Positions 1 to 64,000 of a stretch of DNA of 64,000 nucleotides are shown here, piece after piece. The notes beneath the pieces were generated by a model. The model had not been told where the DNA came from and did no database searches. It saw only the letters and a list, made by a program, of their open reading frames with translations. The DNA comes from Acidimicrobiales bacterium. Its GTDB lineage: Bacteria > Actinomycetota > Acidimicrobiia > Acidimicrobiales > RAAP-2. The position numbers were made by a program, and so were the translations under genes. The stretch spans positions 8,463 through 72,462 of the forward strand of contig DASXEK010000040.1 in the NCBI GenBank assembly GCA_036490155.1. Direction: 5' to 3'. Position 1 is the first letter of the stretch; each line of letters begins with the position of its first letter.

Positions 1-305
1 TGCAGTCGACCGGACGCATCATCACGGCGGCGGCGCTCCTCATGAGCATCGTGTTCTTCGGCCTCGTGACGAGTGGCATCGCGTTCATGAAGCTCTTCGC
101 CGTCGGCCTGACGTTCGCCGTCCTGCTGGACGCTTTCGTCATCCGCGGCATGCTCGTCCCCGCCGCCATGAAGTTGGCCGGCGAGGCCGCCTGGTGGTTC
201 CCACACCTGCACCGACGCAACGCGGAGCCGCCACATACCGACCGGACGGATCGCTATCCCATCGATCCCGAATTCAGACCCCGGGTCCTCGAGCCACTGT
301 CCTGA
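1..305 (+). CDS. MMPL/RND-type membrane transporter, C-terminal end (5' part lies outside the window)
   Basis: The reading frame is open from the window edge (QSTGRIITAAALLMSIVFFGLVTSG...LLDAFVIRGMLVPAAMKLAGEAAWWFP). This resembles the last TM segment and tail of actinobacterial MMPL proteins. Confidence 0.6.
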   Translation, partial: QSTGRIITAAALLMSIVFFGLVTSGIAFMKLFAVGLTFAVLLDAFVIRGMLVPAAMKLAGEAAWWFPHLHRRNAEPPHTDRTDRYPIDPEFRPRVLEPLS

Positions 306-313
306 GACGCGAC

Positions 314-344
314 GGAGGGCTGGATCGGATCGATCCAGCCCTCC
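314..344. terminator. Hairpin between convergent MMPL and flp genes (13-bp stem GGAGGGCTGGATC/GATCCAGCCCTCC, 5-nt loop)
   Basis: A perfect inverted repeat read directly from the sequence. It lies 9 nt after the MMPL stop. Confidence 0.5.
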
Positions 345-424
345 TCGTTGCCCCCCGGCAACGTCGCCACCTCAATGAGGCAGCGCGTCGTTTTGCTAAT
401 GCCGGCGGTATCCCGCCGGCCGCA

Positions 425-652
425 CTAGCAGCTTGCGCCTGTCAGTCCACCCACGCAGGTGTTGGCGGTGTTGAACAGGTTGGTGATGCCTCCACCCAAA
501 GCAGCAATCGCCACGACGGCGACCACCGCGATCAGGCCCACCAGCAGCGCGTATTCCACCATGGAGGCGCCACGCTCCGTGCGGGCCCGCACGAGCAGCG
601 CGCCATGCGCACCACGAACCGCGACGAACGCGTTGATGAAGTATCCGAGCAT
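425..652 (-). CDS. flp: Flp family type IVb prepilin (75 aa)
   Basis: Internal Met of ORF 425..811. Processing motif RG/ASMVEYALLVGLIAVVAVVAIAALGG and small size. Confidence 0.85.
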   Translation of the reverse strand: MLGYFINAFVAVRGAHGALLVRARTERGASMVEYALLVGLIAVVAVVAIAALGGGITNLFNTANTCVGGLTGASC

Positions 653-950
653 TCCTTTTCTCCCCTCGTTGCCCCAAATGGAATCGACGGTTCGTCGTTC
701 CCAAGTACAAATATCGGTGACGACGACGTCGAAGTACATAGTCTTTTCGACCCAAAGACTCTGGGTTCTTTCTGTGTTCTTGTCCATGATGTGCACCACG
801 GAGCACGACAAAAACAGTCCCCCAAACCGACAGCGGGCTGGGCCGGCATATGCCGACCCAGCCCAACCGTCATCCCTTTGGGGAAGGGGGAATATTCCCT
901 TAGGGAATCCGTCGCACAGCTCGTCGCGGCTCAGGCCGCTTCCAACTGAA

Positions 951-1178
951 CTAGCAGCTTGCGCCCGTCAGCCCACCCACGCAGGTGTTGGCGGTGTTGA
1001 ACAGGTTCTTGATGCCCCCACCGAGTGCAGCGATCGCCACAACGGCGACGACGGCGATGAGACCAACAAGCAGCGCGTACTCCACCATGGAGGCACCACG
1101 CTCGGTCCGCGCACGCTCAAGGAGGCTCCCGTGGAAGCCACGGACCGCGAAGAACGCATTCAGAAACAGCTCCGTCAT
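951..1178 (-). CDS. flp: Flp family type IVb prepilin, paralogue (75 aa)
   Basis: Internal Met of ORF 951..1304. Same G/ASMVEY motif and an identical mature core. Confidence 0.85.
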   Translation of the reverse strand: MTELFLNAFFAVRGFHGSLLERARTERGASMVEYALLVGLIAVVAVVAIAALGGGIKNLFNTANTCVGGLTGASC

Positions 1179-1316
1179 TTTGCTTTTCCCCTCTCTCACC
1201 CCAGAAGAAACCCGGACGGTTGTCCGAGTCCCCGCTGGAGTCCCATCGACATTGTCGTCGCAGCGGATTCCCAGTTCCATAGGCAGAAAGGACCATTCGC
1301 CCACCGCGTGCCCGTG

Positions 1317-1769
1317 CTATTCGATGGTGACGAGACCCATGACCACCGCGCGCACCAACGCGTGCGTGCGATTGGTGACGTCGAGCTTTTGAAAGATGGC
1401 GGCCAGGTGATTCTTGGTCGTCTTCGGGCTGATGTACAGCCGCTGCGAGATCTCGCCGTTCGTCGAACCTTCCGCCAGCAGTTGCAGCACCTCGAGCTCC
1501 CGCTGAGTGAGTGACCACGGCCCCCACTGGCGGTCGTCGACGCGCGGCGTGCTAATTTCGGGGTCGCGGTAATCGCCGTCGACCGGCGCGACCGCGTCGT
1601 CACGCGTGAGCGTCGCCCTGGCGCCGTGCACGCGCTCCCCACGGTGCACCGTCGTTGAGACCGACGGACCCGACACCGATACCTGCGAGTAGAACGTCCA
1701 CCCTGTTGGGCCTGCCACCGGCTCGGCCGAAACCGCGCTCGGCCACAGGATCGAGGCTGTGTTCGTCAT
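1317..1769 (-). CDS. LuxR-family HTH transcriptional regulator
   Basis: C-terminal LTQRELEVLQLLAEGSTNGEISQRLYISPKTTKNHLAAIFQKLDV is a GerE/LuxR HTH. The start was chosen at the Met preceded by a GGGGGG-rich RBS; the ORF extends to 1853. Confidence 0.75.
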   Translation of the reverse strand: MTNTASILWPSAVSAEPVAGPTGWTFYSQVSVSGPSVSTTVHRGERVHGARATLTRDDAVAPVDGDYRDPEISTPRVDDRQWGPWSLTQRELEVLQLLAEGSTNGEISQRLYISPKTTKNHLAAIFQKLDVTNRTHALVRAVVMGLVTIE

Positions 1770-1962
1770 GAGTTCCCCCCCATTCGCGCCCCGGCTCTGC
1801 CGGTGCGTCTCCTCCTCCCCCACCACTGCTGTGGTGGGAATTCCCCTGGTCATTGTACGAGTCGCTGGTCAAACGACAGGTGCAACAAGATTGCGACATG
1901 GGTGCGGTTGGGCCGAATGGCCTAGAGCCGGCGCCCCGGTGAAGAGACCGCGGTCAGGCTGA

Positions 1963-2910
1963 TCAGCCGCCGGCGAGGGCGTGTTTGATCGGCCCGACGA
2001 TCGGCCCGAGCACCACGATCATGATGGCGGGGAGAAAACAGAAGGCAAGCGGGAAGAGGATCTTGACCGGCACCTTGGCCGCCTTCTCCCGCGCCCGCTG
2101 CCGCCGCTTGTCGCGCATCTCGTCAGCTTGTGCCTGCAGGACGCGGCCGATCGGCAAGCCGAGCGCATCGGCCTGCGAGAGGACGACGGCGAAGGTGACG
2201 AGGTCGTCGATATCGGTGCGGAGCTTCATGTTCTCGAGCGCGTCATGCCGGGACAATCCGAGCTCCATCTCGCGCAATGTGAGGCGCAGTTCGTGGCACA
2301 CAGGCGACTCGAAACGGGCGCACGACACCTGCATCGCCTGCTCGAGACCGAGGCCGGCGGCGACCGAGATCGTCATGAGGTCCAGGAGGTCGGGCAGGTC
2401 ATTCGTCACCTGCGCGCGCCGGGCCTTGATCCGGTGGCGGAGCCAATAGCTCGGAACCAGACCGCCAATCAACGGCATGATGAACAGGGCCGCCACGGCG
2501 ACCTTGACACTGACCACGCCGCTGACGAGCAGGATCAGGCCGAAGCCGAAACCGGCCATGACCGATCCCACCTGTATGGCGACGAACTCTTCGGCCCGCA
2601 CCGAACCGGTCAGTCCGCCCTTGAGCAGGTCGGCGTGAACACGGTCGATGTCACGCGACGGGTACAGGCGCGACAGGCTGTGGCGGAGGCCACTCGCCGC
2701 CGGGCCGAACACCCGGCGCACGAAGGCCGTCTGCACCCGGTCGGGCTGCTGGACCGGCGCGGCGTACTCCTCTGCCTCCGACCCGAGCGAGCGGATGAAA
2801 TCGAGCCGGTGTGACGACGTGTGCGTGCGCCACGCGGCGACGCCGACACCGAGAAGTCCGAGCGCCATCAACGTGATGCCAACCGACGGAACGATATATG
2901 TCGCGTTCAC
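1963..2910 (-). CDS. tadC: Tad pilus inner-membrane platform protein (T2SS F family)
   Basis: Polytopic membrane protein with a GspF-like region (LPDLLDLMTISVAAGLGLEQAM). Position in the tad operon supports the call. Confidence 0.8.
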   Translation of the reverse strand: MNATYIVPSVGITLMALGLLGVGVAAWRTHTSSHRLDFIRSLGSEAEEYAAPVQQPDRVQTAFVRRVFGPAASGLRHSLSRLYPSRDIDRVHADLLKGGLTGSVRAEEFVAIQVGSVMAGFGFGLILLVSGVVSVKVAVAALFIMPLIGGLVPSYWLRHRIKARRAQVTNDLPDLLDLMTISVAAGLGLEQAMQVSCARFESPVCHELRLTLREMELGLSRHDALENMKLRTDIDDLVTFAVVLSQADALGLPIGRVLQAQADEMRDKRRQRAREKAAKVPVKILFPLAFCFLPAIMIVVLGPIVGPIKHALAGG

Positions 2911-2931
2911 GAGAACAGTCCCCCTTCGTCT

Positions 2932-3936
2932 TCAGACCTTGATGTTGACCATGCGGCGCACGATCCAGAACCCCAGCGCCATGAGCCCGGCCGTGCCGAT
3001 CAGCACCATCAGCCCGACACCGTGGTACATCGGCTGCAGGTAGCCCGGGTCCTTCAGCTCAATCGCGCAGACAAGGAACAGCGGGATGGCAAAGAGCACA
3101 TACCCCGACATCCGGCCTTCCGCTGAGAGCGTCTGGACCTCGCGGCGGACCTCCTGCCTCGTGCGCATGAACATGGCCAGCGTGTGGAGGATCGGCGCCA
3201 GTCGGCCGCCGGTCGATTGCTGGATCCGCACCGCCTCGACGGCCCACTTGAGATCCTCGACCCCCGAGCGCTCGGCCATGTTCTCGAGCGCGACGACCAG
3301 GTCGGACCCGACCACCACCTCGGCCATCACCCGGTCGAGCTCCTGCGACAGGGGCGGACGGGCATCCCTGCGGTACATGTCGATGGCCCGCTGGAACGTC
3401 TGGCCGCCCTCGACCGACGCGGCCATGAGGGCCAATGCGTCGGGCAGCTGCTCCTGCATCTGCTTGATCCGCTTGTTGGCCCGGTAGGTCGGGATGTACC
3501 AGGCGACCATCGCTCCGACGGCGATGGCGATCACCGCTCCGATGACCGACCCCACGAGCACGCCCACCACGACGGCGAGCATGAACGAGAACGCTGCGCT
3601 GATGACGAGGTACTCGCCCGACCGCAGCGGGATGGCCGCCCGGTCGAGGCGCTGCTCGAGGACGCCGCTGGTGTCGATACGCCCGAAGATGCCGGCCAGG
3701 CGGACCGTCAGGGCCGAGAGCTCACCGTGTTCGGGCGACTCGCTGACCACCTCGACCGGCACCTTTGCTGTCCCCATGGTGTCGTCGAGGATCTGGGCCA
3801 GCGTGCGCTGACGACTGCGGACCCTGATGATGATCGCGACGACGGCGATGGCCAGCCCGCCCCCCACGAGGACGGCGGCCAGCAAGGCCTCCGTCTGCGA
3901 ACCAAGTTGCAGTGCAGCCAGCATGATCGGCCTCAC
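2932..3936 (-). CDS. tadB: Tad pilus inner-membrane platform protein (T2SS F family)
   Basis: GspF-like region (LPDALALMAASVEGGQTFQRAI). The GTG start overlaps the tadA stop (GTGA). Confidence 0.8.
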   Translation of the reverse strand: MRPIMLAALQLGSQTEALLAAVLVGGGLAIAVVAIIIRVRSRQRTLAQILDDTMGTAKVPVEVVSESPEHGELSALTVRLAGIFGRIDTSGVLEQRLDRAAIPLRSGEYLVISAAFSFMLAVVVGVLVGSVIGAVIAIAVGAMVAWYIPTYRANKRIKQMQEQLPDALALMAASVEGGQTFQRAIDMYRRDARPPLSQELDRVMAEVVVGSDLVVALENMAERSGVEDLKWAVEAVRIQQSTGGRLAPILHTLAMFMRTRQEVRREVQTLSAEGRMSGYVLFAIPLFLVCAIELKDPGYLQPMYHGVGLMVLIGTAGLMALGFWIVRRMVNIKV

Positions 3937-5441
3937 TTCCCGTCGCGACGGCGCGCGAGGATCTCGTAGAGCTCTTCGGTGGGCGGTTCGACGCGGCCCG
4001 GGCGGGCCGGGCGGTGGTGGCGCCCGCCGGGTCGAGATGAGAGGAGCGCCGCATCGTCACTTCGGAAGATGTGGGGCGGGATCTCGACCCCGCTGAGCGC
4101 CAATTCGTCGAGGATCTTCGGCCGCAGGCCGGTCGGGACGAGGCGTCCCATTCCCTCGGCGGAGTCCACCCGGTGAAAGACGTCTTGCAGGAGGACGGTG
4201 TCACCCTCCATGCCCTGGATCTCGGTGATCGAATGGACGACCCGAGGGCCCTCCGCTGTCCGCTGGAGCTGCACCAAGATGCCGACCGCCATGACGATCT
4301 GCTCCCGGATGGCCCGTTGGGGCAGCTCCACACCACCCATCATCACCATGGTCTCGAGCCGGCCCAGGAGCTCACGTGGCGAGTTGGCGTGCACCGTGGT
4401 CATGGAGCCGGCGTGGCCGGTGTTCATGGCCTGGAGCATGTCCAGCGTCTCGGAGCCACGGCACTCACCGACGATGATGCGATCGGGCCGCATACGCAGG
4501 GAGTTGCGGACGAGGTCGCGGATGCGCACCTCGCCGCTGCCCTCGGCGTTGGACGGACGCGTCTCGAGGGTGACCACGTGCTTCCCCTGGATCTGGAGCT
4601 CGGCCGACTCTTCGATCGTGATGAGGCGTTCCCCGTCCGGGATGAAGTTGGACAGGACGTTGAGCATCGTCGTCTTCCCGGTGCCCGTTCCACCGACGAC
4701 GATGATGCTGATCTTCCCGCGCACGAGGGCCTCGAGGAAGACGGCAGAGTCCATGGTGAGCGTGCCTAGCCCGATCATGTCCTGCATGACCAGAGGCTGC
4801 TCGGGGAACTTCCGGATGGTGAGCACAGGACCGTTCAGCGCGAGCGGCGGAACAATGGCGTTCACACGGGAGCCATCGGCCAGACGAGCATCCACCATCG
4901 GCGAAGCCTCGTCGACCCGCCGGCCTACGGCATGCACCATGCGGTCAATGATGCGCCGGTACTGGTGCGGGGAGTTGAAGACGATCTTGCTCCGGCTGAT
5001 CTGACCCTCGCGCTCAATCCAGATTTCGTCGAAACGGTTGCACATGATTTCGGTGATGGTCCCGTCCGCCAGCAACGCCTCGAGGGGCCCGTAGCCGAGC
5101 GAGTCCTCGAGCATCTCCTCGACGAAGCGTTGGCGCTCGATCGGAGAAATGCCGATGTCCTCGCGTTCGAGGATCTCGTTGACGGTAGAGCGAACCTTGG
5201 TCCGCAGCTCGTCGGGCGACAGGTTCGCCGCTGTCGGCGCGATCTCGGCCAGCACCTTGGCCTGAACGACAGCCTTGGACTGCGACCACGCTTCGTCGGC
5301 CGAAGGCCGATCGGGGCTCCGTCGCTTTGGGGTTTCCTTGGGGTTGGTTCCGCTCGGCCGGGGCGGCCGAGCGCGCCCCTGGCTCTCATCGACGGGGGCA
5401 TCGCCTCCGTCGGCGGCAGCGAGCTTCTCTGACAGGTTCAT
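3933..5441 (-). CDS. tadA: Tad pilus secretion ATPase (CpaF/TadA family)
   Basis: Walker A GGTGTGKTT, plus ITIEESAEL, RMRPDRIIVGECRG and His box MNTGHAGSMTTVHAN. Confidence 0.9.
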   Translation of the reverse strand: MNLSEKLAAADGGDAPVDESQGRARPPRPSGTNPKETPKRRSPDRPSADEAWSQSKAVVQAKVLAEIAPTAANLSPDELRTKVRSTVNEILEREDIGISPIERQRFVEEMLEDSLGYGPLEALLADGTITEIMCNRFDEIWIEREGQISRSKIVFNSPHQYRRIIDRMVHAVGRRVDEASPMVDARLADGSRVNAIVPPLALNGPVLTIRKFPEQPLVMQDMIGLGTLTMDSAVFLEALVRGKISIIVVGGTGTGKTTMLNVLSNFIPDGERLITIEESAELQIQGKHVVTLETRPSNAEGSGEVRIRDLVRNSLRMRPDRIIVGECRGSETLDMLQAMNTGHAGSMTTVHANSPRELLGRLETMVMMGGVELPQRAIREQIVMAVGILVQLQRTAEGPRVVHSITEIQGMEGDTVLLQDVFHRVDSAEGMGRLVPTGLRPKILDELALSGVEIPPHIFRSDDAALLSSRPGGRHHRPARPGRVEPPTEELYEILARRRDGK

Positions 5442-5446
5442 TGATC

Positions 5447-6733
5447 TCAGGCCCTCTCGAGCTCAGGCACCTTGGAGGTGCGACCCTTCATGCGTCGCCA
5501 AAACGCGCGACCGACGCCGATTTCAGCGTTGTTGCTGCTCGTCGCGAGCACGGGCGTGACGTCACCGGACAGGAACTGCTGCATGCCACCGGCCAGCTTC
5601 TTGCTGATCTCCGAGTTGACGGCGGACACGATCGCCGGCTTGCCCTTGTTGATCGACCGCATGGCCTCCCGCGAGTACGGGAGCGTCGAGACGATCTTGT
5701 TGTCCAGCACCTCCTGGACGTCGGCGATGTCGATGCCGATGTCATCCTCGACCTTGTTCAGGACCACCGCGATCGACTCGCTGCTGATCCGGAGCTTCTC
5801 AAGGGTCGTCAGGAACACCCGCATGTTGCGGATGCTCGGCAGGTCCAGGGTCACCATGCACAGCACCCGCGTGGAGTGGTCGAACGCCGCCAAGACAATC
5901 TCGGACAGCTGGGCCGGCGTGTCGACGACGATGTAGTCGAAGTGCCGGCGCAGCGCGCCCATCACCTTGTAGACGTCCTTGGGTGCGATCATGTCGGCGT
6001 CGGCCGGGCTGAACGGAGCGGCAAGGACCGAGAATCCGAGTTCGTGGTCCTCGAGGTACTCCTCCACGTGCTCGTCGAGATCGTCCTCGTCGACCGGCTC
6101 CCGGGAGAGCAAGTCCGAAATGGTGAAACGAGGCCGCAAGTGGAGCGCGGTCGAGACCTCGCCGAATTGTAGGTCGAGATCGACCAGGCAGACGCGCTGC
6201 CCCGTCTGGGCGGCGAGGTAGCAGGCCAGGTTCGTGGCGTAGAACGTCTTGCCACAGCCACCACTCGACGACGCCACCGTGAAGACCTCGGCGAACTGCT
6301 GGCGCTCGACCACGACGCCGTGGGCGACGACGGGCATGGTCGGCGCGCCCGTTACCTGTGAGACATCGGCGATGTCAAAGGCCCGCTTGAGCGAAGCCGA
6401 GAGTTGGCGCTTGCTGGTCGGGTACTCGACCAGCTCGACCGCGCCGGTGCGAACGATATCGCTCAGGTTCGCCTTGGGCTTCGGGCCGAGCGCCAGGACC
6501 ACGGCCGGCACCGCTGCGGTGTACCGCAGACCGGCCAGCCGGGCCATGCCGGCGTGGCTGTCGAAGACCGGACCGGCCACGAGGACATCGAACGGTCCCT
6601 GCTCACGCACCTCGTCCTCGACATCGATGACGTTGGTGCTGGTGACGATCTGGTAGCCCGGTCCGAGCGAGGACTGAATGGCCCGGCTGAGCGCCGGTGA
6701 ACGGCTGATGACGAGGATCCGGCGGGAGATCAT
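5447..6733 (-). CDS. tadZ: CpaE/TadZ-like pilus localisation ATPase (receiver-like N-domain plus MinD/ParA-type ATPase)
   Basis: Deviant Walker A SSSGGCGKTFYATNLA. The ATGA overlap with the cpaB stop sets the start at 6733. Confidence 0.8.
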   Translation of the reverse strand: MISRRILVISRSPALSRAIQSSLGPGYQIVTSTNVIDVEDEVREQGPFDVLVAGPVFDSHAGMARLAGLRYTAAVPAVVLALGPKPKANLSDIVRTGAVELVEYPTSKRQLSASLKRAFDIADVSQVTGAPTMPVVAHGVVVERQQFAEVFTVASSSGGCGKTFYATNLACYLAAQTGQRVCLVDLDLQFGEVSTALHLRPRFTISDLLSREPVDEDDLDEHVEEYLEDHELGFSVLAAPFSPADADMIAPKDVYKVMGALRRHFDYIVVDTPAQLSEIVLAAFDHSTRVLCMVTLDLPSIRNMRVFLTTLEKLRISSESIAVVLNKVEDDIGIDIADVQEVLDNKIVSTLPYSREAMRSINKGKPAIVSAVNSEISKKLAGGMQQFLSGDVTPVLATSSNNAEIGVGRAFWRRMKGRTSKVPELERA

Positions 6734-7506
6734 GGGGCGGTCGAGGTCTGAGCGGTGCCGATGCACTGGCCGACCGTCGGCGGATTGACCTCTTGGTCTG
6801 GCTGCACGACCGAGATCGACTCATTCTGCGAGAGGAACTGCAGCGACCTGGCCTGTCCCGGCGTGAGAGCCAGCAACAGGGTCTCAGACCCCGGCACCGC
6901 GCGCCCGGTCGCCGAGCCCTTGGTCGCAGCGAGTGAAGGGCTCGTGCTCGAGACATCCATGACCTCGATGTTGGTCATCGCCAACTCCGTGCAGGGGATC
7001 GAGATAGCGGCGCTGGCTCCGCCGGTGCTCCCTCCGACCGAGACCTTGGTGATGTTCGCGTAGATGTCCACATGACCGCCCGGCTGCAGGTAGCCGGCGA
7101 GGTTCTCGGCGCCGCTGATAGCGACCGTCATCGCGTCAAGACCCTGAGGAGTAGAGATCGCCTGGGTGCTGACGGTCAATTCCGTCGAGGCGATCGTGTG
7201 TCCCTTCAGCACGGGTGCGTTGAGCACCTGGTCGCTCAACCCCTGCAGCGAGGTCAGGTCGTTGGGCGAGAACGCCTTTGACGGGACGGACTGGAGGGCG
7301 ACCAGCCCTTGCGCCTCCATGGCTTGGCCCGTGGTCCCGGCGGGAATGTTCGCCGTGGCGACAACGGCCGAGATGTTCACCGGAGCCTGCGTGGTCGGCC
7401 CATTCGTATTCTTCTTCGCCCCCTGCACGCTGGCGTACGCGATCGCGCTGCCCGCGACGAACAGGATCACCCCGATCAGGACCAATATCAGCGTCTGCCT
7501 TTTCAC
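6730..7506 (-). CDS. cpaB: Flp pilus assembly protein CpaB/RcpC
   Basis: N-terminal TM anchor, size, and position upstream of cpaE. GTG start with a strong GAGAGGGGGAAGG RBS. Confidence 0.75.
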   Translation of the reverse strand: MKRQTLILVLIGVILFVAGSAIAYASVQGAKKNTNGPTTQAPVNISAVVATANIPAGTTGQAMEAQGLVALQSVPSKAFSPNDLTSLQGLSDQVLNAPVLKGHTIASTELTVSTQAISTPQGLDAMTVAISGAENLAGYLQPGGHVDIYANITKVSVGGSTGGASAAISIPCTELAMTNIEVMDVSSTSPSLAATKGSATGRAVPGSETLLLALTPGQARSLQFLSQNESISVVQPDQEVNPPTVGQCIGTAQTSTAP

Positions 7507-7740
7507 AGAACCTTCCCCCTCTCAACCGGCCGACGACGTGCGGCTATCCGTCACGCATCGTTTGGTGGCCGGCTCCGTTGCACGGTACGACGGGAAGTAG
7601 CCGAGGTACATAGGACCTTTTGACCATTCTCTGTTTGAGCGCCCCTGGTGGAGGCCCCAAATGGTCCATATGTCCTATGTACCGCCCCTGCGGGACCCCC
7701 CAGAATCAACCCGGGACGTATCGCAGCGACGACCAAGACC

Positions 7741-7773
7741 TCTTGCGTGTGCAAGAGACATATGCAAGAGACA
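7741..7773. promoter_or_regulatory. Operator-like array: TCTTGC-GTGT-GCAAGA palindrome fused to a GCAAGAGACA-TAT-GCAAGAGACA direct repeat
   Basis: Read directly from the sequence. It lies 41-73 nt upstream of the proposed tadE-like start, in the cpaB/tadE divergent intergenic region. Confidence 0.4.
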
Positions 7774-7813
7774 AACGGGGCGCCGCCCGAGATACAGAGG
7801 AGGGAGGTCCACC

Positions 7814-8302
7814 TTGGGACCGCAGAGTCGAAAACTTTCGAACTGGCTAAAGAAGCGACGGCAAACAGACGACGCCGAGCGCGGCGCCGAGCTCATCGAG
7901 TTTGCCTTCGTTGTCGTGCTCCTGATCGCGCTGCTCTACGGAATCGTCACCTACGGGTTGATCCTGGCGGCCCAGTCCACCATCACCTCGGCCGCTGCCG
8001 ACGCGGCGCGGGCCGGCCTCGTCGCCTCCTCCACAGCCCAAGCCGTCACAGCGGCACAGGGACAGGCGGGGACCGACTTGGGGTGGCTGAACAAGGGAGC
8101 CTGTGGCACGGCGGGAACCACCATCACGTGCGTCGCCACCACAGAGGCTTGTCCGTCGAACTCAGCCGTCGAGTGCCTGAAGGTCACGGTGGTCTACAAC
8201 TACAGTTCGAGCCCGCTCTTTCCTGAACTGCCTGGCATGGGCATCGTCACGCCCTCGACCATTTCTTCCACCAGTGTCGTGCAGATGGCGGCTGCGTCAT
8301 GA
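7814..8302 (+). CDS. tadE: TadE-like pseudopilin
   Basis: ERGAELIEFAFVVVLLIALLYGIVTYG TadE-like N-terminus. TTG start at 7814, preceded by GAGGAGGGAGG; the track ORF begins at 7661. Confidence 0.7.
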   Translation: MGPQSRKLSNWLKKRRQTDDAERGAELIEFAFVVVLLIALLYGIVTYGLILAAQSTITSAAADAARAGLVASSTAQAVTAAQGQAGTDLGWLNKGACGTAGTTITCVATTEACPSNSAVECLKVTVVYNYSSSPLFPELPGMGIVTPSTISSTSVVQMAAAS

Positions 8303-9897
8303 TCCGCCGTCTTCGCACCTGGTTGGGTCGTCACCGTGACGAGGAGCGCGGTGCGGTCCTCGTCCTCACCTGCATTGCCATGATTGCCGTGCTCGGCGCC
8401 GGCGCCATGGGCGTCGACCTTGGGTTCACGGCCGTCGGCACCCGAACGGCTCAAGCCATGGCCGACACGGCCTCGCTCGACCTCGCCAACGACATCAGCG
8501 CCGCGAATCAGTACACGACCAATGCGGGCATACAGACCTTCTTGAACAACGAGCTCGCAGGCGTCTTGAAGGACAATGCTTCGGATGCACAGCTCGCTGT
8601 CACGCTGGGTCTCTGGCAGGGAGGGAAATGGACCGTCCCGAGTGGAGGCTGCGCTGGGGCGACACCACCGTGCAATTCCGTCGCCGTCACGGCGAAACAG
8701 ACTGTGCCCCAACCCTTCTGGGGTGGGTTCAATTCCCTGTCGGGAAAGAGCGGCAGTGGAATCGCCAGCTGCGGGACGACCGGATGCACGAAGTGCCCCA
8801 CCACGGCGTGCGCAACCGGAGAGACAATGGCGTGCCTCTCCATCGGATCGGACCTGGCGAGCTTCAGCTCGTCGCAGTCGACGCTGCTCAACTCCCTATT
8901 GGGCTCGTTGGGGGGCTCCGTCAACCTCACCGCTGTCGGCTACCAGGGCTTGGCCGACACGTCCGTCAGCGTCGGTCAGCTCATCAACGCATCTGGGACC
9001 GTGCTCTCTCCGTCAAACATCCTGACGTCGTCGGTGTCGGTACAGAACTGGCTCTCCTTCCTGGCGACGGCCATCGGCAACCAGACCGCCGCCGGCACCT
9101 GTTCGTCCGGACCCGGTACGCAGCAACAGAACGCGGAGACCGCGCTCAACGGCATCAGTGGCAGTGGCACTACGAAGCTTGAGCTGTGCAACTTTCTCGC
9201 CATAAACGGCTCGACCTGCGCCAGCGGCAGCATTCCTTTCTCGTCGCTGTCGGCTGGCATCAACGTGCTGCAGATGCTCACCACCATGGCCGAGATCTCG
9301 AACGGGAGCAGCGGGGTCAACTTGGGCCTCAATCTGAACCTCGGCCTCACCACGGCAAGTGTCAACGTCAATGCCATCCAGCCACCCCAGATCGCCTATG
9401 GGCCGGTGGGCTCGGTGACCGACTCGACGAAGCCGTGCCCGGCCACCACGCCGGCCACCTCCACGTGTGCCACCACCGCGCAGATCGATCTCACCCTGAA
9501 TCTCAACGTGGTCGGTCTTTCGGCGCTCACCTTCACGTTCTTGGCAGCCCAGGGCACCGCCACGCTCGACGCGGTCAACTGCTCGGGAAACGCGATGACC
9601 AGCACAGTGATCAATGCAAGCACGACGACGCTCTCGGCCTCGGCGAACCTTCTGGGCCTCCTCGGTGGACTCGCGACGGTGTCGGTCACCGGCGTCCCAA
9701 ACACGCCGTTGAGCTACACCGTTGCGCCGAGCACGCAACACGTCGGCTCGACCACTCCGTCGCTGACGGTGTCCGGGATTACAGTCCCCGGCCTCGGCGC
9801 CCTGCTCGGTCCCCTGTTCCAGGCCCTCGGCGTGTCGGTGGGTGAGGCTGATGTCGTCGACCTCGGCACGAACTGCAACTCGGTCACGCTCAGCTGA
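8299..9897 (+). CDS. tadG: TadG-like (Tad N-terminal domain) large Ser/Thr/Gly/Asn-rich pilus-associated protein
   Basis: N-terminus ERGAVLVLTCIAMIAVLGAGAMGVDLG. ATGA overlap with tadE. Confidence 0.65.
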   Translation: MIRRLRTWLGRHRDEERGAVLVLTCIAMIAVLGAGAMGVDLGFTAVGTRTAQAMADTASLDLANDISAANQYTTNAGIQTFLNNELAGVLKDNASDAQLAVTLGLWQGGKWTVPSGGCAGATPPCNSVAVTAKQTVPQPFWGGFNSLSGKSGSGIASCGTTGCTKCPTTACATGETMACLSIGSDLASFSSSQSTLLNSLLGSLGGSVNLTAVGYQGLADTSVSVGQLINASGTVLSPSNILTSSVSVQNWLSFLATAIGNQTAAGTCSSGPGTQQQNAETALNGISGSGTTKLELCNFLAINGSTCASGSIPFSSLSAGINVLQMLTTMAEISNGSSGVNLGLNLNLGLTTASVNVNAIQPPQIAYGPVGSVTDSTKPCPATTPATSTCATTAQIDLTLNLNVVGLSALTFTFLAAQGTATLDAVNCSGNAMTSTVINASTTTLSASANLLGLLGGLATVSVTGVPNTPLSYTVAPSTQHVGSTTPSLTVSGITVPGLGALLGPLFQALGVSVGEADVVDLGTNCNSVTLS

Positions 9898-10580
9898 TGA
9901 GTTCGATGACCATCGTCGGCGGCGCCGCCCTCGGCATTGCCGTCGGTTTGTTACTCGTCCCGTTGACCCGCCGCGAGCTCGCTGGAGCCGTGGCGCGGAC
10001 TTCCGACTCCTCGTCCATTGACGAGGTCGCCCCCCCGGCGCCGGTGCGGGCCTGGGAGTGGGCGGCCCTCGGCGCGGTGTCGGGCATCCTGCCGGCCTAC
10101 GTACTTCACAAGGTCGGGTGGTCACTCATCGCGTTTCCACCTCTGCTCCTGCTTGTGGGCCTGATACAACTCGGCTACTGCGACCTCACTCGGCGGCTGT
10201 TGCCCAAGACCATGGTCTACGCCTTGAGCGCAGCGGTCATCGTCAGCGGAGTGGTGATTGCCGGCGTCATGCACGAATGGGGACGCCTGGAGGTCGCGTG
10301 CATCGGAGGCGCTGCCTTCTTCACGCTGTTCTTCATCATGAATCTGTTGAATCCTCGCTGGCTCGCCTTCGGGGATGTCCGCCTCTCGCTCGTCGTTGGC
10401 TTCGGTCTGGCCTGGGTGAGCTGGATGGCGCTCTTCGAGGGGTTCTTCTTCGCCAACCTGGTGGCGTCGATCGTCGGACTTGGCCTGATGGCCCTTCACC
10501 GCGCCGGGCGCCGTACCGCGGTGCCCTTCGGTCTCTACCTGGCCATTGGCACAGCACTCGTTCTGGTGACTTGGAGCTAA
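9897..10580 (+). CDS. tadV: A24-family prepilin peptidase
   Basis: Polytopic membrane protein with LAFGDVRLSLVVG and PFGLYLAIG motifs. The start overlaps the tadG stop (TGATG). Confidence 0.8.
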   Translation: MSSMTIVGGAALGIAVGLLLVPLTRRELAGAVARTSDSSSIDEVAPPAPVRAWEWAALGAVSGILPAYVLHKVGWSLIAFPPLLLLVGLIQLGYCDLTRRLLPKTMVYALSAAVIVSGVVIAGVMHEWGRLEVACIGGAAFFTLFFIMNLLNPRWLAFGDVRLSLVVGFGLAWVSWMALFEGFFFANLVASIVGLGLMALHRAGRRTAVPFGLYLAIGTALVLVTWS

Positions 10581-10625
10581 AATCGACGGTCAGCGTCGCC
10601 AACGGCACGCCGCGGCTTCAGCTGC

Positions 10626-11597
10626 TCAGCGCCTGAAGTGCCGCTCGATCTCGTTCGCATAGCTACGCCCGAGCGTGTCGGCATGGTCCCGGATCCACGA
10701 GCTCACCGCGATGGTGCCGGTGGCCGGGCCGTCCGTGTCGGCCATGCCCTCGGCCATGGCCCGGAACTCGTCGCCGGTGAGGAGCACGTCGCGCAAGACG
10801 AGTCCGAGGAGTGACGCCAGCGGTGGCACGACGAAACCGGGGACCCGCACGATCAGGCTCCGGCTCCCGACCGCCTCTTTGATCAGCATGACCAGGTCGA
10901 GAAAGGCGAGGCGCTCCGGGCCCACGGCGTCGACGACCGTGTCGGTGCGCTCTGCGCCGGCGGCGACCGCCAGGGAGGCCAGGTCGTCAATGTGCATCGG
11001 ACGGATCTGGTAGTCGCCCCGGCCGCCCACGCCGAAGACGGGGAGGTGGCGCAGCAACCACGCGATGTTGTTGATCAGGACGCCGTCGCCGCCGAAAAGG
11101 ATGGCCGGGCGCAGCACCGCATAGGGCACACCGACCTCGGCCAGCGCGCGCTCCACCTGGGCCTTACCCCGGAAGTACGCGTAGGGCGACGAGATGCTCG
11201 GATGCGTGATCGAGATATGCACGATTCGCTCCACCCCTGCCCGCCGGGCCGCATGGAACAGCGCACGCGAGTTGGCGACGGCGCGGTCATGGTCGTCTTC
11301 GCCGTGAGGGAAGCGCACCCAGTACGTGTTGTAGAGCGTGGTCGCGCCCTCGAGCGCAGTGGTCAGGCCGACGACGTCGTCGAAGTCGAGCGGCCGTACG
11401 TCGATCTCCGAAGTGGGCCGGGCGCGCCCGGGGTGCCCGGTCAGGGTCCGCACCCGCCGCCCCGATCGTTCGAGCTCGCGGGCGATGGCGGCGCCCGAGT
11501 AGCTGAACGCGCCGGTCACGACGTCGAAGCCGCGTTCGGGAAAGTCCTCGACCGTCACGTCGTTTCTCTGTACCCCCAGCGCGGTGCCACGCGTCAT
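10626..11597 (-). CDS. NAD(P)-binding NmrA/SDR-like protein
   Basis: VTGAFSYSGAAIAREL Rossmann-like motif. Internal Met with a GGAGGAAGGGAGG RBS and ATGA overlap with the TetR stop; the upstream part of the track ORF is Arg/Gly-rich junk. Confidence 0.7.
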   Translation of the reverse strand: MTRGTALGVQRNDVTVEDFPERGFDVVTGAFSYSGAAIARELERSGRRVRTLTGHPGRARPTSEIDVRPLDFDDVVGLTTALEGATTLYNTYWVRFPHGEDDHDRAVANSRALFHAARRAGVERIVHISITHPSISSPYAYFRGKAQVERALAEVGVPYAVLRPAILFGGDGVLINNIAWLLRHLPVFGVGGRGDYQIRPMHIDDLASLAVAAGAERTDTVVDAVGPERLAFLDLVMLIKEAVGSRSLIVRVPGFVVPPLASLLGLVLRDVLLTGDEFRAMAEGMADTDGPATGTIAVSSWIRDHADTLGRSYANEIERHFRR

Positions 11598-12280
11598 GTG
11601 TCCTCCCTTCCTCCGGGCGCTCCCACGGGAGCGCCGGTCAATGTCTGCACGAGCGCGGCCAACTGGCGGGCTCGAGCGAATAGGGCAAGGGCGGCCGTGC
11701 GGTCCCCGTCGAGGTGCGCCAGCATCTCGAGGCCGAGGTACAGCGCGACGACCGCATGCGCCGCCTCCTTCGCCTCCACCACGGCCGCCAACGGAGTGTC
11801 GGAGAGGACGCCGCCAAGCGCCTCGGCCGCGAACTGGCGCCACGGGGCGAGACGCGCCGCGACCTCGGGCGCCAGGCCCGGCGTCGCCGACGCGCCCGCA
11901 ATCATCTCCGCCAGTACCCCGATGTGGCCGGCGTCGAGGTCCTCCTCGAACACGGCTTCGGCCGCGTCGACCAACTCCCCCAACCCCTCGGCCCGCTCGA
12001 CCACTTCCTGGTAGTGCGCGTGGCGCGTCGCGCTCACATCGTCGAGCGCCGCCAGCAGCAGGTTGGTGACCGAGCCGAAGTGGTAGAAGACCAGGCCCTG
12101 GTTGCAGCCGGCCCGCCGTGCGATCTCGCGGGCGCTGGCCCCGGCGAAGCCCTGCTCCTTGAGCGCGTCGATCGCCCCCCGGATCAGCGCGTCGCGGGTC
12201 TCCTGCGTGCCTGCGGTGGCTGGCCGTCCGACCGCCGCCTTGGTGCCCGACTTGGCCACTGCTCCACTTCCTTTCAGCAT
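11594..12280 (-). CDS. TetR-family transcriptional regulator
   Basis: HTH GFAGASAREIARRAGCNQGLVFYHFGS. The start is uncertain (ATG 12280 or TTG 12331). Confidence 0.8.
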   Translation of the reverse strand: MLKGSGAVAKSGTKAAVGRPATAGTQETRDALIRGAIDALKEQGFAGASAREIARRAGCNQGLVFYHFGSVTNLLLAALDDVSATRHAHYQEVVERAEGLGELVDAAEAVFEEDLDAGHIGVLAEMIAGASATPGLAPEVAARLAPWRQFAAEALGGVLSDTPLAAVVEAKEAAHAVVALYLGLEMLAHLDGDRTAALALFARARQLAALVQTLTGAPVGAPGGREDT

Positions 12281-12325
12281 TTGCTTTAAGCGACTGCTCA
12301 AATCGTAGACCCGGGCGCGGAAGCC

Positions 12326-13276
12326 ATGCAAGAGGGGCCAGTCGGAGCCGCCACCACCGCCGCTATCGTCCGGCCCGTGTCACCTTTGCCGCTCGATTCG
12401 GAGCTCAAGGCGCGGTGGGACACCGACGGCTGGTGCGTCGTCCCCTGCGCGATCCCGCCGGCCGAGCTCGCAGCCGCACAAGATGCGGTGCACCGCTACT
12501 TCCCCACCCCCGCCGAGATGGCCGAGCTCGGCGGCACCGAGACGGGCCAGTGGCACACCTGGGACGCGCCGTGGCCCGAGTTCCCGTTCCACAGCGCGCG
12601 CCTGAACGCGCTCGTCCTGCACGACAACGTCATCGACCTGGCCGAGGCGTTCCTCGGCACGACCGACCTCGCGTGTTACATGGGCATCGTCACGGCCAAG
12701 TACGCCCGTCAGGCCTCGGGCTACAACCAGTTGCTGCACGCGGACTACCCCAACCACATGATGGTCGTCCCGCGGCACGAGGTGGGCTACCAGCAGGTGG
12801 AGTTCTTCGTGTACCTCACCGACGTCACCACCGAGGACGGCGCCACGCGCTTCGTCTCGTGGCAGAAGACGAAGGACGTCCCCGTCGAACGGCACACGCT
12901 GAATTATGTGGACTACGCCGCCCTCTACGACGACTCGTCGGACGCGGCGGCACCGGCCGGTTCCGTCGTGGCCTACCGCCCCGACGTGTACCACCGCTCC
13001 GTGGACCACACCGACCCCACCCGTTACCGCGTGATGCTCCACGTGTCGTTCCGCCACCGCGACGCGGGGTGGGGCGGGTACCAGGCCTGGCCCTTCCGTG
13101 GCTTCTCGCCCGAACTCGCCAAGTACGTTGCTGGGGCGACCCCCCGCCAGCTGGCTCTGCTGGGCTTCCCGCTGCCGGGCCACTCCTACTGGGACGAGGC
13201 GACGATCGCCGGAGTGCAGGCGCGCTACCCGGGCCTCGAACTGGCGCCCTGGCGCGCCGCGTTGACCTTCACCTGA
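12326..13276 (+). CDS. Phytanoyl-CoA dioxygenase (PhyH) family Fe(II)/2-oxoglutarate oxygenase
   Basis: LHADYPNH ... DGATRFV ... VYHRSVDH pattern. Confidence 0.7.
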   Translation: MQEGPVGAATTAAIVRPVSPLPLDSELKARWDTDGWCVVPCAIPPAELAAAQDAVHRYFPTPAEMAELGGTETGQWHTWDAPWPEFPFHSARLNALVLHDNVIDLAEAFLGTTDLACYMGIVTAKYARQASGYNQLLHADYPNHMMVVPRHEVGYQQVEFFVYLTDVTTEDGATRFVSWQKTKDVPVERHTLNYVDYAALYDDSSDAAAPAGSVVAYRPDVYHRSVDHTDPTRYRVMLHVSFRHRDAGWGGYQAWPFRGFSPELAKYVAGATPRQLALLGFPLPGHSYWDEATIAGVQARYPGLELAPWRAALTFT

Positions 13277-13286
13277 CCGGGCGCGG

Positions 13287-14702
13287 TTAGGCCGTCTGCG
13301 GCGAGCCGGGCGCCACGAGCGGCCAGGGCATCTCCCGCTCGGCGACGAGCGCGAGGTCGAGGAGGAGCTCTTCGCGGTGGTGCCCGGCCAGCACCTGCAA
13401 CCCGACCGGCAACCCGTCGACCAGTTCCCCCGGGATGCTCACGGCGGGACTGCCGTTCAGATTGGACGGCGCCGTCAGGGCCGCGTTGTTCATGATGGCG
13501 CGGGCGAAGCCGATCTCGTGGATCAGGTCGCGGCCCGGCAGCGTCGAGGGTGGCGGACCCTCGGCCGCGAATGCGACGTCGGGATGCGTCGAACAGAAGA
13601 CGAAGTCCGCCTCGCCGAAGAGGTCGGCCATGGCGCCATCGAGCTGGCGCCGGTACCGCTCGATCGACGCCGCCCGCTCCAGCGTGTAGTGCTCCTGGGC
13701 GGCGCGCAGTCCCATGACGATCTCGGGCGACAGCTCGTCGACGCGGTCGGGGTAGGCATCACCGAGGTCCGCCACCATCGGTGGTTGATTGGCCATGGCC
13801 CAGGCCCCGCGCAGCGGGGGCAGGGTCGGGACGACCTCGACGAGTCGCAGCCCGGCCGCCTTGGCCAGACGTTCCGCCGCTGCGGCGACCACCTCGGCCA
13901 CCTCGGCCCGGACCTGCGCTATGCCGAGGTCCACCACGATGGCGGCGGTCATCCCCGAAAGGTCGTGGGTGCCGAGACCGGCTTCCCAACCCCGCACCTT
14001 GGGCAGGCTGAGCGGGTCGCGGGCGTCGAAACCGTTGCAGGCGTCGAAGTAGCGCGCAGTATCACGGACCGACCGGGTCAGGCAGCCGAGCACGGTCGTC
14101 ATCGGCTCGATGGTTCCGTCGGGACCCTTGGGTATCCGCCCGTAGGTCGCCTTCAGCCCGAAGAGCCCGCTGAAGCCGGCCGGGCCCCGGATGGAACCGC
14201 CGCCGTCGCTCCCCGTTGCGATCGGGAGGAGGCCGCCGACCACCGCCGCGGACGTGCCGCCCGACGAGCCACCGGGTGTCCGTTCCAGGTTCCAGGGGTT
14301 GCGCGTGGTGCCGTGCAGCACGCTCGACGTGCAGTTGATACCGCCGAACTCGGGCGCGGTCGTCTGCGCGGCCAACACCGCGCCGGTAGTGCGCAACCGC
14401 TGCACCGACGTGTCGTCGTGCCCGGCCACCCGGTCCTTGAAGATGACCGACGCCTCCGAATAGGGCCAGCCGGCAACCTTCTCGAGCTCCTTGACCCCGA
14501 AGGGGACGCCGCCGAAGGGACGGCTGACGTCCGCGCCGGCCGCGGCCTCCCGCGCCCGCTCGAAGTCCGTGAAGCTGAACGCGTTCAGCGGCGACTTCTT
14601 GATGGCGGCGATGCAATCGTCGAGCGCCTCGAGCGGTGAGATCTCCAGAGCCCGGAACGCGTCCACGAGGCTGCAAGCGTCCCCCAACCACGGCGTGCTC
14701 AT
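13287..14702 (-). CDS. Amidase (amidase-signature family)
   Basis: GGSSGGTSAAVVGG and GSDGGGSIRGPA motifs. True start at MSTPWLG; the track ORF is extended to 15236. Confidence 0.85.
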   Translation of the reverse strand: MSTPWLGDACSLVDAFRALEISPLEALDDCIAAIKKSPLNAFSFTDFERAREAAAGADVSRPFGGVPFGVKELEKVAGWPYSEASVIFKDRVAGHDDTSVQRLRTTGAVLAAQTTAPEFGGINCTSSVLHGTTRNPWNLERTPGGSSGGTSAAVVGGLLPIATGSDGGGSIRGPAGFSGLFGLKATYGRIPKGPDGTIEPMTTVLGCLTRSVRDTARYFDACNGFDARDPLSLPKVRGWEAGLGTHDLSGMTAAIVVDLGIAQVRAEVAEVVAAAAERLAKAAGLRLVEVVPTLPPLRGAWAMANQPPMVADLGDAYPDRVDELSPEIVMGLRAAQEHYTLERAASIERYRRQLDGAMADLFGEADFVFCSTHPDVAFAAEGPPPSTLPGRDLIHEIGFARAIMNNAALTAPSNLNGSPAVSIPGELVDGLPVGLQVLAGHHREELLLDLALVAEREMPWPLVAPGSPQTA

Positions 14703-14766
14703 CAGTCCCGGACAGTATCCGAGCGGCCCTGGTCTCGCAGGAGGCCATCGCTTAGCCTCGGCCGCC

Positions 14767-15759
14767 GTGAAGATCTCGGAGCTAACGACGCCCGCGCTCG
14801 TCATCGAGGCCGCCGCTCTCGAGGCCAACCTGCGCACGATGGCGGAGGCGCTCCCGGGTGCTCGCCTTCGCCCGCACGTCAAGGCGCACAAGTGCACCGC
14901 GCTGGCGGCGCGCCAGGCCGCCCTCGGCAGCACTGCATTCACCTGCGCCACGGTCAGAGAGATGGAAGGCATGGCCGAGGCCGGCCTCGGGGACGACCTT
15001 TTGTTGGCCAACGAGGTGGTCGACGCCAGTCGGCTCGGCGTGCTGGCGCGAACGGGCGCCCGAGTGACCGTAGCGGTGGACTCCGACGTGACGATCGAGG
15101 CCGCCGCACGTGGCGGCGTACCCGAGGTGCTCATCGACGTGAACGTCGGGTTGCCGCGGTGCGGCTGCTTGCCCGAGGACGCCGGACGTCTGGCGGAACG
15201 GGCGCGGGCGGCCGGCCTTGGCGTGCGCGGAGTCATGGGCTACGAGGGGCACATCGTCGGGCTCGAGGATCGGACGACGCGCGAGGAGATGATCGAGGTC
15301 TCGATGGCTCCACTCGTGCAGGCGCACGACTCCGTCGGCGGCGATGTGATCTCGGCGGGCGGCACGGGAACGTACGACCTGAACACGTGGGCGACCGAGA
15401 TCCAGGCGGGTTCGTACGCCTTGATGGACACGGCCTACGCCAAGCTGGGCCTGCCCTTCGTGCACGCGCTGCGCGTGGCGGCCACCGTGATCTCGGTCTC
15501 GAAGGGCTTCGCGGTGGCCGACTGCGGCCTCAAGGCGCTGGGCATGGACCACGGGAATCCGTCGATCGAACGCGCCGACGTATGGTTCTGCTCCGACGAG
15601 CACGTCGTGTTTGCGCCGAAGGATCCCGTTCGGGTGGGCGATCGCATCCAGGTGCTGCCGGCGCACATCGATCCGACGGTCGCGTATCACGCGCATCTGC
15701 ACGTCGTCGATGGCGACGACGTCGTCGAGCGTTGGGATGTCGATCTGCGCGGATGGTGA
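14767..15759 (+). CDS. PLP-dependent D-serine dehydratase-like / D-threonine aldolase family enzyme (alanine racemase N-domain)
   Basis: RPHVKAHKCTALA PLP-lysine motif. In-frame GTG at 14767, divergent from the amidase. Confidence 0.7.
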   Translation: MKISELTTPALVIEAAALEANLRTMAEALPGARLRPHVKAHKCTALAARQAALGSTAFTCATVREMEGMAEAGLGDDLLLANEVVDASRLGVLARTGARVTVAVDSDVTIEAAARGGVPEVLIDVNVGLPRCGCLPEDAGRLAERARAAGLGVRGVMGYEGHIVGLEDRTTREEMIEVSMAPLVQAHDSVGGDVISAGGTGTYDLNTWATEIQAGSYALMDTAYAKLGLPFVHALRVAATVISVSKGFAVADCGLKALGMDHGNPSIERADVWFCSDEHVVFAPKDPVRVGDRIQVLPAHIDPTVAYHAHLHVVDGDDVVERWDVDLRGW

Positions 15760-15802
15760 CAGACTGCGAGCTCGCACGGCGTCGGCCGTGGACAAGGAGG
15801 TG

Positions 15803-16468
15803 ATGATGCCTGCGTCCGAATCCTTCACGATCGGATCGGCTGTCTCGTGCAGCGACGGACCATGCGGGACCCTGACGCAAGTCGTGGTGGACCCTCTCGC
15901 CCGCAGCGTCACCCACCTGGTCGTGGAGCCCGAGCACCGGAGCGGTCTCGGCCGGCTCGTGCCGCTCGCGCTCGTCGATGCCGACGCAGACGGTGACGGG
16001 GTCCGCCTGCGCTGCACGTTCGCCGACTTCGAGGACCTGCCGCACGCCGAAGAGACCGACTTCCTCCCGGGTGGCAGCGGGTACGAGGCCTACCAGGATC
16101 ATGAGCTCTTCTATTGGCCCTTCTACGGCCTCGAGGGCGGCAGTGATCCCGCAGTGACCTTCGCCAGCGGCCTGGTGACGCGCGACACCCTGCCGCCGGG
16201 CGAGGTTGCGGTACGACGGGGTGAACGCGTCCACGCCGCCGACGGCGAGATCGGAAAGGTCGAGGGGCTCGTGGTCGAACCGACGAACGGGCACGTGACC
16301 CACGTCCTCCTGCAGGAGGGTCACATGTGGGGGCGCAAGCGCGTGGCCATCCCGTTGGACGCCGTCGTGCACATCGACGACGGCGCCGCCGACGGCATCA
16401 CCGTCAGCTTGACCAAGCAGGAGATCGAGGACCTGCCCGAGGTGGACGTGCGGCACCCCACCGCCTGA
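15803..16468 (+). CDS. PRC-barrel domain protein
   Basis: Two SDG..G.v..vVVdP-like segments. AAGGAGG RBS before ATG 15803. Confidence 0.55.
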   Translation: MMPASESFTIGSAVSCSDGPCGTLTQVVVDPLARSVTHLVVEPEHRSGLGRLVPLALVDADADGDGVRLRCTFADFEDLPHAEETDFLPGGSGYEAYQDHELFYWPFYGLEGGSDPAVTFASGLVTRDTLPPGEVAVRRGERVHAADGEIGKVEGLVVEPTNGHVTHVLLQEGHMWGRKRVAIPLDAVVHIDDGAADGITVSLTKQEIEDLPEVDVRHPTA

Positions 16469-16474
16469 CTCACG

Positions 16475-17428
16475 TCAGAATTCGAGGACCAGCCGACCCC
16501 GAATCCCGCCGGCCTCGAGCAGACGGTGAGCTTCGAGAGCTTGTTTGGCCGGGAAGGTCCGCGCCACACGCAGGGTCAGCACGCCGGCTTCGGCTTGCGC
16601 TCGTAGCTCGTCGAGCTTGGCGCGCTGGCGGGCGTAGTTGCGCACGAAGACCGGAACCACGGTGACGCCGCGGCGCGCGGGTGCGTCGAGGTCGGCACCC
16701 TCGTACCCGCGCAGCGTGGCCATGGCACCGCCGTCCCGCACCGCACCGATGGCCCGACCCTCCAACAGGGCGCCGTCGACCAACCCGTCCGTGCCCGACG
16801 CGACGACGTGGCGAACCTCGACCGCAAAGTCGTCACCGCGCGGAACGATGACATCCGCCCCCAGCGCACGGACCAGCGCCTCGTCGGCGGGTGCCGCGTC
16901 GGCGACGACCCAGAGCCCTGCAGCGCGCCCCAACTGCACGGCGTAACCCCCGACCGCGCCGGCGGCGCCGGTCACCGCGAGCGTCTGGCCGGGCTCGAGC
17001 GCGAGCTCGTCGAGGGCCATGCGAGCAGTCAATCCGTTCATCGGGAGCGTGGCCGCCTGCGCGTCGGTCGTGCCGGCGGGCGAACGCACGACGGATTCGA
17101 CGGGCAGCACAATCAGTTCGGCGTACGCGCCGTGCGCGCCGAGCGGCACCACGATTCCCATCACCCGCTCGCCGATGCGGAGGTCGGTGTTGGTGCCGGT
17201 GCCGATCTGTTCAAGCGTCCCGGCCACATCCATGCCCGGGATGTACGGCGGCGGGACGTCCTTCAACTGCTGGGCGCGCCCACCACTACGCAGAACCGTG
17301 TCGGTGGGGTTGACCGTGGCGGCGTGCACCCGAAGCGCGAGCTCGCCCGGACCCGCCACCGGGTCGGGCAGGTCGACCACCTGCAGGACCTCGGGCCCAC
17401 CGAACCTCGTCACGCCGATCGCCCGCAT
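16475..17428 (-). CDS. NADPH:quinone oxidoreductase / MDR zinc-type dehydrogenase family
   Basis: Typical MDR pattern MRAIGVTRFGGPEVLQVVDLPDP ... AVTGAAGAVGGYAVQL. Confidence 0.8.
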   Translation of the reverse strand: MRAIGVTRFGGPEVLQVVDLPDPVAGPGELALRVHAATVNPTDTVLRSGGRAQQLKDVPPPYIPGMDVAGTLEQIGTGTNTDLRIGERVMGIVVPLGAHGAYAELIVLPVESVVRSPAGTTDAQAATLPMNGLTARMALDELALEPGQTLAVTGAAGAVGGYAVQLGRAAGLWVVADAAPADEALVRALGADVIVPRGDDFAVEVRHVVASGTDGLVDGALLEGRAIGAVRDGGAMATLRGYEGADLDAPARRGVTVVPVFVRNYARQRAKLDELRAQAEAGVLTLRVARTFPAKQALEAHRLLEAGGIRGRLVLEF

Positions 17429-17468
17429 GATCGTGTGAGCCTACGGGTGAGGGGACTAAACCGGTGGG

Positions 17469-18245
17469 GTGCGACGACGGCCGGTTCCGCTCCTGGTGGG
17501 CGGGCTGGTGTTGGTTGCGTGGTGCGGCTGGGTCAGTGGATTCCAGCGCAGCACCGCAGCGGCCGAGATCACGTGGGTCGTGTCGCTCGCCGCCGTCGTT
17601 GCGGTCGGGGTCGCGCTGTGGCTGGGGCGGCGGGGTGCGGGGTTCGGGTGGCATCTCGCACCGGTGGCCGAGCCGTGGCCACGGCCGGGGCGCGGCGGCG
17701 GCCCGCTCGCCCTCCGCGGCGTCGCGCCGTGGTTGGTCCTGATCGCGCTGGCCGCGGCGTGGGACGTCCTGGGCATCGACACCGGCCCGCACGAGGCCCA
17801 TCTCACGATCAGCGCGCTCTCCCAGGCCTTCCGCCCGCTGAACGCGCTGCTCCTCCTCGTCTGGATGCTCGTGGGGCTCGGCTACGCGGTGGCGCGGGCG
17901 CGTCGGCCGTTGGAGGGCGCTCGCGGTGGTCCTGGCGTCGAGGCGGAGCAGTCGCAGCCCCGCACCGCCCAGGGTGCCGGCTTCGCAACGGCGTCGCTGT
18001 CGGCGTCGTCCGGCGGGCACTCCAACGGAGCGGCGCTGCTGCTGCCGTCGAGCCGCCCGGTGGGCGTCGTGTTCTGGATCGGGGTCTTCGTGGCGGTCGT
18101 TGCGGTGGACCTGGTCGCCCGGCGCTCAGCCGGACGGATGGCGACAGCGGAGGAATTCGCCCGCTTCATCTCCACGTCCCGGGTGGCCAACGTGGTGCTG
18201 ATCGTCGCGTGGGCGTTCGCCGGGTACCACCTCTTCGCGCGCTGA
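17469..18245 (+). CDS. Hypothetical polytopic membrane protein
   Basis: Several hydrophobic segments; no recognisable catalytic motif. Confidence 0.45.
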   Translation: MRRRPVPLLVGGLVLVAWCGWVSGFQRSTAAAEITWVVSLAAVVAVGVALWLGRRGAGFGWHLAPVAEPWPRPGRGGGPLALRGVAPWLVLIALAAAWDVLGIDTGPHEAHLTISALSQAFRPLNALLLLVWMLVGLGYAVARARRPLEGARGGPGVEAEQSQPRTAQGAGFATASLSASSGGHSNGAALLLPSSRPVGVVFWIGVFVAVVAVDLVARRSAGRMATAEEFARFISTSRVANVVLIVAWAFAGYHLFAR

Positions 18246-18262
18246 GCTCAGGAGACCTCGCG

Positions 18263-20011
18263 CTAGAACTGCGGCGCACCCAAGCCGGGCAGGATCAGCC
18301 GCGACCCGCTCGCCCCGCCCAGGGTCACGGTATTGAGGCCCGGGAGCGACGGCACCTGGTCGAGTGGCGTCCCCAGGATGTAGAGGCGCAGGCGGGAGCC
18401 GGCCGAGAACACATTGCCCATAGGCAGCAGTTCGACCTGGTAGGTGCGAGTCGTGCCCGGCGACGCGTTCGAGGTCGACGAATAGTCGTTACACGGATCC
18501 ACCACGTCGGCGTGGGTATCGCTGAGCGAGCACGACGGAAGGATGTTCGGGAAGGAAGTCCGCAGCGCGCCCGTCGCCACCGGGTAGGCGGTGCCGTCTG
18601 GCGCGACATCGGCGACGACGGCGTAGATGTCGGTCACAGGCTCGAGGGACGAGAGCTGCACATCGAGCGCACCCGGCCCGACCATGGTGAAGGGCTGGGT
18701 GAGCGGCGGGCTCGTGTAGGTGAGCGAGGTGAGGTTGCTGAGCGCCATGTCGTTGAGCTGGGGCAGCGCCTGGCCGATCTCATCGAGCTCGGAGTCGAGG
18801 AGTGCGGTGTTATGGAGATCCGTCTCGGTGACCTCGGAGGGGAGGAAGGGGTACAGCTGTTTGGTCGTGTTTGCCGGCTGCGTCGTCAGCGACCCGCTGT
18901 TGAGTGACGCCACCGACGAATTGTGTGCTCCTGACAGGTACAAGTCTGTCCACGCGGTGCCGGTCAGCGGCCACGCGGTGTCCGTGAGGTGCGTGACGTT
19001 GCCGGCCAGGAACTGCGCTCGGCTCCCGTTACTCAGGTACGCGCTGACGACGGGTTGGTTGTCCGCATTGAGGGGCTGGTTGAGGAGGTAGTGGTCGAAC
19101 CAGTTCTCGTATTGAGGAAATGGCCCGGGAAGGCCGGCGGGGAAACCGTCGTGCGCGCCGTAGACCAGAAGGTGGCTGCCGAACTGCTTCGTCGCGTTGA
19201 ACAAGGCGAACGGGCCGTCGGGCTCGACGTCGTAGAAGCTCGTGTCGGCCAGGACCGGGATCTGGTCGAGGTCGCCTTGGAACGTCCGCTGCTGCCAGAA
19301 GGCGTCCTCGGTCGAGTTGGTGAGCACGTCCGCGCCGCTGGAGAGGTAGCCCAGCACGGCGGCGGGAATGGTCGACGGCTCGTCCTCGAGGCGGGTCAGA
19401 CCGTTCTCCAGCGTGTCACTTCCGATCGAGGCCTCGACGAAGACGCCGGCGGCGATGTTCGGGATGCCCCCGATGTCCAAGAGGTCCCGGTAGAGGTCGG
19501 TCGATCCGGCCATCAGTGCCGCCGTCTTCACGCACGGCAGGGGCAGGTGCATGGCGTTGTAGACGACGATCGCGGACGCGGAGAAGCCGTACAGGCCGAT
19601 GCTGCCGTTGCTCCAGGGTTGGTCGCAGGCCCAGCCGAGGAATTGGGACAGGTCGGTCTGGTCCTGCGTCCCCCCCGCGTCGAGGCTGCCGCCACTGAGC
19701 CCGGTGCCCCGCCACTGCAGCTCGACGAGGTTGAATTGCGAGCCCGCCCACGACAGGGTGCTGGGCGCCGGGGCGTACGGACTGTCCTCGACGATGAGGG
19801 GTCGCGGGTCCAAGGACCCGTTGCCCGCCACCGACGCGTGCAGGACCGTCCCGTCCGACGAGGTGAAGCTCAGGCTCTGGATGACCAGGGCCGGCGCGGC
19901 ACTCGCCGCCGCCCCGCTCGAGGAACCTGCGACTGCCGGCAACCCCGTCGCCACGAGCGCGGCGAGCACGGCAAAGGTCGCGACGATCACCCTTCCCCGC
20001 GTCATCTTCAT
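18263..20011 (-). CDS. Secreted alpha/beta hydrolase, CocE/NonD (X-Pro dipeptidyl-peptidase S15) like
   Basis: Signal peptide MKMTRGRVIVATFAVLAALVATGLPAVA. The GLYGFSASAIV nucleophile elbow and protein size also fit. Confidence 0.6.
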   Translation of the reverse strand: MKMTRGRVIVATFAVLAALVATGLPAVAGSSSGAAASAAPALVIQSLSFTSSDGTVLHASVAGNGSLDPRPLIVEDSPYAPAPSTLSWAGSQFNLVELQWRGTGLSGGSLDAGGTQDQTDLSQFLGWACDQPWSNGSIGLYGFSASAIVVYNAMHLPLPCVKTAALMAGSTDLYRDLLDIGGIPNIAAGVFVEASIGSDTLENGLTRLEDEPSTIPAAVLGYLSSGADVLTNSTEDAFWQQRTFQGDLDQIPVLADTSFYDVEPDGPFALFNATKQFGSHLLVYGAHDGFPAGLPGPFPQYENWFDHYLLNQPLNADNQPVVSAYLSNGSRAQFLAGNVTHLTDTAWPLTGTAWTDLYLSGAHNSSVASLNSGSLTTQPANTTKQLYPFLPSEVTETDLHNTALLDSELDEIGQALPQLNDMALSNLTSLTYTSPPLTQPFTMVGPGALDVQLSSLEPVTDIYAVVADVAPDGTAYPVATGALRTSFPNILPSCSLSDTHADVVDPCNDYSSTSNASPGTTRTYQVELLPMGNVFSAGSRLRLYILGTPLDQVPSLPGLNTVTLGGASGSRLILPGLGAPQF

Positions 20012-20182
20012 CGCAGTCTCTCGAACACCGTCATGTGTAGGCCTCGCAATCCCGCCAGTTCGTCCATCCGTCCCTCCGCCACCATGGTCGTCACCAACGA
20101 CGACACGCCGCCCACAAGCAGTTGGGAGGTGACGCGTTGCTCGTCCTGACTTTCGAAGACGCCAGCTTGGCCCTCATGCCGG

Positions 20183-20204
20183 TAATAGACATTCTTGTCT
20201 ATTA
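20183..20204. promoter_or_regulatory. AT-rich perfect palindrome TAATAGACA-TTCT-TGTCTATTA
   Basis: Read directly from the sequence. It lies 22 nt downstream of the ABC permease stop and about 170 nt upstream of the hydrolase start. Confidence 0.35.
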
Positions 20205-20225
20205 ATCAATCCGCTGCCCGCAGCG

Positions 20226-21437
20226 TCACACGGTGCGCAGGGCCTCGGTCGGCGACAGGCGGGCTGCGCGCATCGACGGGTAGAGGCCGGCGATCGCGCC
20301 GATCGCCAAGGCGGCGAGGACGCCGCCGTAGAGGGCCACGACCGGAATCTGCACCGACCAGTGCTGGCTCACCGCGTAGATGGCCGTTGCCGCCCCGCCG
20401 ATGACGGTGCCGGCCACGCCGCCGAGGAGCGACAGCAAGAGCGCCTCGGCCAGGAACTGCTCGGCGACGTGCCGCCGGCTGGCGCCGAGCGCGCGACGGA
20501 GGCCGATCTCGGAACGGCGTTCGAGGACCGAGATGACCATGACGTTGGCGATGCCGACCCCACCCACGAGAAGGGCGACGGCGCCGAGACCGAGGAGCAG
20601 GCCGTTATAGGCCCCGGTCGCATCCACTTCGGCTTTCAAGATGTCCGCGGGCAGATTCCACGCCACAGTCGAGGGGTTCTGCGGATCCACCGTGGCCGAC
20701 AGCACGGAGGCGACCGCGGTGACCTCGTTGGGCACGGCACGCAAGAACAGCTCGCTGGGATGGCCGTCGAAGCCGAAATAGTGCTCGGCGATGGGGAACC
20801 CGATGAACGCCATGGAGTCCATCTGGGAGACCAGCTGCACGGGCTGCAAGATGCCGATCACGGTGAACCAGTGCCCACCGATCCACACCTGAGTCGGGTG
20901 GGCCAGGTTGTCGATGCCGAGCAAGCTGGCCGTCTCGGCGCCGAGCACGACCGCGGGGAAGTGGGCGGTCGCCGCGTTCAAGAAGATGCCGTGGGCCAGG
21001 GTCGCACCAAGAGTGCTGGGCAGCGCGGCGTCCGTCGCAGTCAGCGAAATGCCGTTGGTGTCGATGGTCGGGATAAACGAGCTGCGGTACACGTTCGTGT
21101 TCGAGATGGCGCCGATCTCGGTCACGTTGGTCACCGGCCCGATGCGCGCCACCATGGCCTCGGAGGTGGTGGGTAACTCGGTTTGCTGGCCGAAGGCGGT
21201 GTTGCTGGCCTGCACCGTCAGCAGGTTGCCGAGCTTTCCCAGCTCGCTCAGCAAACCCGACTTGGACGACTGGGAGATGCCGAGCACGCCGACGATGGCG
21301 GCGATGCCGATGCTGATCCCGAGGGCGGACAGCAACGCTCGCACCCGCCGGCTGCGCAGCCCGAGGCTCCCCACCCGGAGCAAGTCGCGGCGCGTGAGCC
21401 GGGAGCCGCCGGCGTCACGAACCGGTCGGCGTATCAC
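20226..21437 (-). CDS. ABC transporter permease, FtsX/MacB type
   Basis: MacB-like topology with a large extracytoplasmic domain and C-terminal FtsX TM bundle ([18 protein letters not shown]). Confidence 0.8.
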
Positions 21438-22143
21438 CGGTGATCCTCCCGTCCCGAATCTCGATGCGCCGCTCCATGGCGGCGGCCACCTCGAGGTCGT
21501 GCGTGATGACCAGGATCGTGGTGCCCTCCTGATGCAGTTCGCGGAGCAACTCCAAGATGGACGCGCCCGTCGCCGAGTCCAGGTTCCCGGTCGGCTCGTC
21601 AGCCATGACCAAGGCGGGCCGTCCTGCCAGCGCGCGGGCGATGGCGGTGCGCTGCTGCTCGCCGCCCGACAGCTGGTTCGGGCGATGCCCGAGACGATGA
21701 CCCAGCCCGACCCGCTCGAGGGCCGCCCGGGCCAGTTGGCGGCGCTCGGCGATCCGCCCTCCTCGGTACAGCAGGCCGTCGGCGACGTTATCGAGCACGC
21801 TGAGCCCGTCGAGAAGAAAGAACTGCTGGAACACGAAGCCGAGTCGGCGCGCCCGCAAGCCTGAGAGCTGGGCGTCGGACATGGACGAGGTGTCCTCTCC
21901 CGCGATGCGAACGACGCCGCGTGTCGGTCGTTCGAGGGTGCCCATCACATGGAGCAGCGTGCTCTTACCCGACCCAGACGGGCCGACGATGGCGACCAGC
22001 TCACCCTGGTCGATCCGGAGATCGACGCCGGCAAGCGCGACGACCGGCGGGTCGCCGGGATACTCCCTCGCCACGTCGATCAGTTCGAGGACCGGGGCCG
22101 GGGCGGCGGCCTTCCGGACCAACACCGGTGCGGTCACCGTCAC
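21415..22143 (-). CDS. ABC transporter ATP-binding protein (MacB/LolD type)
   Basis: [24 protein letters not shown] and [12 protein letters not shown] motifs. Confidence 0.9.
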
Positions 22144-23753
22144 GACGAGGGCACCTCGACCCGCGTCCCGACGCCGATGCCGGACCCGCTGACTTGGACC
22201 AGGTTGTTGGAGTACAGGCCGGTCGTCACCCCGACCAGACGGCTCGTGGTGCCCGTCATGACGTCGACGCCGTACCCGCCGCCTTGGAGCGCGAGTAGTG
22301 CGGTCACTGGCACGGCCAAGACGTTGGGCGCTCGTTGTGTGGTGATGTTGACGTTCACGGGGGCCTGGTCCAACGTGGCCAACGTCGGGGTGCTGTCCAA
22401 GGTGATGCTGATCGTCACCGTCGGGGCAGAGTTGCTGCCGCTTCCGCTCGAAGAGCAGGGCGACTGGTCGGCCGTGCTGCTGCCATTCATCGCGCCCGTA
22501 GCGGCGCCGATGCCGCCGCCGCTTGGACAGGTGGCCACGTTCCCGACCGTCGCAATGTGGCCGCCAACCGTCGCGGTGCCGTCGGGCAACACGATCGACA
22601 CCGCGTCGCCCGGCTTCACCAGGTACTCCTGACTCACGTCGAGGTCAACGGTGACGATGGGCGTGGTACTCGTGGCCGTCAGTACGGTGCCACCCCCTCC
22701 ACCGCCGCTGGCACTGCCGCCCCCGCCACCGCCGCCCACGGACGAACCGACCGAAGGCGTGACCGAAGTGACCCGGATGGGGCCGGGCTCGAAGACCACC
22801 TGCCCGAGCAGGATCTCGCCGGTTGCCGGAAGTCCGAGCGCGCTCTGCCAACGTTGCACCGCCGTGGCCGTGGTCGAGGAGTAGTGGTTGTCCTGGGTCA
22901 GGCCGGCGCCGTAGCCGAGGGAAATCAGGTCGGCGGTCAGCTCGCCCACATCCGCGCCGTCGGACATGCCGACATAGAGCGCGCGGTAGGCGGCGACGGA
23001 GCCATAGAGGAGCGGCACCGGCTCGTTGCTGACCGAGTAGACGGACTGGTCCTGGCGGATGACCTCGCCCACGTTCGGCAATGCAGTGAAGGTGGTGCCC
23101 GGATTCTGTGCGTCGGCTTGCTGCAGGGCCAGGGTGGCTTGATCGCCCGCCAGCTTCGTCTGGTCGGACGCCACCTTGGCCTGGTTCTGGTCGTGGTCGC
23201 GGGTAGCGGCCGACTGCGCGGCGGCCAACTGTTGGCCGGCCTGGGTCAACTGGGTCTGATCTTGGCTGACCTGCTGGGTGTCCTGGCTGCACGCGGGTGT
23301 GGACGCCCCCGACCCGTTGCAATCCTGGGCCTGCTGGTCCTGGACCGAGGTGAGGGCGGACTGGTCGGTGGTCACGTTGGCCTGATCGGCCGAGACCGTC
23401 TGGTTGTCGGTGCCCGCCGCGTCGGACTCGGACTGCTCGTCTGCGGAAAGGGCCTGCTGGTCCTGGGTCACGGCCAGCTGGTCCTGGTCGATCTCCTGGG
23501 CACTGGCGCCTGATGGCGCGGCGACGGTGTACGAGCCCACGAAGCCGATGGAGCCGCCCTCCTGCACCGAGTTGGTGAGAGTGGTCCGCACCACCGCAGT
23601 GGTGGTGACCGAGCTCTCGCCGCCCGACGGAGAGCCAGCGTTGTTGTTGCCGCTGGTCGACGCCATGGCCACGCCGGCGGCCACCGCCCCTCCGACGAGG
23701 GCGCCCGCCATGGCCGCGATGGCGACGACCCGTCGCGCTGAGAAGTCAGCCAT
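22140..23753 (-). CDS. Membrane-anchored HlyD-like adaptor with peptidoglycan-binding domain
   Basis: TM anchor, then a long Q/D/A-rich coiled-coil-like region and a PG_binding_1-like segment ([10 protein letters not shown]...[20 protein letters not shown]). Beta-barrel-like tail. True start at MADFSARR. Confidence 0.6.
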
Positions 23754-24444
23754 TGGCGTTCCCCGCTCCGGAGTTCGCGGCCGACCCGCCGTTACCGCCG
23801 GGCTTGCCTCCGAACCCGCCCGGGCCGGGATTGACGTTGATCGTCCCCGGCAACGGGGTGCTACTTCCGAATTTCTCGAAGCCGGTCTTGTTCGCGCACA
23901 GCGTCGATGCAGCCTGGAAGGTGGGATTGGCCGGGTCCAGGTCGCTGCCCGCAGTGGCGTGGACGGCCGACTGGCCGGAGGTTGGGTCTGCGTAGTCCGG
24001 GACCCCATTCGCCCGCATGCACTGGGCGAACTTTTCTGCCGTCGCCAGGCTCGGCGTCTGGGGCGGCTCGCCACCGCGCAGCGCGGTCTGGGCCGCGGTC
24101 ATGTAAGAGGCGCACGAGAGGCCGCCTCCCCCGTGCAGGAGCCCACCCACCCCGTCGGCGTATCCGGCGGGCAGCATGAGCTGGATCACCTTGTTGGCGT
24201 CGACGGTCGGGTCGACCTGGTCGGGATCGCCGTGTACGCGCATGCAGGCGGTCCACTCATCGAGCAGCTGCGTCGGGCTGCCGGACGTCCGGGTGGTCGT
24301 GGTGCTGCCGGCGGCGGCGCCGCTCTTCCCAAGGCTGGCGACGCGCGGCGCGCTGGACCCGCTGCATCCGGCCAGGAAGATCGCGGCGACTGCGCCGGCA
24401 ACGAGCGGGAGGGCGGCGACCCGTCGCACTGAGGCCTCAATCAT
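23746..24444 (-). CDS. Lipoprotein, unknown function (4 conserved Cys)
   Basis: Lipobox LAGC. Paralogue of the next gene. Confidence 0.6.
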   Translation of the reverse strand: MIEASVRRVAALPLVAGAVAAIFLAGCSGSSAPRVASLGKSGAAAGSTTTTRTSGSPTQLLDEWTACMRVHGDPDQVDPTVDANKVIQLMLPAGYADGVGGLLHGGGGLSCASYMTAAQTALRGGEPPQTPSLATAEKFAQCMRANGVPDYADPTSGQSAVHATAGSDLDPANPTFQAASTLCANKTGFEKFGSSTPLPGTINVNPGPGGFGGKPGGNGGSAANSGAGNANG

Positions 24445-25225
24445 CAGCACCCGATCCGCTGTTGGCGGGCTGCACCGTAATGGTCCCACCGCCCGACGGC
24501 GGACCGGTGGGCGGCTGGCAGTTGGGCGCTCCGCTGCAGCTCGTCACCACGACGTCACCCGGCGGACCGATACCCGCGATCCACCAAGCCGGCGCGTTGA
24601 TCTGCTTGCCGCAGATCTTGTTGGCGTTCTCGACGAACGGACTGTTCGGGTCCACGCCGGTCCCGTTGAAATCGGTCTTTCCGTTCGTTCCAGGGTCGGG
24701 GTAGTTCGGGACCCCGTTGGCCCGCATGCAGTTGGCGTACTGCACCTGCTGGGCCTGGTCGGGCGGCTGGAACTGCTGGCCGTCCCGCAACGCGGTCTCC
24801 GCCGCGAGCTCGTACCGGCTGCACGGACCGCTACCGCCGTGGGCCTCCGAGGCCACCGCCTCCGACACGTTTTGCATGGTGATGTGGATCACGCCGTCGG
24901 CGTCGATGGTCGGGTCGGTCTGGTTGGGGTCGCCGTTGTTGCGCATGCAGGCGGCCCACTCGTCCATCAGCTGGGTCGGGTTACCCGACTTCGGCGCGGT
25001 CGTCGTGCTCCTGCTGCTGCCGTTGTTGTTGCTGGCGCTCGTCCCCAAACTCGCGACGTGCGGAGGATTCGTTCCACTACCACCACCGCACGCGGCCAGC
25101 GCTACGGCGGCCGCCGTGACGAGGGCGAGGAGCAGGCCCCGTCGTCGGCAGGTCGCCGCGGTCCTCCCTCGCCTCCGCAGCGCTCCTCGAGCGGGGATCA
25201 TCGAGCGTTCCTCGTTGTCGTTCAT
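24437..25225 (-). CDS. Lipoprotein, unknown function, paralogue of 23746..24444
   Basis: Lipobox LAAC. Shared blocks PTQL(L/M)DEW(T/A)ACMR..GDP and CMRANGVP(D/N)Y(A/P)DP. Confidence 0.6.
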   Translation of the reverse strand: MNDNEERSMIPARGALRRRGRTAATCRRRGLLLALVTAAAVALAACGGGSGTNPPHVASLGTSASNNNGSSRSTTTAPKSGNPTQLMDEWAACMRNNGDPNQTDPTIDADGVIHITMQNVSEAVASEAHGGSGPCSRYELAAETALRDGQQFQPPDQAQQVQYANCMRANGVPNYPDPGTNGKTDFNGTGVDPNSPFVENANKICGKQINAPAWWIAGIGPPGDVVVTSCSGAPNCQPPTGPPSGGGTITVQPANSGSGADD

Positions 25226-25280
25226 CTGCTCTCTATCTCCATCGTCGAAACGGCGTTGCGAGCAGTTGTACGAAAGGGAG

Positions 25281-25318
25281 GGTCACAGCCCGGTCATGGT
25301 TGTGACCCGGCTGTGACC
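25281..25318. promoter_or_regulatory. GGTCACA / TGTGACC repeat cluster in a divergent promoter region
   Basis: GGTCACAGCCCGG (25281-25293) faces CCGGCTGTGACC (25307-25318). There is an extra TGTGACC at 25301-25307. Confidence 0.35.
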
Positions 25319-25412
25319 GACGACCTGGCATGTTGAGGAGCGACAGGACCCCCCAATTGAGATGCCGACCAACCGGCCGAAATGGCTGCCAGGCTTGTCT
25401 TCGGGAGCAACG

Positions 25413-26078
25413 ATGAGAGTGCTGGTAGCTGAAGACCATGAGCGATTGGCCACAGCGGTGGCGGCTGGACTCCGTCGCTACGGGATGATCGTCGACGTGG
25501 CATTGGACGGCGACGACGCGCTCACCCGCCTGGGCGCCAACCGCTACGACGTGGTGGTGCTGGACCGAGACCTCCCCGGCACCAACGGCGACACGATCTG
25601 CCAGACCCTCATTGCCGAACGAAGTGAGAGCCGGGTGCTGATGCTGACAGCGGCGAGCTCAGTTCGAGACCGGGTCGAGGGACTCGGCTTGGGCGCCGAC
25701 GACTACCTGCCGAAGCCCTTTGACTTCACCGAGATGGTCGCCCGGGTCCAAGCGTTGGGCCGCCGGCCCGGCGCCCCAACCCCGGAGCATCTGGGCTATG
25801 GCGACCTGACCTTGGAACCCGAACGACGTCTCGCAACCCGCGGCAGAAGACACCTGGCGCTCAGTCCGAAGGAGTTCGCCGTCTTGGAATGCCTGCTCGT
25901 CGCCGAAGGGAGGCCGGTGTCAGCCGAGGAACTACTCGAACGAGTTTGGGACGCCGCAACCGACCCATTCACCACGACGGTCAAAGCCACGGTCAACCGG
26001 CTGCGCTCGAAACTGGGCGATCCGCCGATGATCGAGACCATCCGTGAACGTGGCTATCGCATCGGAGGCCAGTCATGA
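25413..26078 (+). CDS. OmpR-family response regulator
   Basis: MRVLVAEDHERLA...VVVLDRDLPG receiver domain plus a winged-helix C-terminus (GYRIG). Confidence 0.9.
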   Translation: MRVLVAEDHERLATAVAAGLRRYGMIVDVALDGDDALTRLGANRYDVVVLDRDLPGTNGDTICQTLIAERSESRVLMLTAASSVRDRVEGLGLGADDYLPKPFDFTEMVARVQALGRRPGAPTPEHLGYGDLTLEPERRLATRGRRHLALSPKEFAVLECLLVAEGRPVSAEELLERVWDAATDPFTTTVKATVNRLRSKLGDPPMIETIRERGYRIGGQS

Positions 26079-27553
26079 GCGTTGTTCCCCATCGGCTCGC
26101 CAAGCCTTCCTGGCTGCGATTGCCTCGCCGCACCGCCCGGCTGCGGCTCACCGGTCTGTACAGCGTTCTCTTCCTCCTCTCAGGCGTCGCGTTAGTCGCG
26201 GTCACCTACGTCCTCTTTGAACGAGCGACTGAGTACAAGACTCCACCGTTGCCGAAGGTCCCTCATACTCCCTCGATCCAGGGTCTCCAGCTGTTACCTG
26301 ATTCGGCGGCAGGGAACGTCGTCCAGACTCTCCCGAAGCAGCAGCTGCTGTACCAGGCTCAGCAAGGGCTCTCGCAGGTGCAACATGAGCTCGCAACCGC
26401 GAAGCCCCCAGGGAATCTGATCCAGCCTCTCCCCTATGGGCTCGCACACGTCCAGAGCCAGCTGACGGCGGCTCAGAAGGAGCTGGCACAGGGCCAACGC
26501 CAACTGGCGAACGCGGTGCATCAGCTGCAACAGGTCGGTCCCGCCCAAGCCGCACAGCGCGCCGCCGACTCGCATCAGCTCCTCGTCAACTCGGGAATCG
26601 CTCTCGCCATCGTCGCGGTCCTCGCCCTCCTCGCTGGCTGGTTCATTGCCGGCAGGATGCTGCGACCCATCCGGACCATCACCCGCACGGCCCGAAGGAT
26701 CTCCTCGACCAACCTGCATGAGCGCCTGGCCCTCGGCGGCCCAGAGGACGAGCTCAAGGAACTCGGCGACACTCTCGATGACCTGTTTGGGCGGCTCGGC
26801 GCTGCGTTCGACGCGCAACGTCACTTCGTCGCCAACGCTTCCCATGAACTGCGTACCCCACTCACCGCCGAGCGCACCCTCTTACAAGTCGCGCTCGATG
26901 ACCCCGACACGACGGCGGCCGCGTGGCGGTCGACGGCCAAGGAGGTGCTCGCCTCGACCGACGAACAGGCCCACCTGATCGAAGCCCTCCTCACGCTCGC
27001 CAGTAGCGAGGGCGGGTTGGTGAGCTACGAACTAGTCGAACTCGACACCACTGTCACCCAGACCCTGGTCGACCTTCAACCTGAAATTGACCGACTGGGG
27101 ATCCACGTCGATGTGGTGACGTCACCCGCACCCCTCGAAGGGGATCCCCGGCTCGTCGAACGGCTCGTCGTGAACCTGCTCAGCAACGCGTTGCATCACA
27201 ATGTTGTCGGCGGCCGCGTCGAGGTCACGACTGGGATCACGGACGGGCAAGCGGTGCTGTCGGTAACCAACGGCGGACCACCCATCCAGGATGCTGAGAT
27301 CGACCGCCTCTTCCAGCCTTTCCAACGGCTCGAGACGCGCCGGGCGCACTACAAGGACGGGCACGGGCTCGGGCTCTCAATCGTCCGCGCCATCGCGACG
27401 GCACACGGCGCCACCATCACAGCGCGCCCGCTCCCAGATGGAGGTTTGTGGGTGAGCGTCCTCTTCGCGCAACCTGCGATCGCTGACGGACTCTCCGGAG
27501 AATCGCACGACGCCGACGGACGTCGCCTCAAGGTCGAGGTCGCGTCGCCGTGA
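26075..27553 (+). CDS. Sensor histidine kinase (HAMP-HisKA-HATPase_c)
   Basis: H-box FVANASHELRTPLT. N and G boxes NALHHN and GHGLGLSIV. ATGA overlap with the response regulator. Confidence 0.9.
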   Translation: MSVVPHRLAKPSWLRLPRRTARLRLTGLYSVLFLLSGVALVAVTYVLFERATEYKTPPLPKVPHTPSIQGLQLLPDSAAGNVVQTLPKQQLLYQAQQGLSQVQHELATAKPPGNLIQPLPYGLAHVQSQLTAAQKELAQGQRQLANAVHQLQQVGPAQAAQRAADSHQLLVNSGIALAIVAVLALLAGWFIAGRMLRPIRTITRTARRISSTNLHERLALGGPEDELKELGDTLDDLFGRLGAAFDAQRHFVANASHELRTPLTAERTLLQVALDDPDTTAAAWRSTAKEVLASTDEQAHLIEALLTLASSEGGLVSYELVELDTTVTQTLVDLQPEIDRLGIHVDVVTSPAPLEGDPRLVERLVVNLLSNALHHNVVGGRVEVTTGITDGQAVLSVTNGGPPIQDAEIDRLFQPFQRLETRRAHYKDGHGLGLSIVRAIATAHGATITARPLPDGGLWVSVLFAQPAIADGLSGESHDADGRRLKVEVASP

Positions 27554-27705
27554 CTGCCAAGCCGGCACTTGAATCGGAAGTGCCCGCGACAAGAGGTCAT
27601 CGGGACGATCCGGTCCGGGGGCCACGATCCCGGGTGGAACGTGACGAAACGCGCTCTCGCCACTTGCGACTCCTAGTGTAAGGACAGTCAAGGTTCTTCG
27701 ATCGA

Positions 27706-28407
27706 ATGGGTAGCAGACCCAGACGGCGGCGATACGTTGGGCACGTGTGTTTCTCCCCCGAAGGCGACCTCGTCGGGGGGCTGGTGGTCACCGCCATCGG
27801 TGTCGACGCGTACCGGCATCTCCACGGACGGAACAACCACCTCTTGTTCGCGACCGTGCCGCTCGTGCTCGGGATTCATCAACTCGATGAATCGGTCCTC
27901 TGGTGGAGCCTCGAGGGTCCCGTTCCGCACGCGCTGGGACAGGTCGCAATGTGGATCTACTTGCTGATTGCCATGGTGGTCGTCCCCATCCTCATCCCTC
28001 TCTCGATCTGGAAGCTGCAACCGACATCACGGCGACGATGGATCGTCGCCCCGTTTCTGGCCCTCGGCATCGGGGTCGCGATCGTCCTGCTGATCACGAT
28101 GCTGCACGGTCCGGTCACCGTCAGACTGGGCGCGTACCACCTCGCGTACAGCATCGGGCTTCGCAACGGGATCCTCGTTGTAGGTCTGTACGTGCTCGCC
28201 ACGTGTGGAGCGCTCCTTTGCTCGGGGTACCGCGACATCGTGATCTTCGGCGTGGCGAATGTGATCGCAGTCGTCATCTTGGCTCGACTCACCGCCGACG
28301 GATTTGCATCGCTCTGGTGCTTCTACGCGGCGATTGCCAGCGGTTTCATCTCGCTGCACATGCGCCTCGGCAAACCGCATCGAGCGCATCCCTACGCTCT
28401 GACCTGA
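27706..28407 (+). CDS. Hypothetical polytopic membrane protein
   Basis: About 6 hydrophobic segments; no motif recognised. Confidence 0.4.
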   Translation: MGSRPRRRRYVGHVCFSPEGDLVGGLVVTAIGVDAYRHLHGRNNHLLFATVPLVLGIHQLDESVLWWSLEGPVPHALGQVAMWIYLLIAMVVVPILIPLSIWKLQPTSRRRWIVAPFLALGIGVAIVLLITMLHGPVTVRLGAYHLAYSIGLRNGILVVGLYVLATCGALLCSGYRDIVIFGVANVIAVVILARLTADGFASLWCFYAAIASGFISLHMRLGKPHRAHPYALT

Positions 28408-28859
28408 TCCCTGTCCTTGGGACTGGTATCGGGTCGAAACGCTGACGGATCGACACGGACGAGTACGATCAGGCTGGCGATGAGGATGGGGAGCACGGTG
28501 AGGTGATAGGCGATGTCGGGCCAGGCGCCGCCTTGAGTCGTGAAGGTGAGTCCGCCTGCGAAGCCGATGATGGCGAAGCACGTAGTGGTGAGGACGATCG
28601 TCCGGGCCTTGGAGCTTCTTCGCAGCACGGCGAGCGCCCCGACAGCAACGACGATGCCGATGATGGCCTCTGCGACTCCGGCGCCATCTGCGTCGAACGA
28701 CTTGGCGCGACCGTGCACCTGCCCGGAGAGGTGCACGGTTGCTGCGACGGCGAGTGACACAGCCACGACGACCATCAGGGCCCCGATCGTGCGCACGATG
28801 CGGCGGTCGCTCGAAGATGATGTCCGGCAGGCCACGGTGGAGGAGTGGCTAGGTGACAT
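28392..28859 (-). CDS. Hypothetical small membrane protein
   Basis: Hydrophobic segments in the C-terminal 130 aa of ORF 28392..29042. The start is uncertain. Confidence 0.3.
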   Translation of the reverse strand: MSPSHSSTVACRTSSSSDRRIVRTIGALMVVVAVSLAVAATVHLSGQVHGRAKSFDADGAGVAEAIIGIVVAVGALAVLRRSSKARTIVLTTTCFAIIGFAGGLTFTTQGGAWPDIAYHLTVLPILIASLIVLVRVDPSAFRPDTSPKDRDQVRA

Positions 28860-29628
28860 CGCTCGTAACCGTGGTGCGGGCGGCCAGCGCGGACACCGCG
28901 GCGGTAATGCCGACCAGCAGCACGACGACGGCCGGGAACGGGAGGGGACTCGCCGAAGAGGAGTTCGGGAAACCGAACCCGCCGGTGGCGAGCGGGGCAC
29001 CCCCGAGCGTGGTGGCAGCGGTGAAGGGGAGGTACGAGCCAAGGCCCTTGACCAGGTTGCTGAGCGTGGATTCGACGAAGAACCCCCACAGCAAAATGGC
29101 GACCACCGCGCCGAGTTGGGCTCGGATGAGAGATCCGACGGCTACGCCGAGCGCGGCGAGCAGCGCCGACCCGACCACCGCTCCCAGGGCGTAGTCGGCG
29201 ATGGTGGTGCCACCGAGGGCGACCGAGTAGCCATCGCCGGCCACAAAGGCGAGGCCGACCCCGGTGCTGAGGAGCACCCCAACGACCCCGAAGACCGCGC
29301 CGACGAAGCCGGCGGCGATCGCCTTGGCCGCCAGCACTTGCCCTCGACGCGGCGCGGCGAGGTAGGTGAGCGTCGCGGTGCGATTGCGAAACTCGCCGCT
29401 CGAGACGGTGATCCCGAGGATCCATGACAGCAGTAACGCGAAGCCGATGGTCGAGATCGGACCGCGCAGCCCCGCTGCGGTGAAGAGCGGCGGTCGTGTA
29501 CTGCTGCCGGACTGGGCGGCGATGAGCACGGCGTCCAAAGTGGTCAGAAGTGCGGCCGCCGCCAGCATCCCGTAGGTGGAGCGGACGGTACGGAGCTTGA
29601 GCAGCTCGACATGGACGAGGCGGATCAT
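28849..29628 (-). CDS. ABC-2 type transporter permease
   Basis: Six TM segments. Coupled to the upstream ATPase (ATGA overlap at 29625-29628). Confidence 0.7.
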   Translation of the reverse strand: MIRLVHVELLKLRTVRSTYGMLAAAALLTTLDAVLIAAQSGSSTRPPLFTAAGLRGPISTIGFALLLSWILGITVSSGEFRNRTATLTYLAAPRRGQVLAAKAIAAGFVGAVFGVVGVLLSTGVGLAFVAGDGYSVALGGTTIADYALGAVVGSALLAALGVAVGSLIRAQLGAVVAILLWGFFVESTLSNLVKGLGSYLPFTAATTLGGAPLATGGFGFPNSSSASPLPFPAVVVLLVGITAAVSALAARTTVTSDVT

Positions 29629-30539
29629 GAGGAGACCTCCTGGTGGGTCGTGGTGAGGTGCAGGAACACGTCTTCGAGGCTGGGGGCGTCGGTGGTGGTT
29701 TCGAAGAGCGGGATGGCCCGTTCGGCGGCCAGGGTTCCGACTTGCTCGGGTGTCGCCCCGGACACCTCGAGGCGGTCGGACGCCACAACGGTGGCGGTGA
29801 TGCCGTCGCGGGCCAGGGCAGTAGCGAGCTCTGCCGCCCTCGGGGTACGGATCCGCACCACCATGCCGGCCTGGGCGGTCAGTTTGGCGAGAGACGACTG
29901 GGTGACGAGGTGCCCGTGGTCGACGATGACGACGCTGTCGACCGTTTGGGCGACCTCGGCGAGGAGATGACTCGAGACCAGCACGGTGTGACCGTCGGCC
30001 GCCAGGCCCTTGATCAAATCCCGCAGCCAGCGCACCCCCTCCGGATCGAGACCGTTCGACGGTTCGTCGAGGATGAAGATCTCCGGGTTGTGCAATAACG
30101 CGGTGGCCAACCCCAGCCGTTGCCGCATGCCCATTGAGAACCCACCGACGCGCCGCTCTGCGGCCGAGGTGAGACCCACCTGATCGAGTACGTCATCGAC
30201 CCGCGAGCGCGGTGAGTCGCCGGCCAGGGCGTAGATGTCCAGATGGGCCCTGGCCGTCCGTCCCGGATGGAAATTGGCGGCCTCCAGTACAGCACCGACC
30301 TCGTGCAAGGGGTCGGCCAAGTCGGCATAGAGCCGGCCGCGGAATGTGGCCTGGCCGGCCGAGGGAGCCACCAGGCCGAGCAACATACGCAGCGTGGTCG
30401 TCTTGCCCGCACCGTTCGAGCCCAGGAAGCCGACCACGTTGCCGGCAGGGACGTCGAACGTCAAGTGGTCAACGGCGGTGAGTGCACCGAAGCGCTTGGT
30501 CAGGCCTCGGATCTCGATGGCGGAGTTGTTGTCTGGCAT
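29625..30539 (-). CDS. ABC transporter ATP-binding protein (DrrA/ABC-2 type)
   Basis: GSNGAGKTT, FSMGMRQRLGLATAL and FILDEPSNGLD motifs. Confidence 0.9.
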   Translation of the reverse strand: MPDNNSAIEIRGLTKRFGALTAVDHLTFDVPAGNVVGFLGSNGAGKTTTLRMLLGLVAPSAGQATFRGRLYADLADPLHEVGAVLEAANFHPGRTARAHLDIYALAGDSPRSRVDDVLDQVGLTSAAERRVGGFSMGMRQRLGLATALLHNPEIFILDEPSNGLDPEGVRWLRDLIKGLAADGHTVLVSSHLLAEVAQTVDSVVIVDHGHLVTQSSLAKLTAQAGMVVRIRTPRAAELATALARDGITATVVASDRLEVSGATPEQVGTLAAERAIPLFETTTDAPSLEDVFLHLTTTHQEVSS

Positions 30540-30702
30540 GGGTCTCATCGTCAACGACGGGCGCGGCGGTGTCGTCCCGCAAGAGGGCAATTCCCCCTGC
30601 CGCAGGCGACGACGCGCCCGGTCCCGATGTACGACGGATGGAGTAGCAACGCCTGTCGCCAGGTTGATGTGAAGGCGGCAGGCGGGGCGTACCGTTTGTG
30701 CA

Positions 30703-31875
30703 GTGCCGAACCTCGCCCGCTACCCTCCGCTGACCTCGAATTCCGGCGGCAGGGTCTGGGTGGTCGACAGCCTCGTCGCGGTCGTTGTCGGTGCCGGTCA
30801 GATCGTCGGCACCCTTGCGGCGACCTCGCACCATGGCTCCGGCCCGGTCAGCACTGGTGGCATGGTGCTGCTGGGTGCGAGCGCCGTCCCGCTGGTCGCT
30901 CGACGGCGCTTCCCAGTGGCCGCCTTGGCCGCCACGTTCGTGCTGACGCTGTGGTACGCGCTGACCCCCAATCCGACGGGGGTGATCTGGGGAGCGCTCA
31001 CCCTGGCGTTCGGGACGGCTATCTACTTTCGCAAGCGGGCGGCGGCCATCGGCTCGCTGGTCGCCGGCTACGTCGCGTTCTCGTGGGGACCTCCCCTCTT
31101 CGGCACCCACCCCGCCCCCTCGGCCGCTGGCGCCCTCGGCCTGGCTGTGCTGTTTCTGTTCATGCTGGCCGTGGCGGAGTGGGTCCGCCTGCGCAACCAG
31201 CGGTCGGTGGCGCTCGCCCAACGCTACGAAGAACAAGCCCGGCGACAAGCGGGCGAGGAGCGGTTGCGGATCGCCCGCGAGCTCCACGACGTGGTCGCCC
31301 ACAACATCTCGGTGATCAACGTGCAGGCCAACACCGCGCTGCACATGATGGACCGCCAACCCGATCGGGCTCGCGGCGCTTTGACCACCATCAACGATGT
31401 GAGCAAGCAGGCCCTGGTCGAACTGCGCTCCATCCTCGGGATCCTCCGGGACGTCGATGAGGACGCGCCGCTGGCCCCGAGCGCGGGTCTCGAGCATCTC
31501 GACGGGCTCATCGGCCGCACAAACGCCGCCGGCCTCAGTGTCCGCATCGAGGAGAAGGGCGAAAAGCTCTCGCTACCCACAAGCGTGGACCTGGCCGCCC
31601 ACCGGATCATCCAGGAGGCGCTCACCAACACGGTCCGCCACTCCGGGGCCACCGCCGCAGTCGTGCGCGTGGCGTACGGCGCGCGCGCCGTCACCGTCGA
31701 GGTGGACGACGACGGTCGAGGCGATACCTCGATCCCGACGGACGGAGCGAGCGCTGGCATCGTGGGCATGACCGAGCGGGCCCAAGCTCTCGGCGGCCGG
31801 CTCGAGGCTGGGCCGCGCAGTGGAGGCGGTTACCGGGTCACGGCGTGGCTCCCCTTGGATCAGGCGGCGCAGTGA
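30703..31875 (+). CDS. Sensor histidine kinase, NarL/LiaS type (HisKA_3)
   Basis: ERLRIARELHDVVAHNISVINVQAN H-box, and a C-terminal HATPase domain. Confidence 0.85.
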   Translation: MPNLARYPPLTSNSGGRVWVVDSLVAVVVGAGQIVGTLAATSHHGSGPVSTGGMVLLGASAVPLVARRRFPVAALAATFVLTLWYALTPNPTGVIWGALTLAFGTAIYFRKRAAAIGSLVAGYVAFSWGPPLFGTHPAPSAAGALGLAVLFLFMLAVAEWVRLRNQRSVALAQRYEEQARRQAGEERLRIARELHDVVAHNISVINVQANTALHMMDRQPDRARGALTTINDVSKQALVELRSILGILRDVDEDAPLAPSAGLEHLDGLIGRTNAAGLSVRIEEKGEKLSLPTSVDLAAHRIIQEALTNTVRHSGATAAVVRVAYGARAVTVEVDDDGRGDTSIPTDGASAGIVGMTERAQALGGRLEAGPRSGGGYRVTAWLPLDQAAQ

Positions 31876-32534
31876 TCCGTGTCGCACTGGTCGATGACCA
31901 GCAACTGGTGCGGAGCGGCTTCGCGTCCCTGCTCGACGCCGAGGAGGACATCGATGTCGTCGGCGAGGCGGCAGACGGGCAGGAGGCCATCCAACTCGCC
32001 ACCCGGGCCCGGCCCGACGTGATGCTCATGGATATCCGCATGCCCGGTCTCGACGGGATCGAAGCAACGCGTCGGATCGCCGCCAACCCGGAGCTCGCCG
32101 GCGTCCACGTCGTCATCCTGACCACCTTCGAGCTCGACGAGTACGTGTTCGAGGCTCTGCGGGCCGGTGCGGCGGGGTTCTTGGTCAAAGACACCGACGC
32201 CGCCGAACTCCTGCGGGCTATCCGCGTCGTCGCCGGTGGCGATGCCCTGCTCTCGCCGAAGATCACGCGGCGCTTGATTTCCGAGTTCGCCGCCAGCACT
32301 CGCGATCTGCGTCACGCCCCCGAATTCGATCGCCTCACTCCCCGAGAGCGCGAGGTCGCCACGCTTGTCGCCACTGGGCTCTCCAACGACGAGATCGCCG
32401 AGCGCCTCTACATGAGCGCGTCGACGGCGAAGACCCATGCCACCCGGGCCATGACCAAGCTCGGCGCGCACGATCGTGCCCAGCTCGTCATCTTCGCCTA
32501 CGAGGCCGGGTTGGTCCGTCCGGGCATGGGATAA
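31872..32534 (+). CDS. NarL/LuxR-family response regulator
   Basis: IRVALVDDQQLVR ... MDIRMPGLDG receiver domain plus a LTPREREVATLVATGLSNDEIAERLYMS HTH. GTGA overlap with the kinase stop. Confidence 0.9.
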   Translation: MIRVALVDDQQLVRSGFASLLDAEEDIDVVGEAADGQEAIQLATRARPDVMLMDIRMPGLDGIEATRRIAANPELAGVHVVILTTFELDEYVFEALRAGAAGFLVKDTDAAELLRAIRVVAGGDALLSPKITRRLISEFAASTRDLRHAPEFDRLTPREREVATLVATGLSNDEIAERLYMSASTAKTHATRAMTKLGAHDRAQLVIFAYEAGLVRPGMG

Positions 32535-32585
32535 CGACGGCGAACGGCTTGACGGGTGAAAGGTCGAAGCGCCTCGTCTCGTCCG

Positions 32586-33260
32586 TCAGGCGGCGCGAGT
32601 TCTCGAGGCAGACGGCGCCGGGGCAGTCACACCGAGTGGCAACGTCGGTATGAGTGACCGCTTGAATGTGTCGTTCACGACACCGGCAAACGAGGCGTAC
32701 CAGGCCGCTGCCGCAGTGGCGATGCCGGTCCAACCCCCGGCCTTGTTGATCCCAACCTTGTTCTCGAACGCGCCGATGGTGAGGAGGATGAACGTCGCCG
32801 TCAAAAGGACGAACACCGCGACGACGGCACCGGACACCCTGAAGGACGCGATCGTCATGTAGGCGGTGAAGATGGTCCACCCGAGCAGGAAGACGCCCAC
32901 GGCGACGGACACGTCGGCCGGTGATTTGATGGTCGGCAAGATGGATCGCGAGAGCACGTAGTACGAGATCCAGAACGCCCCGAACGAAGTAAAGGCGAGG
33001 GCGCCGAACGTGTTCTTCCGTACGAATTCCCACATTCCCGCCAGCAGCTGCGCTGCTCCTCCGTAAACGAGAGCCAGCGCCAACGCCGCGTCCACTCCCG
33101 CGCCCCAGACCTTGGTATTCGAGATGCTGAGCGCGAAGGTCGTCATCGCGAAAGCTCCGAGTCCCAAAGGAGCCGGGTCCGCCACGACTTGTCTGACCAG
33201 GGAACGCTCTTCGGATCCCTCCAGACCTGATGCGCCCGCCTGCAATGTTTCGGCTGTCAT
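32586..33260 (-). CDS. satP: GPR1/FUN34/YaaH family acetate/succinate channel
   Basis: DPAPLGLGAFAMTTF motif and six TM segments. GAGGGAGGG RBS before the ATG at 33260. Confidence 0.8.
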   Translation of the reverse strand: MTAETLQAGASGLEGSEERSLVRQVVADPAPLGLGAFAMTTFALSISNTKVWGAGVDAALALALVYGGAAQLLAGMWEFVRKNTFGALAFTSFGAFWISYYVLSRSILPTIKSPADVSVAVGVFLLGWTIFTAYMTIASFRVSGAVVAVFVLLTATFILLTIGAFENKVGINKAGGWTGIATAAAAWYASFAGVVNDTFKRSLIPTLPLGVTAPAPSASRTRAA

Positions 33261-33750
33261 AACCGACCCTCCCTCTCTTGTGTTCGGTTCGCCTTTCGGG
33301 GCGCTCCCTTCATATGGGCAGCTCAATGCTGCGTTTGGCCTCTACCCGTAGGTGACGGCTCGGAAACGGCTGGAACGAAACGACGAGGGCTGCCGACAGC
33401 TCGTCCGGAATCCGTCAACCGTTGAATTGAGAATCGAAGGAAAGGGACCGATGACGTCGAGTGCGGCTCGGGTCAACCGGCGGTGCGACCCGATACTTTG
33501 CGGTGATGACGCGGACCGCCGTACGACGCCGAACGACGACCCGTGCAACGGGCCTCGAGCTGGAACACCGGGTGGAGGTGAAGGTGTCTGAGTTCAGGAC
33601 ATAGCGGTATAAAACTGACAGACTCGGATTACACCTGAGGTCTCCGGAATGAGAAGGAGATCAGGCGACGGAGCAGGAGCTGGAGAGAGGCGCTCCTGGT
33701 CGTGGCGTTTCGATCCCCTCAGGTCACCTCACAATCTCTCTCCTTCCCCC

Positions 33751-33772
33751 TCGATAAAGACACGTAAAGACA
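33751..33772. repeat. 22-bp repeat TCGATAAAGACACGTAAAGACA (paired TAAAGAC heptamers), copy 1
   Basis: Identical to 37704-37725. Confidence 0.7.
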
Positions 33773-33964
33773 CGCCCGAACGGAACTGGAGCGTGGCGAT
33801 GGGCCGGTACCCACGTCCCATCGGCAGACTCTCGCAATGCGCAGTGATCAGAGCCCGTTCCTTGTTGACGACGATCACGTTCATCGGCGAGCGACCAGTC
33901 ATTTTCGACCCCTGTAGCGGCGATAGGTGGTGACCCGCCGAGAGAGCCCGGGGTGCTATTCTTA

Positions 33965-33982
33965 CTTACTCTTATAAGTAAG
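33965..33982. promoter_or_regulatory. AT-rich inverted repeat CTTACT-CTTATA-AGTAAG upstream of vapB
   Basis: Read directly from the sequence. It lies 12 nt upstream of the vapB ATG. Confidence 0.4.
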
Positions 33983-33993
33983 GATGATCCATT

Positions 33994-34242
33994 ATGGACA
34001 CGGCAGCCAAGGTCACCTCGAAGGGACAAGTCACAGTACCGAAGGCCGTGCGCGAGGCCCTCGGCATAAAAGAGGGCGACGCCGTCGTTTTCCGCGTCGA
34101 GGGCAACCGGGCGGTTCTTGCGAAGACGGCCGACTTTTTGTCGCTCGCTGGTTCGGTGAAAGTCCCAGCTGCCAGGCGCAACGCTGCCTGGGACGAGGTG
34201 ATCCGCAAGACTCATAAGGCGCGAGCGGCCAATCGCCGATGA
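33994..34242 (+). CDS. vapB: AbrB/SpoVT(MazE)-fold antitoxin
   Basis: KVTSKGQVTVPKAVREALGIKEGDAVVF swapped-hairpin motif. Confidence 0.8.
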   Translation: MDTAAKVTSKGQVTVPKAVREALGIKEGDAVVFRVEGNRAVLAKTADFLSLAGSVKVPAARRNAAWDEVIRKTHKARAANRR

Positions 34243-34646
34243 GCGCGTTCGTCGACACGAACATCCTGGTTCGCCACCTGACCGGGAACCCGCCAGACAT
34301 GGCGGCGCACGCCACCGCATATCTCAGCTCTGCCTCGGAGCTACTCCTGACTGATCTCATCGTCGCCGAGACCATTTACGTCCTCGAGTCGTTCTACAGG
34401 ACACCTCGCCCCCAGGTCGCCGAGGCCACGCGCTCTCTCATCGCGTTCGGCTCGATCATCACCGTGGACCCGGCCCTCTTGCTGCGAGCCGTCGAGGTTT
34501 ACGAAACCGACCGGTTGGACTTTGCCGAGGCCTACCTGGTCGCCTGCGCCGAGACCACCGGAGTCAATGCGATCGCTTCGTTTGACACATCGATCGACCG
34601 AATCAAGACCATCCAACGGGTCGATCCCGCTTCAGCGCCGATCTGA
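34239..34646 (+). CDS. vapC: PIN-domain toxin
   Basis: MSAFVDTNILVRHL N-terminal acidic motif and a later D..FAEAY. ATGA overlap with vapB. Confidence 0.85.
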   Translation: MSAFVDTNILVRHLTGNPPDMAAHATAYLSSASELLLTDLIVAETIYVLESFYRTPRPQVAEATRSLIAFGSIITVDPALLLRAVEVYETDRLDFAEAYLVACAETTGVNAIASFDTSIDRIKTIQRVDPASAPI

Positions 34647-34857
34647 TCCCCCAGGGCGCTTGTGTGGCTCAGGGCCCGTGCCCAGAGCCGTGGCCCTGAC
34701 CAGAATTCGGCCCTCCCAAGGCCTGGTCAAGCAAAACGTCACGGCTGAGACCGGCCAGGTTGCTCCTCCTAAGCATCTGAACAGCGCGGATCTGAACGGG
34801 TCCCTTGATTACTGAACCGTCGTTCAATAACATCGCAGGGGGCCATAGAGAACAGGG

Positions 34858-35265
34858 GTGGTGGAACTGAACAACAAAGAAGTAATTCGATCGGCCGTTG
34901 CCGCTGTGAACCGCGGTGACGTCGGGGGCTACCTAAAAAATTTCTCCCCGTCGTGCCTCAGATGGATCTCAGGATTCGATGAACCGATAGCCCTGACTGA
35001 CGTCGGTGATCATTTGCGCCAACTCATCGAGGCGTTCGATCCACTGCAGTTGGACGAGGAGCTCCTCATTGGAGACGACCGATTCATCTGTGCCCGCTGG
35101 CAGCTACGCGGCACCCAGGTGGGTGCGTTCATGGGCATCGCCTCAGGCGGCAGCAGCATCAATATTGCGACTTGCGAGATCTACGAGATCGTTGACGGGC
35201 TCGTCATCGAGTCATGGGTCTATCAAAACCCCGCTCAGATGTTTACGCAGATGGCGTCGGGATAG
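34858..35265 (+). CDS. SnoaL-like / ester cyclase family protein
   Basis: About 135 aa with the NTF2-like pattern (NKEVIRSAVAAVNRGDV ... ESWVYQN). Confidence 0.6.
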   Translation: MVELNNKEVIRSAVAAVNRGDVGGYLKNFSPSCLRWISGFDEPIALTDVGDHLRQLIEAFDPLQLDEELLIGDDRFICARWQLRGTQVGAFMGIASGGSSINIATCEIYEIVDGLVIESWVYQNPAQMFTQMASG

Positions 35266-35282
35266 AGAGCAGGCTCGCCAGC

Positions 35283-36500
35283 ATGACAGCAGAGATCCCA
35301 GGCACGTCGTTACTCGACCCCGACATCATCGACGATCCCTACCCCTTCTATTGTCGCTTGCAGAATGAGGCCCCCGTATGGCGGGTTCCGGGTACTGACG
35401 TCTTCGTCGTCAGTACGCACCGAATGGTCGCCGAAGCTGCCTCTCGAGTGGAGGACTTCTCCTCGAATATGCGGCACCTCCTCTACCGAGGAGAGACCGG
35501 ACTCCCTAATCGACTCTCCTTCGGCAATGCAGGCGCCGACGCCTTGGCCACTGCTGACCCTCCGACCCACAAGGTCCATCGCGATGTGGTGTTCTCCGAA
35601 CTGGTTTCCAAACGCATGGAAACGTTGGAACCGGACATCAGCGACCTGACCGAGAAGAGTGTTGGAGGAATCTCGGACGGCTCCATTGATTTCATGGCCG
35701 ACATTGGCAATGTCATTCCGATCAACGTCATGACCCGGCTCATCGGTTTTCGGGACGGCAATGCCCAGGAACTCTTCGAGGCAGCCGTCGATTCGACATC
35801 CATGTTGGGCGCAACGTTGAGCATGGTCGAGCTCGAACAGCACATTGTCCGCACTTTGGAGATCGAGACCTGGATTGGTCTGCAACTCGAGGGTGCGGCC
35901 GAAGACCCGAATGACGACATCCTTGGCGGGGTCGCCCGCGGTGTCGATCGTGGCGTCTTTACGCACCAAGAGGGCTGCGTTGTGTTGCACACCCTCTTGA
36001 GCGCCGGGGGAGAGTCGACCACCAGCTTGCTCGGAAATGCTGTGCGCATGTTGGCCGAGCGTCCAGAATTGCAGGACCGCCTCCGGAGTGCGCCTGAACT
36101 CGTCCCGGCCTTCATTGAGGAAGCATTGAGGCTCGAATCACCGTTCCGCTTCTTGTTGCGCACCACTGCTCATGACACCAGCCTGGGGGACATTGCCATT
36201 CCTGAGGATGCAACCGTCCTGTTGCTCTGGGGAGCCGCCAACCGCGATGCCGCGACGTTCGAGAACGCCGACGAGATCGTCCTGGACCGCAGAGTTCCCC
36301 GGCGGCACGTAGCTTTTGGACGGGGCATTCATCACTGCGTGGGGGCACCACTGGCTCGACTTGAGGCAAGAATTGTCCTCACCTCGTTCTTGAAACAGAC
36401 CAAATCGTTCACCTTGGATCTCGACAGCTCACCTCAGTGGGTCCAGAGCCTGATGATCAGGCGTCACAATCGCCTAGCCATCAAGGTCGCGAGATCGTGA
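35283..36500 (+). CDS. Cytochrome P450
   Basis: Heme-binding loop FGRGIHHCVGAPLA, EXXR (EEALRLES) and I-helix LLSAGGESTT. Confidence 0.9.
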   Translation: MTAEIPGTSLLDPDIIDDPYPFYCRLQNEAPVWRVPGTDVFVVSTHRMVAEAASRVEDFSSNMRHLLYRGETGLPNRLSFGNAGADALATADPPTHKVHRDVVFSELVSKRMETLEPDISDLTEKSVGGISDGSIDFMADIGNVIPINVMTRLIGFRDGNAQELFEAAVDSTSMLGATLSMVELEQHIVRTLEIETWIGLQLEGAAEDPNDDILGGVARGVDRGVFTHQEGCVVLHTLLSAGGESTTSLLGNAVRMLAERPELQDRLRSAPELVPAFIEEALRLESPFRFLLRTTAHDTSLGDIAIPEDATVLLLWGAANRDAATFENADEIVLDRRVPRRHVAFGRGIHHCVGAPLARLEARIVLTSFLKQTKSFTLDLDSSPQWVQSLMIRRHNRLAIKVARS

Positions 36501-37180
36501 GCTCGACGACCAAGACCAAACGGTCCTCGATTGCTCCAATGCCATCGGGTGACTTTCCCGTTGGAGACATACGAACTCGGCGTCGGGACGCCCGACGAGT
36601 ACAGAGTCAGGGAGACATTCTCGATGCCGCGGAGCGGGTGTTCGGTGAGGATGGCATCCACAACGGTGCCGTCCGACGCATTGCCGAGCTCTCTGGATTC
36701 TCTCCGGGCGCCATTTACCTGTTCTTTGAGAACAAGGCGGATTTGGTTACAAAGACGTTTGACCGACGCGGCAAGGAATGGAGCGACGCGATCGGCACAA
36801 TCGTTGAAAGCAACGCTCCCCCACTCGACAAGCTTCATGGGTTCATCGACTGGGTCATCACCTTCCTTGCTGAACATGCCGATTTTCGTCACCTCTTGAG
36901 CCAGGTGAGCCACGGATCCATCGTGGCCGGCTACAACCTTGCTCAGCCGTCCACCGACGAGGACCACTTCTCATCGATCATGATTGCCATTTCCAACGTG
37001 GTTGAAGAGGGTCAGATCCGGGGCGACATTCGGGACGGGGATCCCGGATCGCTGGCGCACCTCTTTTCGGTGCTCCTCAACGAGTACGCCCTTCTCGATC
37101 AGGCTCCAGGTGTCGGCAAACTTACCGAAGGGCAGTTTCACGCGTTCGTGGACGGTGCACTTCGGGGTGCTCCAACATGA
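36497..37180 (+). CDS. TetR-family transcriptional regulator
   Basis: ILDAAERVFGEDGIHNGAVRRIAELSGFSPGAIYLFFENKADL. The GTG overlaps the P450 stop (GTGA). Confidence 0.8.
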   Translation: MSSTTKTKRSSIAPMPSGDFPVGDIRTRRRDARRVQSQGDILDAAERVFGEDGIHNGAVRRIAELSGFSPGAIYLFFENKADLVTKTFDRRGKEWSDAIGTIVESNAPPLDKLHGFIDWVITFLAEHADFRHLLSQVSHGSIVAGYNLAQPSTDEDHFSSIMIAISNVVEEGQIRGDIRDGDPGSLAHLFSVLLNEYALLDQAPGVGKLTEGQFHAFVDGALRGAPT

Positions 37181-37482
37181 TCGCTACTGAACGTGGATAC
37201 CAACCGCAAGAACAGCTGAACGACGGTAACTATGTGACAGTCACGCTCATCCCGTCGAGAACGTCGATCACCGCCCGATAGCGCTGTTCCACCAGTTTGA
37301 GCTCCACCAACACGGACGGCCGCCTTCGGATGTGTCGACGACTGCGTCAACAGCGAAGAAGGTGGCAACCGCCACGTGGTGGACCCTCGCAGGCACGAAG
37401 TGTCAGGCAGGTACCGGAGCCAGTGTCGCCCAGGTACCGCTGTCAAGCATGAACCGGAATTTCACAGGCGCTTTTCTCGCCC

Positions 37483-37500
37483 ATAAAGACACGTAAAGAC
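37483..37500. repeat. Paired TAAAGAC heptamers (ATAAAGACACGTAAAGAC), copy 2
   Basis: 18/18 match to the core of the 22-bp repeat. Confidence 0.65.
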
Positions 37501-37558
37501 GCGTCGGAGAATCTGATCTTCTGGGGGGATCCCACTTTGGGCCTCTGAACTGGGCCTT

Positions 37559-37608
37559 TGGTGAAGGTGAAGGGACTCGAACCCTCGGCCTCTACATTGC
37601 GAAAGTAG
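37559..37608 (-). repeat. Displaced 3' half of a tRNA-Ala gene (anticodon arm to CCA): att remnant
   Basis: The reverse complement reads CTACT-TTCGCAA-TGTAG-AGGCC-GAGGG-TTCGAGT-CCCTT-CACCTTC-A-CCA. An 18-bp stretch (37586-37603) is identical to 48529-48546. The T-stem carries a compensatory double change relative to the full tRNA. Confidence 0.75.
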
Positions 37609-37703
37609 TTTTTCGGTCCCACTGACAAGGCTTTTCTCAGAAGAGCTCCTGGTAGAGCGTCCGTCACTCCCTCAACTCCCATCAGCTTCCCTCACGTTCC
37701 ATC

Positions 37704-37725
37704 TCGATAAAGACACGTAAAGACA
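37704..37725. repeat. 22-bp repeat TCGATAAAGACACGTAAAGACA, copy 3
   Basis: Identical to 33751-33772. Confidence 0.7.
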
Positions 37726-37913
37726 TGGCACCAAGAAGCCAGCCCCAGTCTCACCGGACCTCAATCCGTACCTGTTGCTCCCCGATGATGATCCGTCGAG
37801 GTTCCCAGTTTCAATAGTTGCGGGGGCACTGTCGCCTACCGAGCCGCCTGGACCTCGCTCGCGCCTTCGCCTGGGCCGGTGACAGTCGGCACTCACTCCG
37901 AACGTAAGTAGGA

Positions 37914-39050
37914 CTACGACTGCAGACGGGCGGCAGCCTCGTCGAGAGGGATCCGCTCCTGCTCGATGCGTCGCGGGAGACCATCGGCGGGCTGAGCGAC
38001 GGCGTGGTAAGCGTCTCGTTCCGCCGCAGTGAGATCCGGGAGCGCCTTCGGTGCACGGCGAGGGATCGTATCTCCGCTCGGGAAGGTATTCGTTCCCCAA
38101 GCTGCATACAGGTGGTAGGCGTCGAGGTCCATGAGGATGCTGGTGACCTCAAGCCCATCACGCCGGTACCCCGCGAGGATCTCGAAGCCCTCGGCATCGA
38201 TGTCACCCCAGTAGTAGAGACGCTGAGCCTGAGCGAGCCATGGGAACGCAGCGGCGGTCGCGCCACCGAACCCGTCACCTTCTACCGCGATCCCGCCGGG
38301 CACTTCCGGGAAGTGGATTGCCGTGTCCTTGTTCTCGACGATGATCACGACGGTGGGCCGGTAGGCGGGCGCCATCGTGTCGCCGACGCTTGCCGAGTCG
38401 TGGCGCCGTCCTCCGCCGGCGAGATGGTCGGGGTCGAGGTAGGTGAAGTGGACGCGTGCCGGGTGCCGTCGGGCCAGCTCGAGCGGCCGCCGGACGAGAG
38501 CCTCAACGGCAGGTCCGTGCGTGTTGAGCCACTTGGCGTGCACCCCCGGGACGGGCACCTCCCGAGGAGTCATGCCCGCAGCGTCATTGGTCTGGAACCA
38601 GGCGGCGACATCGAGGAGCAGCCCGAAGTCGAGGTCGCTGTAGCAGTCGGAGAGCCGAAGGACCGTCGGGTGGTCGCCGCAGTTCGGGAACCGTGTTTGG
38701 AGCTCGCCGATTCGGGTCTGATTGCGGGCGATGCGTTGAACCCATTCGGGTCCACAGACCGCTGCGGCTTGGCCGACGTCGGCGACCACGGCTGTGATCG
38801 GGAACTGTTGTGTGGTGCCGTGCACACGCCGATCCCGAGACTCGATGGCCACGTCGTGGCAGACGGCCCAGTTCCTGATCGATGTGGCTTGCCGAGACCA
38901 GGTCTTGAAGTCGGCTTCGAGCTCTCCCGACGATGGCTGGCCGAGCGGGACCCTGTATGGCCAGTTCATCTCCGCTCCACCTAGGTCGCGATGCCAACGT
39001 TCAGCGAGTCGCCGTTCGATGGTCGCCTCGACCTCAGCAACAGTCTTCAC
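37914..39050 (-). CDS. jetD: Wadjet JetD (N-terminal DUF3322-like plus C-terminal Toprim/DUF2220-like nuclease)
   Basis: YYWGDIDAEGFEILAGYRRDG Toprim-like acidic motif. GTGA overlap with the jetC stop. Confidence 0.8.
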   Translation of the reverse strand: MKTVAEVEATIERRLAERWHRDLGGAEMNWPYRVPLGQPSSGELEADFKTWSRQATSIRNWAVCHDVAIESRDRRVHGTTQQFPITAVVADVGQAAAVCGPEWVQRIARNQTRIGELQTRFPNCGDHPTVLRLSDCYSDLDFGLLLDVAAWFQTNDAAGMTPREVPVPGVHAKWLNTHGPAVEALVRRPLELARRHPARVHFTYLDPDHLAGGGRRHDSASVGDTMAPAYRPTVVIIVENKDTAIHFPEVPGGIAVEGDGFGGATAAAFPWLAQAQRLYYWGDIDAEGFEILAGYRRDGLEVTSILMDLDAYHLYAAWGTNTFPSGDTIPRRAPKALPDLTAAERDAYHAVAQPADGLPRRIEQERIPLDEAAARLQS

Positions 39051-42000
39051 GGAGCGTTGACGCCGGCTGCGGTCTGGTCGGTGATGTCGTCGACGCGTGC
39101 GTGACCAGTCGTCGGACTCTTCGTGACCACCAGGACCTGCTCGACATGTGGCTCGAGGGTGGTCACCTTATCGAACGGGGCGGCGACGACCAGCTGAAAC
39201 CCGAGGCCTTTCCATGCACAGACACCACGTCCTGCGAACTCCGAGTCGGCTTTGACGAAAGCTTCGTCGAGGAAGACCGGCGCGAACCGGGGGTGAGTTT
39301 TCGTTTCGTCGCCGAGCTGGAACCGCAGCGCGGATCCGACGATGAACGCAACAAGCTCTTGGGTTTCGCCACCGGACTTCTCCCCGAGCGACGTGTACTC
39401 GGCACGCACCGACCCCTCTTCAGTGATCACCGATGCGGACAGCTCAATGTGCTTGCGGACGTCGAGGTGGTAAGCGCGGCTCTTCTCGTCGGTCTTGCAA
39501 ATCCGACCCATGAACGCTTTGAGGCGGGTGAACTTCTCTTCGGCCTGGTCGAGGGAGAGCTCTCCGATTGCTCCCGACGACAGCTCCCGAAGCTCCTTGC
39601 GGAACTGGCTCTGGTCGTCGCGGGTCAGTTTGCGGAGGTCGATTCGGAGCCGGTCGTGGTGCGCACCGAACGGGAGTCTCTTCAGGATCTGGTTAACCGG
39701 GGCGAGACGGTCCTCGATGTCCTCGATCGCGTTGTCGAATTCGCCGTTGAGGGGCACGAGATCCTCACCGGTCCAGTCGGTGAGTTTGCGGATCCAGGCT
39801 TCGCGTCGTTCGTGAAGCCCGGACGCAGTTATCTCGTCACGGATCCGCAGATAGTCGGGGTGCGACTCGATGCTGATCCCGCGGTTCGGGTTCGGCCACT
39901 TCTCATCAAACCTCACGAAGATCTCCTCCAGCCGCGCTCTCGCGTTGTTGCCGTCCCGTTCACCTTGGCGCCGATCGGACGACAGCGCTCCGACGAGCCG
40001 GATGATCGCATCTTCAAAGGTGTCCGGGCTGTAGGCGGTACCGATACCTCCCACGGATTCGAACCGTTCAGCGAGCTTGGCTGCCTGTTCTTCGCTGCAG
40101 CTGTGCCCGCCAGTGGCGAGGGTAGATAGCTGCGTGTCGAGCTCAGTCTGGCGTTCGATCAGAAGACGATGCGCATCTTTGAGCTGTTTGATTGCGGCAC
40201 GGGCCTCGTAGCGCCGCTCTGTCGCGCCTTCGAGTGCTTCGCTTGCGTCGGTCCGTTCCTGTTCGAGCCGTTCGAGGTCGACGTTCGAGTCGAGGATCTC
40301 GGTCTTACGTTCGACAAGTTCGGCGATCCGTGTTCGGATAGTCTCGTGGTCGATGCTGGCCCAGTTGGTATCAGTCACGTACTGGTAGGCATCCCGCGTA
40401 GACAGCAACCATTGAGCTTGCCCGTTGATCTCTGAGAGCCGCGGTTCGAGGCCGGAGCGTTGCTCGCCGAGCTCTGCGAGTGCAGATTCGATCTCTTCTA
40501 AGCGGTCCTTGTTGTCGAACCCAATTATCGGCTGCTGGGAACCTCCATGGGCCCCGCTGCGACCATGACGGATCTGCCCTGCTCTGGTAACGCGACGTCC
40601 CGAACCGTCGAGTTCGTCGACGTTATCGACGCAGAGTGCGTCTCTGCCCGGTTCCGTGAGCCGTCGTTGGATCCATCCGGTGAACGGGTTGTCCTTGTAG
40701 ACGAGTTTCCCGGACAACATCGCTGCGCTCATCTCAGCGCGCACGAACGGTTCGAGGTCGACTCCTTCAAACGGGATACGTGTCTTCCAGCGCAGATCGT
40801 TGATCGCCCGTGATAGGCGGTTTCGATACCGGTCCTCAACGAGCATCACGCGGGCTACCGGGTTGAACACAACCTCGACAGCGGTCCGCCATCCTGCATG
40901 TTCGACGGGGACATCGATGAGTTCGGCGACGAACGGCAGCTCGTCGGGGTCGAGACCGGCAGCGGCCGCTGCTTCGAGGCGTTGCTGGTGCCAGAGGTGA
41001 GGCACACGACCCGCCCGCCCGTCGAGCGACTCACGTTCTTCGACCAGCGCAGCGATCTGGCCTTCGAGTTCCCAGATCTCACGCTGTATGCGAGAGCGCT
41101 TCGTATCGAGGTCCATCAGCGCGGCGCCGTAGCCGTTCGAGATGAACGCGACAGCAGCCGTCTTCGCCGCAACGAAGTCGACTTCGGTCTCGATGGTTGT
41201 ATCCAGGGACCCAGTCCGCGTTTCGAACGTGTCACGAGCCGAGACTGCTGCGTCACAGGCAACGCTGAGCTCGGCGATCGTCTCGTCCAGCTTTGTGAGC
41301 TCTGCGCCACCGGCTTCGGCGATCGCCTCCTCGTAGAGTCCGACGAGCTCCTTGTACTCGCCCTCGTCATCCTTGGCCGTCTGCTCGGCTACGGCTGCTG
41401 CGTCGCGGTCAAGGTCGTTCTGGCGGACTGCTCCGGAAACAAGGGATTGTTCGTGGGTAACGGACCAGTGCTTGCCTGGAGACTCGGCACGGTTAAGGCC
41501 ATACCCGTCGATAAGTGCAATCTCGGCGAGCGCTGACTGGTAGTCGTCACCCAAGCTGACAATCGGGGCGAGGATCGCTTCCTGGTCGGAGGCGTCGACC
41601 ATCTCCTGGTACGCGGTTTCGAGGTCCGCGAAGTGCTCGATGGCGGTGTCGGCCGCTGCGAACGTCGACGGGATTTCGAGAACCATCTGCTTGTAGAGGT
41701 CGTCAACGGCTGCGACAGGTTTACCGGCCTGGATGCGGGCCAGGAGCCGTAGGGCGCCCGACGGGTCCCCGTGTGATCCGATGCCGAGCCGGGTCTGCAA
41801 CGTTGCGGCGAACGCGTCGTAGGTATCGTGCACCTGTATCTGCGAGTACCGCGAGCGCAGCCCCTTCTTCTCAAACTTCTCTGCGGCGAGCGGCTCGAAC
41901 TCTTTCAGGTTGACCGTGCCCGAGATCGACCACATCCGTTTCGCGATGTCGGTGTCGCAGTCCGCTGAACGGGGCACGTAATAGAGCCTCCCGACGGTGA

Positions 42001-42406
42001 ACTGCTCGCCGACGCCGTCAGCGAACGTGACCGCGACCGCGCCCCAGGTTGCTATCTTGACGCCGCGGAGGGTGCGTTCAGTTGCCTCGCCATCGTCACG
42101 GACGTCGTCGAGTTTTCCGCGCAGGTAGGTGAGGAGGCTGCGTTGGGTGGCGCCGCGGGCGCGACCACGTGCTGCGTCGTTCGAGGCCCCGTTGAAGGGG
42201 GTATTCGAATCCATCATCAACGCTAAGTACGCGTCGAGGATCGTGCTCTTTCCGGTGCCGGAAGCTCCACTAAGAAGGGTCGTTCCGGTGGAGAACTCGA
42301 TCGCGTTCGGTCCGCTGAACCCACCCCAGTTGACGAGCTGCATCGACTGGGCCCGCCACTGGGTTTGCGCGAACTCGGTGCCGGCGAACGCTTCTTGCTG
42401 GCTCAC
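39047..42406 (-). CDS. jetC: Wadjet JetC, SMC/MukB-like ABC ATPase
   Basis: Walker A LLSGASGTGKST, a long helical middle, signature KSGGETQ and Walker B PVFLDEAF. GTG 42406 overlaps the jetB stop. Confidence 0.9.
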   Translation of the reverse strand: MSQQEAFAGTEFAQTQWRAQSMQLVNWGGFSGPNAIEFSTGTTLLSGASGTGKSTILDAYLALMMDSNTPFNGASNDAARGRARGATQRSLLTYLRGKLDDVRDDGEATERTLRGVKIATWGAVAVTFADGVGEQFTVGRLYYVPRSADCDTDIAKRMWSISGTVNLKEFEPLAAEKFEKKGLRSRYSQIQVHDTYDAFAATLQTRLGIGSHGDPSGALRLLARIQAGKPVAAVDDLYKQMVLEIPSTFAAADTAIEHFADLETAYQEMVDASDQEAILAPIVSLGDDYQSALAEIALIDGYGLNRAESPGKHWSVTHEQSLVSGAVRQNDLDRDAAAVAEQTAKDDEGEYKELVGLYEEAIAEAGGAELTKLDETIAELSVACDAAVSARDTFETRTGSLDTTIETEVDFVAAKTAAVAFISNGYGAALMDLDTKRSRIQREIWELEGQIAALVEERESLDGRAGRVPHLWHQQRLEAAAAAGLDPDELPFVAELIDVPVEHAGWRTAVEVVFNPVARVMLVEDRYRNRLSRAINDLRWKTRIPFEGVDLEPFVRAEMSAAMLSGKLVYKDNPFTGWIQRRLTEPGRDALCVDNVDELDGSGRRVTRAGQIRHGRSGAHGGSQQPIIGFDNKDRLEEIESALAELGEQRSGLEPRLSEINGQAQWLLSTRDAYQYVTDTNWASIDHETIRTRIAELVERKTEILDSNVDLERLEQERTDASEALEGATERRYEARAAIKQLKDAHRLLIERQTELDTQLSTLATGGHSCSEEQAAKLAERFESVGGIGTAYSPDTFEDAIIRLVGALSSDRRQGERDGNNARARLEEIFVRFDEKWPNPNRGISIESHPDYLRIRDEITASGLHERREAWIRKLTDWTGEDLVPLNGEFDNAIEDIEDRLAPVNQILKRLPFGAHHDRLRIDLRKLTRDDQSQFRKELRELSSGAIGELSLDQAEEKFTRLKAFMGRICKTDEKSRAYHLDVRKHIELSASVITEEGSVRAEYTSLGEKSGGETQELVAFIVGSALRFQLGDETKTHPRFAPVFLDEAFVKADSEFAGRGVCAWKGLGFQLVVAAPFDKVTTLEPHVEQVLVVTKSPTTGHARVDDITDQTAAGVNAP

Positions 42407-43200
42407 GCGGTACCCTCTGGACCTTCCGTGTTGCTGTGATCTTCCGTCTGACCGCTTTCGGTGTAGAGCCATTCGAGAAGCTCTTGGAGGCGTGCGAGCG
42501 GCATGAGCGAGTCGAGAACCGGGGAGATCGTGAAGCGGTCGTTGTCGGCGCTGCCGGAAAGGACTCCCATCGACGTCAGTGATTCGATCGCTGTCTCCGC
42601 CCGCTTCTGCGCGCCGTAGAGGTCCGTGTCATCGTCGGCTTTGAACTCAACGACGCGATCAACCATGTCTTCCCGGTCGACGAGGACCTGTCCGCTGTCT
42701 GCGGCGCGTTGCCGGTGGAGTCGTTCGCGCAAGTAGACGAGAAGGATGGTCTGTTCCCGGCTATAGGCCCGGTCGTGCAACAGGGTCGGGAAGTTCGGGC
42801 CACCGTTGTCCGGTAACGCTTGGCGTTTGTAGGCGACCTGCCCTTCGCGGTCGACATGAAGAGTGAGGTACAGGTCGTTGAGTCGCGCCCGGATCGCCGG
42901 CTGATGATCCATCAGCACCTGCCACAGCGGCGGCTTCTGCTCGTGGCTCAGGTAGTGGTTCTTCAACAGGTAGACGAGGCAGTCGCGCTGCTCTCGGGAC
43001 AGACCGCCTTCGTCGCCGGCAAACAATGCGACCGATGAGCTCTCGACCGTATCGTCGCAATCACTGCCTTCGCGTTCTTGCTCGCGAACACCGCCTCCTT
43101 CGACCGTCGTGGTGTCGTCGTCCCAGTGGCTGCCACATCTGCTGTTGTCATCTTGGACGTCGACCGCTGCGTCGTTGTTGCTGTCGTCGATGGTGGTCAT
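42403..43200 (-). CDS. jetB: Wadjet JetB (MksE/MukE-like, DUF4194-like)
   Basis: Size, position and the LVYLLKNHYLSHEQKPPLWQVL...RARLNDLYLTLHVDRE pattern. Acidic N-terminal tail of about 65 aa. ATGA overlap with the jetA stop. Confidence 0.75.
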   Translation of the reverse strand: MTTIDDSNNDAAVDVQDDNSRCGSHWDDDTTTVEGGGVREQEREGSDCDDTVESSSVALFAGDEGGLSREQRDCLVYLLKNHYLSHEQKPPLWQVLMDHQPAIRARLNDLYLTLHVDREGQVAYKRQALPDNGGPNFPTLLHDRAYSREQTILLVYLRERLHRQRAADSGQVLVDREDMVDRVVEFKADDDTDLYGAQKRAETAIESLTSMGVLSGSADNDRFTISPVLDSLMPLARLQELLEWLYTESGQTEDHSNTEGPEGTA

Positions 43201-44687
43201 CCGACTTCAACCTCGCTGATCTGGTCGACGCGTTCGGGGGTCAGGGTGACGCGGGGTATAGCGAACATACGGCGGGTCCCGTCGGTTCGGTGTGTTTCGA
43301 CCCGTTCGTGATCTTCGGCGCCAGCGAGTGCCGCGGCCCGGGCCAGCAAGTGGATGAGTCCGAGCACTTCGACGGGCCGTTTCGCGTCGATGTCCATTAG
43401 GTCGAAGACCGTGCCTGCGGTCAGTTCGGCGCCCGGGTCGGCGCCGGCGAGCGCTGATTGGAGCCGGGCGAGGACTGGTCCTCCTTGCCGGCGGAGATCG
43501 TCGAGCGATAGCGGTTCAGTATCGACCTCGGGCTGTTCGATGAGCGGTTCGGGCGGGAGATGGTCTGCGGGATCCCAGAACCGTTCCCGCACGTGCCGCA
43601 GTGCCGGTACTGATTCGGGAATGAGCTCGACACGACACGTGGTGCGCACCGGGGTGTTCGCCACCCAGCGAGGTAGTTCTTCGTGGAGTGCTTTGAACAC
43701 CGCGGAAAGCTCTCGTTCGCGGATTGCGTCACGGCTCACGATGTGCTCTTTGAGAGTGCGGGTCACCCGGGATCGTTGGCCAATCACGTCGGTGAGCCCT
43801 CGGCGGACCATGGCTACGGTTCCGAGGAACACCCGGAGATCCTCGGGTTGGAGAGCCTCGGTGAATGGGTGGGTGACGATGATGTCGAGGTCCGCTTTGA
43901 GCTGTTGGAGGAGCGCTTCGTCGCGGAGCAGCCCGAGTGCTCCTTCGAACGCTCGTCCTTCGGGTGTTGCGAAGAGGTTGCCGGACCGCTCCAGGTATTC
44001 GTCGATGACCTGACCGAGCGGACGGGTATCACCGCGGAAGTCATCAAGAATTTGTTCGCGCATCGAGCGGATGCCTTCTTCGACCCGCTTGAAGTCGCCG
44101 GGGAGCTGGCCAATGAGCTCCATCAGGTTGATGTAGCCCTCGAGCATCGATTCGACGGATGGGGGTGCGGGTTCGCCGCCGGCGAGTAGCCGGGTTCGCT
44201 CGGCAGTGAGCCGTTCGATTTCGGCGTCGATGCGCCTCACTCTCGATGCGACGTCGGGGCTCGCTTCGGTTGCTTGCCGCCGCACGGCTTCGACAATCAG
44301 GGTGAGACGCGATTCGGACAGGAGTATGCGTTCGCTGCTGAGGTCGGAGACGATGCGGAGCGCGTCTACGGCGGCTGCGGTCAGCTCGTACACCTCTTTC
44401 CCGCCGTCTTCGGCGGGGAGGCGTTGGAGCCATTTGCCGCGCATCCAGCGGATACAAAGGTCTCGTCCACTGCCTACGGGGGCGTCAATCCCGTTCTCAC
44501 GGTATGTGTCGACGAGCGCGCCGACCCGGACGTGGAGCTGGTCGGTGGGGATGGATCGGCGTTCGCTATCGAAGAGTGCTCGGAGTGCGGCGACCTGCAC
44601 GGCTGCGTACTTGCCGTGCAGCAGGCGTAGGGTGGGACGGTCGAACGCGTCCTCAACTACCCGCAGCCTGCCGATCTCGTCACTCAC
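43197..44687 (-). CDS. jetA: Wadjet JetA (MksF/MukF-like kleisin, DUF3375-like)
   Basis: PTLRLLHGKYAAVQVAALRALFD N-terminal pattern; first gene of the four-gene operon. GTG 44687 follows GGGAGA; the track ORF extends to 44786. Confidence 0.75.
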   Translation of the reverse strand: MSDEIGRLRVVEDAFDRPTLRLLHGKYAAVQVAALRALFDSERRSIPTDQLHVRVGALVDTYRENGIDAPVGSGRDLCIRWMRGKWLQRLPAEDGGKEVYELTAAAVDALRIVSDLSSERILLSESRLTLIVEAVRRQATEASPDVASRVRRIDAEIERLTAERTRLLAGGEPAPPSVESMLEGYINLMELIGQLPGDFKRVEEGIRSMREQILDDFRGDTRPLGQVIDEYLERSGNLFATPEGRAFEGALGLLRDEALLQQLKADLDIIVTHPFTEALQPEDLRVFLGTVAMVRRGLTDVIGQRSRVTRTLKEHIVSRDAIRERELSAVFKALHEELPRWVANTPVRTTCRVELIPESVPALRHVRERFWDPADHLPPEPLIEQPEVDTEPLSLDDLRRQGGPVLARLQSALAGADPGAELTAGTVFDLMDIDAKRPVEVLGLIHLLARAAALAGAEDHERVETHRTDGTRRMFAIPRVTLTPERVDQISEVEVG

Positions 44688-44915
44688 GTCACGATTCTCC
44701 CACCAAGGTGTGACTCTCGATTCCAAGGTTCGCACGCCGAACCGTGGGCCAACCCGTAGTTCCGAACGCCCTTGCCCTGCGACCACACGCCTGGCGACAG
44801 GTGGCCATCGCCATGGAGTCGTGACTCATTGACCTTCGGGCCCGCTCGCCTGCGTATTCGTCCCTGGTCATCGACCCTTGGTCCCCGTTCCGGGCGTCCA
44901 GCCGGAACTCCCTCA

Positions 44916-45023
44916 TCAGCCTTCGGCCGCCTGCCAGGCGTAGTGGGCGCCGATGGCGGTAACGATCCCGCCGAGGATGCGTCGGATGACGTCCTCGGGA
45001 AGCCGGGGTTGGATACGCCTCAT
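44916..45023 (-). pseudogene. Relic 3' end of a membrane-protein gene (35 codons, possibly TSUP/TauE-like tail)
   Basis: MRRIQPRLPEDVIRRILGGIVTAIGAHYAWQAAEG*, followed by the hairpin GTTCCGG-N8-CCGGAAC at 44887-44908. Confidence 0.4.
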
Positions 45024-45042
45024 CGGCGGCTACTGCGTAGCA

Positions 45043-45144
45043 CGCATCCAACCCCACCGGCCAGAGGAGACGATCCGACGGCTACTCGGGGCCATCGTTG
45101 CTGCCATTGGTGTGCGGTACGCCTATCTCGCCGGGCGGGGATAA
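45043..45144 (+). pseudogene. Second, inverted relic of the same gene tail
   Basis: RIQPHRPEETIRRLLGAIVAAIGVRYAYLAGRG*. 20 of 33 residues match the copy on the other strand. Confidence 0.4.
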
Positions 45145-45256
45145 TGCCACCAGCACTCACTGAACAGTTCGACGGAGTGATTCGCTAGATCACGAAGCCA
45201 CTCCAACTACCCGCAATTGCGCGCTGGTATGCGTCACGCGGCACACTCATGGTCCC

Positions 45257-46048
45257 TCAGTCGCGAGCCAACAAGTTCGCTGCCCGCAAGTGTCTTCTGA
45301 CGAGACGAACAACGTCATCAAAGCGTGGCGGATCCGAGAGGTGTTCCGGCATCTCCGTATCCCAGCGATTCTTGTATCGGCCCTGGCGATCCTCGAATCG
45401 ATCTCCGAAGGTAGCGGGGTCAATGCTCTTGGCTTCGCACTTTCGCTCGAACAGGGGACGAATCTCTCCGACGGAGAGTTCGAGGTCATCGACAAGTCGA
45501 AAGAGGTCGTACAGATCACGACATTGGACACGCTGGATAACGCAACGCAACTTCTCGGCACCGATTTCGGAGACCGGGTACACAGAAAAGGGTACTGGTT
45601 CCGGCAGGTCGTCCCAGACCGGAAGTACGCCCATCTGCGCAATGTCCTCGACGTACTCGTCCGTAGCGATGTCGAGCTTCGCCTCGCGTGGTTTGGATGA
45701 CTCCAAGGGGCCAATGAAGCTGATCCCTGGCTTGTTCCCGGAAGTGAGCCCGAGATGCGGGAATCCCGCATGATCTCGTGCGGCGGCAAGGACCTCCGCG
45801 ACGGATTCAACTGCGGCGTCAGCGGATCCGTCGAGGACGGTGAAGTCGAGGTCAGCGGAGTAGCGGTACTGACCGATGTGGACGAGACGAAGCGCAGTGC
45901 CACCTTTGAAGACAAGGCGTCCACCATCGTTCATGTTCGCCCGGTGCAGCTGCGCGACGATGTGAGCGAGGACATAATCGCGCTCCACGACAGACGCATC
46001 GACACCGTCGGCATCAGCACGACGAGTGATCTGGTGTCGAGTGAGCAC
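45257..46048 (-). CDS. abiEii: AbiEii/AbiGii-family nucleotidyltransferase toxin (type IV TA)
   Basis: LVFKGGTALRLV...YRYSADLDFTV motif. Confidence 0.8.
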   Translation of the reverse strand: MLTRHQITRRADADGVDASVVERDYVLAHIVAQLHRANMNDGGRLVFKGGTALRLVHIGQYRYSADLDFTVLDGSADAAVESVAEVLAAARDHAGFPHLGLTSGNKPGISFIGPLESSKPREAKLDIATDEYVEDIAQMGVLPVWDDLPEPVPFSVYPVSEIGAEKLRCVIQRVQCRDLYDLFRLVDDLELSVGEIRPLFERKCEAKSIDPATFGDRFEDRQGRYKNRWDTEMPEHLSDPPRFDDVVRLVRRHLRAANLLARD

Positions 46049-46051
46049 GGA

Positions 46052-46837
46052 TCAGTTGTCGATTACGGAGCGCACCTCGTCAATGGAAGCATTCCATTTG
46101 ACTCGAAACACGCCGTCGGACCACACGCTGCGCTCGTCACTTGGATCCAAGTGAATCACCGGTTGCCGTGGACCCACCTCTGGATTGAGGTGGAGCGGCA
46201 AATCGAGCGCGAGAGCTAGAGAGGCCAATCGACGCTCCCCGGCACGTCCACGATGTCCCAGCTCTCTGGCGAGCTGGCTGATCCGCAGTGGGTCCGCAAC
46301 GTTTGCGCCATTGGCAAGGGCCTCGGCGAGTCGATCAATGCCTCCGATGAGGTCGACTCGCATCGCCGACTCCAGCAGCGCCCTCTCCAGCGTCGAACGC
46401 CAGGAACGTTCGAAGACATCTGCTTCCAGATGGATCGTCTCTGGTCGTTCGATAATGACCTTCAAAGCACGGTTGCCGATATGGGAGATGCGAGTCTGCT
46501 GTTCGCACGCAACCATGACCGTTCGAACGGGATGACTGAGAAGTCCGAACCCCGACACGGCAGTCGCGTAGGCGATGCGGTGCTGCTTTCCCTCGAATGC
46601 CGCTCCGACGGCCAGCGCGAGGTCATCGGTGACGGCGGACGTCCCCAACGATCCGAGCGGTCGAATCGCGTAGTGACCGTGGGTGACACGATCCAAAAGG
46701 CCATTCTTGGCCAGGCGGCGTAGGGCGTTCGAGGTCGCGCCCCGAGAGCCTCCGAGGAGCTCTCTGGCTTCTTCGAAGGTGAATTCGTTCTGGCCATTGG
46801 CGACGAAGTTATCGATGAGATCGAGCTGGCGGGCCAT
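46052..46837 (-). CDS. abiEi: AbiEi-family antitoxin / transcriptional regulator
   Basis: N-terminal winged HTH (FTFEEARELLGGSRGATSNALRRLAKNGLLDRV). It lies immediately upstream of abiEii and has an AGGAGGA RBS. Confidence 0.7.
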   Translation of the reverse strand: MARQLDLIDNFVANGQNEFTFEEARELLGGSRGATSNALRRLAKNGLLDRVTHGHYAIRPLGSLGTSAVTDDLALAVGAAFEGKQHRIAYATAVSGFGLLSHPVRTVMVACEQQTRISHIGNRALKVIIERPETIHLEADVFERSWRSTLERALLESAMRVDLIGGIDRLAEALANGANVADPLRISQLARELGHRGRAGERRLASLALALDLPLHLNPEVGPRQPVIHLDPSDERSVWSDGVFRVKWNASIDEVRSVIDN

Positions 46838-46865
46838 CTGTCCTCCTGCTAGCTAGTATAGCGCA

Positions 46866-46932
46866 AATCCACCTTGAAGGTTGATATGTGCTGTATTGGG
46901 TGACATAGCCTTAATCCACCTAAACCGTTGAT
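46866..46932. promoter_or_regulatory. Two 20-bp operator-like repeats AATCCACCTTGAAGGTTGAT / AATCCACCTAAACCGTTGAT upstream of abiEi
   Basis: 46866-46885 and 46913-46932 are 16/20 identical. Each is an imperfect palindrome (ATCCACC...GGTTGAT). Confidence 0.5.
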
Positions 46933-46937
46933 TTACG

Positions 46938-48275
46938 CTATCTGGCCTCTACCCGGGGCGAGCCCGCGTCTCGACTGGTCCGACGAGCCTCTCGGAGCTG
47001 CTCGACTCGGGCGGCAGCACTGTCCTGGGCTCCTTCAAGCAGGTGGGCATACAGGCGCTTCGAGGTTGCAACGTCGGCATGACCCAAGATCAGCTGCACC
47101 TCAATATCGCTGGCCCCTGCCGCCCAGAGCAGCGCAGCCGCCGTGTGACGGAGATGATGAGGGGTCAGGCCTTTCAGCTTCAGAGAAGCCGCCACTGCGT
47201 CTGTCGTCGCTTCAGAACGGCTCATGCCCTCGGCCAAGAGACGTTTCCGCTCCCCCACTGCCCAACGGACGGCGGTCGCGCAGATGACCGGACGAAGGTG
47301 GCGGGAGAGGTAGCCGTTCCAGCGGAACCCCGCACCGTTCACGCTTGTCAAAAGCGGCGCATCCGACGGCGGCCTTGCTCTTCGATTCAGGTGTTCGCGT
47401 AAGAGCTCAGCCAGCTGAGGTCCGACCACCACCGCTCGATTCCGGCCACCCTTTGGCTTCTGGTTGCGGACCAATCGGCCTTCTACTTCAACGACAGGTT
47501 GGCGGACCCAAACCCGCTTGGCCGCGAGATCCACGTCGCCGACCACCATTCCCGCCACCTCGGAACGTCGACCCCCCGTTCCCAAGAGGAGTTCGAAAAC
47601 GAGGCGATCCTGACCCGAACCCAGTCTGTCTGACAGCATCTCGATGAACCGGAAGTCCGGTACGACGATCTCGCGCATCCGGTCCGACACCAAGTCCACT
47701 GACATGGAGGCCTTTGCGATCGGACTGACCTTGATGACATTCTCATCGGCCAGCCAATTGAAGAACGCCTTCACGACGCCCCAGTGCGTGTTGATCGTCA
47801 AAGGAGCGAGTCCTGCGACCTCCATGGAGTCGATGATCCCGGTGATGTCGCGCTGGGTGACAGTGTGCGGCAGTTGCTGACCAATCGTCGGTGTCCACCA
47901 CTTCGACCAGCAGGCCCGGTCACGCGCTGCCGTCGACTCCGCGCCTCCCCGCTTGTTATTGACCCGCACCCGCGACCGCCTGGCCCTCTTCGCCTCTTGC
48001 CAGCGACCGAACCACTCGTCGCAGTGCATTCCTCCAGTCGCCACGCTGGTCAGGCCCTCCCCTGCCAACTCCACCTCGTTCGCTGGCAGGCGATGAGTCA
48101 AGCGCCATGGCGCCTGCGCGTCGGCCGCCTCGCGCTCGCTTGCATAAGTGCCGTAGGTGACCTGACGTCCATCGATTGGCACTCGAAGACGCCATCGGCG
48201 ACTCGATGTTTGTGCGATGGTGCCGGCTCCGCTCAGGCCGCGCTGTCGTCGTTTTGCAGCCATCGTGAACAGCAT
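46938..48275 (-). CDS. int: Tyrosine recombinase / phage-type integrase
   Basis: GGRRSEVAGM (Arg box) and HHLRHTAAALLWAAG...LGHADVATSKRLYAH (H-x-x-R ... Y). Start probably Met at 48275 or 48263; the ORF extends to 48371. Confidence 0.9.
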   Translation of the reverse strand: MLFTMAAKRRQRGLSGAGTIAQTSSRRWRLRVPIDGRQVTYGTYASEREAADAQAPWRLTHRLPANEVELAGEGLTSVATGGMHCDEWFGRWQEAKRARRSRVRVNNKRGGAESTAARDRACWSKWWTPTIGQQLPHTVTQRDITGIIDSMEVAGLAPLTINTHWGVVKAFFNWLADENVIKVSPIAKASMSVDLVSDRMREIVVPDFRFIEMLSDRLGSGQDRLVFELLLGTGGRRSEVAGMVVGDVDLAAKRVWVRQPVVEVEGRLVRNQKPKGGRNRAVVVGPQLAELLREHLNRRARPPSDAPLLTSVNGAGFRWNGYLSRHLRPVICATAVRWAVGERKRLLAEGMSRSEATTDAVAASLKLKGLTPHHLRHTAAALLWAAGASDIEVQLILGHADVATSKRLYAHLLEGAQDSAAARVEQLREARRTSRDAGSPRVEAR

Positions 48276-48308
48276 CCGAGCAGCGACCACAATCGGCCCC
48301 CGACGTCG

Positions 48309-48326
48309 TAAAGACCACTTAAAGAC
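48309..48326. repeat. Paired TAAAGAC heptamers (TAAAGACCACTTAAAGAC), copy 4, between int and the tRNA
   Basis: Same heptamer and orientation as the other three pairs, with 11-nt instead of 10-nt spacing. Confidence 0.55.
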
Positions 48327-48504
48327 CGGGGAAAGCGATCGGCTCGTGGGCTGCGCTGGTGGCACGCACACTGGTGCATGACCTGGCCTTATGCGATGTG
48401 CCTAGTCCCGGAGTGCGGGACCTCTACAAAGTCGCAGTAACGCTCAGGGGGCGCCATGTGACTTAGTCGGGAGACCACTCTTAGCCCGTTGACCTGGGCT
48501 TTCG

Positions 48505-48577
48505 TGGAGGTGATGGGATTCGAACCCACGGCCTCTACATTGCGAACGTAGCGCTCTACCAGCTGAGCTACACCCCC
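48505..48577 (-). tRNA. tRNA-Ala (anticodon CGC)
   Basis: The reverse complement folds as a cloverleaf: GGGGGTG-TA-GCTC-AGCTGGTA-GAGC-G-CTACG-TTCGCAA-TGTAG-AGGCC-GTGGG-TTCGAAT-CCCAT-CACCTCC-A. It has the G3:U70 Ala identity pair. CCA is not encoded. Confidence 0.9.
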
Positions 48578-48639
48578 GGCGCCGTTCAGAATACTCGGGC
48601 GCTCAGGTGGTCCCGGAAGCGGTGCGACTCGATCCGCGC

Positions 48640-49347
48640 TTATCGGGCTACCGCCTGGGGCATCTCGTACAGCTCGTCGTCGTCCCAGGCCCCCGGGTAC
48701 CCGGCGGTGGCCGGGTCCACGTGGCCGCCCGCGTCGACGGCGGGGCCGTCTCGCCGTGTCGGGCGCATCCGCTGGTGGCCTTGGAGCTCGTTGGCGTAGG
48801 CCATCAGTGCCACCAGGCCAAGAGCCGTCAGCCCGGTCAGGCCGGTGAAGATCCAGGCCAGCTGCATGCCCGGCAACACCCCGATGATCCCAGTGGTGAC
48901 AGCAACCCCGCAGAGACACCGCAACACGAGGTTGAAGCGCTGACGCGCCTGCTCCCGTCGGAGCGCACGGAGGTCCGCCCTCACCTCGGGCAAGCAAACG
49001 GGCTCGGGCCGGTCGAGGACGCCGACCCGCTCGTACTGACAGCCCTCGCCGTCGGCCACGTCGGCTGCGGTGGAGTCGCCCGTCGGCCGCAGCAGCACCA
49101 GCTTGGGACGAGAGCTGTCCGGTGACAATGGGGGGGTTTCAGAAACGGGACCCCCGGGAAATGCTGTGTGCAGCCGGTATGCGGGCGCGAAGGTCTTCGG
49201 CCCAGCGTGCTCGAGCAGCTGGAGCTGATGATGAAAGCTTTCGATGGACCCGACACCCTCCCGTTCGGCAAAACGTCGCCAAACGCTCGGCGCCAGGACC
49301 GCCACCCATAGCACCGCTACAAGTCCCAGCAAGATCACAATCGCCAC
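48640..49347 (-). CDS. Hypothetical membrane protein
   Basis: An N-terminal TM segment and two C-terminal TM segments; no motif recognised. Confidence 0.45.
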   Translation of the reverse strand: MAIVILLGLVAVLWVAVLAPSVWRRFAEREGVGSIESFHHQLQLLEHAGPKTFAPAYRLHTAFPGGPVSETPPLSPDSSRPKLVLLRPTGDSTAADVADGEGCQYERVGVLDRPEPVCLPEVRADLRALRREQARQRFNLVLRCLCGVAVTTGIIGVLPGMQLAWIFTGLTGLTALGLVALMAYANELQGHQRMRPTRRDGPAVDAGGHVDPATAGYPGAWDDDELYEMPQAVAR

Positions 49348-49529
49348 TCCCCGACGACCTACCTTCGCTCTGTTCTAAAAAGCCTATTGAGCAGCTCTTT
49401 AGAAATGGTGGATGGTGGGGAAATGCACCGCGCCGACCACGTCGGCACTTCTCCGCTTGGCATCGATTTGTACCAACCTCGACGCGCCGATTCAAGCGCG
49501 TTCTTCCCGCCCTGCTCATGGCCGGTGCG

Positions 49530-50324
49530 TCACTCCGATACCGCGCGACTCCACCATCTCCCGTCGTTGCAGCCGACCGTGACGGGCACGTCGAAGCAGG
49601 CCGACACGTTCCGCGACGTGATCACCTGGGCGAGCGGGCCTGCGGCGATGATCGATCCGGCCCGCACCAGGCCAGCGTGGGTGAATCCCGGCGGGATCTC
49701 CTCGCAATGGTGCGTCACCAGGACCACCGGGGGGCTGGTGTCGTCTGCGGCCACGGTGGTGAGACGCAGGAGGAGGCGCTCGCGGGCGCCGAGGTCAAGG
49801 CCGGCGAAGGGCTCGTCGAGCAGCAGCAGCTCGGGATCGCTCATCAGCGCTCGCGCCAGCAGAACCTGCTGACGCTCACCCTCCGAGATCACCCCGAAGG
49901 ACCGATCGGCGATCGCACCGACGCCACCCTGGGCCAGGAGCCGGTCGGCCTTCTCCCAATCGGCGCCCGTATAGGTGTGCCACCACACCTCGAGGGCGCC
50001 GTGCCGGCCACTCGCCACCACTTCGCGCGCCTTCACGTCGCCGCGGAGCTGGCGGGTGATGGCGCCGCTCACGAGGGCGACTCGGGGGCGCAACGTCCGG
50101 ACGTCGACCTGGCCCAGCCGCTCGCCCAGGATCTCGACCTGGCCCCCCGTCGGCCACAGACGCGCCCCGGCCACTCCGAGCATGGTCGTCTTGCCGGACC
50201 CGTTCGGTCCGAGGATGACCCAGCGGTCGCGCTCCTCGACCCGCCAGTCGACACCGTCGAGCACGGGCACCCCGTCGCGGCGGACGGTGACGCCCCGCAG
50301 CGTCACGGCCGCCCGGTAGCTCAC
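49530..50324 (-). CDS. Orphan ABC-type ATP-binding protein (no cognate permease adjacent)
   Basis: GPNGSGKTT, SEGERQQVLLARAL and LLLDEPFAGLD motifs. GTGA overlap with the upstream small ORF. Confidence 0.75.
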   Translation of the reverse strand: MSYRAAVTLRGVTVRRDGVPVLDGVDWRVEERDRWVILGPNGSGKTTMLGVAGARLWPTGGQVEILGERLGQVDVRTLRPRVALVSGAITRQLRGDVKAREVVASGRHGALEVWWHTYTGADWEKADRLLAQGGVGAIADRSFGVISEGERQQVLLARALMSDPELLLLDEPFAGLDLGARERLLLRLTTVAADDTSPPVVLVTHHCEEIPPGFTHAGLVRAGSIIAAGPLAQVITSRNVSACFDVPVTVGCNDGRWWSRAVSE

Positions 50325-50641
50325 CCCTCCGGCTGATCGGACGAAACGAGCCGCCGGTTGATGCGCCCGATGAGGCCCGAACAACAGTGCGCCCAGGTCC
50401 GCTCACCGGCCAGCCAGAGCCAGACCTCGCGCCGGTAGTCGACGACGATCCGCTCCAGGTCTTTCTCGCTCAGGCCGACCGACGCCAGTGACCTCCAGCG
50501 CGACCACAGCCAAGGCACGAGACCGTCGGGCCCGCGGAGCACGGCGGCGAGGTCGCGGCCCTGATCGACGACTTCAACCCTCCAGGCGTCGGCTCGCAAC
50601 AAGGGCTCGTCCGGCACGTGCAGGACCGGTGCGGCGGTCAC
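50321..50641 (-). CDS. Hypothetical protein (106 aa)
   Basis: Compositionally coding. The GTG start lies 3 nt after the FrhB-like stop. Confidence 0.4.
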   Translation of the reverse strand: MTAAPVLHVPDEPLLRADAWRVEVVDQGRDLAAVLRGPDGLVPWLWSRWRSLASVGLSEKDLERIVVDYRREVWLWLAGERTWAHCCSGLIGRINRRLVSSDQPEG

Positions 50642-50643
50642 GC

Positions 50644-51915
50644 TCAATGGCGGATGAACACGGGCTGGCGGTCCGTGCCTTCGTACGCGCGTACGTGCTC
50701 CTCGTAGTCGATGAACAGCGGGGCGTCTGGGTCGAGCTTGCGTTGCAGCGAGCGGTTGGCGATCTTCTTGTCCAAGGCGTCGAGCCGGAGCAGCGCGGCC
50801 GGGTCGTCCAGCCCGCGGACGTCCAGCTTCGCCCGCGCCGCCTGGAAGGCCAGCCGTCCGCGCTCGGTCCGGATCAGGACGCTGGTCCATCCGTTCATGG
50901 AACCGACGCTGCCGACCGAGATGTCCGCCGAGCGGCCGAGAAAATCGGCGCACTCGTCGCATCCCTTGAGCGCGGCGCCATGGAAGTCCTTCACCGGCTC
51001 GTCGACGGCCAGCTCGCCGTCGCGGTACTCGACGATCATCCGCCCGCGGATGACGTCCATCTTCGAGACACGATCCAGGTCGACGCCCCTCTTGTCGCGC
51101 AGCTCCCGCAGCGTCAGCGCCTCGTAGTCAAAATTCTTCGTGCACATCAGGGCAATCGACAGCACCACCGCATCGACCCGGTGCGCGCCCGTCGGCCACC
51201 GGCGAGCCTGCATGGCGCGTAGCCCCTGCACCTCACACGGGGTACCGACGACGGCGATCCGAGGCTTGGCTGGGAGCTGATAGCGCGACAGGTCGAGCTC
51301 GGCGAGCGCCATCGTCTGGTTGTAGAAGCTCCCCGCCGCAGCACGGATTTCGTCGGCGGTCGTGGCGATGGTCGCGATGCCCTTCCACTGCTCGTCGGGA
51401 TCGGGACTCGGCTTCGACACCAGCGCGCCGTCGATCTCCCCCGAGGCGAGCAGGCCGATCAGGAGCGCGCTCACCGCCCCGCCGTCCTGGGCGTCGTCGT
51501 TCTGCGTGCCGGCGCGCACGGCGTAGGACTCCACCACTGCCCCGAGGCCGTCGGCGGGCGGCCCGCCGCTGATCTTCCAGTAGGTGTCCGACGAGTCGGA
51601 GCGCACCTGGTCCGGCTGCACGGCGGCGTCCTCCCCCGCGTCCACCGTGGAGGGCGGCCACAACGCCTCGTAGCGGAGTCCGCCCCGCGGGCAGAAGTCC
51701 CAGCACAGGGAGCAGCCGGTGCACATCTTGACCAGCTCCGGCAGGTTGGTGTCCTCGTCGATGCCGATGGAGTTCGACGGGCATACGGCCACGCAGGTGC
51801 CGCATTGGATGCAGCGCTCGGCGTGGATCACGCCTGCTTCGAGCTCCCAGAACCACACCTTGCCCGGGGGTTCCTCTATTCCGTTCATCTCCTCGCGGAG
51901 GCGGTAGCGCTTCAC
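50644..51915 (-). CDS. FrhB/FdhB/FpoF-like protein with N-terminal 2x[4Fe-4S] ferredoxin domain
   Basis: CIQCGTCVAVCP and CTGCSLCWDFCP clusters. FrhB-like blocks QDGGAVSALLIGLL..GEIDGALV, VVGTPCEVQGLR and CDECADFLGRSADISVGSVG. GTG 51915 overlaps the sir stop (GTGA); an alternative ATG lies at 51888. Confidence 0.75.
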   Translation of the reverse strand: MKRYRLREEMNGIEEPPGKVWFWELEAGVIHAERCIQCGTCVAVCPSNSIGIDEDTNLPELVKMCTGCSLCWDFCPRGGLRYEALWPPSTVDAGEDAAVQPDQVRSDSSDTYWKISGGPPADGLGAVVESYAVRAGTQNDDAQDGGAVSALLIGLLASGEIDGALVSKPSPDPDEQWKGIATIATTADEIRAAAGSFYNQTMALAELDLSRYQLPAKPRIAVVGTPCEVQGLRAMQARRWPTGAHRVDAVVLSIALMCTKNFDYEALTLRELRDKRGVDLDRVSKMDVIRGRMIVEYRDGELAVDEPVKDFHGAALKGCDECADFLGRSADISVGSVGSMNGWTSVLIRTERGRLAFQAARAKLDVRGLDDPAALLRLDALDKKIANRSLQRKLDPDAPLFIDYEEHVRAYEGTDRQPVFIRH

Positions 51916-53612
51916 GAGGTCACCGCCTCGGTGGCCCCGACCAAAAGGGACTGCAGCTCTTCGGGCGCGGTGCGCCGGGCCCAGAGGTAGAAGGGCTCCT
52001 CGGGCCGGTGGTCCTCCCGATAGCGGGTGACCACGCGCAGGAGCGCGTCGGGAACACGGTCGACCGGCAGCGCACCGGTGAGCCAGTCGATGAACGCAGC
52101 GTCGGGGCCGAGCGAGCCGCCCAGCCCGATGTCCACCGCTTCCTCGATGTGCTCGTCGACGTGCGCAATGTCGCCCCGGAAGCCGATGTCCGCGATCTGC
52201 GGCTGCGCGCACGAGGCGGAGCAGCCTGAGAAGTGCATCCGGATGATGCCGGCATCGGCGGCGACGCCGTCCCCCTGGGTGGCGAGCAGTTGGGCATCGA
52301 GCTGCCGCGCCCATTTGACCGCGCGCTCCTTGGTCTCCACCACGGCGAACCGGCAGAACTCGCTGCCCGTGCACGCGACGACACCGCGCACGAAAGGGCC
52401 CGGGAAGGGCGAGTACTTCTCAATGAGCGGCTCGGCCAGCAGGTCGTCGAGCCGGTCCTCGGGAACACCCGCGACGATGAAGTTCTGGTCGGTGCCGATC
52501 CGCACGCCGCCGTCCCCGTAGGTCTCGGCCAGGCGCGCCAGTTCGATCAGGTCGATGCCGTGCATGCGCCCCACCGGCACCGAGCAGCCGACGTAGAACA
52601 AGCCCGGCTGCTTCTGTGGGTGGACGCCGACGTGGTCACCGCGGAAGGCGGTGGTCAACTCGCGGCCGGCTGGCTCCAGGGCGAAGCTCGTCCGCTCGTT
52701 GAGCGCGGCGCGGAAGCCCTCGGGGCCCAGCTCCTGGGCCAGGTATCGCATGCGGGCCAGGCCACGGTTCTCCCGGTTCCCGAGTTCTCCGAAGAGCTGG
52801 GCGACGCCGCGGCACAGCTCGACGGCCTGGTCGGACCGGATGAAGACGTCGATGTCCGACGCCATGCGCTCGCCGTCGGAGAGCCCGCCGCCGATGAGGA
52901 CGTTGAACCCCACTGTGCCGTCCGCGTGCTCGGCCGGCCACAACCCGACGTCGTTGATCTCAACGCGGGCGCAGTCCTCCGTGCACCCCGTCACCGCGAC
53001 CTTCCACTTGCGCGGCAGGTTGGCGTACTCGCGGTTGCCGGTGAAGTACGCCGAGATCGCCCGGGCCACCGGAAACGCCTCGACGACCTCTTTCTCGTCG
53101 ATTCCCGACACAGGGCACGAGCACACGTTGCGCGCCGAGTCGCCACAGGCCTGCACGGTGGTCAGCCCGACCTCCCAGAAGCGCTGCCAGATGCGGGGCA
53201 CGTCGGCGATGCGGATCCAGTGCAGCTGGATGTCCTGGCGGGTGGTCAGGTCGGCGTAGCGGTTCCCGAACACCGCGCTGTCGTCGGGCCCCTCGGCGAA
53301 CGCGTCAGCCGCCACGCCCACCTCGCGCACCTGGGCCGCCGTCATGACCCCGCCGGGCACCTTGATGCGCATCATGAACGCATCGCCGCCCTGTCGCTGC
53401 GGGTACATGCCGACCCACTTCAACCGCTCCTGCTCACCCGGCACCTTGTTGATGGAGTCAGGGCCCTGCTTGGAGTAGGTGTCGATGACGGCCTGCGCCA
53501 CCTCGAAGGGGTGGCGCGCTAGTTTCAGCTGCTCGACGCTGTTCAGCTCGCCGATGTTGCGGTAGGGCCGGACGAACTTGAGACCGCGGTCGCGCCGGCC
53601 GCGAAACTCCAT
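51912..53612 (-). CDS. sir: Assimilatory (ferredoxin-type) sulfite reductase hemoprotein, nitrite/sulfite reductase family
   Basis: Two NIR_SIR repeats. Siroheme/4Fe-4S Cys cluster VTGCTEDCARVEINDVG ... CTGSEFCRFA ... FSGCSASCAQP. True start at MEFRGRR. Confidence 0.9.
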   Translation of the reverse strand: MEFRGRRDRGLKFVRPYRNIGELNSVEQLKLARHPFEVAQAVIDTYSKQGPDSINKVPGEQERLKWVGMYPQRQGGDAFMMRIKVPGGVMTAAQVREVGVAADAFAEGPDDSAVFGNRYADLTTRQDIQLHWIRIADVPRIWQRFWEVGLTTVQACGDSARNVCSCPVSGIDEKEVVEAFPVARAISAYFTGNREYANLPRKWKVAVTGCTEDCARVEINDVGLWPAEHADGTVGFNVLIGGGLSDGERMASDIDVFIRSDQAVELCRGVAQLFGELGNRENRGLARMRYLAQELGPEGFRAALNERTSFALEPAGRELTTAFRGDHVGVHPQKQPGLFYVGCSVPVGRMHGIDLIELARLAETYGDGGVRIGTDQNFIVAGVPEDRLDDLLAEPLIEKYSPFPGPFVRGVVACTGSEFCRFAVVETKERAVKWARQLDAQLLATQGDGVAADAGIIRMHFSGCSASCAQPQIADIGFRGDIAHVDEHIEEAVDIGLGGSLGPDAAFIDWLTGALPVDRVPDALLRVVTRYREDHRPEEPFYLWARRTAPEELQSLLVGATEAVTS

Positions 53613-53641
53613 CCCATAGGGATTGTCGAGGTCGCGCGGCA

Positions 53642-54322
53642 CTATTGGTGCAGGCCGCACTCGGTCTTGTCGAGACCCGACCAACGCCCCGAGCGCGGGT
53701 CCTCCCCCACCGACACCGGGCGGGTGGTCGGGGCGCAACCGATGGAGAGGTAGCCCCGTGACCGGAGTGGGTGCTCGGGCAGGTCGTGGTCGGCCAGGTA
53801 CGCCGCCACGTCGTCGTCGGTCCACGTGGCGAGCGGATTGATCTTGATCAGCCCGAAGTTGGCGTCCCAGCTCACGATCGGTGCGTCGGCGCGTGTCGGT
53901 CCGTCGGAGCGCTTGAGCGACGTCAACCAGGCCGCCTTGCCCGCGACGGCGCGCTGGAGCGGACCCACCTTGCGGAACTGGCAGCACTGCGCACTGCCAC
54001 AGGGGTGGGCGGCCGCCTCGGGCCCGGGCTTGGTGACGGTCAGGTTCAGCCCGTAGCGCGCCCGGACGGCCTCGACGAACTCGAGCGTCTCGGGAAAGTG
54101 CGCCTCGGTGTCGAGGAAGACGACCTCGATCGCCGGGTCCACCCTGGTGGCGAGGTCGATCAGCACGATGTCCTCGAACGACGCGGCCAGGACCAGCGAG
54201 TGCCCGAACTCCTCGACCGCCCAGCGGATGGAGGCGCTGGCCGGCGCCGTCTCGAATCCCTTGCTGACCAGGGCGAGGTCTTCGGCGCTCATAGGCTGTT
54301 CACTGAGGCTGATCTCCGTCAC
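53642..54322 (-). CDS. cysH: Adenylyl-/phosphoadenylyl-sulfate reductase
   Basis: C-terminal DPRSGRWSGLDKTECGLH, and an internal CC pair (SAQCCQFRK). Confidence 0.9.
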   Translation of the reverse strand: MTEISLSEQPMSAEDLALVSKGFETAPASASIRWAVEEFGHSLVLAASFEDIVLIDLATRVDPAIEVVFLDTEAHFPETLEFVEAVRARYGLNLTVTKPGPEAAAHPCGSAQCCQFRKVGPLQRAVAGKAAWLTSLKRSDGPTRADAPIVSWDANFGLIKINPLATWTDDDVAAYLADHDLPEHPLRSRGYLSIGCAPTTRPVSVGEDPRSGRWSGLDKTECGLHQ

Positions 54323-54409
54323 CGATCCTCACCTTCTCGGGGCGTTCGACCCGTTTCCCGGGGTCCGCCGCCTGCCTTGACGCACGAACAAAATCTGGCT
54401 TTAGTATAC

Positions 54410-54426
54410 ATGACCAAAATGGTCAT
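54410..54426. promoter_or_regulatory. Palindrome ATGACCA-AAA-TGGTCAT in the cysH/cysD divergent region
   Basis: Perfect 7-bp arms within an AT-rich patch, 17 nt upstream of the proposed cysD ATG. Confidence 0.4.
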
Positions 54427-54442
54427 AAATCGAAGAGGTCCC

Positions 54443-55444
54443 ATGGACACCGCCGCTGCTCTCCGCACTCAGCCCGACCAGCCCGACGCGGGGCGTCGCG
54501 CCGCCCACGCCGGTGCCTCGGTGACCGCCCTGGTCAGGCCCGTCGAGCACCCGCTCGGACACCTGGACCTGCTCGAGTCCCTGGCCATCTTCATCATCCG
54601 CGAGGTAGCCGCAGAGTCCGAACGACCGGTCCTCCTCTTCAGCGGCGGGAAGGACTCGGCGGTCCTCCTTCACCTGGCCTCGAAGGCCTTCAAGCCGGGC
54701 GCGATCCCCTTCCCGGTGCTGCACGTCGACACGGGCCACAACTTCGCCGAGGTCCTCGACTACCGGGACGCGCAGGTCGAGGCGGAAGGCGCCCGGCTCC
54801 TCGTCGCCAAGGTGCAGGACTCCATCGACCAGGGCCGCGTGGCCGACCCCGGACCCGGTGCCTCGCGCAACCGCCTGCAGACCACGACCCTGCTCGATGC
54901 CATCACCGCCAACGGGTTCGACGCCGCCTTCGGCGGCGCCCGCCGAGACGAGGACAAGGCGCGCGCCAAGGAGCGCGTGCTGTCGTTCCGCGACTCGTTC
55001 GGGCAATGGGACCCCAAGCGCCAGCGTCCCGAGCTGTGGCAGCTGTACCAGGGCACCGTGCGTCCGGGTGAGCACCTGCGCGCCTTCCCGCTCTCGGACT
55101 GGACCGAGCTCGACATCTGGCAGTACATCTGGCGCGAGCGGATCGAGCTGCCGTCGATCTACTACGCCCACGAGCGCGAGGTGGTCGAGCGCGACGGCAT
55201 GCTGCTCGCACTCAGCGAATGGGTGACGCCGCAGGACGGCGAGGAGGCCCGCAAGGAGACGGTTCGCTTCCGCACCGTCGGTGACGCGACGTGCACCGGG
55301 GCCGTGCGCTCCGAGGCGGACACGGTCGAGGAGATCATCCGCGAGGTGTCGTCCTCCCGGATTTCCGAGCGCGGGGCCACCCGCGCCGACGACCGGTTCT
55401 CCGAGACGGCCATGGAAGACCGCAAGCGCGAGGGTTACTTCTAG
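54443..55444 (+). CDS. cysD: Sulfate adenylyltransferase subunit 2
   Basis: PVLLFSGGKDSAVLLHL PP-loop, and a C-terminus ending EDRKREGYF. GAAGAGG RBS before ATG 54443. Confidence 0.9.
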   Translation: MDTAAALRTQPDQPDAGRRAAHAGASVTALVRPVEHPLGHLDLLESLAIFIIREVAAESERPVLLFSGGKDSAVLLHLASKAFKPGAIPFPVLHVDTGHNFAEVLDYRDAQVEAEGARLLVAKVQDSIDQGRVADPGPGASRNRLQTTTLLDAITANGFDAAFGGARRDEDKARAKERVLSFRDSFGQWDPKRQRPELWQLYQGTVRPGEHLRAFPLSDWTELDIWQYIWRERIELPSIYYAHEREVVERDGMLLALSEWVTPQDGEEARKETVRFRTVGDATCTGAVRSEADTVEEIIREVSSSRISERGATRADDRFSETAMEDRKREGYF

Positions 55445-55448
55445 GCCG

Positions 55449-56768
55449 ATGACGACGTTGCCCGGCTCCCCGCCGGCGGGCGGGACCGAGCTCGGCATGG
55501 ACACCATGGATCTGCTTCGCTTTGCCACCGTCGGCTCGGTCGATGACGGCAAGAGCACCCTCATCGGCCGGCTGCTCTACGACACACGACAGCTCTTCGA
55601 CGATCAGGTCACCGCGATCGAGACGGCCTCTGAACGCCGGGGCCTCGGCGAGGTCGACCTGTCGTTCGTCACCGACGGCTTGCGGGCCGAGCGCGAGCAG
55701 GGCATCACGATCGACGTCGCGTACCGTTACGCGGCCACGCCGCACCGCAAGTTCGTCATCGCCGACTGCCCGGGGCACGTGCAGTACACGCGCAACATGG
55801 CCACCGGCGCCTCGACGGCCGACCTGGCGCTCGTCCTCGTCGATGCGACCTCGGGCCTGCGGGAGCAGTCCCGCCGGCACATCTGCATCACCGCGCTTCT
55901 CGGCGTCGACCAGCTCGTCGTGTGTGCCAACAAGATGGACCTGGTCGGCTGGGACCGTTCCGCCTACCAGCGGATCGTCGACGAGATGGAGGCGTTGGCG
56001 CACCGGCTCGGCGTCTCGTCGTGCATCGTGATCCCCGTCTCCGCCCTCAACGGCGACAACGTGGTGACGCGCTCCGAGGCAGCGCCGTGGTACGACGGGC
56101 CCACGGTGCTCGACGCCCTCGAGTCAGCCCAGGCGGGCGGGTGGGCGGCGCAGCACGGCCTGCACCATGGGAGCGGCGCCCGGCTGCCGGTCCAGTGGGT
56201 GCTCCGCCAGCCCGGGGGCGGCCGGAGCTACGCCGGCATGGTCAACGGCGGGCCGTTGCGCGTCGGCGACCACGTCACCGTGCTCCCCGGTGGTGCGCAG
56301 ACGACCGTCCGCGGGATCGACACCGCGGACGGGCCGCTGCAGCGCGCCGAGGTCGGCCTGTCGGTCTCGGTCCGGCTGGCCGACCACCTCGACGTCTCGC
56401 GCGGCGACCTCATCGCGGCGGCCGAGGACCCGCCCGAGGTCACCGACACGTTCGAGGCTACGGTCTGCTGGTTCCAGGAACGGCCGCTGAAGGCGGGCGA
56501 CCGCCTGCGGCTGAAGCACACGACGCGCGTGACCCCGGTCGTCGTCGAGAGCGTCACCGGCTTGTTCGACGTGAACGAGCTGCGCGTGATCGAGGCGGAC
56601 GAGCTGCGCGAGAACGACATCGGCGTGGTGCGGTTGCACACCGCCATGCCGCTCGCGGTGGACACCTACGCCGCGGACCGCATCACGGGGAGCTTCGTCC
56701 TCATTGACGAGCAGACCTTCGCAACGATCGCGGCGGGCATGGTCGGGCCGCCGCGTTTGCATGACTGA
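55449..56768 (+). CDS. cysN: Sulfate adenylyltransferase subunit 1 (GTPase), without a fused APS kinase domain
   Basis: GSVDDGKSTLIGRLL, DCPGHVQYTRNM and NKMD. At 439 aa it ends before any CysC domain. Confidence 0.9.
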   Translation: MTTLPGSPPAGGTELGMDTMDLLRFATVGSVDDGKSTLIGRLLYDTRQLFDDQVTAIETASERRGLGEVDLSFVTDGLRAEREQGITIDVAYRYAATPHRKFVIADCPGHVQYTRNMATGASTADLALVLVDATSGLREQSRRHICITALLGVDQLVVCANKMDLVGWDRSAYQRIVDEMEALAHRLGVSSCIVIPVSALNGDNVVTRSEAAPWYDGPTVLDALESAQAGGWAAQHGLHHGSGARLPVQWVLRQPGGGRSYAGMVNGGPLRVGDHVTVLPGGAQTTVRGIDTADGPLQRAEVGLSVSVRLADHLDVSRGDLIAAAEDPPEVTDTFEATVCWFQERPLKAGDRLRLKHTTRVTPVVVESVTGLFDVNELRVIEADELRENDIGVVRLHTAMPLAVDTYAADRITGSFVLIDEQTFATIAAGMVGPPRLHD

Positions 56769-57405
56769 CCCGGCGCCGCCGACGACTTCGTACTACCCGG
56801 TCTCCCTCGACGTGACCGGCCGCGCCTGCCTGGTGGTCGGCGGCGGGCCCGTGGCAGCTCGCAAGGCGCGCACCCTGGTCGAATGCGGCGCCGCCGTGAC
56901 CGTGCTCGCGCCGTCGCTCAGCGACGAGATGGAAGCGCTCGCGGGCCGGCTCGAGCAGGTCGAGCGGCGCGCCTACGCCGACGGCGACGCTGCCCGGTTC
57001 CGCCTCGTGGTCACCGCGACCGGCCGGCCCGAGGTCGACGGCGCCGTGCACGCGGACGCTGAGACGGCGGGGGTGTGGGTGAACAGTGCCGACGACCGCG
57101 CCCACTCCTCCTTCATCCTCCCGGCGGTGCACCGCGACGGTCCGGTGACCGTGGCGGTCTCGACCAGCGGCCTCAGCCCAGCGCTCTCGTCTTGGCTGCG
57201 CGACCGCCTGGCCGCCGAGTGCGGCGAGGGTGCGGGCGCCGTGGCCCAGTTGTTCGGCGAGGCGCGTGAGCGTCTCCGGCTCGCCGGGCGGCGGAGCGAC
57301 ACCGTCGACTGGGCGGCGTTGCTCGACGGCCCGCTCCTCGAGCTCGTGCGCGCCGGCGACTTGGACAACGCACGAAAAATTCTCGAGGCCGCCACAACCG
57401 AGTAA
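56761..57405 (+). CDS. Precorrin-2 dehydrogenase / sirohydrochlorin ferrochelatase (CysG N-domain, SirC/Met8-like)
   Basis: YYPVSLDVTGRACLVVGGGPVAARKARTLVECGAAVTVLAP. The ATG overlaps the cysN stop. Confidence 0.75.
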   Translation: MTDPAPPTTSYYPVSLDVTGRACLVVGGGPVAARKARTLVECGAAVTVLAPSLSDEMEALAGRLEQVERRAYADGDAARFRLVVTATGRPEVDGAVHADAETAGVWVNSADDRAHSSFILPAVHRDGPVTVAVSTSGLSPALSSWLRDRLAAECGEGAGAVAQLFGEARERLRLAGRRSDTVDWAALLDGPLLELVRAGDLDNARKILEAATTE

Positions 57406-57447
57406 GCGGGCCGATCGTCGGCCCGCTCCGGCGACGGACCGCTGCGC

Positions 57448-57957
57448 CTAAGGCTGGGCGACCATCAGCACGGTGGCGGCGAGGAGGAGGAGCAGGGCGC
57501 CGACGGCGGCCCGTTCCATGCGGGCGGCCTCGGCCGCGATCAGCTCGGTCGCGGCGGCATCGCCGGGTCCGGCGGCCGGGGCCCCGACCGCCGCCAGTGC
57601 GTCTTGGAGGCGGCGCTCGGAGGGCCACAGGACACCCTCGCCCAAGAGCGCGACCGCGGCGAAGAGGGCCAGGCCGCCCAGGACCCAGCCGTCGCCCAGG
57701 GCGTAGGCGCCCTGGCTCATGGCGATCAGCGCAAACCCGAACACGGGGATCCCGTAGATGGTCCGGCCGGCCCAGTTGACGCCTGGCCGGAAGTAGCGGC
57801 GCAGCGGCTCGGGCAGCGGGGCGGCCGTGCGCACGACGCGCCCCAGACGGCGGGCGGTGGCCGCCGCGGTGGCGACGGTCACGATGCCGACCACGGCGCA
57901 GCCGACATGGAGCAGCAAGACGACGTCGAAAGCCGCACCGCTCGGCTGGTTGTGCAT
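57448..57957 (-). CDS. Hypothetical membrane protein (4 TM)
   Basis: C-terminal 169 aa of track ORF 57448..59322. The upstream part is antisense to galT. Confidence 0.45.
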   Translation of the reverse strand: MHNQPSGAAFDVVLLLHVGCAVVGIVTVATAAATARRLGRVVRTAAPLPEPLRRYFRPGVNWAGRTIYGIPVFGFALIAMSQGAYALGDGWVLGGLALFAAVALLGEGVLWPSERRLQDALAAVGAPAAGPGDAAATELIAAEAARMERAAVGALLLLLAATVLMVAQP

Positions 57958-58125
57958 GCCCGACCAGTTCTCCCTTGCCCGCGCCCACCGGGGCCGACAC
58001 TCCGGCGACGGCCCCGCGACGGTGGTGCCGGCGCGGGCATCGAAACCTGTACCGTAGAGGGACGAGAAGAGTATGAGGCTATTTGCGATGTCGGACATCC
58101 AGGCGGCGCCCAAGAGCGCGCACTC

Positions 58126-59115
58126 ATGAACCAGCTGCGCCTCGATCCGTTGTCGGGCCGCTGGGTCGTCGTGAGCCCGGGCCGCTCTGAGCGGCCGTAC
58201 GACTTCGTCACCCGTTCGCCCGAGCCCGCCGACCCGCTGGGCCGGCCGTGCCCCTTCTGCCCGGGCAACGAAGAGGACACCCCGCCGGCGCTCGAGACCT
58301 ACGGCCCGACGGGGCGCTGGCTCGTCCGGGTGGTTCCCAACCTGTATCCCGCCTTTGAGGGTGACGAGCCGTTCGTGGTGGCCAACCGCGGCCCCGTGTT
58401 CACCCAGGCCACCGCCGGCGGGATCCACGAGGTCCTGATCTTCTCCCCCGAGCACGACGCCACCCTGGGCGAGCTCAGCCGGGAGCAGGTCGAGCTCGTG
58501 ATGGCCGCGTTGCGCGACCGCCTCGAGGAGCACGCCTCCCAACCCAACCTCCGCTACACCCAGGCGATCGTCAACTCGGGGCGCGAGGCCGGGGCGTCGC
58601 TCGAGCACCCGCACGGTCAGTTGCTCGGGATGTCCTTCATCCCCCGCGAGCTGGCGGAGGAGCAGGCGCGCTTCGCCCGCTTCGTCGGGTCCTGCCTGTT
58701 GTGCACCACGATCGAGGCGGAAGAGGACTCTGGCTCGCGCGTCATTTACGCCAGCGACCGCGTCGTCGTGGTCACGCCGTTCTGGAGCGCGGTCCCCTAC
58801 GAGATGCTGGTGATGCCACGCGAGCACAACCCGCACCTCCACCGCAGCCCGACCGAGGACCTCATCGCCGTCGGCGAGGCGCTGCGCCAGGTCCTGCTGC
58901 GCCTGCGTGAGACGGTGGGCGACGTCGCCTACAACGTCGTGTTCCACTCGGCGCCGTACCGCGTGGGTGAGCCGTACCACTGGCACGCCCACATCTGGCC
59001 GAAGGCGACGACCACCGCGGGGTTCGAGTTGGGGACCGGCGTGGCGATCAACGTCATTTCGCCCGAGGAGGCGGCCGAGACCCTGAAGGTCCCGGCGTCG
59101 GCGCTGGCCGTTTAG
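58126..59115 (+). CDS. galT: Galactose-1-phosphate uridylyltransferase (HIT superfamily)
   Basis: CPFCPGNE zinc motif and the active-site HPHGQL. Confidence 0.85.
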   Translation: MNQLRLDPLSGRWVVVSPGRSERPYDFVTRSPEPADPLGRPCPFCPGNEEDTPPALETYGPTGRWLVRVVPNLYPAFEGDEPFVVANRGPVFTQATAGGIHEVLIFSPEHDATLGELSREQVELVMAALRDRLEEHASQPNLRYTQAIVNSGREAGASLEHPHGQLLGMSFIPRELAEEQARFARFVGSCLLCTTIEAEEDSGSRVIYASDRVVVVTPFWSAVPYEMLVMPREHNPHLHRSPTEDLIAVGEALRQVLLRLRETVGDVAYNVVFHSAPYRVGEPYHWHAHIWPKATTTAGFELGTGVAINVISPEEAAETLKVPASALAV

Positions 59116-59425
59116 GGCCCCTCCCCCGGGCAGCCAGAGGGTCCGGGGTCCAGGGCGCACTCGACACTGAAGCCGCCTGAGTGTCCCCCGGGCCGGATGC
59201 CGTGCGTCCCTCGCGAGTGCCTTGGCGGTGCCGGTCAAGCTTCTGTTGTTTCTTGAACGATGGCGTTCACGCCTGGAACGCAGAGGTTCCAGATCCGCCA
59301 GAAACTTGAACCCCCACGCCAATGCAGTCGAAGGTGGGGCGCCTGACCGAGCGCGACGAACTTGGCACCGAAACAGCCACGTCGAGTCCAGAGCTCGGCC
59401 AAGGCTGGGCTGGGCTGCCCGCCGC

Positions 59426-60667
59426 TCAGTCGGCGCGCACCGAGCGGACCAGCTCGAGGAACGACACCAGCCGCCGGACCAGGTCGCGGTCCGGCCCCAC
59501 GAGCCCGCCGATGCCCGGGGTGCTCAGGTAGCCGCTCATGAAGGCGCGGCGGTTTCGCGTCTCCCAGGCTTGGCCCAGCGGCTCGAGCCCGAGGCGCCCC
59601 GCCGGGTCGCGCTCGGCCGCCGCGGTCGTACTCGCTCGATGGAACGACCACAGCATGTCGGCCACGTCGCCCAGCGGGGAGCGCCGTCCCGGCACCGAGT
59701 CCCCGGCCAGCACCCCACCCGGGCGGCAGTCGCTGAGCACCCACCCCTGGTCGGTACGCGCCGTCCGCTCGAGTTGGAGGTCGCCGTGGGTGCGCAGTAC
59801 GGGGAGCCGCCCCTCGAACTCGCGGAGGTACTTCACGAGCTCGCTCACCCCAGGCGCCTCGAGTAGCGCTGCGTCCGCCGCCGCCACGGTCGCCTCCGCG
59901 GCGTCGACCCAGTCGACGACCCGCTCGTGGTGGCGCAGGAAGGCGCGGTCGAGGGCGACATGCAGCCGTGCCGTCATGATGCCCAGCGCCCGCGCCTCGG
60001 CGCCGAAGTCGCCGCCCGCCGCTTCGGGGACGCCGCCCGAGGCGTAGAAGTCGCGCAGCGAGGTGAGCGCGAGCGCCCAGCCGCCCGAGCGGTCGGCCAG
60101 CGGCTCTTGCACCACGCCCAGGTCGCGCCCGTCGACGACCCAGCGCACCAGCGGGGCCGCCACGTGATTGAAGCCCACCTCTTCGAGCGCCATCATGAAG
60201 TCGACGTCGGGCCGGGGCGTGTCGGAGAGCCACGGGAACACCATGAGGTCGCCGCGGTCGCCGCAGTCGAGGACCGTGGCGTCGCCGTCCTCGCGCACCA
60301 CCGCGACCGGCCCCGGGCGCGGTTCGGTGCCACGGACCGTCGCCAGGAGCAGCGGCGCCAGTTGCGCGTCGCGCAGGGCGTCGGTGCAGACGGCGAGCCC
60401 GTCGGGATCGTCGAGCAGGCCGAGCGCGGCCTCCTCGCCCGAGCGCAGGAAGTGCTGCTCGTCGGCGACCCCGCGCAGGCCGACGACGAAGTGGGCCAGG
60501 CGACCCTCCACCTCGGCGATGACGTCGAGCAGGCCGGGCCGTCCGGCGCGCAGGACCTCGGCGCGCACGATGACCGGCGGCGTCTCCGGCGCGACCTGGC
60601 GCAGTCCCAGCCACGCCTCGGTCAGCGTGCGCAGTGCCTGGTCGCGCAAGTCGCGCTCTTCGCTCAT
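59426..60667 (-). CDS. mak: Maltokinase (aminoglycoside-phosphotransferase-like)
   Basis: It lies immediately downstream of treS with an ATGA overlap. Kinase-like C-terminal half (LRTHGDLQLERT). Confidence 0.7.
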   Translation of the reverse strand: MSEERDLRDQALRTLTEAWLGLRQVAPETPPVIVRAEVLRAGRPGLLDVIAEVEGRLAHFVVGLRGVADEQHFLRSGEEAALGLLDDPDGLAVCTDALRDAQLAPLLLATVRGTEPRPGPVAVVREDGDATVLDCGDRGDLMVFPWLSDTPRPDVDFMMALEEVGFNHVAAPLVRWVVDGRDLGVVQEPLADRSGGWALALTSLRDFYASGGVPEAAGGDFGAEARALGIMTARLHVALDRAFLRHHERVVDWVDAAEATVAAADAALLEAPGVSELVKYLREFEGRLPVLRTHGDLQLERTARTDQGWVLSDCRPGGVLAGDSVPGRRSPLGDVADMLWSFHRASTTAAAERDPAGRLGLEPLGQAWETRNRRAFMSGYLSTPGIGGLVGPDRDLVRRLVSFLELVRSVRAD

Positions 60668-62505
60668 TCCTGTACCGGTCTCTCTTCGGGCACCAGATCG
60701 AACCACAAGAACCCGTAGGGCGGCAGCGTGATCGTGTACGGCTCCTCGGTGATCATCGGGAACGGCACGCGCCCGAGCACCTCGTAGGGGGTGGAACCGG
60801 CCCACTTGGCCAGCGCCAGCTCGGCCGGCTGGGCGAAGCGGCTGAGGTTGTGGACGCACAGGACGGCCTGGTGCCGGCGCACGACCTCGTCGGCCTCACT
60901 CTCGTTGCCGGCGGGGACGGTGCGCGCCAGCACGGACGAGCGGCCCCAGTCGAGGCCGTCGTCGATCGAGTCGCCGACCGAGGGGCCTTTGGCCGGCGGG
61001 GTGGTCAGGATGTCGGCCACCTCGCCCGAGCGCACGTAGGCCAGGACCGAGGGGTTGGCGCAGGGCAGCACCTCCATCTCGCCCACTCCCATCACCGGGA
61101 GCGCCCGGCGCTCGGTCAGCATGCGCCGCAACCAGTGGAGGAACGACCCTTGGTTGCGCAGCTGCGCCTCCACGTTGAGCGCGGTGAAGCCGTAGACCGG
61201 GTCCATCAACGGCGGCAGGTAGAGCTGCGCGAAGTCCGCCTTCGAGAAGCCGCCGTTGCGGTCGGGCGACCACTGCATTGGTGTGCGCACCGAGTCGCGA
61301 TCACCGAGGTAGATGTTGTCCCCCATCAGCAGCTCGTCGCCGTAGTAGATGACCGGGCTGCCCGGCAGCGAGAGGATCAGGGCGTAGAGGAGCTCGGCCG
61401 TGCGGCGGTCGTTGTCGAGCAGCGGCGCCAGGCGGCGCCCGATACCCATGTGGCGCTTCATGCGCGGGTCCTTGGCGTACTCCGCGATGAGGTAGTCCCG
61501 CTCCTCCTCGCTCACCTGCTCGAGCGTGAGCTCGTCGTGGTTGCGTAGGAAGATGGCCCACTGCGAGGCGCCGTCGATGACCGGGGTCTGCGCCAGGATC
61601 TCGGTGATCGGGTAGCGCTGTTCACGCCGGACCGCCATGAACAGCCGCGGCATCAGCGGGAAGTGGAAGCACAGGTGACACTCGTCGCCGTCGCCGAAGT
61701 AGTCCGCCACGTCGCTCGGCCAGCCGTTCGCTTCGGCCAGGAGGATCCGCCCGGGATAGTCGGCGTCGATCTGCTTACGGATGCGCTTGATGAACGCGTG
61801 CGTCTCGGGCAGGTGCTCGCCCGACGTCCCGTCGCGCTGGTAGAGGTACGGCACCGCATCGAGCCGGAAGCCGTCGAAGCCGAGGTCGAGCCAGAACCGC
61901 ACGAGGTCGATCATCGTGTCGGCGACCTCGGGGTTGTCGTAGTTGAGGTCCGGCTGGTGGTGGTAGAAGCGGTGCCAGTAGTACTGCTGGCGGGTGTCGT
62001 CCCACGTCCAGTTGGACCGCTCGACGTCGGTGAAGACGACCCGGGCGTCGGGCCACTTCTGGTCGTCGTCGTTCCACACGTACCAGTCGGCCTTGGCGTT
62101 GTCGCGCGACGAGCGCGACTCCTTGAACCAGGGGTGCTCGTCGCTCGTGTGGTTCATGACGAGGTCGGCGATGACCCGGATGCCGCGCCGGTGCGCGTCC
62201 TCCAGGAATGCCACCAGGTCGCCGATGCTGCCGTAGTCGGGCGAGACGTTGAAGAAGTCGCTGATGTCGTAGCCGCCGTCGCGCATCGGCGAGGGATAGA
62301 ACGGGAGCAGCCAGATGCAGTCGATGCCGAGCCACTCGATGTAGTCGAGCTTCTCGCGCAGCCCGCGCAGATCACCGGTCCCGTCGTGATTGGCGTCGTT
62401 GTAGCCGCGGATCAGCACCTCGTAGAAGACGGCGTGCTGGAACCAGCGAACCGAAGGGTCGAAGGCGCCCTCGTTCGCGCTGACCGGGATCGGCGGTGAG
62501 CTCAC
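60664..62505 (-). CDS. treS: Trehalose synthase / maltose alpha-D-glucosyltransferase (GH13)
   Basis: WFQHAVFYEVLIRGY, GFDGFRLDAVPYL, ILLAEANGWP and FLRNHDELTLE. Start probably GTG 62505. Confidence 0.9.
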   Translation of the reverse strand: MSSPPIPVSANEGAFDPSVRWFQHAVFYEVLIRGYNDANHDGTGDLRGLREKLDYIEWLGIDCIWLLPFYPSPMRDGGYDISDFFNVSPDYGSIGDLVAFLEDAHRRGIRVIADLVMNHTSDEHPWFKESRSSRDNAKADWYVWNDDDQKWPDARVVFTDVERSNWTWDDTRQQYYWHRFYHHQPDLNYDNPEVADTMIDLVRFWLDLGFDGFRLDAVPYLYQRDGTSGEHLPETHAFIKRIRKQIDADYPGRILLAEANGWPSDVADYFGDGDECHLCFHFPLMPRLFMAVRREQRYPITEILAQTPVIDGASQWAIFLRNHDELTLEQVSEEERDYLIAEYAKDPRMKRHMGIGRRLAPLLDNDRRTAELLYALILSLPGSPVIYYGDELLMGDNIYLGDRDSVRTPMQWSPDRNGGFSKADFAQLYLPPLMDPVYGFTALNVEAQLRNQGSFLHWLRRMLTERRALPVMGVGEMEVLPCANPSVLAYVRSGEVADILTTPPAKGPSVGDSIDDGLDWGRSSVLARTVPAGNESEADEVVRRHQAVLCVHNLSRFAQPAELALAKWAGSTPYEVLGRVPFPMITEEPYTITLPPYGFLWFDLVPEERPVQE

Positions 62506-62509
62506 CCGC

Positions 62510-63301
62510 TCACCGCCCGATGAAGGTGGCTTTGCCCGGGCCGTTCTCGCTGAACGAGCGGATGCCGATGGCCGCGTCCTCCGTGCGGCCGACGGCGGCG
62601 AACGCCTCCTGCTCAATCGCCAGGCCCTCGCGCAGCGTCGTGTCCAGCCCGCGGTCCACCGCGGACTTGGCGAAAGAATGGGACATGACCGCTCCGGCGG
62701 CGAGCTCGGCCGCCCACGCCAGCGCCGCCTCGTGGACGTAGTCGGGCGCCACGACGCGGTTGACGAGCCCGATGGCGAGGGCCTCCTCGGCCCGCACCTG
62801 GCGACCGGTCATGATCAGCTCCTTGGCCCGCGACGACCCGATGAGGCGCGGCAGCCGCTGGGTCCCGCCCCCGCCGGGCATCACGCCCAGCAGCACCTCG
62901 GGCAACCCGAACTTCGAGTCCTCGGCGCAGACGCGGAAGTCGCAGGCGAGCGCGAGCTCGAGCCCGCCCCCCAGGGCGAACCCGTTCACGGCGGCGATGG
63001 TGGCCCGCGGCACCGAGGCCAGCGCGCCGAGGGCGGCGGCAAAGTTCGCGCCCACCGCCTCCGCGCCGATGCCCTCGAGCTCGACGATGTCCGCCCCGGC
63101 GGCGAAGATCCGGCGCCCACCCCACAGCACGACGGCACCGGGCGGATCGTCGTGCAGCGTGGTCGCCGCCGCCTCGAGCTGGCCCAGGACGGCGGCCGAC
63201 AGGGCGTTGGCCTTCGGGCGGTCCAGCCGCACCAGCGCCACGCCATCGGGCTGGCGCTCCACGGTCACGAACGTCTCACTCTCGCTCACGCTCTCGGCCA
63301 T
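62510..63301 (-). CDS. Enoyl-CoA hydratase/isomerase (crotonase) family
   Basis: AAVNGFALGGGLELALACDFRV oxyanion-hole region. Confidence 0.85.
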   Translation of the reverse strand: MAESVSESETFVTVERQPDGVALVRLDRPKANALSAAVLGQLEAAATTLHDDPPGAVVLWGGRRIFAAGADIVELEGIGAEAVGANFAAALGALASVPRATIAAVNGFALGGGLELALACDFRVCAEDSKFGLPEVLLGVMPGGGGTQRLPRLIGSSRAKELIMTGRQVRAEEALAIGLVNRVVAPDYVHEAALAWAAELAAGAVMSHSFAKSAVDRGLDTTLREGLAIEQEAFAAVGRTEDAAIGIRSFSENGPGKATFIGR

Positions 63302-63531
63302 GGCCGAACCGTACCTGACCGGGCGGCCTTTCTGGTCGGGCGACCGCCCGCGACTGCCTATGCCAGAAAGCCGGGCCCTGGTCCGGGTGTATACGAGCTC
63401 GTCCTTATGACTGCAACGAGGCGAAGGCGGATCAGCTCATAACCATAAGAAGAAGCGTGTAGTCACTCAGAGGCGGGTCGAGTGCACGTGCGGTCCATCC
63501 GGCCGGGGGCGGGGTGCAACCTCCGCTGGCG

Positions 63532-64000
63532 TCAGGCGCCCAGCAAGCGATCGGCGGCGTGATACGGGTCGAGCTCGCCCGCCACCAGCGCCTTGACGGC
63601 GGTGGTGAACTCCTCGCTCGCCACCAGCTCGTCGATGTGCACCTCGGTGCGCGCCAACAACACCCGGCGCAGTTCGAGCGCCAGGCGGTCGGCGCGTCGG
63701 GTCGTCAGCTGGCCCGAGGCGAGGAGGTGGGCGCGGTGGCGCGCCATCGCGCCCCAGAGCTCGTCGACGCCCTCGGCCGCGGTGGCCGTCGTGTCGAGGA
63801 TCTCGGGGCGCCACGCGCCGGGACGGGCGAGGTCGAGCATCTGCTCGAGGTCGCGCCGGGCCTCGCGCGCGCCGGGCCGGTCGGCCTTGTTGATCACGAA
63901 GATGTCGGCCACCTCCAACAGCCCGGCCTTGTTGGCCTGCATGGAGTCGCCCCACCCCGGGGTGACGACCACGACCGTCGTGTCGGCCGCCGAGGCGATC
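63532..64000 (-). CDS. meaB: Methylmalonyl-CoA mutase-associated GTPase MeaB/ArgK, C-terminal part (N-terminus outside the window)
   Basis: VVVVTPGWGDSMQANKAGLLEVADIFVINKADRPGA. The frame stays open to the window edge. Confidence 0.8.
   Translation of the reverse strand, partial: IASAADTTVVVVTPGWGDSMQANKAGLLEVADIFVINKADRPGAREARRDLEQMLDLARPGAWRPEILDTTATAAEGVDELWGAMARHRAHLLASGQLTTRRADRLALELRRVLLARTEVHIDELVASEEFTTAVKALVAGELDPYHAADRLLGA

Follow-up and report, generated by a model that had tools for sequence, protein, structure and literature searches.

The minus strand at positions 37914-44687 of the window, by which we mean the entire 64,000-nucleotide stretch of DNA analyzed, very probably carries an intact and translationally coupled jetABCD operon, i.e. 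a type I Wadjet system, as the cargo of a 10.94-kb integrative island inserted at a tRNA-Ala(CGC) gene. Type I Wadjet systems are also called JetABCD, MksBEFG and EptABCD. The operon is an intact but ordinary and fairly divergent representative of this type, and it presents nothing new in kind.

Four coupled genes of a type I Wadjet system

The four open reading frames listed for this region (43197-44786, 42403-43200, 39047-42406 and 37914-39050) share the minus strand and follow the canonical order jetA-jetB-jetC-jetD. Stop and start codons overlap at all three junctions, through ATGA at 43197-43200 and GTGA at 42403-42406 and 39047-39050, exactly as described in an earlier note on this DNA. 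Comparisons with three independent libraries (Pfam, PADLOC and PDB chains) place each of the four proteins in the type I Wadjet family expected from its position in the operon. Pfam E-values of 6e-92 to about 1e-35 and PADLOC E-values of 0 to 8e-71 exclude chance matches. Moreover, the top PADLOC matches are to type 1 models throughout (JetA1, JetB1, JetC1 and JetD1). A type II or type III system was rejected because the matches to type 2 and type 3 models are JetC2 at 9e-7 and JetD3 at 1e-5. NCBIfam returned no model matching JetA, JetB or JetD. The assignment to a Wadjet/MksBEFG-type system, which the earlier note had drawn from gene order and domain content, is borne out by Pfam, by the type I PADLOC models and by solved JetA-D and MksG chains, such that all four proteins match type I JetA-D profiles when examined with the DUF3375, DUF4194, SMC-like AAA and DUF3322 families and PADLOC.

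JetA, the kleisin-like subunit, matches DUF3375 (6e-92) over positions 3-474 of the 474 in the profile, PADLOC JetA1 (3e-149) and the solved JetA chain 8dk1 (7e-14). The residue pattern previously quoted for this kleisin of about 500 amino acids, LLHGKYAAVQVAALRALFD, is present and begins at residue 55 of the 529-aa open reading frame. This longest frame extends to 44786, which had been taken as the end of the operon, but the start codon is most likely the GTG at 44687, predicting a 496-aa protein encoded by 43197-44687. This choice is based on a GGGAG Shine-Dalgarno sequence, on the 496-aa products in relatives, and on a 5-nt indel upstream of 44687 in a related operon copy (L008). The 5′ end of the operon would therefore lie about 100 nt inside the coordinate given earlier.

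JetB (265 aa; 42403-43200, minus strand) is the KITE subunit, a MukE-like DUF4194 protein recognized by Pfam (3e-35), PADLOC JetB1 (8e-71) and a solved JetB chain (8e-9). It contains a single DUF4194 stretch at residues 78-235, and JetB1 models are among the matches listed for it; a tandem KITE arrangement is a feature of type II Wadjet (10.1101/2025.03.10.642339). The first 65 residues include 19 D/E and only 3 K/R, and the acidic N-terminal tail of about 65-77 residues is probably disordered. This tail had been described as highly acidic, which holds, and as unusual, which does not, because most of the relatives checked have such a tail too, differing in how long and how acidic it is. Of nine related JetB proteins, eight begin with about 41-80 residues of net-acidic tail, although the acidity is far weaker in some, and the 43-residue tail of the L003 JetB is non-acidic (3 D/E and 6 K/R).

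JetC is encoded by 39047-42406 on the minus strand from a GTG start at 42406, with the longest open reading frame extending to 42472. Its length of 1119 aa is correct, and a 99%-identical database protein (P0001) is also 1119 aa long. All of the motifs attributed to it in the earlier note are found, namely Walker A GASGTGKST at residues 47-55 (with lysine K53), the signature SGGETQ at 1011-1016, and Walker B VFLDEAF at 1044-1050 (with D1047 and E1048). The PADLOC JetC1 model matches the full length of the protein (E = 0, 1182 bits, positions 16-1116 of 1119), Pfam reports AAA_29 and SbcC_Walker_B, and the solved JetC chain 8as8 aligns at 2e-48 with residues 43-1118 of the 1141-aa open reading frame, arms included. 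The motifs, the full-length profile match and the alignment along the arms together identify JetC as an SMC-like ABC ATPase with predicted long arms and a hinge.

The final gene, jetD (37914-39050, minus strand), encodes a 378-aa nuclease subunit composed of a DUF3322 arm/CAP region and a Toprim domain. It matches Pfam JetD_C (1e-35) and DUF3322 (2e-27), PADLOC JetD1 (7e-91), and the solved chains of MksG (8b7f, 2e-17) and JetD (8q72, 7e-8). The Toprim-like motif noticed earlier, WGDIDAEGFEIL, is present at residues 281-292. JetD carries E239, D283, D285, E363 and E365, the first three of which form an intact set of Toprim residues. When MksG is used as the guide, with catalytic residues taken from PMC10123090, the Toprim Glu and D-x-D of JetD align with MksG E236 and D279, and its EQE motif with E349 and E351, so that E239, D283 and D285 are the predicted metal-binding residues. 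Phe261 of JetD occupies the position of MksG Tyr258, a residue that contributes to MksG activity and that the JetD proteins of E. coli and P. aeruginosa lack as well (PMC10123090).

Full-length orthologues of the operon genes are found at five other loci (L001, L006, L008, L009 and L010). Relative to the 84%-identical operon copy of L008, all four genes have dN/dS values of 0.11-0.22, which demonstrates purifying selection on jetABCD. The only second copy of the island, L009, is 99.7% identical, comes from another sample, retains every open reading frame, and may represent the same population as the window DNA. A scan of GTDB representative genomes with JetC, among which the host genome is not included, yielded 7 loci with a best identity of only 66%. 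Matches to biochemically characterized systems are significant, yet identity is low: JetC reaches an E-value of only 2e-48, and the JetD values lie between 2e-17 and 7e-8.

The tRNA-Ala(CGC) site and its island

The island spans approximately 37.6-48.55 kb of the window and encodes a tyrosine integrase, AbiEi and AbiEii, and jetABCD. Its GC content is 62.5%, compared with 67-70% in the flanks. The tRNA-Ala(CGC) gene at 48504-48577 on the minus strand was identified by ARAGORN and by the Rfam tRNA model (70.5 bits), and was aligned with the native tRNAs of relatives. Its 3′ part (about 48504-48551) forms the attL repeat and bears the island variant of the T-arm. The displaced native 3′ half, attR, lies at 37560-37608 on the minus strand, where it is 96% identical to the tRNA 3′ halves of two related contigs (L013 and L014), with 2 changes in 49 nt. 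An 83-nt direct repeat flanks the island and includes an 18-nt identical core, CGGCCTCTACATTGCGAA, at 37586-37603 and 48529-48546. An Rfam tmRNA match at 37559-37673 (19.7 bits) was dismissed as merely the tRNA-Ala remnant, and tRNA alone reaches the Rfam gathering score.

Three related Acidimicrobiales contigs (L013, L014 and L015), reached through the homologues P0248, P0256 and P0294, retain the empty site: they are collinear with the window exactly to the tRNA 3′ end, and unrelated genes follow. The integrase beside a tRNA, the direct repeat of the tRNA 3′ part at the opposite boundary and the unoccupied site in relatives support entry of the island into the chromosome of an uncultured member of the Acidimicrobiales, at the 3′ end of its tRNA-Ala(CGC) gene, and the location that the earlier note gave the operon, inside a tRNA-integrated island next to AbiE, is upheld. 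A metagenome scan with the 235-aa protein that flanks the tRNA found two loci, neither of which extends to the tRNA, and exact look-ups of this protein and of the integrase gave no record.

The integrase gene (46938-48275, minus strand; Pfam Phage_integrase, 1e-19) has a longest open reading frame that extends to 48371, and its start is likely the ATG at 48275. NCBIfam models for Xer-like tyrosine recombinases match the protein below their curated cut-offs. Also on the minus strand are abiEi (46052-46837; Pfam AbiEi_4, 5e-7; PADLOC AbiEi, 1e-20), encoding a winged-helix antitoxin or transcriptional regulator, and abiEii (45257-46048; Pfam AbiEii, 3.5e-27; PADLOC AbiEii, 3e-55), encoding a nucleotidyltransferase toxin. 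With 3 nt between them, the two genes constitute an AbiE pair, a type IV toxin-antitoxin or abortive infection system. No excisionase (xis), relaxase or replication gene was found on the island.

Tandem TAAAGAC heptamers occur near both ends of the island on the plus strand, at 48309-48326, which is 33-55 nt upstream of the integrase ATG and near the attL end, and at 37708-37724, about 100 nt inside the attR end. These pairs are candidate arm-type integrase binding sites. A search for the paired motif in IMG/VR produced one match on a contig of 33% GC with no other similarity, which was rejected as chance. The low-GC block at 33.4-37.5 kb that adjoins the island lacks an integrase and is bracketed by TAAAGAC repeats as well, with further pairs at 37484-37500 and 33755-33771. 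At the left edge of this block, another candidate tRNA remnant was discarded since its 13-14-nt match is no better than those of shuffles.

DNA similarity to L008 reaches position 44843, such that the region upstream of jetA (44688-44843, minus strand) is conserved and is a candidate promoter/operator. It contains the palindrome GGTTCG-N5-CGAACC at 44727-44743. A simple sigma-70 scan recognized no promoter for the operon, including at 44688-44843, and a combined promoter and terminator scan revealed nothing beyond shuffle expectation.

Predicted mechanism and relation to known systems

A mechanism can be proposed by homology to the systems of E. coli GF4-3, P. aeruginosa PA14 and C. glutamicum. 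JetA (kleisin), JetB (a KITE dimer) and JetC (the SMC-like ATPase) would build motor units that pair as a dimer and extrude loops of DNA at the expense of ATP. On a small closed circle of up to roughly 100 kb, extrusion would run to completion and the two motors would stall against each other. The stalled motors would then recruit and activate a dimer of JetD by way of both the JetC head and a short helix located in the flexible N-terminal tail of JetB, and the Toprim site of JetD (E239, D283 and D285) would cut the DNA, causing plasmid establishment to fail. The chromosome would be spared because it is too large for full extrusion. Both the mechanism and the limit of about 100 kb are taken from work on related systems (10.1101/2022.10.04.510915, 10.1101/2023.11.03.565488), and by this analogy the operon is expected to extrude loops and restrict plasmids, while the island may still be mobile. 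The circle formed if the island were excised (10.9 kb) would lie in the target range of its own Wadjet system.

The E. coli GF4-3 JetABCD system (type I Wadjet; PDB 8AS8, 8BFN and 8Q72) shares all four subunits, in identical order, and each matches its counterpart in the window. E239 of the window JetD aligns with the Toprim Glu that carries the E248A mutation in 8Q72, and the E. coli JetB also has an acidic N-terminal tail, although that of the window protein is about 20 residues longer. In contrast to the window system, this one is from a Gram-negative source, and sequence similarity is low. MksBEFG of C. glutamicum is likewise actinobacterial, and among solved structures its MksG (PDB 8B7F) matches JetD best, with E236, D279, E349 and E351 corresponding to E239, D283, E363 and E365. 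MksG Tyr258 is described as conserved in other actinobacterial homologues, whereas the window JetD has Phe261. Furthermore, MksBEFG has been studied as a chromosomal system and is not described as island cargo, unlike the window operon. JetABCD of P. aeruginosa PA14 (PDB 8DK1-3 and 7TIL) provides the best solved-structure match to JetA, with matches to JetC at 1e-46 and JetD at 3e-5, but is distant in sequence and belongs to another host phylum.

The literature places Wadjet in about 42% of Actinobacteria. PAPI-2-type islands of Pseudomonas consist largely of defense systems, often accompanied just by integrases, transposases or conjugative-element proteins, and Wadjet is among the commonest cargo of these tRNA-integrated islands (PMC12629846). 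Tn7-like transposons have JetD among their listed cargo as well (PMC8649781). Because such cargo status is already published, the mobility that the earlier note singled out is not noteworthy. The window island, which holds exactly an integrase, AbiE and jetABCD, differs from PAPI-2-type islands in phylum, in tRNA target (here tRNA-Ala(CGC)) and in its unrelated integrase. The 84% DNA identity with L008 is confined to the operon and about 150 nt upstream, and the neighbors differ, which indicates that the operon has passed, as a cassette, from one mobile element to a different one. The window offers one well-delimited case from the Acidimicrobiales, an actinobacterial lineage that is uncultured and poorly studied, in which Wadjet travels from element to element in compact form, with one operon on an integrase-only tRNA island and that of a close relative beside conjugation genes. 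Our understanding of Wadjet is otherwise unchanged.

Alternative readings

Might the same machinery serve the island rather than its host? A selfish, armed element of this kind would use Wadjet to exclude rival plasmids and other circular elements and AbiE as an addiction module against island loss. This is possible, if on balance unlikely. The island holds just an integrase and two conflict systems, the L008 operon copy adjoins a TrwC relaxase, a T4 coupling protein and a Prim-Pol, and published work considers anti-plasmid systems carried by integrative elements; however, the island has no transfer functions. Benefit to host and benefit to element are inseparable by sequence because the molecular mechanism is identical. 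It is far less probable that the operon is a relic of an old insertion that is no longer expressed or functional. The 2 changes in the displaced tRNA half, the absence of an excisionase and the lack of a recognizable sigma-70 promoter in our scan are compatible with such decay, but four intact open reading frames with every catalytic motif, preserved translational coupling, a dN/dS of 0.11-0.22, and the retention of every frame in the copy from another sample all speak for a maintained system, and a pseudogenized relic was rejected. Scarcely plausible is a chromosome-organizing paralogue of the MukBEF/MksBEF condensins in place of a defense nuclease. JetC does give weak MukB N-terminal and SMC matches, and the three-subunit architecture is common to MukBEF. 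These matches, however, fall far under curated cut-offs, in contrast to the full-length JetC1 match; a full-length JetD/MksG protein with an intact Toprim domain is the fourth coupled gene; and the locus belongs to an island that was acquired horizontally and that related genomes lack. A MukBEF-like condensin was rejected for these reasons, and we retain the reading of an intact type I Wadjet operon.

A more speculative and quite improbable extension holds that the island is still excisable, and thus either spares itself or is locked in, and that the neighboring 33.4-37.5 kb block is a satellite mobilized in cis by the same integrase. If this were so, the excised circle would fall squarely in the size range destroyed by the island's own Wadjet. 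Self-sparing could then occur, for example, by shut-off through the conserved palindrome upstream of jetA or by an integrase complex on the TAAAGAC arm repeats, and would be a mode undescribed so far. Alternatively, Wadjet would destroy excised copies while AbiE kills cells lacking the island, thereby locking it in. The intact Wadjet operon on its island gives concrete form to one question, namely how an element that is both small and excisable could harbor machinery that cuts small circular DNA.

The spacer between abiEii and jetA contains an imperfect inverted repeat (44936-45124) with 82-nt arms that are 71% complementary and a 25-nt loop. Comparison of this hairpin with plasmids, and of the peptides encoded by its arms with Pfam, produced no match. 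As RNA, the hairpin has a predicted folding energy of -106 kcal/mol (z = -3.8).

Identity and boundaries of the Wadjet operon

The four jet open reading frames follow one another head to tail, all on the minus strand: 37914-39050 (jetD), 39047-42472 (jetC, longest form), 42403-43200 (jetB), and 43197-44786 (jetA, longest form). As the earlier note described, successive genes overlap, with coding-strand junctions reading ATGA (43200-43197), GTGA (42406-42403), and GTGA (39050-39047). Its operon span of 37914-44786 stands insofar as the jetA reading frame reaches 44786, but a start there is disfavored. The most likely jetA start is GTG at 44687, which would yield a 496-aa JetA, because a GGGAG motif precedes this codon by 9-13 nt, the orthologues in two related loci (L008 and L010) are 496 aa long, and a 5-nt indel just upstream in L008 would break the longer frame. 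JetC begins with the GTG at 42406 and is 1119 aa long: its match to the JetC1 profile begins at profile position 16, and a 99%-identical database protein has this length.

Profile searches place all four proteins in the expected Pfam families and in the PADLOC type I Wadjet models. Specifically, JetA matches DUF3375 (6e-92) and JetA1 (3e-149), and JetB matches DUF4194 (3e-35) and JetB1 (8e-71); their best solved structures are Pseudomonas aeruginosa JetA (8dk1, 7e-14) and a JetB (8e-9). JetC matches AAA_29, SbcC_Walker_B, and nearly the full length of JetC1 (E = 0, 1182 bits), with residues 43-1118 of its 1141-aa ORF aligning to Escherichia coli JetC (8as8, 2e-48). JetD matches DUF3322, JetD_C, JetD1 (7e-91), its Corynebacterium glutamicum counterpart MksG (8b7f, 2e-17), and E. 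coli JetD(E248A) (8q72, 7e-8). PADLOC type II and III models give few and far weaker matches (JetC2, 9e-7; JetD3, 1e-5). The motifs originally read from the DNA are also present in the translations: LLHGKYAAVQVAALRALFD in JetA, Walker A GASGTGKST (residues 47-55), signature SGGETQ (1011-1016), and Walker B VFLDEAF (1044-1050) in JetC, and WGDIDAEGFEIL in JetD (281-292).

In MksG, E236 and D279 bind metal, and glutamates E349 and E351 are also noted (PMC10123090); these four residues align with E239, D283, E363, and E365 of JetD. MksG Tyr258, which is described as conserved in other actinobacterial homologues and contributes to cleavage without being essential (PMC10123090), corresponds instead to Phe261 (codon ~38268-38270). 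All four genes are under purifying selection: compared with L008, JetA has a dN/dS of 0.11, JetB 0.22, JetC 0.18, and JetD 0.20 (dS ~0.5).

The acidic JetB tail of about 65 residues singled out in the earlier note is real (19 acidic versus 3 basic among residues 1-65), but it is not unusual. A net-acidic, poorly conserved tail of ~41-80 residues, only weakly acidic in some cases, occurs in eight of nine related JetB proteins, the exception being that of locus L003 (43 residues, 3 D/E and 6 K/R). E. coli JetB likewise begins with an acidic stretch. In those eight related proteins, the tail is followed by a conserved (A/S)LF-x-GD motif. According to published work, the N terminus of JetB contributes a short helix or motif that sits on the JetD arm/CAP domain, and the remaining tail is flexible (10.1101/2025.03.10.642339, 10.1101/2023.11.03.565488).

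Insertion of the island at tRNA-Ala

The claim that the operon rides on a mobile island is borne out by an integrase, AbiE, a tRNA-Ala gene, a displaced tRNA 3′ half, and empty sites in three related Acidimicrobiales contigs (L013-L015). Beyond jetA, all on the minus strand, follow AbiEii (45257-46048), AbiEi (46052-46837), a tyrosine integrase (46938-48275 or 48371), and tRNA-Ala(CGC) (48504-48577). AbiE is a separate toxin-antitoxin or abortive-infection pair. The 10.94-kb island (GC 62.5%, versus 67-70% in its flanks) is bounded by direct repeats at 37526-37608 and 48469-48551 that are 78% identical and share an identical 18-nt core.

From the sulfite-reductase side, L013-L015 are collinear with the window at 82-86% DNA identity until exactly the tRNA 3′ end (~48504), and diverge beyond it. 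In L013 and in L014, the 3′ half of this tRNA is a 96% match to the displaced copy (37560-37608), and the tRNA now resident has a different T-arm, with compensatory A:T to T:A changes. Such a footprint is expected of an element that imported a tRNA 3′ end of its own. A weak Rfam tmRNA match at 37559-37673 on the minus strand (19.7 bits versus a gathering score of 47) overlaps this displaced half and is tRNA-Ala-like sequence rather than a tmRNA gene.

Over 37578-47655, the window is matched at 99.7% identity by a separate, independent contig of 10.1 kb (L009, sample SRR13021853), in which every ORF is retained. The host is assigned to Acidimicrobiales because its trehalose synthase (TreS) is 93-97% identical to proteins from Acidimicrobiales MAGs.

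Repeats and the adjacent low-GC block

Nine TAAAGAC heptamers occur in the 64-kb window, and all but one form four same-strand tandem pairs spaced 10-11 nt apart. A pair sits just within each end of the island, namely 48309/48320 (48309-48326), which precedes the integrase ATG by 33-55 nt, and 37708/37718 (37708-37724). The other two, at 37484/37494 (37484-37500) and 33755/33765 (33755-33771), flank an adjacent low-GC block. These pairs may be arm-type integrase binding sites.

The block (~33400-37520, GC 59%) has no integrase and encodes VapB/VapC (33994-34646), a SnoaL-like protein (34858-35265), a cytochrome P450 (35214-36500), and a TetR regulator (36437-37180). It is missing from L013-L015, and its left end (33716-33772, 57 nt) is 79% identical to the distal end of the Wadjet island (37669-37725). 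The block may be the remains of a related element that inserted earlier at this tRNA, and arm-type sites plus a tandem remnant island would be a reasonable reading of the repeats and block together. A left-hand att remnant of the block was sought and could not be shown.

Related Acidimicrobiales differ in what follows tRNA-Ala(CGC) on its downstream side (window 27400-48500 versus L013 3050-5820). In L013 and L014 this region holds glyoxalase and metallo-beta-lactamase-fold genes, and L013 is not collinear with the window again until ~27.4 kb.

The operon as a mobile cassette

Comparison with its closest relatives shows that jetABCD moves as a cassette. L008 is 84% identical to the window only over 37927-44843, which comprises the operon and ~150 nt upstream, and its neighbors differ. 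L008 (1-23366 of a 54.7-kb contig, JGI 2140918006) holds the closest divergent copy of the operon, which directly adjoins genes for a TrwC relaxase, a Prim-Pol, a coupling protein of the TraG/VirD4 type, and a VirB4-like ATPase; CHAT, NERD, and SAVED genes lie upstream. This anti-plasmid system is therefore itself cargo of a conjugative element, either plasmid or integrated. L010 (76% identity) presents a third context, adjoining tRNA-Leu and a HigAB-like pair. The window integrase and AbiE are absent from every other locus retrieved. Plasmids also carry JetC homologues, and most of these plasmids are very large.

The locus is of a known kind, because Wadjet is reported in ~42% of Actinobacteria, where defense systems are often on mobile elements (PMC10482375), and is already published as cargo, being among the most abundant in tRNA-integrated PAPI-2 islands (PMC12629846), with JetD listed for Tn7-like transposons (PMC8649781). 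It is a fairly divergent example: its best match among GTDB representatives has 66% identity (JetC query), and similarity to characterized systems is confined to the profile level.

By homology, JetABC would extrude DNA loops until a small circle is fully extruded and both motors stall, whereupon JetD would be recruited to cut the DNA. Wadjet has a reported upper size limit of ~100 kb and spares linear DNA (10.1101/2022.10.04.510915, 10.1101/2023.11.03.565488). The excised island, a 10.9-kb circle, would be inside this target range; no report of self-targeting by Wadjet-carrying islands was found in the literature searched.

The ~100-150 nt upstream of jetA (44688-44843), conserved in the L008 copy, include a palindrome, GGTTCG-N5-CGAACC (44727-44743), and may hold the cassette's operator or promoter. 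In the abiEii-jetA spacer, two 82-nt arms (44936-45017 and 45043-45124) form an imperfect inverted repeat, for which an RNA fold of -106 kcal/mol is predicted (z = -3.8). Both arms can be read as small hydrophobic peptides that are 61% identical to each other, but coding is doubtful because the arms are more alike in nucleotide than in amino-acid sequence.

Follow-up and report, generated by a model that had tools for sequence, protein, structure and literature searches.

A translationally coupled sir and FrhB-like gene pair in a soil Acidimicrobiales bacterium as a candidate F420-dependent assimilatory sulfite reductase

Gene organization at the locus

In the present study, we analyzed a window of 64,000 nucleotides, meaning the whole stretch of DNA presented above, from the metagenome-assembled genome (MAG) of a soil Acidimicrobiales bacterium. 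Open reading frames and their translations place cysH, a sulfite reductase gene (sir) and a gene for an FrhB-like protein in a single minus-strand operon, the surroundings of which are as follows.

49530..50324, minus strand: ABC-type ATPase gene with no adjoining permease (Pfam ABC_tran)
50321..50641, minus strand: orf106, an all-helical protein of 106 aa from no known family, conserved downstream of frhB; candidate third component
50644..51915, minus strand: FrhB/FpoF-family iron-sulfur flavoprotein of 423 aa (aFsr-beta), the proposed electron-input subunit (Pfam Fer4, FrhB_FdhB_N and FrhB_FdhB_C)
51912..51915, minus strand: GTGA overlap of the sir stop and the FrhB-like start (translational coupling), read directly from the sequence
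51912..53612, minus strand: sir (aFsr-alpha), NirA/SirA-type siroheme-[4Fe-4S] assimilatory sulfite reductase of 566 aa (NIR_SIR and NIR_SIR_ferr repeats)
53642..54322, minus strand: cysH, APS/PAPS reductase, first gene of the operon (Pfam PAPS_reduct, E 4e-41; NCBIfam NF002537, 239 bits, cut-off 154)
54443..55444, plus strand: cysD, sulfate adenylyltransferase small subunit, divergent from the cysH operon (NCBIfam NF003587, 365 bits, cut-off 195)
55449..56768, plus strand: cysN, sulfate adenylyltransferase large subunit, also divergent (TIGR02034, 504 bits, cut-off 336)

The cysH stop codon (TAG) occupies 53644-53642 on the minus strand, and a second in-frame GTG start is possible for sir at 53642. 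An earlier note on this DNA had claimed that the downstream gene overlaps the sir stop at 51912-51915 and that the pair lies inside a cysH-sir assimilation operon; both claims were confirmed, the former on the minus strand, where the sir stop TGA (51914-51912) meets the GTG start of the FrhB-like gene (51915-51913), and the latter by the Pfam and NCBIfam matches of cysH. An overlap of 4 nt or 1 nt, or a gap of at most approximately 12 nt, was kept between sir and frhB in most of the 25 diverse loci compared. We preferred the GTG start over an internal ATG at approximately 51888 because of this conservation and because the N-terminal motif MK(R/G)(Y/F)..RE.MNGI occurs in all orthologs.

The orf106 gene starts 2 nt past the stop of the FrhB-like gene, and its own stop is overlapped by the start of the ABC ATPase gene, again at a GTGA. 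The ATPase gene accompanies orf106 in close relatives only, and it is uncertain whether it is part of the sulfite reductase system. Scanning 49000-55000 for promoters and terminators returned none in either direction, although such a scan is uninformative for a high-GC host.

The sulfite reductase

The Sir protein matched Pfam NIR_SIR (E 5e-51) and NIR_SIR_ferr (E 3e-36) in two stretches each, with no Fer4 domain. Its closest solved structures were plant ferredoxin-nitrite reductases (319 bits), followed by NirA/SirA from Mycobacterium tuberculosis (1zj8, 240 bits). In an alignment of 21 orthologs, C414, C420, C464 and C468, which make up the cluster motif CX5C...CX3C, were invariant, as were R125, R201, K202 and K204, the Arg and Lys residues being putative substrate ligands by analogy. 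With two repeats, the cluster motif and these basic residues, Sir has the sequence features of a NirA/SirA-type assimilatory sulfite reductase. The only NIR_SIR proteins found in the MAG, which is 80% complete, were Sir itself and a strain-variant copy on contig C55. One segment of the gene figures both in the alignment and in the complex model described below.

52209..52373, minus strand: sir segment with invariant alignment columns; Sir residues 421-424 and 463-466 are among those predicted to contact the FrhB-like protein

Domains and residues of the FrhB-like protein

The FrhB-like protein carries three recognizable parts, which bears out the earlier description of an N-terminal 2x[4Fe-4S] ferredoxin domain followed by FrhB-family blocks; the motifs named there (CIQCGTCVAVCP, CTGCSLCWDFCP, QDGGAVSALL, VGTPCEVQGLR and CDECADFLGRSADISVGSVG) are all present in the product of 50644-51915 on the minus strand.

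51682..51831, minus strand: N-terminal 2x[4Fe-4S] ferredoxin domain, residues 29-78 (Fer4_21, E 4e-10)
51550..51654, minus strand: variable linker joining the ferredoxin domain to the FrhB core, residues 88-122 (pLDDT below 50 in the AF2 model; ortholog lengths differ widely)
50827..51525, minus strand: FrhB core, residues 131-363 (residue alignment to Methanothermobacter marburgensis FrhB, 3zfs_C)

In Pfam, the Fer4 dicluster spans residues 29-78 (E 4e-10), FrhB_FdhB_N 131-205 (E 5e-18) and FrhB_FdhB_C 219-363 (E 1.6e-36). Both models of the FrhB/FdhB superfamily (PF04422 plus PF04432), to which the proteins belong with which archaea tap F420 for electrons, were passed above their gathering thresholds, the N-terminal model with 65 bits against 22 and the C-terminal model with 126 bits against 23. 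The curated NCBIfam equivalogs were far from being reached (FrhB TIGR03289, 152 bits against 331.5; FpoF NF040616, 134 against 475), and we therefore regard the protein as an ortholog of neither FrhB nor FpoF.

Among 26 orthologs, C35, C41, C45, C65, C68 and C71 of the ferredoxin domain were invariant, while C38 and C75 were nearly so. The core was compared with the FAD, cluster and F420-site residues of FrhB (Mills et al., 2013; PMC3591093). It holds a QDGG motif for FAD at 143-146, corresponding to the conserved beginning of the long helix, and the [4Fe-4S] ligands C227, C258, C319 and C322, which align with C104, C134, C192 and C195 of FrhB, were invariant in the 26 orthologs. The putative F420 pocket consists of a VIRGR loop and S336-V337. 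Whether flavin and F420 residues are retained, a point on which the earlier proposal had been made to hinge, thus received a mixed answer: the cluster cysteines, QDGG, Y76 (as Y198) and S209-V210 (as S336-V337) of FrhB are kept, whereas K75 is replaced by Phe and the 163-IGKGK loop by VIRGR, in which, as far as the sequence indicates, two basic residues are left. The F420-dependent protein 8riu_B has Asn at the position of K75. The basic F420 loop is poorly kept or degenerate in the more distant group-B orthologs.

The best sequence matches in the PDB were Fsr (7np8, 7npa and 9tn7), 8riu_B and FrhB 3zfs_C. The AF2 model (pLDDT 78) had 8riu_B, 8rja_E, Fsr and FrhB as its top Foldseek matches, with HCAR ranking lower. 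The top matches by sequence and by fold among solved structures were all F420-using proteins, at 24-31% identity versus 17% for HCAR.

Predicted complex of Sir and the FrhB-like protein

The modeled complex of Sir and the FrhB-like protein had a median score of 0.74, while the best control scored 0.00. Of 80 solved complexes, 58 scored as high, as did 2 of 110 mismatched pairs; this calibration applies only approximately, since the complex was modeled from our own alignments. Contacts were at least 73% alike between runs, and the partner pLDDT was at least 82. The modeled interface comprises residues 46-48 and 63-73 and the N-terminal helix of the FrhB-like protein against residues 421-424 and 463-466 of Sir, beside the cluster cysteines. 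The ferredoxin domain is thus predicted to dock on the cluster loop of Sir.

Co-inheritance of the pair

Co-conservation of the two genes, on which the earlier proposal also depended, was found at close and distant loci. The genes cysH, sir, frhB and orf106 occur together in all 80 Acidimicrobiales loci, and sir and frhB adjoin each other in 23 of 23 further loci with identity down to 39%, including a probable haloarchaeal contig. The operon always contains cysH, with cysDN or sat-cysC alongside. Within the Acidimicrobiales loci, the FrhB-like protein is more conserved than Sir (74-95% versus 68-90%). Among 401 sampled Actinomycetota genomes, a Sir with 61% identity or more was confined to 45, precisely the ones that also have a strong FrhB-like ortholog, and the two genes were adjacent in 44 of these 45; the remaining SirA/NirA homologs had at most 47% identity (44% among intact genes). 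Judged by this separation, the FrhB-linked Sir proteins form a class distinct from other actinobacterial SirA/NirA proteins, and the pairing is common in several actinobacterial lineages.

Natural sir::FrhB fusions were considered as Rosetta-stone evidence and rejected. The nine long predicted proteins were all singletons, nearly all from ENA metagenome assemblies, and since several contain out-of-frame junk separating the halves or a truncated sir, they were treated as frameshift artefacts of the stop/start overlap and left uncounted.

F420 biosynthesis in the genome

The same MAG encodes cofD (319 bits against a cut-off of 257), cofE (238 against 181), cofH/fbiC (471 against 374) and cofC (128 against 105), and also the F420:NADPH oxidoreductase Fno (185 against 150). 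The F420 pathway that the earlier note had made a precondition is accordingly present above curated cut-offs, and the host is, as read from its genes alone, a probable F420 producer. The marker for cofD was TIGR01819; PF01933 was dropped as unspecific because it also matches YvcK-type proteins in Escherichia coli and others. No F420-dependent glucose-6-phosphate dehydrogenase (Fgd) was found above the cut-off in the genome, which yielded 18 generic luciferase-like matches only, and Fno is therefore our proposed F420 reductase.

Of 48 genomes with an FrhB-like ortholog, 45 contain cofE, and the other three are MAGs that are 63-89% complete. This co-occurrence discriminates little, since the ability to make F420 is widespread in these lineages (249 of the 401 sampled Actinomycetota genomes). 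In the Rubrobacteraceae, 10 of 11 extracted loci have cofD-cofC-cofE immediately upstream of cysH-sir-frhB-orf111-sat-cysC and in the same orientation, with 200-300 nt between cofE and cysH, and cofE is within 8 kb of the locus in 26 of 30 genomes of the family. This adjacency is a single inherited arrangement.

The small third gene

A homolog of orf106 follows frhB in 80 of 80 Acidimicrobiales loci and also in Rubrobacteraceae and f19 loci. Its product had no match in Pfam or NCBIfam. The AF2 model is confident (pLDDT 94, pTM 0.85); Foldseek found no PDB entry of similar fold at E <= 0.001, the best VIA-align Z of 5.6 equals the background for helical proteins, and Atlas neighbours were uninformative.

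Proposed mechanism and alternative explanations

We propose, with a probability of roughly 60%, that Sir and the FrhB-like protein, possibly with the orf106 product, form an assimilatory sulfite reductase whose six electrons come from reduced F420 instead of free ferredoxin. The sequences show the domains, the cofactor ligands, the coupling of the two genes, their joint inheritance and the F420 genes of the host; we infer F420 as the donor, a physical complex and the direction of electron flow, the use of F420 being suggested by family resemblance and gene context. Fno would reduce F420 with NADPH, F420H2 would pass a hydride to FAD in the FrhB core, and single electrons would leave through the core [4Fe-4S] cluster and then the two clusters of the ferredoxin domain. 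At the siroheme, sulfite supplied by CysDN and CysH would be reduced to sulfide, which would enter cysteine.

The alternative to be taken most seriously, though we consider it a good deal less probable, is that Sir has a dedicated electron-input subunit in the FrhB-like protein but that this subunit draws on another donor: another flavin or deazaflavin (Fo), ferredoxin, flavodoxin, or NAD(P)H by way of a further partner. HCAR, which is ferredoxin-dependent, and BciB are members of the FrhB family that do not use F420, and HCAR illustrates how the same fold serves other substrates. The failure to reach any curated FrhB/FpoF equivalog cut-off, the Phe in place of K75 and the degenerate F420-phosphate loop of group-B orthologs are consistent with such a donor, and the coupling and docking evidence is compatible with any donor. 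On the other hand, Pfam revealed no NAD(P)-binding domain in the FrhB-like protein, identity is higher to F420H2-oxidizing members than to HCAR, and, to our knowledge, all characterized electron-input members of the family oxidize F420H2. The F420 pathway and Fno in the genome and the cof genes adjoining the cluster in the Rubrobacteraceae also argue for F420.

It is improbable that the pair, as a reductase of the F420 type or a similar one, acts on nitrite or another oxyanion, or that it serves sulfite detoxification rather than assimilation. Sir scores plant ferredoxin-nitrite reductases above M. tuberculosis SirA, and no other NIR_SIR protein was found in the MAG apart from the strain variant. 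Nevertheless, the M. tuberculosis enzyme is a sulfite reductase despite the name NirA, and the second position of the K-W-K motif reportedly separates sulfite from nitrite reductases, as work on N226K of tobacco Nii3 is said to indicate; Sir has an invariant Lys at both positions (K202 and K204), whereas the second is Asn in tobacco nitrite reductase. The constant presence of cysH in the operon, with cysDN or sat-cysC alongside, also argues against this reading, for which the archaeal FsrII, which proved to be a nitrite reductase (PMC9295563), is a precedent.

Least probable, by a narrow step, is that the FrhB-like protein is no catalytic donor and serves Sir in some other way, such as maturation of its cluster or siroheme, redox repair or regulation, or that the adjacency has no functional meaning: orf106 and the orphan ABC ATPase in the same operon could suggest an assembly function, but the FrhB-like protein is conserved above Sir, keeps every cofactor ligand, is co-inherited with a distinct Sir clade and has its ferredoxin cluster modeled beside the Sir cluster in an electron-wire layout as in Fsr (PMC10229431).

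An extension of the F420-dependent reading is offered tentatively. The system may be a three-component F420H2:sulfite oxidoreductase in which the orf106 product is an obligatory subunit or assembly factor, replaced in haloarchaeal-type versions by a Cys-ending tail of the FrhB-like protein. F420 would then be a cofactor that abundant aerobic Actinomycetota of soils (Acidimicrobiales, Rubrobacteraceae and a third family) cannot do without in their central sulfur assimilation, and the joining of cofDCE to the cys genes in the Rubrobacteraceae might reflect co-regulation of cofactor supply with its main anabolic consumer.

What is known of F420 in bacteria concerns mainly secondary metabolism, the reduction of xenobiotics and prodrugs, and steps of cell-wall lipid metabolism. 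If the F420-dependent reading is correct, it places F420 in core anabolism, namely cysteine synthesis, and makes entire soil lineages F420-dependent for growth on sulfate. Among assimilatory siroheme reductases, the pair would also be the first to have a flavin/Fe-S donor of the FrhB type built in, and thus a third solution beside CysJ, the NADPH flavoprotein, and free ferredoxin. Susanti and Mukhopadhyay (2012; PMC3448663) moreover proposed that the fused methanogen Fsr arose by way of an unfused intermediate, of which the pair would be a present-day counterpart with two subunits.

Comparison with known systems

The earlier note knew of no characterization of such a system for bacterial SirA-type enzymes. 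The proposal as such has a precedent: an enzyme of this kind was predicted in 2012 as aFsr, a two-subunit system of aSir and an Fsr-N homolog, for haloarchaea (Susanti and Mukhopadhyay, 2012, PLoS One 7:e45313; PMC3448663), and the tree legend of that study includes Rxyl_0964 of Rubrobacter xylanophilus. In line with the note, no biochemical characterization of aFsr was found in the literature searched. The prediction is 14 years old and R. xylanophilus is a cultivable carrier; since a clear assay exists as well, the F420 question is directly testable.

The window carries what defines aFsr by gene content, a gene for an aSir-type hemoprotein beside a free-standing Fsr-N homolog with ferredoxin and FrhB parts, in identical order. 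The R. xylanophilus ortholog (ABG03931.1 / BBL78389.1), also in a sir-frhB context, is 60-64% identical to the window protein, the value varying with the alignment, and the probable haloarchaeal proteins P0136, which has sir upstream, and P0163 are 39-48% identical to it. In contrast to aFsr, which was described as haloarchaeal with two subunits and termed an archaeal invention (PMC3448663), the window system is bacterial and includes the conserved orf106, in place of which the FrhB-like subunit of haloarchaeal-type orthologs has a C-terminal tail that ends in Cys.

With Group I Fsr of Methanocaldococcus jannaschii and Methanothermococcus thermolithotrophicus (7NP8 and 7NPA; PMC10229431), both the ferredoxin and the FrhB-type FAD/[4Fe-4S] parts align, and the window pair would likewise wire a flavin to a siroheme-[4Fe-4S] center that reduces sulfite to sulfide. 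Fsr is, however, one polypeptide, in which a ferredoxin domain is inserted into a Dsr-like single repeat, and it assembles into homotetramers that swap cofactors (PMC10229431), whereas the reductase in the window is encoded by a separate, translationally coupled gene and is an aSir of the monomer type, with two repeats but no ferredoxin insertion; the identity of the FrhB-like protein to Fsr-N is only approximately 25%. The earlier designation as a split F420-dependent sulfite reductase therefore holds with regard to two coupled genes with an FrhB module, but not with regard to the reductase half, which is Dsr-like in the methanogen enzyme and not aSir. We regard the pair as an analogue of Fsr and not as a literal split Fsr because the FrhB module of Fsr is joined to a Dsr-like reductase of a single repeat.

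M. tuberculosis NirA/SirA (1ZJ8) and plant ferredoxin-dependent nitrite and sulfite reductases share the fold class and the cluster motif with Sir, and mycobacteria also have the gene in a cysH-containing assimilation operon; these enzymes use free ferredoxin without an FrhB-type partner gene, whereas sir has one. FrhB, FpoF/FqoF and the F420-reducing subunits of CODH and FMD (3ZFS/4OMF, 6QGR, 8RIU_B and 8RJA_E) share the core fold, the cluster cysteines and the FAD motif with the window protein, and the F420-site residues in part; their partners are a hydrogenase, the complex-I-like Fpo, CODH or FMD, whereas the partner in the window is Sir.

Operon organization and overall reading

The genes from cysH to that of an ABC-type ATPase form a tight minus-strand operon in the window, from which cysD and cysN diverge.

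49530-50324, minus strand: ABC-type ATPase
50321-50641, minus strand: orf106, a conserved helical protein of 106 aa
50644-51915, minus strand: ferredoxin and FrhB-family protein of 423 aa (FrhB-like protein, gene frhB)
51912-53612, minus strand: sir, siroheme sulfite reductase
53642-54322, minus strand: cysH
54443-55444, plus strand: cysD
55449-56768, plus strand: cysN

The earlier note had described an FrhB-like gene translationally coupled to sir, which was confirmed in the present study: GTGA at 51912-51915 contains both the stop of sir and the start of frhB, and all of the motifs quoted were found in the translation. Its proposal that F420H2 may supply electrons to this sulfite reductase is supported as far as sequence goes, and we assign a probability of approximately 0.6 to sir and the FrhB-like protein being an F420H2-dependent assimilatory sulfite reductase of two or three components.

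Orf106 starts 2 nt past the FrhB-like stop, and its own stop overlaps the start of the ABC ATPase in a second GTGA. This ATPase has no adjacent permease, and its position is kept in closer relatives only; its top NCBIfam match was "putative F420-0 ABC transporter ATP-binding protein", at 126 bits versus a cut-off of 372. Instead of the ATG at 53612, the true start of sir could be an in-frame GTG at 53642 that shares nucleotides with the stop of cysH (TAGTG; 53640-53644, minus strand); translational coupling would then also link sir to cysH. The metagenome-assembled genome (MAG) containing the window comprises 3.4 Mb in 95 contigs, is approximately 80% complete and 2.5% contaminated, and is most closely related to MAGs of Acidimicrobiaceae/Acidimicrobiales from soil and peat.

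The FrhB-like protein and sir

Regarding the FrhB-like protein, the Pfam models for a 4Fe-4S dicluster domain (29-78), FrhB_FdhB_N (131-205), and FrhB_FdhB_C (219-363) all matched well over threshold, in agreement with the family assignment proposed earlier. Since it scored under every curated NCBIfam equivalog cut-off (FrhB, 152 versus 331 bits; FpoF, 134 versus 475 bits), its sequence places it as a member of the superfamily that is an ortholog of neither FrhB nor FpoF. Its top matches among the sequences of solved structures were all F420-linked, namely, the F420-dependent sulfite reductases 7np8, 7npa, and 9tn7, the F420-reducing CODH/FMD subunits 8riu_B and 8rja_E, and FrhB. A Foldseek search with the AlphaFold model (mean pLDDT 78; linker 88-122 disordered) returned the same order at 24-31% identity, whereas HCAR (5dqr), a ferredoxin-dependent member of the family, ranked after the F420 proteins at 17% identity.

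In an alignment with Methanothermobacter marburgensis FrhB, with the site residues taken from Mills et al. (2013; PMC3591093), the four cluster cysteines correspond to C227, C258, C319, and C322, and QDGG, the start of the FAD-phosphate helix, is retained, as are the F420-facing residues S209-V210 (S336-V337). K75-Y76 of FrhB is replaced by F-Y, with N-Y being present in the F420-dependent 8riu_B, and the IGKGK loop by VIRGR. The retained residues fit F420 binding, which they do not prove; the same architecture being supplied by a donor other than F420 appears unlikely. A second, distant FrhB-family gene is present in the MAG (contig C5:35010-35723; locus L122:6261-7799, plus strand; 37% identity), in a reading frame that could extend to 512 aa and includes a Fer4 domain. 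The genes on either side encode ABC-2 transporter components and a DJ-1/PfpI protein, with no reductase partner nearby, and weak paralogs of this type occur in approximately 125 of the 401 Actinomycetota genomes sampled.

The sir protein consists of two NIR_SIR/NIR_SIR_ferr repeats (Pfam), and the cysteines of its CX5C...CX3C motif (C414, C420, C464, and C468) are invariant in 21 orthologs. Its closest relatives are plant ferredoxin-nitrite reductases and NirA/SirA of Mycobacterium tuberculosis. Lysine occupies both outer positions of K202-W-K204, whereas the aligned tobacco nitrite reductase has asparagine at the second; in work on tobacco N226K, lysine at this position reportedly represents the sulfite-reductase state. 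Sulfite is the expected substrate because cysH and cysDN lie alongside, and only the small probability left by the two readings described so far falls to other substrates or other roles.

Apart from the window sir and a copy of it on contig C55, no NIR_SIR protein was detected in the MAG. This 2.2-kb contig (C55:1-2245; locus L107) carries a second sir-frhB pair (sir 83% and frhB 91% identical to the window copies), which is probably explained by strain heterogeneity or by mis-binning of a relative rather than by paralogy.

Co-inheritance of sir and frhB

All of the 80 top-ranking genome loci, which belong to Acidimicrobiales and match at 74-95% identity, have the order cysH-sir-frhB-orf106, and in them the FrhB-like protein is better conserved than sir. 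Directly upstream of frhB, sir was also present in 23 of 23 further loci, which extend down to 39% identity and include additional families of Actinomycetota as well as a contig whose neighboring genes are of haloarchaeal type; in most of the diverse loci checked, stop and start still overlap or lie a few nt apart. Among 401 Actinomycetota genomes, which include the unpublished genome G318, on which alone no claim depends, a strong FrhB-like ortholog (E < 1e-58) occurred in 48, mostly Rubrobacteraceae (30 of 31) and family f19. A scan for sir was bimodal: the 45 genomes with sir at 61% identity or more were exactly the carriers of a strong FrhB-like ortholog, and the remaining SirA/NirA homologs were at most 47% identical (44% among intact genes). 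The two genes were adjacent in 44 of these 45, contig ends separating the remaining pair, and other families of the same order in this sample had neither gene. Based on the bimodal scan, the adjacency, and this joint absence, sir and frhB act as a single unit of inheritance that is patchily distributed, and the check on co-conservation suggested in the earlier note came out in favor of the pair.

In one family f19 genome (locus L106; G293:C4:153200-169800), an additional sir-frhB pair lies in tandem with the intact pair; with frhB matched in two separate pieces and an in-frame TGA within the sir match, this extra copy appears to be decaying.

F420 genes

The genome encodes F420 biosynthesis, with cofD (319 bits; curated cut-off 257), the adjoining cofE (238; 181), cofH/fbiC (471; 374), and cofC (128; 105) all exceeding their cut-offs, as did the F420:NADPH oxidoreductase Fno (185; 150). 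Since no Fgd match in the MAG reached its cut-off, NADPH via Fno is a plausible source of F420H2.

In Rubrobacteraceae, cofE was located within 8 kb of frhB on the same contig and strand in 26 of 30 genomes (25 of 29 without G318), and in three of the four exceptions the assembly is fragmented and cofE and frhB are on separate contigs. In Rubrobacter xylanophilus AA3-22, cofC and cofE are separated by aroG, a gene for DAHP synthase:

L096:65-9460, one strand: cofD-cofC-aroG-cofE-cysH-sir-frhB-orf111-sat-cysC
L096:7283-7618: orf111, the orf106-type gene, conserved helical protein
L090, L091, L093-L095, L097, L098, L105, and L108: further Rubrobacteraceae loci with the cof-cys arrangement

Of 11 loci extracted from nine genera, 10 share the order cofD-cofC-cofE-cysH-sir-frhB, and cofE is also near cysH on a metagenome contig with Rubrobacter-like sequence. 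As a link to F420, this adjacency is suggestive and not decisive because it represents a single inherited arrangement with a gap of 200-300 nt between cofE and cysH.

The third gene and the predicted complex

Orf106, which had no family or fold match, is modeled as all-helical (pLDDT 94) and has the conserved motifs LxxPxEP, LWxxW, YRRELWLW..GERTW, and GLxGRxxRR. Acidimicrobiales, Rubrobacteraceae, and family f19 always carry it after frhB. It is missing in the other lineages with orthologs (families f27 and f51, locus L088, and probable haloarchaea), and all of their FrhB-like proteins except P0141 end in a Cys-terminated tail, "..R.(H/Q)Y.(V/E).C" or "..HY.VSC". Since none of the 26 sequences compared has both, orf106 and the tail may be equivalent in role.

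A complex of sir and the FrhB-like protein, predicted from one alignment each, had a median score of 0.74 (best control 0.00), a level attained by 58 of 80 solved complexes versus 2 of 110 mismatched pairs; this calibration is only rough because our own alignments were used. Contacts agreed by at least 73% between runs, with a partner pLDDT of at least 82. The predicted interface comprises the N-terminal helix (2-19) and ferredoxin domain (46-48 and 63-73) of the FrhB-like protein and residues 245-250, 283-294, 421-424, 463-466, and 480-514 of sir; it flanks the cysteines holding the siroheme-coupled cluster, where an electron donor should dock. No comparable structure pairing an aSir with a member of the FrhB family is known, and the model supports binding rather than demonstrating it.

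Comparison with known systems

The only Fsr listed in a 2021 review on F420 was archaeal, and FrhB-class F420 enzymes were described as exclusively archaeal in a classification from the same year. An enzyme of exactly the kind read here, aFsr, was predicted in haloarchaea, with aSir as aFsr-alpha and an Fsr-N homolog as aFsr-beta, and the tree sequences in that study include Rubrobacter xylanophilus Rxyl_0964 and Thermobaculum terrenum (Susanti and Mukhopadhyay, 2012; PMC3448663). The name recurs in an alignment legend of a 2022 paper, and no biochemical characterization of aFsr was found in the literature searched. The system in the window is a bacterial member of this predicted kind of enzyme, to which the present study adds strict co-inheritance, the cof-cys supercluster of Rubrobacteraceae, a docking model, and a third gene.
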